This document shows positions 1 through 5,707 of a stretch of DNA of 5,707 nt, one piece after another (positions within the stretch are counted from its first letter, which is position 1; every line of letters begins with the position of its first letter). The translations under genes were made by a program, and so were the position numbers. The DNA is taken from IMG/VR virus record IMGVR_UViG_3300045988_011488; one strand, written 5' to 3'. The DNA comes from a virus. The notes under the pieces were generated by a model. That model saw only the letters and a program-made list of their open reading frames with translations. It was not told the DNA's origin and made no database searches.

Positions 1-99
1 ATTTTTTTTGAAAAAAGTTAGAAGAATTTTGTCTTGAAGGTCATGCGCTAGGCGCGGTGCGCCGTACGAAGAGCATGACGTGGCTTTCCGGCTAGCTGC
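1..99. repeat. Terminal direct repeat, copy 1 (identical to 5609-5707); overlap of a circular 5,608-nt genome
   Basis: Read by eye: attttttttgaaaaaagttagaag...ggctttccggctagctgc occurs at both window ends with an offset of 5608. Confidence 0.9.
40..79. other. GC-rich compound hairpin: outer stem gtcatgc/gcatgac, inner stem ggcgc/gcgcc
   Basis: gtcatgc (40-46) is the reverse complement of gcatgac (73-79). The nested stem ggcgc (51-55) / gcgcc (59-63) has a ggt loop. It sits in a GC-rich island (38-110) flanked by AT-rich sequence. Confidence 0.5.
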
Positions 100-162
100 C
101 GAACTGCCTCTAATTGAGTTTTCAACACTTTCAACACTTTCAACAGGTTTTCCACAAAAAGT

Positions 163-182
163 TGCACAAATGGTTTTGTGCA
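163..182. other. Perfect hairpin: 8-bp stem tgcacaaa / tttgtgca, loop tggt
   Basis: 163-170 is the exact reverse complement of 175-182. Both arms carry a xxxTGCACA DnaA-box-like core. Confidence 0.6.
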
Positions 183-211
183 TATTGCTACACTTTCAAC
201 AATTCAACAAT

Positions 212-220
212 TTATCCACA
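212..220 (+). promoter_or_regulatory. Perfect consensus DnaA box TTATCCACA
   Basis: Exact 9/9 match to the canonical bacterial DnaA box (E. coli R1/R4 sequence). Confidence 0.6.
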
Positions 221-298
221 AAATTATCAACATTAAAATGAACCATAAAATATCGTTTTGCGGATAAAAATTCATAGTATTCAACATTTCAACACTCC

Positions 299-319
299 CT
301 ACTACTACGACTACAACAA
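299..319 (-). promoter_or_regulatory. Trinucleotide run resembling DnaA-trios (minus strand 5'-TTG TTG TAG TCG TAG TAG TAG-3')
   Basis: The plus strand reads CTA CTA CTA CGA CTA CAA CAA. Four of seven units are the preferred trio 5'-TAG-3' (3'-GAT-5'). The run lies 4 nt from paired boxes (278-294), separated by ctcc (295-298) with c299 opening the first unit, and directly abuts a pure A/T tract. Confidence 0.45.
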
Positions 320-320
320 G

Positions 321-342
321 TTAATAATAATATAATAAAAAT
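321..342. other. 22-bp 100% A/T tract (candidate DNA unwinding element)
   Basis: ttaataataatataataaaaat contains no G or C. It is flanked by the trinucleotide run on one side and a GC-alternating block on the other. Confidence 0.5.
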
Positions 343-384
343 CGTGCGTGTACGTGCGCAATTATGCGCGCGTGCGCGCGCGTG
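343..384. repeat. Alternating pyrimidine-purine (CG/TG) tracts forming a 40-bp imperfect palindrome
   Basis: 343-360 (18 nt) and 363-384 (22 nt) alternate Y-R perfectly. Arm 343-360 pairs with arm 365-382 around the loop atta: 14 Watson-Crick pairs and 4 G-T pairs when read on the plus strand. Confidence 0.7.
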
Positions 385-390
385 TTGATA

Positions 391-444
391 AAACTAAAAA
401 ACACTCAGCCAAGTATATATACTTGATAGTTACTTGGCTGAGTG
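391..444 (-). terminator. Rho-independent terminator downstream of VP4
   Basis: On the minus strand, 10 nt after the VP4 stop, there is a perfect 14-bp stem CACTCAGCCAAGTA / TACTTGGCTGAGTG (444-431 / 415-402) with a 15-nt loop. It is followed by TTTTTTAGTTT (401-391). Confidence 0.7.
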
Positions 445-453
445 ACACCAGGG

Positions 454-1473
454 CTAAAAAATGCCCTTTGCTTTGGACATCTTCTTCTTCATGACCGCTT
501 CTTTATCGGCCAGTTGTTCGGCGTACTGTTTGTCAGTTTTCATGTTTCTTTCGATTAGGGATGCTATGGCTTTTTCTTGTCGATATTGCTTGATTCTCCA
601 TGCCTTTTCAGGATTTTCTGCTTCCAGTTTTCGCCAATAATATTCTGGAATGGCTGCTCTCTTGCCGTTTGTCAGCTGGATGTATCCAAGTTGCCATAGC
701 CTTTCTTGATTCTTTTGAAACCATTCGTCCCCGAGTCCTGGCTTTCGGCTCATTACGCAGAATGGCGGTATGAGCCCCATTTTCTTGTACCTGTCTCTGT
801 CGTTTCCGTACAGCTTCTTGGTCACATATCCAGCTACGTAGTTATATGTTTCTGGCGTTGCTTGAGCTATATCAACTGTCCCTTGTCCCCAGACTTTGAC
901 CAGTTTATCGCTCGTGTAGTGTCCAAACCTTGACAGCTTGTGAATTGGCTTTAAGTCGTCTGGATACCATCCGTATAGTATCATGTGATAGTGTGGTCTT
1001 GAGGTGTTGTCTCCATACTCTCCGGCTAAGAAGTATCTGAGAGGCTCGTTGACGGCCTTTCTGAGCCTTTTCATGAATAACTGGACATCCTCCACGCTTA
1101 AGGTTTGCACCGTTCTGGGACGCTCTGAGGCGCCTTTCCATACGTTCACGCCTCCCTTGAAGATTTCCCCTGTTTCTGCGTCCTGTGTCGGCACGTGGTC
1201 GTCATCATAGGTTAATGTTATAAACCAGATGCTTTCCTTGTCGTGGCTGTATGCTTCTAGCTCCATCCGTGTGGCCCAGTCTTTGCGTTTGCGTAGTTTG
1301 CATCCTGTGCATTGTCCACACGGTATCATCATTACATCTTTGCGATACATCAGGTCTTCATATCGCATTTTGGTTTTATGAACTTCGTTAAAAGAAGCGA
1401 GTGAGTATACTCGCCCACTCGCTTCCCTGTCGTGAGGTACATAAAACCGGATTAACGGTTTATTGCATCCCAT
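454..1473 (-). CDS. VP4: Replication initiation protein VP4 (HUH endonuclease, phiX174 gpA-like), 339 aa
   Basis: The ORF has an ATG start. Rep motifs are present: FITLTY (motif 1), PHYHMILYG (HUH motif 2) and YNYVAGYVTKK (two-tyrosine motif 3; compare phiX174 gpA YVAKYVNKK). The Cys-rich N-terminal PCGQCTGCKLRKRKDWATR is typical of gokushovirus VP4. The start abuts the VP2 stop (TAAATG). Confidence 0.93.
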   Translation of the reverse strand: MGCNKPLIRFYVPHDREASGRVYSLASFNEVHKTKMRYEDLMYRKDVMMIPCGQCTGCKLRKRKDWATRMELEAYSHDKESIWFITLTYDDDHVPTQDAETGEIFKGGVNVWKGASERPRTVQTLSVEDVQLFMKRLRKAVNEPLRYFLAGEYGDNTSRPHYHMILYGWYPDDLKPIHKLSRFGHYTSDKLVKVWGQGTVDIAQATPETYNYVAGYVTKKLYGNDRDRYKKMGLIPPFCVMSRKPGLGDEWFQKNQERLWQLGYIQLTNGKRAAIPEYYWRKLEAENPEKAWRIKQYRQEKAIASLIERNMKTDKQYAEQLADKEAVMKKKMSKAKGIF

Positions 1474-2322
1474 TTATTTTAGTTTTCCTTTCCAAAATTC
1501 GACGTTTTTGTTTCCGATGAAGTCTCTTCCCGGTTTGTATTCTAACTCATCTTTCTTCGGTTTTCTCCCTGCGCCTCCGCCGACGCCATTGTTTAGGTTG
1601 CTGAGGTCGTTGAAGACGTTCTTGAATGCATTAAACGCTTTGTCTGCGCTTGTGTGGGACCAGCTTGTAGCGTCTCCAACCGCTTGTGCTGCGTTGTACC
1701 AGTTGCTTTCGCTTTTGCTCCATGTGTTGTTGTGGTTCTGGCTTACTCCGAGAGCGCTTGCAGTCGCCGCACTGCTGCTTGCGAGTCCCATGCTTGCCCC
1801 GCTGATAGTGGCTTGTGCGCCTCCTGGAGTGCTTGCTCCTCCCTGTTGGTATGCCAAGATAGGGTTGATTCCTGCTTTTCGCATATCTTCCACGGCTCGC
1901 TGATAAGCTGTGCTGCTCATTTGCTCTTGCCAAGCTCTGTTTTTGGCTGCTTCTGCGCTGTTGTAGGCCATTGCCGCGTTGTTGCTTATCTGGTTATATA
2001 CACCCTGAGTGATTGCTGCCATGGTGTTATAGCCCATTTGTTCGAACATGCTCCGACGGTTAAATCTTTGCTGGCTTTGCATGCTTCCCTTGATCGCTGC
2101 TAGCATGCTGTTCCAGTCTTGCAGGTTCTGTTCTCGGTTTACGCCGCTGGCGGCGCTGCTTTGGCCGCCTCCCTGGCTCAAACTTTCGTTGTGCTGACTG
2201 CTCCCCCCGTTGCTTTCCATCAGATTTCCGCCCAGGAATTTGTTTATGAGTCCTCCGGCGATTGTCGGGAGTAGTTGTTTTCCGATTCCGAGCAGTGCGC
2301 TGCCGATTGCTGCTAACGCCAT
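1474..2322 (-). CDS. VP2: Minor capsid / DNA pilot protein VP2, 282 aa
   Basis: It lies between VP1 and VP4, as in gokushoviruses. It has a hydrophobic N-terminus ([26 protein letters not shown]) and a Gly/Ser/Gln/Ala-rich low-complexity body. The segment [20 protein letters not shown] resembles the conserved VP2 core as I recall it. Confidence 0.8.
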
Positions 2323-2353
2323 AATAAAATAGCCCGGGGTTTTGCCCCGGGCT
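2323..2353 (-). terminator. GC-rich hairpin plus T-rich tail between VP1 and VP2 (candidate attenuator / partial terminator)
   Basis: Minus strand: AGCCCGGGG-CAAAA-CCCCGGGCT (2353-2331, 9-bp stem) followed by ATTTTATT and then the VP2 ATG. Confidence 0.45.
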
Positions 2354-2363
2354 TCCCCCTTTC

Positions 2364-4028
2364 TTAGTGATGGTCTACGAGGCCCGGAATGCTGTACATT
2401 GGCATTGGTCTCACAGATGTATTGTCAATGACGGTGTCCACGATAAACTGAGGTTCATTGTCTACCGCCAGAGTTCTTTGAATTTCAGAGTCTCCTTCCT
2501 TCATCCAAGCTTGGCTCAGGCTCGGAGTCTCTTTGTAGTTGTCGCCGTAGTGCCAGCTGTCCAGAGTCCCCGTTGCATTTGAACGGAACTTGCCGCTGAT
2601 GCGGTTTGGTTTCATCCGATACTCTGCCCATGCTTCCTGATAACCAAAGGCCTGTTCGTCGGTGTCTGTACCAGTGAGATACAGCTCCTTCTTCAGAATA
2701 GCCTGCTCTCCCAGATTTGCGAAGACGGGATAATAAAAATCCAGATTCGTCTTGCGGCTCCACATGCGCTCCAAGCCCTGTTGGTAGGTATGGTCATGCC
2801 GGATGCAGCACACGCCGATGACATAGCCGTGCTCTTCGAAGCTCTTCGTGAACATGTTGCCGTTGTACGGCGTAACACTGATTGCCGCGGCGTTGCCCTG
2901 CGGACTCTCCTGTGTCGTGCCGCTGGTCTGAATAACCTGGCTCATGTTGATAGTGATGCGTGTACCGCCCAGATACTCCGGAATTTGCACCGTCTTATCG
3001 CTGATTTTCGTATGGAACAGCGAATAAATCATCTCGCGGTAACGGCTGCCACCTCGCGCCAGCTGTTCATAGTACTTCTGTATCTGGAATGCCTGCCTCA
3101 GTTGATTGATGGTTGTTGCCGTTGCTTCTTCCAGGTTTGCGCCCAGGAAGTGCATGTTATCTCCCGATGCCATGCTTATAGATCTTCCATTGTACATGCT
3201 GTCGTATTGGTACGACATTGGGCCTGGCCAGCTGTAGTTTCCATCCAGTTTTGCCAGTTTCGTTAAATTTCTGTCTTCGTATACTGATATGTCGGCTACA
3301 CCGTTTATCGGGATTTTTACCGGTTCTCCCGCTTTCTGAGGGGAAGGCAAAGCCGATGTGAAGTAGTCGTGGTCCTTATTTATCGGCAGCGGTCTGCCGC
3401 CGGTGTATGCGTTTTGGAGAATATACTCAAGGTCAGGCTTCTCTGTGTCCATGCCCTTTGTTTCATCATCCGTATAGTTTACGGTTGCGTCCTCGGTGCT
3501 GTTGATGGCCGGATTGTCCACGTTCTGGTCTCGGAACCACTCCTGCCAAATCATAGCGTATGCGCGGAACGGCAGTGCGTTAACGCTGAAGGCTGTACTT
3601 TCTCCCTTGCTCACCTTGGTAGGAATGCCCATGTAATCCATGATGCTTCCTTCATAAGGCGCCGGCTTGTCAGCTGTGCCAGTTACTTTGACCTGCGGAA
3701 TGGTGTATTCCTGAGTCTGCGCCCACGGCCCGGTATCGTTTTCGCCCATAAATCGTTTGAAATGGTCCCAGATGATACGGCACGGTACGTTGAAGTAGTA
3801 AATATCCATGTGGCAGTTGTCCATAACCGGGAAGATAGGCGTTGTCATACGGATAATTGCCGCTTGGTCGATGCTGAAGGTATCGCCGGGCATCACCTCA
3901 TCCACATAAAACGGGATGAGTTGGCCCGCGTTCATCGTTAGTTTTACATCCTGCCGCCGTTTGAAGCGACTTCGTGTAATATCCAGTCTCGGAACTTGGT
4001 TAAACCCTGCGTCTTTGTTCCTGTTCAT
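2364..4028 (-). CDS. VP1: Major capsid protein VP1 (Microviridae F-like), 554 aa
   Basis: This is the longest ORF. The N-terminal [43 protein letters not shown] is characteristic of Microviridae major capsid proteins. SD AAAGGAGG (GGAGG at 4043-4039) lies 10 nt before the ATG. The ATG overlaps the VP3 stop (ATGA). Confidence 0.95.
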
Positions 4029-4504
4029 TCAGTGGCTTCCTCCTTTTTAGGTTCTTCAGGCTCTTTCTCCTGATAGATGCCCAGGTTTTTTGCCCAGTCG
4101 ATAGTTCCGAAGCTTGCCACGAATTTATCGACGTCATTGTCAAACTTGAGTTTGATTTCTTTCGGGATTTCATCCCAGATTTGCTCGGCCCGCAGCATGA
4201 TGTTCTGAAGCTCCATCAGATTTTCCGGCATATCAGTTGCGTCCTGAAGCCCGCCACCCATGTTCGGCACCAGTCTAGCTGCAATGTCAGGGTCGATGGA
4301 TGCCCTCCGGATGATGTTTTCCAGCTTGGTCTCTTCCAGATAGCTGTCAATTTCCGCCTGCTGGTCGATGACTTGGTCAAGCGTCAGTACCTTTTCGCCC
4401 TTCTCGTTGAACTCCCAAAGGTATGTTCGTCTGATGGTCTCTCCGGCCTCAGTGGCCTTTGCTGCTGCGGTTTCCCTGAAGTTACTTACTGAGCGATACG
4501 CCAT
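4025..4504 (-). CDS. VP3: Internal scaffolding protein VP3-like, 159 aa from ATG 4504
   Basis: It lies immediately upstream of VP1 and is translationally coupled to it (ATGA). It has an acidic, helical composition with a C-terminal [22 protein letters not shown] (4518-4513) lies 8 nt before ATG 4504. The track start at 4552 is a TTG with no SD. Confidence 0.7.
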   Translation of the reverse strand: MAYRSVSNFRETAAAKATEAGETIRRTYLWEFNEKGEKVLTLDQVIDQQAEIDSYLEETKLENIIRRASIDPDIAARLVPNMGGGLQDATDMPENLMELQNIMLRAEQIWDEIPKEIKLKFDNDVDKFVASFGTIDWAKNLGIYQEKEPEEPKKEEATE

Positions 4505-4718
4505 CGAAGATGTTCTCCTTTTCGTTTTCAAACAGGCCCGTTTTCTCGTCAAACTTTGCCAGGCGCACCAACCGATAGTCGCTCGGCGTCTTGCTCATGA
4601 TGTTTCGTTCGTCGGTTAGCGCGATTTTGAAATTGCGCTCGGCCACCTTGTCGTCGCGTTCGGTAAAGATGGTGATATAGCCCATCACGCAGTTGTCAAA
4701 AATTCCGTATACGTTCAT
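4482..4718 (-). CDS. Small conserved Microviridae non-structural protein, 78 aa
   Basis: SD TAAGGAGAG lies 6 nt before the ATG. The pattern M-x-V-Y-x-I-x-D ... A-x-R-x-F ... P-x-D-Y-x-L ... F-D-x-x-T-G matches a small protein I recall from many gokushovirus-like genomes. It overlaps the VP3 start by 23 nt. Confidence 0.62.
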   Translation of the reverse strand: MNVYGIFDNCVMGYITIFTERDDKVAERNFKIALTDERNIMSKTPSDYRLVRLAKFDEKTGLFENEKENIFDGVSLSK

Positions 4719-4728
4719 GCTGCTCTCC

Positions 4729-4827
4729 TTATTTGAACCAGTCTTTGATGATGTTGATTGCGTTAATGACGAGGTAGAATCCCGCTGCGATAAATGCCGT
4801 CGTCATGCTTGCGAATACAGCACTCAC
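4729..4827 (-). CDS. Unannotated 32-aa hydrophobic (single-TM-like) peptide, GTG start
   Basis: My hand translation gives (M/V)SAVFASMTTAFIAAGFYLVINAINIIKDWFK*. GTG 4827-4825 overlaps the TGA stop of the upstream basic-protein gene (GTGA). SD GAGAGGGGGA ends 8 nt upstream. The TAA stop at 4731-4729 forms part of the next gene's SD. An alternative internal ATG at 4806 gives 25 aa. Confidence 0.35.
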   Translation of the reverse strand: MSAVFASMTTAFIAAGFYLVINAINIIKDWFK

Positions 4828-4943
4828 AGTCGGATTCCCCCTCTCATCGCTCCGCTTCCCAGGTTGATAGCCTTTGTCTTTCGAGCGGTCTTGTTATAGA
4901 TTTTCGCGTCTTTGGATTTGCGTACTTTACTCCTCTTTGCCAT
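4824..4943 (-). CDS. Small basic DNA-binding/packaging protein (phiX174 J / gokushovirus ORF8 analogue), 39 aa
   Basis: MAKRSKVRKSKDAKIYNKTARKTKAINLGSGAMRGGIRL has 13 K/R in 39 residues. The C-terminal MRGGIRL matches the ending I recall for these proteins. A GAAGGGA SD-like element lies 8 nt upstream of ATG 4943. The track's longer form (to 5015) adds a non-basic extension. Confidence 0.7.
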   Translation of the reverse strand: MAKRSKVRKSKDAKIYNKTARKTKAINLGSGAMRGGIRL

Positions 4944-5154
4944 GGTTGATGTCCCTTCTGAGGATTTCCACCTCAATGTTGTGCGCTGCTGCCCTTTTGC
5001 GAAACGCAAGGTCAACGTAATATTTTGCGTCTTCGATTGTTGCGGCCTTTCTGATCATACTGTATGCGGTGTCGATTGCCTTGTAGGTTTTCGTCAACTC
5101 CCGCATAAGGTTCTCGTCGGTCTGGTCTTTTGCATTCCATGGTTTGTTCTCCAT
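4927..5154 (-). CDS. Hypothetical protein, 75 aa
   Basis: ATG start with SD GGAGG 6 nt upstream. It is on the same strand as all other genes and overlaps the next gene by 17 nt. I recognise no family. Confidence 0.55.
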   Translation of the reverse strand: MENKPWNAKDQTDENLMRELTKTYKAIDTAYSMIRKAATIEDAKYYVDLAFRKRAAAHNIEVEILRRDINHGKEE

Positions 5155-5155
5155 C

Positions 5156-5239
5156 TTAAGCCTCCGGTTCGTTGCCTGTCACTGCATGGTAAATTTTGTC
5201 CAGCATTGTCAGGATTTTTTGGATGTTTTCAAACAGCAT
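5156..5239 (-). CDS. Possible 27-aa ORF (MLFENIQKILTMLDKIYHAVTGNEPEA), or 34 aa from CTG 5260
   Basis: The frame is open from the TGA at 5269-5267 to the TAA at 5158-5156, and it ends 1 nt before the next ATG. A strong SD (AAAGAGGTGA, 5276-5267) lies 6 nt upstream of CTG 5260 (7 nt from the GAGGTG core). It lies 27 nt from ATG 5239, which has no good SD of its own. Confidence 0.2.
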   Translation of the reverse strand: MLFENIQKILTMLDKIYHAVTGNEPEA

Positions 5240-5339
5240 TTTGATTTCTTGGAGAGTCAGGGCAATTCACCTCTTTCGTAAAGTTATTTTTGTAAAAATG
5301 AATTTGAGAGGAACACTTCTGTGCTGTTTGATTATTTTC

Positions 5340-5368
5340 ATTATATCAAAAAAGAGGTTTTTTTTCAA
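5340..5368 (-). promoter_or_regulatory. Promoter P2: -35 TTGAAA, 17-bp spacer, extended -10 TGATATAAT
   Basis: Minus strand: TTGAAA (5368-5363), AAAAACCTCTTTTTTGA (17 nt), TATAAT (5345-5340), with TG at 5348-5347. It sits in the gap between the 61-aa ORF and the downstream gene block. Confidence 0.6.
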
Positions 5369-5550
5369 TCCTCCTTTATCGTAAAACATGCTGCTACTTG
5401 GTTAATTTGATACAGTGAATAAATTCCTGGATTCTCTTCTGCGTATTTCTTTAACTCCTGTTTTGCTATCTTTGGCTCTGCTGTGAGCTTTCGGACGATG
5501 TGTGGTTCACCGTTCTTGTCAAGTTTTCGGATTTCATAGAGGTGCAGCAT
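5365..5550 (-). CDS. Hypothetical protein, 61 aa from ATG 5550
   Basis: The product is MLHLYEIRKLDKNGEPHIVRKLTAEPKIAKQELKKYAEENPGIYSLYQINQVAACFTIKED. SD-like GAAAGGAAAGGTGA lies 5 nt upstream of ATG 5550. The track start at 5559 is a GTG directly abutting the SD. I recognise no family. Confidence 0.5.
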   Translation of the reverse strand: MLHLYEIRKLDKNGEPHIVRKLTAEPKIAKQELKKYAEENPGIYSLYQINQVAACFTIKED

Positions 5551-5578
5551 GGTGTTCACCTTTCCTTTCTGTGATTTT

Positions 5579-5607
5579 ATTGTACCATATTTTTAGAAAA
5601 AAGTCAA
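5579..5607 (-). promoter_or_regulatory. Promoter P1: -35 TTGACT, 17-bp spacer, extended -10 TGGTACAAT
   Basis: Minus strand: TTGACT (5607-5602), TTTTTCTAAAAATATGG (17 nt), TACAAT (5584-5579), with TG at 5587-5586. An A/T-rich UP-like tract lies upstream, across the circular junction (5609-5638 = 1-30). Confidence 0.6.
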
Positions 5608-5608
5608 G

Positions 5609-5707
5609 ATTTTTTTTGAAAAAAGTTAGAAGAATTTTGTCTTGAAGGTCATGCGCTAGGCGCGGTGCGCCGTACGAAGAGCATGACGTGGCTTTCCGGC
5701 TAGCTGC
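5609..5707. repeat. Terminal direct repeat, copy 2 (identical to 1-99)
   Basis: Same 99-nt string as 1-99. The window ends inside the repeat, as expected for a k-mer overlap of a circular contig. Confidence 0.9.

Follow-up and report, generated by a model that had tools for sequence, protein, structure and literature searches.

Positions 119-342 of a gut gokushovirus genome, a module of about 225 bases, plausibly copy or mimic the basal unwinding system (BUS) of the host chromosome origin; the phage version would act on the double-stranded replicative form. The window, that is, the whole stretch analysed (5,707 nucleotides, IMG/VR record IMGVR_UViG_3300045988_011488), derives from a gut single-stranded-DNA phage with a circular genome of unique length 5608 and with every gene on the minus strand. 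The module is flanked by the VP4 terminator and the first promoter of this microvirus genome and is not at a chromosomal oriC. VP4 is an intact HUH Rep with the phiX174-A-like motifs HYHMILYG and YVAGYVTKK. The search against known RNA families gave a single, sub-threshold Rfam match (17.5 bits against a gathering score of 114), and no plasmid origin relatives were matched by blastn in PLSDB.

Architecture and distribution of the module

The sequence-only reading had delimited a cluster at 148-391, and the functional unit is set here at approximately 119-342; that reading had overlooked the proximal box pair, the DnaA-trios and the AT-rich unwinding element (278-342). The features are as follows.

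119-156, plus strand: distal box array A, four co-oriented 9-mers (TTTTCAACA at 119-127; CTTTCAACA at 128-136 and again at 137-145; TTTTCCACA at 148-156, an 8/9 match to the DnaA-box consensus)
163-182: small hairpin TGCACAAA-TGGT-TTTGTGCA, between the two box arrays
193-232, plus strand: distal box array B, four 9-mers (CTTTCAACA at 193-201; AATTCAACA at 201-209; TTATCCACA at 212-220, a perfect box with the exact consensus; TTATCAACA at 224-232, an 8/9 match that belongs to the TTCAACA repeat family)
233-277: variable A-rich spacer, holding the inverted box TTATCCGCA (259-267, minus strand, 8/9 match)
278-294, plus strand: proximal box pair, TATTCAACA at 278-286 and ATTTCAACA at 286-294, with TTCAACA cores at 280 and 288
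295-298, plus strand: four-nucleotide spacer CTCC, from the proximal box to the first trio
299-313, minus strand: DnaA-trio block; the plus strand reads CTA CTA CTA CGA CTA
311-323: motif CTACAACAAGTTA, phage-specific, separating the trios from the AT-rich element
321-342: AT-rich element TTAATAATAATATAATAAAAAT, 22 nt, 100% A+T, the predicted duplex-unwinding site
344-383: GC-rich alternating purine-pyrimidine hairpin with a 17-18 bp stem and the loop ATTA, adjoining the AT-rich element
383-391, minus strand: inverted box TTATCAACA, 8/9 match, outside the conserved module

According to the published definition, a BUS contains a DnaA box with no more than two mismatches to the species' box at 0-16 bp from the trios, and the boxes usually form a co-oriented tandem pair (PMC8287927; PMC10721633); the published C. 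difficile trio is 5'-CACCTACTACTATTACTACTATGA-3' (PMC7561715). The window contains a co-oriented box pair, a 4-nt spacer, at least three trios with 3'-GA-5' and then an AT-rich run, and this grammar, judged from the sequence, agrees with the definition and with the C. difficile trio, except that the mismatch limit for the proximal boxes holds or fails with the reference box. The short GC-rich spacer of about 4 bp is represented by CTCC; relatives have CTCC, GCCC, GTGC, CCCC and others, and bacterial origins cccc, gccc or tacc. At 299-313, the strand opposite the 5'-TTATCCACA-3' boxes carries at least three trios of the form 3'-(G/A)A(T/A)-5'. It reads 3'-GAT GAT GAT GCT GAT-5', with three perfect trios, one off-consensus and one more, in the same polarity as in bacterial dnaA-dnaN origins and the C. 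difficile trio. Counting against the assignment, the fourth trio (CGA) has no adenine in the conserved middle position of the trio strand. The element directly beyond the trios is 22/22 A+T, and the 25 nt after CAACAAG average 75% A+T across 141 modules.

Each of the two proximal 9-mers has three mismatches to TTATCCACA, which exceeds the limit of two, and one to two mismatches, within the limit, to TTTTCAACA, the box type at Oscillospiraceae origins. Their cores are 8 bp apart in the window, compared with 9 bp in bacterial origins and in the L044-L046 type. The three mismatches in each and the 8-bp spacing would count against reading the stretch as a DnaA module. Two conserved phage-specific parts, CTACAACAAGTTA and the GC-rich hairpin, are left unexplained by a DnaA-unwinding model and likewise seem to count against it. 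Within the former, CTACAACAAG was kept in 19 of the 20 distant relatives found by BLAST (L049 has CTTCAACAAG), the TTA after it varied, and it was absent after the trios from the 15 bacterial origins checked. CAACAAG parts the last good trio from the AT-rich element, and bacterial origins are without it. In 86% of 132 distinct modules, the hairpin stretch has a much more stable fold than its shuffles; the modules inspected have a long hairpin there, mostly of 17-23 bp and rich in GC, with differing sequences, and none was seen in the bacterial origins inspected. Elsewhere in the module, distant relatives have other palindromes in place of the small hairpin at 163-182 (e.g., CGTCATTTTGACG in L042). 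With a mean majority fraction of 0.908, the spacer at 233-277 ranks below every box, trio and core segment in conservation and is one of the least conserved parts.

The module is present in at least 142 gokushovirus genomes from the gut. Its sites remain constant while identity drops to 30% for Rep and to 39% for VP1, and one relative (L035) retains the core only, without the upstream arrays. The module occupies two genomic positions and is oriented opposite to the genes in 114 genomes and in the same direction in 28. The AT skew at 4-fold sites of the coding strand was +0.55 and +0.59 in the two orientation classes and does not flip; as a test of the packaged strand it is weak, since the skew may be selection-driven. 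The occurrence of either orientation and the non-flipping skew fit a duplex-level element. No box clusters, trios or TTCAACA arrays were found in Chp2, phiMH2K, SpV4 and two distant IMG/VR microviruses. A search of IMG/VR with the canonical pattern TCCACA-(0-16)-CTACTACTA, which is too permissive, left only the same phage family and three non-microvirus contigs after filtering; therefore, we do not generalise to other microviruses.

The site family and its bacterial counterparts

The five DnaA-box 9-mers that the sequence-only reading had reported between 148 and 391 were all recovered at the positions and on the strands listed above. That TTGTCCACA at 1312-1320 is the only similar 9-mer elsewhere proved incorrect, as a second 8/9 match outside the cluster, TCATCCACA at 3898-3906, had been missed. 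The whole window contains 7 matches against 0.96 expected, a number reached in none of 200 shuffles. Locally, 5 were observed against a mean of 0.10 and a maximum of 2 in shuffles that preserve the AT-rich dinucleotide content of 100-400, and 5 was reached in 0/5000. The enrichment is thus confirmed against composition-matched shuffles, and the earlier chance estimate, about 0.06, had the correct order of magnitude.

Conservation varied strongly between the five sites. Among 27 close relatives, a box with no more than one mismatch was present at 148 in all 27 and at 212 in 24, at 224 in 7, and in the inverted sites at 259 and 383 in 2 and 3, respectively. Because of these counts, the sites at 148 and 212 are classified, by sequence conservation, as conserved DnaA-type boxes, 224 as an iteron-type site, and 259 and 383 as specific to this genome. 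A DnaA-box cluster has been defined as at least three boxes with no more than one mismatch and a mean spacing below 100 bp (as quoted in PMC7561715). The sites at 148, 212, 224, 259 and 383 form such a cluster, and only 148 and 212 are conserved as such. The proposal of an oriC-type DnaA-binding cluster survives in its core idea, which the comparative evidence supports more strongly than the sequence-only reading had assumed, but without the non-conserved sites at 259-267 and 383-391.

The conserved boxes are part of a larger family, in which TTCAACA and TT(A/T)TCCACA freely swap at homologous positions in relatives. Ten family sites are present in the window, all on one strand. The heptamer TTC(A/C)ACA occurs 8 times in 100-300 (0.36 expected) and is absent from 5107 nt (about 5.1 kb) of coding sequence. 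Homologous positions alternate between TTTTCAACA, TTTTCCACA, TTATCCACA and TTTTTCACA: relatives have TTATCCACA, TTTTCCACA, TTGTCCACA or TTTTCAACA at position 212 and (T/G)TATCAACA or TTTCAACA at 224, and the box at 148 is replaced by TTTTCAACA in several distant relatives. TTTTCAACA accounts for 370 of approximately 556 family 9-mers in relatives. At 4 nt before the trios, the 141 distinct modules have ATTTCAACA (35 modules), TTTTCCACA (34) and TTTTCCACT (15), and less commonly TTTTCAACA (8) and TTTTTCACA (5); the canonical TTTTCCACA is thus the trio-proximal box in 34/141.

Of 120 bacterial matches to arrays of TTTCAACA, 16 were located at the dnaA locus, mostly of Oscillospiraceae and Ruminococcus genomes. 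The array lies in the dnaA-dnaN spacer in 15 of them and upstream of dnaA in L108. Pfam confirmed dnaA and/or dnaN in six of the 16 loci. The arrays between dnaA and dnaN are co-oriented and end in box-box-4 nt-CTACTACTAC-AT-rich; in about 8 of the 16 loci, a box or box pair is accompanied by a short spacer, CTACTAC trios and an AT-rich run, and CTACTACTAC(GAC/TAC) precedes dnaN in L078, L085, L095, L115, L136, L138 and L170. The strict pattern box-box-3-5 nt-(CTA)3 was found once in the window and, in 850 kb of bacterial DNA, only in three of these origins and one other origin-like locus.

Since the same arrays sit between dnaA and dnaN in Oscillospiraceae/Ruminococcus, the TTCAACA family appears best explained as the host's own DnaA-box variant and not as sites of another protein. 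The sequence-only reading would have given up its claim if the 9-mers were the tail of a TTCAACA iteron family bound by another protein. They do belong to that family, because both forms interchange at homologous positions in relatives, but another binding protein is not the best explanation. Two points count against a DnaA reading: TTTTCAACA is, to our knowledge, no documented DnaA box, and its C-to-A change falls on position 6, a conserved position of the E. coli consensus TTWTNCACA. The DnaA proteins of the 16 bacteria differ from those of E. coli and B. subtilis, which have P/T/H at 423/435/439, three base-contacting residues: T435S was present in 15 (A in L152), H439Y in 12, and P423 was kept in none.

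The similarity between phage and bacterial origins is at the motif level only, with at most 31 nt at 97%; this is compatible with origin capture as well as convergence and counts against the host-module reading. The motif grammar alone points to Oscillospiraceae/Ruminococcus-type Clostridia as probable hosts; no host link through a prophage, CRISPR or an isolate emerged, and an exact VP1 protein look-up gave matches on metagenomic contigs only. This narrow basis for the host likewise counts against the reading.

Possible functions of the module

From the anatomy and conservation of the module and its match to dnaA-dnaN origins, we infer DnaA binding, unwinding and downstream use as follows. 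The ten co-oriented 9-mers of the family TT(A/T)TC(A/C)ACA would be host DnaA binding sites, the TTCAACA form being the presumed oriC DnaA-box variant of Oscillospiraceae-type gut Clostridia. DnaA would occupy the proximal pair (278-294), aided by the distal arrays (119-232), an ATP-DnaA oligomer would extend onto the minus-strand trios (299-313), and the duplex would open at the adjacent pure A+T stretch (321-342). In the favoured use, the opened site would load the host helicase and replisome for DnaA-dependent theta-type replication of the replicative form, with the HUH Rep (VP4) reserved for progeny single strands. In phiX174, the rolling-circle Rep is classically sufficient for replicative-form replication, and the intact rolling-circle Rep of this phage would count against DnaA-driven replication of that form.

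It is also conceivable, if somewhat unlikely, that DnaA assists rolling-circle initiation: DnaA would melt the origin and VP4 would nick at CTACAACAAGTTA, a candidate Rep recognition or nick site exposed as single-stranded DNA, either on the displaced plus strand or on the minus strand just past the DnaA filament. This is supported by the position of the phage-specific motif exactly between the trios and the AT-rich element, by its CTACAACAAG part in 19/20 distant relatives and 0/15 bacterial origins, and by the phiX174-A-like motifs of VP4; the phiX174 A protein itself requires a melted, supercoiled origin. The motif at 311-323 also resembles the phiX174 ori decamer CAACTTGATA (CAACTTG^ATA), matching it at 7/10 positions on either strand (CAACAAGTTA on plus or TAACTTGTTG on minus) and with no longer similarity. 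However, a 7/10 match that is equal on both strands is the chance expectation for a short near-palindrome. AAC(A/T)(A/T)GTT is not a general gokushovirus Rep site, because it is absent from Chp2, phiMH2K, SpV4 and the two distant microviruses. A further, weak objection is that a nick site inside the module would make the 28 of 142 inverted-module phages package the opposite strand, yet the skew is equal in both classes.

The dense cluster of co-oriented boxes would also suit a datA-like sink or decoy without an origin role, in which replicative-form copies with about 10 boxes each titrate host DnaA, so that initiation of the host chromosome is blocked or retimed or DnaA occupancy regulates phage transcription. 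Such a function would be orientation-independent, and extra DnaA-box clusters on plasmids disturb initiation in B. subtilis. We consider it improbable: titration needs boxes alone, yet the 4-nt spacer, trios and AT-rich run are strictly conserved, and the core kept without upstream arrays in L035 points to unwinding. A role as promoter regulator is not favoured, because the promoter-like site closest on the gene strand (5607-5579) lies more than 110 bases from the array.

Still less probable is an iteron role, in which a phage protein, VP4 or the product of a small ORF, would bind the TTCAACA repeats and the DnaA-like 9-mers would be accidental variants. Rolling-circle replicons often have Rep-binding direct repeats near the nick site, as in the iteron systems of circoviruses, geminiviruses and pMV158, and some sites, 8-9 bp apart, are packed more tightly than in classic DnaA-box arrays. 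However, identical arrays are present at bacterial dnaA-dnaN origins without microvirus genes nearby, the repeats swap with canonical TTTTCCACA and TTATCCACA, and gokushoviruses of other hosts (Chp2, phiMH2K, SpV4) are without such repeats. They are unchanged across Rep identities of 30-96%; with no co-variation with Rep, and with the same repeats at bacterial origins, Rep-specific iterons were rejected.

Very improbably, another host factor such as Spo0A binds the sites and ties phage replication to the sporulation state as in phi29: TTCAACA is one mismatch from the 0A box TTCGACA, which the bacterial origin L152 has at its trio-proximal position, 0A boxes overlap DnaA boxes in B. subtilis oriC, and phi29 has 0A boxes, but the differing base is A in 7/7 TTCAACA copies here and C in the TTCCACA and ATCCACA sites, A prevails in relatives whereas CG is the conserved 0A-box core, canonical DnaA boxes substitute for the site, and the site occupies, 4 nt from the trios, the place of DnaA-box 7.

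The literature search did not link Microviridae or gokushoviruses with DnaA boxes, a looser search for Microviridae with DnaA or oriC also returned no Microviridae paper, and none of the DnaA-trio papers listed concerned a phage-borne BUS. It is possible, if doubtful, that a large gut gokushovirus lineage acquired the complete origin-opening module of its host, so that the double-stranded form replicates as a DnaA-controlled minichromosome and Rep serves only progeny strands. If true, a 'lytic' single-stranded-DNA phage could persist and be inherited like a plasmid, free of lysogeny, in dividing Oscillospiraceae, and TTTTCAACA would represent a DnaA-box specificity not recognised before, tied to the domain IV changes P423X, T435S and H439Y of DnaA. 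Rep-driven rolling-circle replication is classically illustrated by Microviridae. With a host-type module conserved in at least 142 genomes, a major gut lineage would additionally rely on the host initiator or exploit it, and this would change the view of the replication, host range and long-term persistence of gut Microviridae. The module may further provide a sequence-based host prediction (Oscillospiraceae, Ruminococcus-type Clostridia) for phages without a cultured host. The apparently undescribed box variant, with matching domain IV changes, occurs in one of the most abundant bacterial families of the human gut and would be missed by standard origin finders searching TTATCCACA. At about 225 bp, the module would also be a small natural substrate on which to test the unwinding-system model outside a chromosome.

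Comparison with known replication systems

The likeness to the phiX174 origin (CAACTTG^ATATTAATAAC...), a conserved 30-bp ori which is recognised and cleaved by the A protein, is limited to a short CAAC..G motif beside an AT-rich stretch and to the shared Rep motif YxxxYxxKK; unlike in phiX174, the motif is not inside the rep gene. Masai and Arai reportedly described in R6K a DnaA-box hairpin, the 'A site', for ABC-primosome assembly on single-stranded DNA. In this genome, 212-220 can pair with 259-267 in a single-strand fold (256-268 is a 12/13 inverted repeat of 211-223). In contrast to the 'A site', the other phage boxes are all direct repeats, which cannot be duplex in single-stranded DNA. 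A single-strand 'A site' was rejected as a family feature, the inverted box partner being kept in only 2/27 relatives.

The plasmid and phage origins P1 oriR, F oriS, pSC101 and RK2 oriV borrow host DnaA via boxes beside an AT-rich unwinding element. They have one to few DnaA boxes and their own iteron-binding initiator (RepA, TrfA), whereas the phage encodes no such initiator, its repeats resemble host DnaA boxes, and trios are present. The oriC minichromosomes and oriC plasmids resemble the proposed system as extrachromosomal circles on which initiation would be run entirely by host DnaA. The phage module differs from these in its size of about 225 bp, the absence of dnaA and its coexistence with a rolling-circle Rep.

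Close counterparts also include the BUS of Firmicutes chromosome origins, exemplified by B. subtilis incC, C. difficile oriC2 and, here, the dnaA-dnaN spacers of Oscillospiraceae/Ruminococcus MAGs (L078, L085, L095, L115, L136, L138 and L170). The phage module differs from these in its setting (a single-stranded-DNA phage of 5.6 kb that encodes an HUH Rep, away from dnaA/dnaN), in its 8-bp instead of 9-bp distance between proximal cores, in two added parts that flank the AT-rich run, the invariant CAACAAG before it and the long GC hairpin behind it, and in its occurrence in either orientation relative to the genes. Both share a co-oriented box pair with a GC-rich spacer of about 4 nt, trios made of CTA repeats on the strand that gives the TT..ACA reading of the boxes, an AT-rich run directly beyond the trios and additional boxes lying 60-170 bp upstream; L136, L138 and L140 have the same trio text CTACTACTACGACT as the phage.

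Setting of the module and conservation of its boxes

The first 99 bases of the window (1-99) recur exactly at 5609-5707. This terminal redundancy is the assembly signature of a circular genome, whose true length is therefore 5608 bases. The closest GenBank records are gut gokushoviruses of humans, pigs and monkeys, and all long ORFs lie on the minus strand:

454-1473, minus: Rep (VP4; PF23343; motifs HYHMILYG and YVAGYVTKK)
1474-2322, minus: VP2
2364-4028, minus: VP1, major capsid protein (Phage_F, E 6e-141)
reaching 5559, minus: scaffold VP3, VP5 and small ORFs
5368-5340, minus: strong promoter-like site, extended -10 (TTGAAA-17-TATAAT)
5607-5579, minus: strong promoter-like site, extended -10 (TTGACT-17-TACAAT)

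The two promoter-like sites probably mark where the gene cluster starts. Together with a Rep terminator hairpin (402-444), they flank the non-coding stretch, which runs from 5560 across the junction to 453. A GC-rich imperfect palindrome, GTCATGCGCTAGGCGCGGTGCGCCGTACGAAGAGCATGAC, lies at 40-79 (again at 5648-5687), with the box arrays on one side and the first promoter on the other. The two box arrays are separated by a hairpin, TGCACAAA-TGGT-TTTGTGCA (163-182), with a terminator-like score on the minus strand; distant relatives carry unrelated palindromes at this place.

All five DnaA-box 9-mers that the sequence-only reading had reported at 148-391 were found, and their enrichment held against dinucleotide-preserving shuffles of 100-400 alone (5 observed versus 0.10 expected; five or more in 0 of 5000 shuffles). 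Over the whole window, 7 matches were observed versus 0.96 expected; these include two 8/9 matches outside the cluster, of which the one at 3898-3906 had been missed. Conservation divided the cluster. Thirty IMG/VR genomes were retrieved via the Rep protein, the intergenic region was aligned for the 28 that have it, and boxes were counted over 27 usable rows. Box 148 (TTTTCCACA) was retained in 27/27 close relatives and box 212 in 24/27, the other three reading TTTTCAACA. At position 224 it is TCAACA that is conserved, hence a box was scored in just 7/27. Of the two inverted matches, 259 was kept in 2/27 and 383 in 3/27; both are therefore incidental to the window genome. A 12/13 inverted repeat (211-223/256-268), which draws the perfect TTATCCACA box into a stem when either strand is folded as single-stranded DNA, is confined to this genome and very few relatives.

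A blastn search with window 118-330 matched many gokushoviruses lacking any remaining coding-DNA match. In 20 such distant genomes, identity to the window was 32-57% for Rep and 41-70% for VP1, while module DNA was 70-93% identical. Homologous 9-mers in distant relatives alternate among TTTTCAACA, TTTTCCACA, TTATCCACA and TTTTTCACA, and the TTCAACA "iterons" and DnaA boxes thus form one site family. Its ten cores in the window (121, 130, 139, 150, 195, 203, 214, 226, 280 and 288) are all on the plus strand. The heptamer TTC(A/C)ACA occurs 8 times in 100-300 versus 0.36 expected, and was absent from both strands of the 5107 coding bases.

The predicted unwinding core

The arrays lead into the following elements:

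278-294, plus: last two family sites (proximal pair)
295-298, plus: spacer CTCC
299-313, plus: CTA CTA CTA CGA CTA; the minus strand reads 3'-GAT GAT GAT GCT GAT-5', the DnaA-trio consensus
314-320, plus: CAACAAG
321-342: pure A+T, 22 nucleotides
344-383: long GC-rich hairpin

In bacteria, the basal unwinding system (BUS) is defined by four elements in combination: two co-oriented boxes, some 4 bp of spacer, three or more trios and an AT-rich element (PMC8287927, section 13; PMC10721633). The published C. difficile trio, 5'-CACCTACTACTATTACTACTATGA-3', agrees in text and polarity. Comparative evidence favours the proposal of an oriC-like DnaA cluster, which had overlooked the elements at 278-342. 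The module would carry the BUS sequence features provided that a host-type box is allowed, the box type being taken from bacterial origins; proximal core spacing is 8 bp in the window versus 9 bp in those origins.

The core from proximal pair to AT-rich run is the most widely conserved piece of the module; one phage (KT264799) retains only the two proximal sites, trios, CAACAAG and AT-rich run. The 9-mer that stops 4 nt short of the trios was tallied over 141 distinct modules: it reads ATTTCAACA 35 times, canonical TTTTCCACA 34 times, TTTTCCACT 15 times, TTTTCAACA 8 times and TTTTTCACA 5 times. Between trios and AT-rich run (311-323) lies a phage-specific motif, CTACAACAAGTTA (near-palindrome AACAAGTT), of which CTACAACAAG is retained in 19/20 distant relatives.

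Directly beyond the AT-rich element, the 344-383 hairpin has a 17-18 bp stem of alternating purines and pyrimidines and the loop ATTA. In 132 distinct related modules, the folding of this stretch was compared with shuffles and was far better in 86%. Those inspected carry a long GC-rich hairpin at the same place, mostly of 17-23 bp; their sequences differ, so structure is kept, not sequence. The bacterial origins inspected show no such hairpin. Its possible roles include a complementary-strand origin, a cruciform and a clamp limiting unwinding.

Distribution in phages and bacterial counterparts

IMG/VR was scanned for CTACTACNNCTACAACAAGT, and the matches listed were pooled with earlier loci. 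The core is present in at least 142 microvirus genomes (VP1 identity 39-95%, Rep 30-96%), whose 230 bases upstream hold a median of 7 TTCAACA and 1 TT(C/T)CACA, with about 0 on the reverse strand. The 15 non-microvirus matches among those listed were coding repeats essentially without upstream boxes. Chp2, phiMH2K, SpV4 and two distant IMG/VR microviruses showed no box cluster, trios or TTCAACA arrays, and the module is therefore, as far as its distribution indicates, a lineage-specific acquisition.

The box strand is opposite to the genes in at least 114 genomes, including the window, and the same in at least 28, most of them one clade with Rep of about 34% identity; in annotated examples of the latter (L044-L046), VP2 and VP4 flank the module. 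On the coding strand, fourfold degenerate sites of module-bearing gokushoviruses are strongly A-rich and T-poor, with an AT skew of about +0.55 (in the window, A is 0.34 and T 0.14), and the skew does not flip between the two orientation classes (+0.55 and +0.59). In contrast, these sites are T-rich in Chp2 and two module-less microviruses (-0.35 to -0.58).

Bacterial genomes, one per species, were scanned for three TTTCAACA within short range. Since loci were picked for these arrays, the evidence lies in their position and downstream sequence. Microvirus genes were absent from all 120 matches listed. Sixteen of these matches fall at the dnaA locus: the array occupies the dnaA-dnaN spacer in 15 and is upstream of dnaA in L108. 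Almost all of the 16 belong to gut Clostridia (Oscillospiraceae, Ruminococcus, Anaerofilum, Eubacteriales). Pfam confirmed DnaA and/or beta clamp in six loci, with both flanks in L078, L095, L136 and L170. In these spacers, TTCAACA is commoner than TTCCACA and sites are mostly co-oriented; in about eight, the array closes with, for example, TTCAACAgtTTCAACAccccCTACTACTACTAC, then AT-rich DNA, just ahead of dnaN. CTACTACTACGACT is common to L136, L138, L140 and the phage. When a strict pattern was required (two boxes 0-3 nt apart, then 3-5 nt and three CTA), the window gave one match, at 280, and 850 kb of these bacterial loci gave matches at just three origins and an additional origin-like site.

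Two loci had peculiarities. The spacer of L138 (Oscillospiraceae MAG JAFULT010000130) holds an inserted small ORF (...YILSNWNNQVIYTGVTNNLERRVYEHKNK...), which enlarges it; by eye the ORF is GIY-YIG-like, and direct repeats of roughly 150 nt border it. In L147 (MAG labelled Mesoaciditoga, WGFY01000063), a complete TTCAACA array is present at about 2430-2790, together with box-box-gtac-CTACTACTAC and an AT-rich run. Neither dnaA nor dnaN was detectable in this 8-kb locus; mis-binning of the contig, displacement of the origin or a different replicon may account for this.

TTTTCAACA, not documented as a DnaA box, is the main box at dnaA-dnaN origins of Oscillospiraceae/Ruminococcus-type Clostridia (L051, L078, L085, L092, L093, L095, L113, L115, L136, L138, L152, L159, L164 and L170). 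Relative to E. coli (1J1V) and B. subtilis (8BTG), DnaA domain IV of the 16 bacteria was changed at three of the six residues reportedly contacting bases in the Fujikawa 2003 structure: P423 was replaced in 16/16, T435S occurred in 15/16 and H439Y in 12/16. These changes are suggestive of an altered preference, roughly TTTTC-N-ACA, and with the TTTTCAACA origins this looks like an undescribed DnaA-box specificity, which searches for TTATCCACA would miss. Motif grammar by itself suggests an Oscillospiraceae/Ruminococcus-type host; exact VP1 protein look-up returned metagenomic contigs only. Phage and bacterial origins are similar only at the motif level, so capture and convergence are indistinguishable.

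Possible modes of action and known systems

Taken over all readings that involve it (helicase loading, Rep nicking, titration), DnaA quite probably binds the module. With the phage DNA in its double-stranded replicative form, host DnaA would fill all ten sites; the proximal pair would then seed an ATP-DnaA oligomer along the trios of the minus strand, and strand opening would take place at 321-342. Helicase and replisome loading might follow, a less certain step that we tentatively favour over other uses of the opened site. Orientation independence and unchanged skew fit an element acting on duplex DNA whichever strand is packaged.

Alternatively, DnaA-driven opening may expose a Rep nick site. 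This alternative, though rather unlikely, has to be taken seriously, since the invariant, phage-only CTACAACAAGTTA is located exactly at the fork and resembles, on either strand, the decamer cleaved at the phiX174 origin. Pure DnaA titration is improbable, as it leaves the conserved spacer, trios and AT-rich run unexplained. The sequence-only reading had also considered that the 9-mers are the tail of a TTCAACA iteron family bound by another protein. The common family was borne out, but the bacterial origins, the lack of co-variation with Rep and the substitution by canonical boxes make iterons for a phage protein highly improbable, and Spo0A-type factors as binders more so still.

Within the literature collection searched, no paper was found linking Microviridae or gokushoviruses to DnaA boxes; a looser Microviridae/DnaA/oriC search surfaced no Microviridae paper, and none of the DnaA-trio literature found concerned a phage-borne BUS. 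Rfam and a plasmid database gave no match for the module. The element is not a chromosomal oriC and, judged by its motifs, would work like a Firmicutes BUS. It differs from the origins of P1, F, pSC101 and RK2 in being without the cognate iteron-binding initiator that each of these has.

Follow-up and report, generated by a model that had tools for sequence, protein, structure and literature searches.

A conserved, invertible cassette in gut microvirus genomes resembles the unwinding region of Clostridia-type chromosome origins

The closest described counterpart of the element analysed here is the basal unwinding system (BUS) of Firmicutes chromosomes, reportedly described by Richardson (2016/2019) and Pelliciari (2021, 2023). 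In B. subtilis it comprises DnaA-box#6 and DnaA-box#7 of incC, DnaA-trios and an A/T-rich 27-mer, and counterparts are predicted in C. acetobutylicum and C. botulinum. The published rules call for at least three trios (NAN, with 3'-GAT-5' preferred and the best match nearest the box) and a gap of about 4 bp on average, together with a box that has no more than two mismatches to the standard motif and lies 0-16 bp from the trios or, if boxes are paired, no more than two and four mismatches (PMC8287927). A layout of 9-mer box, 8-mer box and 4-nt gap (9+8+4, or 'spacer 12') is listed for Bacillus, Listeria, Staphylococcus and Clostridium, the total spacer being 12-13 bp in Firmicutes. According to the published BUS work, 'co-orientated' boxes direct DnaA onto the proximal trios, and box reversal inactivates incC. 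In the textbook scheme, microviruses replicate by means of an HUH Rep and the host helicase and primosome, without DnaA. Nothing on DnaA-boxes or DnaA-trios in Microviridae was found in the literature that we searched.

The window (the whole 5,707-nt stretch of DNA that was analysed) comes from the human gut and represents a small ssDNA phage, a circular 5608-bp microvirus, with a module of the same layout in its non-coding region. The original prediction read the gene-sense (minus) strand of 342-278 as an A/T tract, a phased run of TAG-dominated triplets, a G-rich spacer and two adjacent 9-mer boxes, and proposed a DnaA-type unwinding module with the order and polarity of E. coli oriC and the B. 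subtilis trio element. The sequence and coordinates were confirmed exactly. Two details had to be amended: the boxes are an 8-mer and a 9-mer, as in Firmicutes origins, and only five of the seven triplets fit the DnaA-trio rules, TTG TTG being the exceptions. On the minus strand the order is A/T tract, AAC, triplets, GGAG, TGTTGAAA, TGTTGAATA, as follows:

322-342, minus strand: A/T tract ATTTTTATTATATTATTATTA, 21 nt, 100% A/T; lies beyond the trios and is a candidate DNA unwinding element
Between A/T tract and triplets, minus strand: AAC
319-299, minus strand: seven in-phase triplets, TTG TTG TAG TCG TAG TAG TAG
314-324, minus strand: TTAACTTGTTG, overlapping the first two triplets (TTG TTG) and containing the block TAACTTGTTG
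299-313, minus strand: DnaA-trio-like run TAG TCG TAG TAG TAG, 3'-GAT-5' repeats when read from the box side
295-298, minus strand: GGAG, 4-nt G-rich gap between trios and boxes
287-294, minus strand: trio-proximal 8-mer box TGTTGAAA
278-286, minus strand: distal 9-mer box TGTTGAATA, abutting the 8-mer and co-oriented with it

No promoter or terminator was found in the module, there was no Rfam family match at the gathering threshold, and no ssDNA structure was predicted for 278-345 on either strand (MFE 0, with all shuffles folding at least as well). A small ORF (GGGAG, 7 nt, ATG at 287; 31 codons, hydrophobic) was rejected because related contigs L006, L007 and L010 have stops or have lost the ATG.

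Measured against the BUS rules, the trio requirement is met by three invariant TAG triplets adjoining the gap, with five trio-compatible triplets in many relatives. The boxes are co-oriented and point at the trios, which lie on the same strand as the TGTGGATAA reading of the box; GGAG plus the 8-mer gives the spacer of 12; and the A/T-only region beyond the trios is free of structure. TGTTGAATA occupies the position of DnaA-box#6 in the 9+8+4 layout, and the 8-mer position is shared with TGTGGATT of B. subtilis and TGTTGATA of C. botulinum. Order and polarity match the published BUS strings of B. subtilis, C. acetobutylicum, C. botulinum and E. coli (PMC8287927 tables, reversed to read 5' to 3'), and the trios agree in polarity and sequence with Tables S1/S2 of that paper and with the C. 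difficile trio 5'-CACCTACTACTATTACTACTATGA-3' (PMC7561715). The correspondence extends to the register of individual bases. When TAGTAGTAG-GGAG-TGTTGAAA-TGTTGAATA of the window is set against TAGTAGTAG-GGAG-TGTGGATT-TGTTGATAA of C. acetobutylicum, 25/30 positions are identical, including the whole gap; the C. botulinum BUS scores 24/30 and other Firmicutes 20-22/30, and 100000 random 30-mers of the non-coding region's composition averaged 9.2 and never exceeded 22. The predicted order and polarity therefore held, with Clostridia-type Firmicutes, not E. coli, as the closest model.

An obvious objection, already conceded in the original prediction, is that the boxes have T where the consensus has G (C on the TTATCCACA strand). 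Both trio-proximal boxes have three mismatches to TTATCCACA, two to TTWTNCACA and one or two to the DoriC motif TGTTGAAAA, which places the window one above the limit of the published search program for the better box. The concern over the T largely dissolves because boxes of clostridia, Butyrivibrio, Ruminococcus and DoriC share the change, relatives of the phage have TGTGGAAA (which fits TGTGNAWAA), and one distant lineage, E, has perfect TTATCCACA boxes. The same T appears in the clostridial BUS boxes TGTTGATA and TGTTGATAA; in Butyrivibrio TGTTGAAA itself adjoins the trios, the Ruminococcus albus origin reads TGTTGAAAA-ACC-TGTTGAAAA, and the DoriC standard box for some species is TGTTGAAAA or TGTTGATAA. 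The mismatch limit is met in the window only against the relaxed consensus; among relatives it is met at the homologous site in related clades B and C (TGTGGAAA[A]) and in lineage E.

Several features set the phage module apart from a described BUS. It lies in a 5.6-kb ssDNA phage, between Rep and an early promoter, and so fails the expectation of a chromosome origin typically near dnaA/dnaN. Its trio-proximal boxes are T-form (TGTTGA..), its A/T tract is short (12-25 nt), and it has an extra invariant TAACTTGTTG and tandem zero-spaced 9-mers. We conclude that the module works like a BUS or imitates one and is not a chromosomal oriC, with DnaA binding and unwinding remaining inferences.

In 185,579 species-representative bacterial genomes the phage trio string was absent from non-coding contexts, and no origin with the exact sequence was found. 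The scan, for CTTGTTGTAGNNGTAGTAGTAG, returned 26 matches. From their sequence context, 25 are most likely coding coincidences (e.g. in Glycomyces genes), and the remaining match is to a microvirus contig of 5.7 kb that was binned with the 'Bacteroides sp. CAG:545' metagenome-assembled genome. The pattern is phage-specific, too much so to detect the origin of a host. In a plasmid collection only 31-nt chance matches, from Acinetobacter, were obtained.

The module heads a cassette of ~225 bp (342-119) in which, as in the Firmicutes BUS, further co-oriented boxes follow on the box side, about eight here, one of them a perfect TGTGGATAA. These boxes and the neighbouring elements are:

224-232, minus strand: box TGTTGATAA, one mismatch to TGTGGATAA; TGTTGA.A invariant across clades
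212-220, minus strand: perfect consensus DnaA-box TGTGGATAA (TTATCCACA on the plus strand); TGT[G/T]GA[A/T]AA across clades
193-209, minus strand: two abutting boxes, TGTTGAAT and TGTTGAAAG; TTGTTGAATTGTTGAA invariant across clades
148-156, minus strand: box TGTGGAAAA, fitting the relaxed consensus TGTGNAWAA; 97.6% conserved in clade A, TGT[G/T]GAAAACC across clades
119-145, minus strand: three head-to-tail 9-mers TGTTGAAAG TGTTGAAAG TGTTGAAAA at the cassette's right-hand end (period 9, 2.9 copies, 100% match)
343-383, minus strand: GC-rich block of almost perfectly alternating purines and pyrimidines, adjoining the A/T tract and outside the invertible cassette
402-449, minus strand: GGTGTCA and a hairpin whose loop, CTATCAAG, is conserved, immediately following the Rep stop

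The variation across clades at 212-220 shows that a single site can take either the G-form or the T-form box. The triple at 119-145 is conserved in all clades, and its zero spacing is not a described DnaA array geometry. The alternating block keeps its composition in clades A-C and is absent in clade D. The GGTGTCA hairpin (-15.9 kcal/mol, z = -7.6) shows compensatory stem changes among relatives and is in gene sense wherever it is found beside the cassette, in all four clades; it is a possible strand-specific element, a Rep nick site and/or a terminator. Two reverse-oriented 'boxes', at 391-383 and 259-267, are only 53% and 67% conserved and probably reflect chance.

The arrangement exceeds chance expectation. 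The pattern (TAG)3, 3-5 nt, TGTKGAWW occurs once in the genome and in 0/2000 Markov-1 genomes trained on the window's own non-coding region. Seven sites in the window, five of them within 148-391, have at most one mismatch to TTATCCACA (0.96 expected for the whole window), a number reached by 0/200 shuffles, and TTTCAACA-type repeats number 16 against 6.5 expected.

As a separate observation, two TGTGGATAA boxes 21 bp apart were present in >120 viral contigs, none related to the window's phage; DnaA-boxes in phage DNA are therefore not rare as such.

Trios and boxes hardly vary among >160 microvirus contigs, which belong to four clades (A-D), and the spacers between boxes diverge. In 42 distinct non-coding regions of close relatives (clade A), the triplets share 98.1% identity with the window, the proximal 8-mer 98.5% and the distal 9-mer 97.1%; the A/T tract reaches 77% and the flanking spacers 55-70%. 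The A/T tract is conserved in composition, not in sequence or length: it carries indels in clade A, and the 25 nt 5' of CTTGTTG average 78% A/T (94 distinct segments). Seven triplets with a 4-nt gap occur in 74/103 genomes and eight triplets without a gap in another 18, so the trio phase and box spacing, whose conservation the original prediction had made a test, are kept, as is the gap. The gap is 4 nt long in 75/103 genomes and variable in sequence (GGAG, GCAA, AGAC, GGGC and others). The three box-proximal TAG triplets (299-307) do not vary, the fourth triplet may be TCG, TAG, GAG, AAG, ACG or CAG, and TAG copy number ranges from 3 to 6. At the 8-mer position relatives have TGTTGAAA (69), TGTGGAAA (11), CGTGGAAA (5) or AGTGGAAA (3), with TGTGGAAA in 59 further contigs; the distal 9-mer is AGTTGAAAA, TGTTGAAAA or AGTTGATAA. 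TAACTTGTTG is invariant in six aligned representatives of clades A-D, with TTT, AAT or TAT variants in some clade-A relatives. TAACTTGTTG and TTG TTG lie outside the trio rules and hint at a second recognition event.

This footprint-like conservation spans divergent phages. Rep and VP1 of the clades carrying the cassette are 32-57% and 39-54% identical to those of the window, VP5 is 27-30% identical and undetectable in clade D, and no phage protein is conserved beyond 58%, which makes a conserved host protein the more likely binder. Of about 3768 GenBank records that have a Rep homologue, just 39 have this non-coding region in common with the window. Because most microviruses lack the cassette, it is a device of particular lineages or an accessory one, which microviruses in general do not require.

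The cassette is found in both orientations relative to the genes. It is inverted in 19/19 clade-D contigs scored, in GenBank KX513876 and KT264784, and in L154 (first placed in clade C, reassigned to D and not among the 19); in L123 and L147 the flanks are the same and the cassette between them is inverted in situ. The occurrence of both orientations argues for action on double-stranded DNA and against a Rep nick site.

This bears directly on the first rival explanation, that the module is the phage's rolling-circle (+)-strand origin, with Rep (VP4) nicking at TAACTTG/TTG, the TAG repeats and boxes binding Rep and the A/T tract aiding melting, as in the 30-bp origin of phiX174. AACTTG is the left part of the phiX174 origin CAACTTG^ATA and of the pC194-type nick core CTTG^ATA. 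In favour of this rival, the window's two-tyrosine HUH Rep is related to that of phiX174, and the window has the identical AACTTG on the gene-sense strand, beside A/T-rich DNA and within the invariant TAACTTGTTG context described above. However, compared with phiX174 (CAACTTG^ATATTAATAACACTATAGACCAC) the A/T-rich part lies on the other (5') side, TTGTAG replaces ATA after the G, and the rest of the 30-bp origin is unmatched, such that the expected CAACTTG^ATA, A/T spacer and key sequence are not present. Nor is the nick site fixed in gene sense: the flips in clade D, the two GenBank genomes, L123 and L147 would put the nick on the other strand, which is workable only if those phages package the antisense strand, as an inverted origin could bring about. 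A 22-nt string is invariant despite the Rep divergence across clades, TAG copy number varies, and six control gokushoviruses/microviruses with Reps as divergent as those of clades C-D lack the cassette. The detailed 9+8+4 BUS match would be left as coincidence. We consider this rival unlikely.

Lineage E (L260/L261), an independent, fifth microvirus lineage with the same architecture, provides a further argument. Its Rep is only 28-29% identical to the window's. The array in L260/L261 consists of four perfect TTATCCACA boxes, then TGTGGAAA-TGTGGAAAT, GCAT, (TAG)5 and an A/T tract; in L260 two TGTGGAAA boxes were counted beside the four perfect ones, and the lineage's box count was reached by 0/200 shuffles. 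Against the Rep-origin reading, trios, boxes and A/T tract are thus kept without AACTTG, the TAACTTGTTG block being absent from L260.

A second rival holds that the array serves another dsDNA binder (a host regulator, nucleoid protein, partition-type centromere binder, Spo0A or small phage protein) and that the likeness to a BUS is superficial. In its favour, the repeat seen most often, TGTTGAAA, differs from the E. coli DnaA consensus at a base that is normally fixed, DnaA sites are not usually arranged as 9-bp repeats placed head to tail, and an unrelated 44-kb phage contig (L144) has about 10 TGTTGAAA repeats. The Spo0A box is TGTCGAA, one base from TGTTGAA. Against Spo0A, the core TGNCGAA is not matched: the repeats read TGTTGAA or TGTGGAA, with no CGAA, and the needed C is absent. 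Against any other binder, T-form and G-form boxes swap at single sites between relatives (TGTGGATAA, TGTGGAAAA or TGTTGAAAA), implying one binder that accepts bona fide DnaA-boxes; the perfect boxes of lineage E sit in the same architecture; TGTTGA-type boxes are used in clostridial and Ruminococcus origins; and no phage protein is sufficiently conserved. Trios, 4-nt gap and A/T tract would also go unexplained. This rival too seems improbable.

According to a third rival, DnaA does bind, and the cassette is a sink or sensor: in the many copies of the replicative form it would titrate DnaA (like datA or the B. subtilis inc regions) and shut down host initiation, or its occupancy by DnaA would regulate the neighbouring phage promoters. 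Plasmid-borne clusters of DnaA-boxes are incompatible with the B. subtilis chromosome, a precedent that favours this idea, as do the roughly ten co-oriented boxes per genome and the location of the cassette, which has Rep on one side and the sigma-A-type early promoter (5607-5579) on the other. The phage cassette indeed resembles datA, DARS and inc in being a dense cluster of DnaA-boxes outside the unwinding site of a chromosome origin. Boxes alone would suffice for such a role, however, and it leaves the conserved trios, 4-nt gap, polarity toward the trios and A/T tract without explanation; to our knowledge datA, DARS and inc clusters have no trios, fixed gap or adjacent A/T tract. Moreover, relative to promoters the cassette varies in both position and orientation. 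We regard a sink or sensor as unlikely.

The last rival is an ssDNA signal on the packaged strand for complementary-strand synthesis (sso-type, a primosome assembly site or an 'ABC primosome' DnaA-box hairpin). Microviruses need such a site, and an inverted repeat (211-223 / 256-268) could put a DnaA-box in a stem. This hairpin was examined and rejected, as its pairing is not conserved: at 259-267 conservation is 67%, and most relatives have TTATCCTTG there. With no conserved hairpin, no predicted ssDNA structure in the module and a cassette that occurs in both orientations, this rival is very unlikely.

Plasmid and phage origins with DnaA-boxes (P1 oriR, pSC101, F, R6K) and oriC minichromosomes offer a further comparison. 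Like them, the phage is an extrachromosomal replicon with DnaA-boxes beside an A/T-rich region, and its dependence on the host initiator is inferred. Unlike the plasmid origins, which combine 17-22-bp iterons with a cognate initiator, the phage has box-sized repeats of 8-9 bp and HUH Rep as its sole initiator gene; no plasmid-type initiator was found among the ORFs scanned (five named genes and three small ORFs). P1 oriR, pSC101, F and R6K-type origins are not known to contain a trio-type BUS.

On balance, we lean toward the view that the cassette (342-119) imitates the unwinding part of a Clostridia-type chromosome origin and is used by host DnaA. The unwinding module originally predicted withstood all computational tests that were run, its boxes satisfying the mismatch limit only against the relaxed consensus; there are no binding or unwinding data, and the identity of DnaA as the binder, the unwinding itself and its downstream use are inferred from the sequence and the published BUS mechanism. 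In the favoured model, the cassette would act on the double-stranded replicative form. Host DnaA-ATP would bind first to the boxes of higher strength, TGTGGATAA (220-212) and TGTGGAAAA (156-148), after which the weaker TGTTGAAA-type sites would be filled cooperatively. The 9-mer and 8-mer pair (286-278 and 294-287) would then steer a DnaA filament over the 4-nt gap onto the minus-strand trios (313-299), and the filament would melt the adjacent structure-free A/T tract (342-322). If the host helicase were loaded on the opened DNA via DnaD/DnaB/DnaI, the replicative form might be copied in theta fashion or maintained, in either case dependent on DnaA; alternatively, the opening might give the phage HUH Rep access to ssDNA. 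Of the uses first proposed, theta or plasmid-like maintenance, helicase loading and titration cannot be distinguished with these data.

A bolder reading, which we hold to be clearly less likely than not, is that several gut microvirus lineages acquired a host-type origin through which DnaA could copy their replicative form like a minichromosome, keeping pace with the host cell cycle. Conceivably, DnaA melting instead hands the origin to HUH Rep, in a hybrid of theta-type and rolling-circle replication. No integrated copies were found, the exact VP1 being confined to contigs of 5.6-5.7 kb, all from a single human gut sample. Circular phage DNA that survives in colonies without integration has been reported (PMC7062461).

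Looking further, the replication scheme of these phages would gain a host-initiator step from a BUS-type cassette that is conserved, independent of orientation and present in at least five microvirus lineages. The box dialect provides a sequence-based clue to the host, as TGTTGAAA-type boxes resemble those of Clostridium, Ruminococcus and Butyrivibrio origins; the expression signals are likewise Firmicutes-like, with strong Shine-Dalgarno sites and TG-extended -10 promoters. At about 65 bp, the module could also serve in vitro studies as a compact natural BUS, its unwinding being inferred. Finally, it is a possible molecular handle on the persistence of gokushoviruses without integration: if the bolder reading is true, it would amount to a plasmid-like carrier state for phages that lack an integrase and are regarded as 'strictly lytic', and would account for how long they persist in the gut.

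The original prediction read the minus strand of window 342-278 as a DnaA-type unwinding module. The observation was confirmed, and on re-reading of the strand the sequence held exactly: a 21-nt pure A/T tract, AAC, TTG TTG TAG TCG TAG TAG TAG, GGAG, TGTTGAAA and TGTTGAATA. The composite (TAG)3 + 3-5 nt + TGTKGAWW occurs once here and in 0/2000 genomes simulated by a Markov model of the non-coding region; sites at most one mismatch from TTATCCACA number 7 against 0.96 expected (5/7 within 148-391), and TTTCAACA-type repeats 16 against 6.5. Because the composite is unique and these sites are in excess, we conclude that the flagged stretch is real. It forms the left end of a larger co-oriented array of DnaA-box-like sites, within a ~500-bp non-coding region running from the Rep stop (454) across the numbering origin to a promoter at 5607-5579.

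Features of the genome and of the box array
454-1473, minus strand: Rep/VP4
1474-2322, minus strand: VP2
2364-4028, minus strand: VP1
up to 5559, minus strand: VP3, VP5 and small ORFs
5579-5607, minus strand: sigma-A-type promoter with TG-extended -10, far end of the non-coding region
402-449, minus strand: GGTGTCA and a hairpin (14-bp stem, conserved loop CTATCAAG), directly after the Rep stop
232-224, minus strand: co-oriented box
220-212, minus strand: perfect box TGTGGATAA
209-193, minus strand: co-oriented boxes
156-148, minus strand: co-oriented box
145-119, minus strand: three head-to-tail 9-mers

A 99-nt exact terminal overlap (window 1-99 = 5609-5707) shows the window to be a gokushovirus genome, complete and circular at 5608 bp, with every gene on the minus strand. 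Its source is human gut metagenome ERR525988, and it was seen on 5.6-5.7-kb contigs only. The strength of the Shine-Dalgarno sites and the presence of promoters with an extended -10 lead us to infer a Firmicutes-like host in preference to one of the Bacteroidetes. At 5340-5368 and 5579-5607 on the minus strand are two strong sigma-70/sigma-A-type promoters, each with a TG-extended -10 element (11/12 and 10/12 matches), which are predicted to drive the small early ORFs; the genes downstream of the first are entirely different among close relatives.

The basal unwinding system (BUS) of bacterial origins is defined as a DnaA-box or co-oriented pair 0-16 bp from at least three DnaA-trios, with a gap of ~4 bp and 3'-GAT-5' as the commonest trio, especially beside the box (Pelliciari et al. 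2021, PMC8287927). Since the tables of that study list the trio strand 3'->5', they were reversed before comparison. The BUS then reads TAGTAGAAGTAATAGTAG-GGCC-TGTGGATT-TGTGGATAA in B. subtilis, ...TAGTAGTAG-GGAG-TGTGGATT-TGTTGATAA in C. acetobutylicum and (TAG)6-GGCT-TGTTGATA-TGTTAATAA in C. botulinum (PMC8287927), and the window in the same register reads TAGTAGTAG-GGAG-TGTTGAAA-TGTTGAATA. The window is identical to C. acetobutylicum at 25/30 positions and to C. botulinum at 24/30, against a mean of 9.2 and a maximum of 22 for 100000 random 30-mers. It also shares the 9+8+4 layout ('spacer 12') of Firmicutes BUS, which is typical of that phylum in the PMC8287927 table. A T at box position 4 had been conceded as a weakness of the original prediction; the same T is found in clostridial BUS boxes, the Butyrivibrio proteoclasticus proximal box TGTTGAAA, the Ruminococcus albus origin (TGTTGAAAA-ACC-TGTTGAAAA) and DoriC species-specific standard motifs. 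Both proximal boxes of the window exceed by one mismatch the published BUS program's limit for the better box, and to our knowledge no DnaA array described so far has zero-spaced 9-mers as seen here. The phage trio string was found in no bacterial origin among 185,579 species-representative genomes, using a phage-specific search pattern.

The non-coding region is common to 39 GenBank gokushovirus records, yet only 8 records encode a Rep with 80% or higher identity to that of the window (all others <60%). More than 160 microvirus contigs bearing the cassette (the ~225 bp headed by the module) were collected from IMG/VR and divided into four clades by identity to the window.

Identity to the window
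Clade A: Rep 77-96%, VP1 71-95%
Clade B: Rep ~55%, VP1 ~52%
Clade C: Rep ~43%, VP1 ~49%
Clade D: Rep 32-39%, VP1 ~40%

All four clades retain CTTGTTGTAG-NN-GTAGTAGTAG, a gap and TGT[G/T]GAAA. Alignment of these relatives showed the trios and boxes to be conserved, and the A/T tract in composition only. In clade A the trios and two boxes are the best-conserved part of the entire non-coding region (97-98.5%), and the A/T tract is preserved in composition but varies in sequence and length. Across clades, invariant columns fall on trios and boxes with diverged DNA between boxes, a pattern that suggests a protein-binding array, although this rests on sequence alone, without binding data. At single sites TGTGGATAA, TGTGGAAAA and TGTTGAAAA swap among relatives, so the T-form and the G-form belong to a single class of site. 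The trio-proximal box of clades B and C is mostly TGTGGAAA, which conforms to TGTGNAWAA, with a minority of AGTGGAAA, CGTGGAAA and TGTTGAAA. Because no phage protein is conserved above 58% across clades (VP5 is 27-30% or undetectable), a conserved host protein appears the more economical binder, an inference from conservation that likewise lacks binding data.

The trio rules fail to explain TAACTTGTTG (314-324, minus strand), which is invariant in six aligned representatives of clades A-D. Its resemblance to CAACTTG, at the left of the phiX174 origin, means that a Rep event within the proposed DnaA-opened region cannot be excluded and remains possible.

Several neighbouring elements were also noted. 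The 402-449 hairpin (DNA fold -15.9 kcal/mol, z = -7.6) shows compensatory stem changes among relatives and could be a Rep nick site and/or a terminator. Between it and the A/T tract sits a 41-nt GC-rich block (343-383) in which purines and pyrimidines alternate almost perfectly (RY x20, then RY x17). Its composition is retained in clades A-C, and the block is missing in clade D; it might adopt the Z-DNA form or serve as a clamp restricting unwinding. A nested hairpin at 40-79 (GTCATGC...GGCGC-ACC-GCGCC...GCATGAC; overlap copy 5648-5687), 93% conserved in clade A, is a possible single-strand (complementary-strand) origin signal. A 31-codon hydrophobic ORF overlapping the boxes (193-287, minus strand) has a good ribosome-binding site (GGGAG, 7 nt, ATG at 287) but was rejected, being interrupted in three close relatives. 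In the clade B contig L164 (5502 nt), a natural variant, the distal boxes are retained and the A/T tract, the trios, the proximal boxes and the GC block are all missing; this could reflect a viable deletion, a defective genome or faulty assembly.

A scan for (TAG)3-N4-TGTGGAWW recovered a further lineage, L260 and L261, circular 4.7-kb microviruses with a Phage_F capsid, Rep and ORF5 (Rep 28-29% and VP1 37% identical to the window). Four perfect TTATCCACA boxes, spaced 21, 21 and 11 bp, lie right after Rep in these genomes, followed by TGTGGAAA-TGTGGAAAT, GCAT, (TAG)5 and an A/T tract, oriented to the genes opposite to the window and without the TAACTTGTTG block. We infer a textbook DnaA-box cluster plus BUS; its presence in this independent lineage shows that it is the architecture that recurs and not a particular sequence.

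The module might instead be a viral-strand nick site or single-strand origin. Two observations argue against this. No single-stranded DNA structure is predicted in the flagged region on either strand; strong structure is confined to the pair of hairpins that flank it. Moreover, the cassette occurs in both orientations. Its order in gene sense is A/T-trios-boxes in clades A-C; in clade D the entire cassette is inverted, immediately upstream of Rep, in 19/19 contigs scored (20 after L154, first placed in clade C, was reassigned). It is also inverted in GenBank KX513876 (China) and KT264784 (France), and in clade B contigs L123 and L147 it is inverted in place with flanks unchanged. The neighbouring GGTGTCA hairpin is gene-sense wherever present, even beside a flipped cassette. 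An element functional in either orientation would act on duplex DNA, with the caveat that an inverted rolling-circle origin could merely switch the packaged strand.

The cassette is absent from most microviruses, and was missing from 6/6 controls, Chp2 and phiMH2K among them. Phages or other mobile elements may harbour BUS-like origins more widely. The pattern (TAG)3-N4-TGTGGAWW is present in about 50 larger IMG/VR contigs (including L216, L229, L240, L247, L255, L270, L279, L281 and L318), with no obvious dnaA or dnaN beside the matches; roughly half have a tandem second box beside A/T-rich DNA, the canonical BUS look, and the rest resemble coding coincidences. In L144, a 44-kb contig of an unrelated, probably tailed phage, ~10 TGTTGAAA repeats (7180-7350) extend from the 3' end of a 463-aa ORF into the intergenic region that follows, and the 21-nt string TGTTGAAAGTTTTGTTGAAAA is common to this contig and the microvirus cassette.

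On balance, we favour a joint reading in which DnaA binds, oligomerises on the trios and opens the A/T tract, with binding and unwinding inferred from sequence. On the replicative form, host DnaA would occupy the array of boxes, the co-oriented pair at 294-278 would steer the oligomer onto the minus-strand TAG trios, and the oligomer would open the A/T tract. Opening might serve helicase loading, leading to theta-type copying or carrier-state maintenance, or might aid Rep nicking; alternatively, the array may merely titrate DnaA. Because unintegrated circular gokushovirus DNA is reported to persist (PMC7062461), the maintenance idea is worth testing. The interpretation as a DnaA unwinding module of chromosomal type, carried by a microvirus, is thus supported in silico, its function being inferred and not shown experimentally. 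We found no description of BUS architecture in microviruses in the searchable literature. The element type itself is already known from bacterial chromosomes, and DnaA-box pairs alone are common in other viral contigs, so what is new is that single-stranded-DNA microviruses carry the BUS architecture in full.
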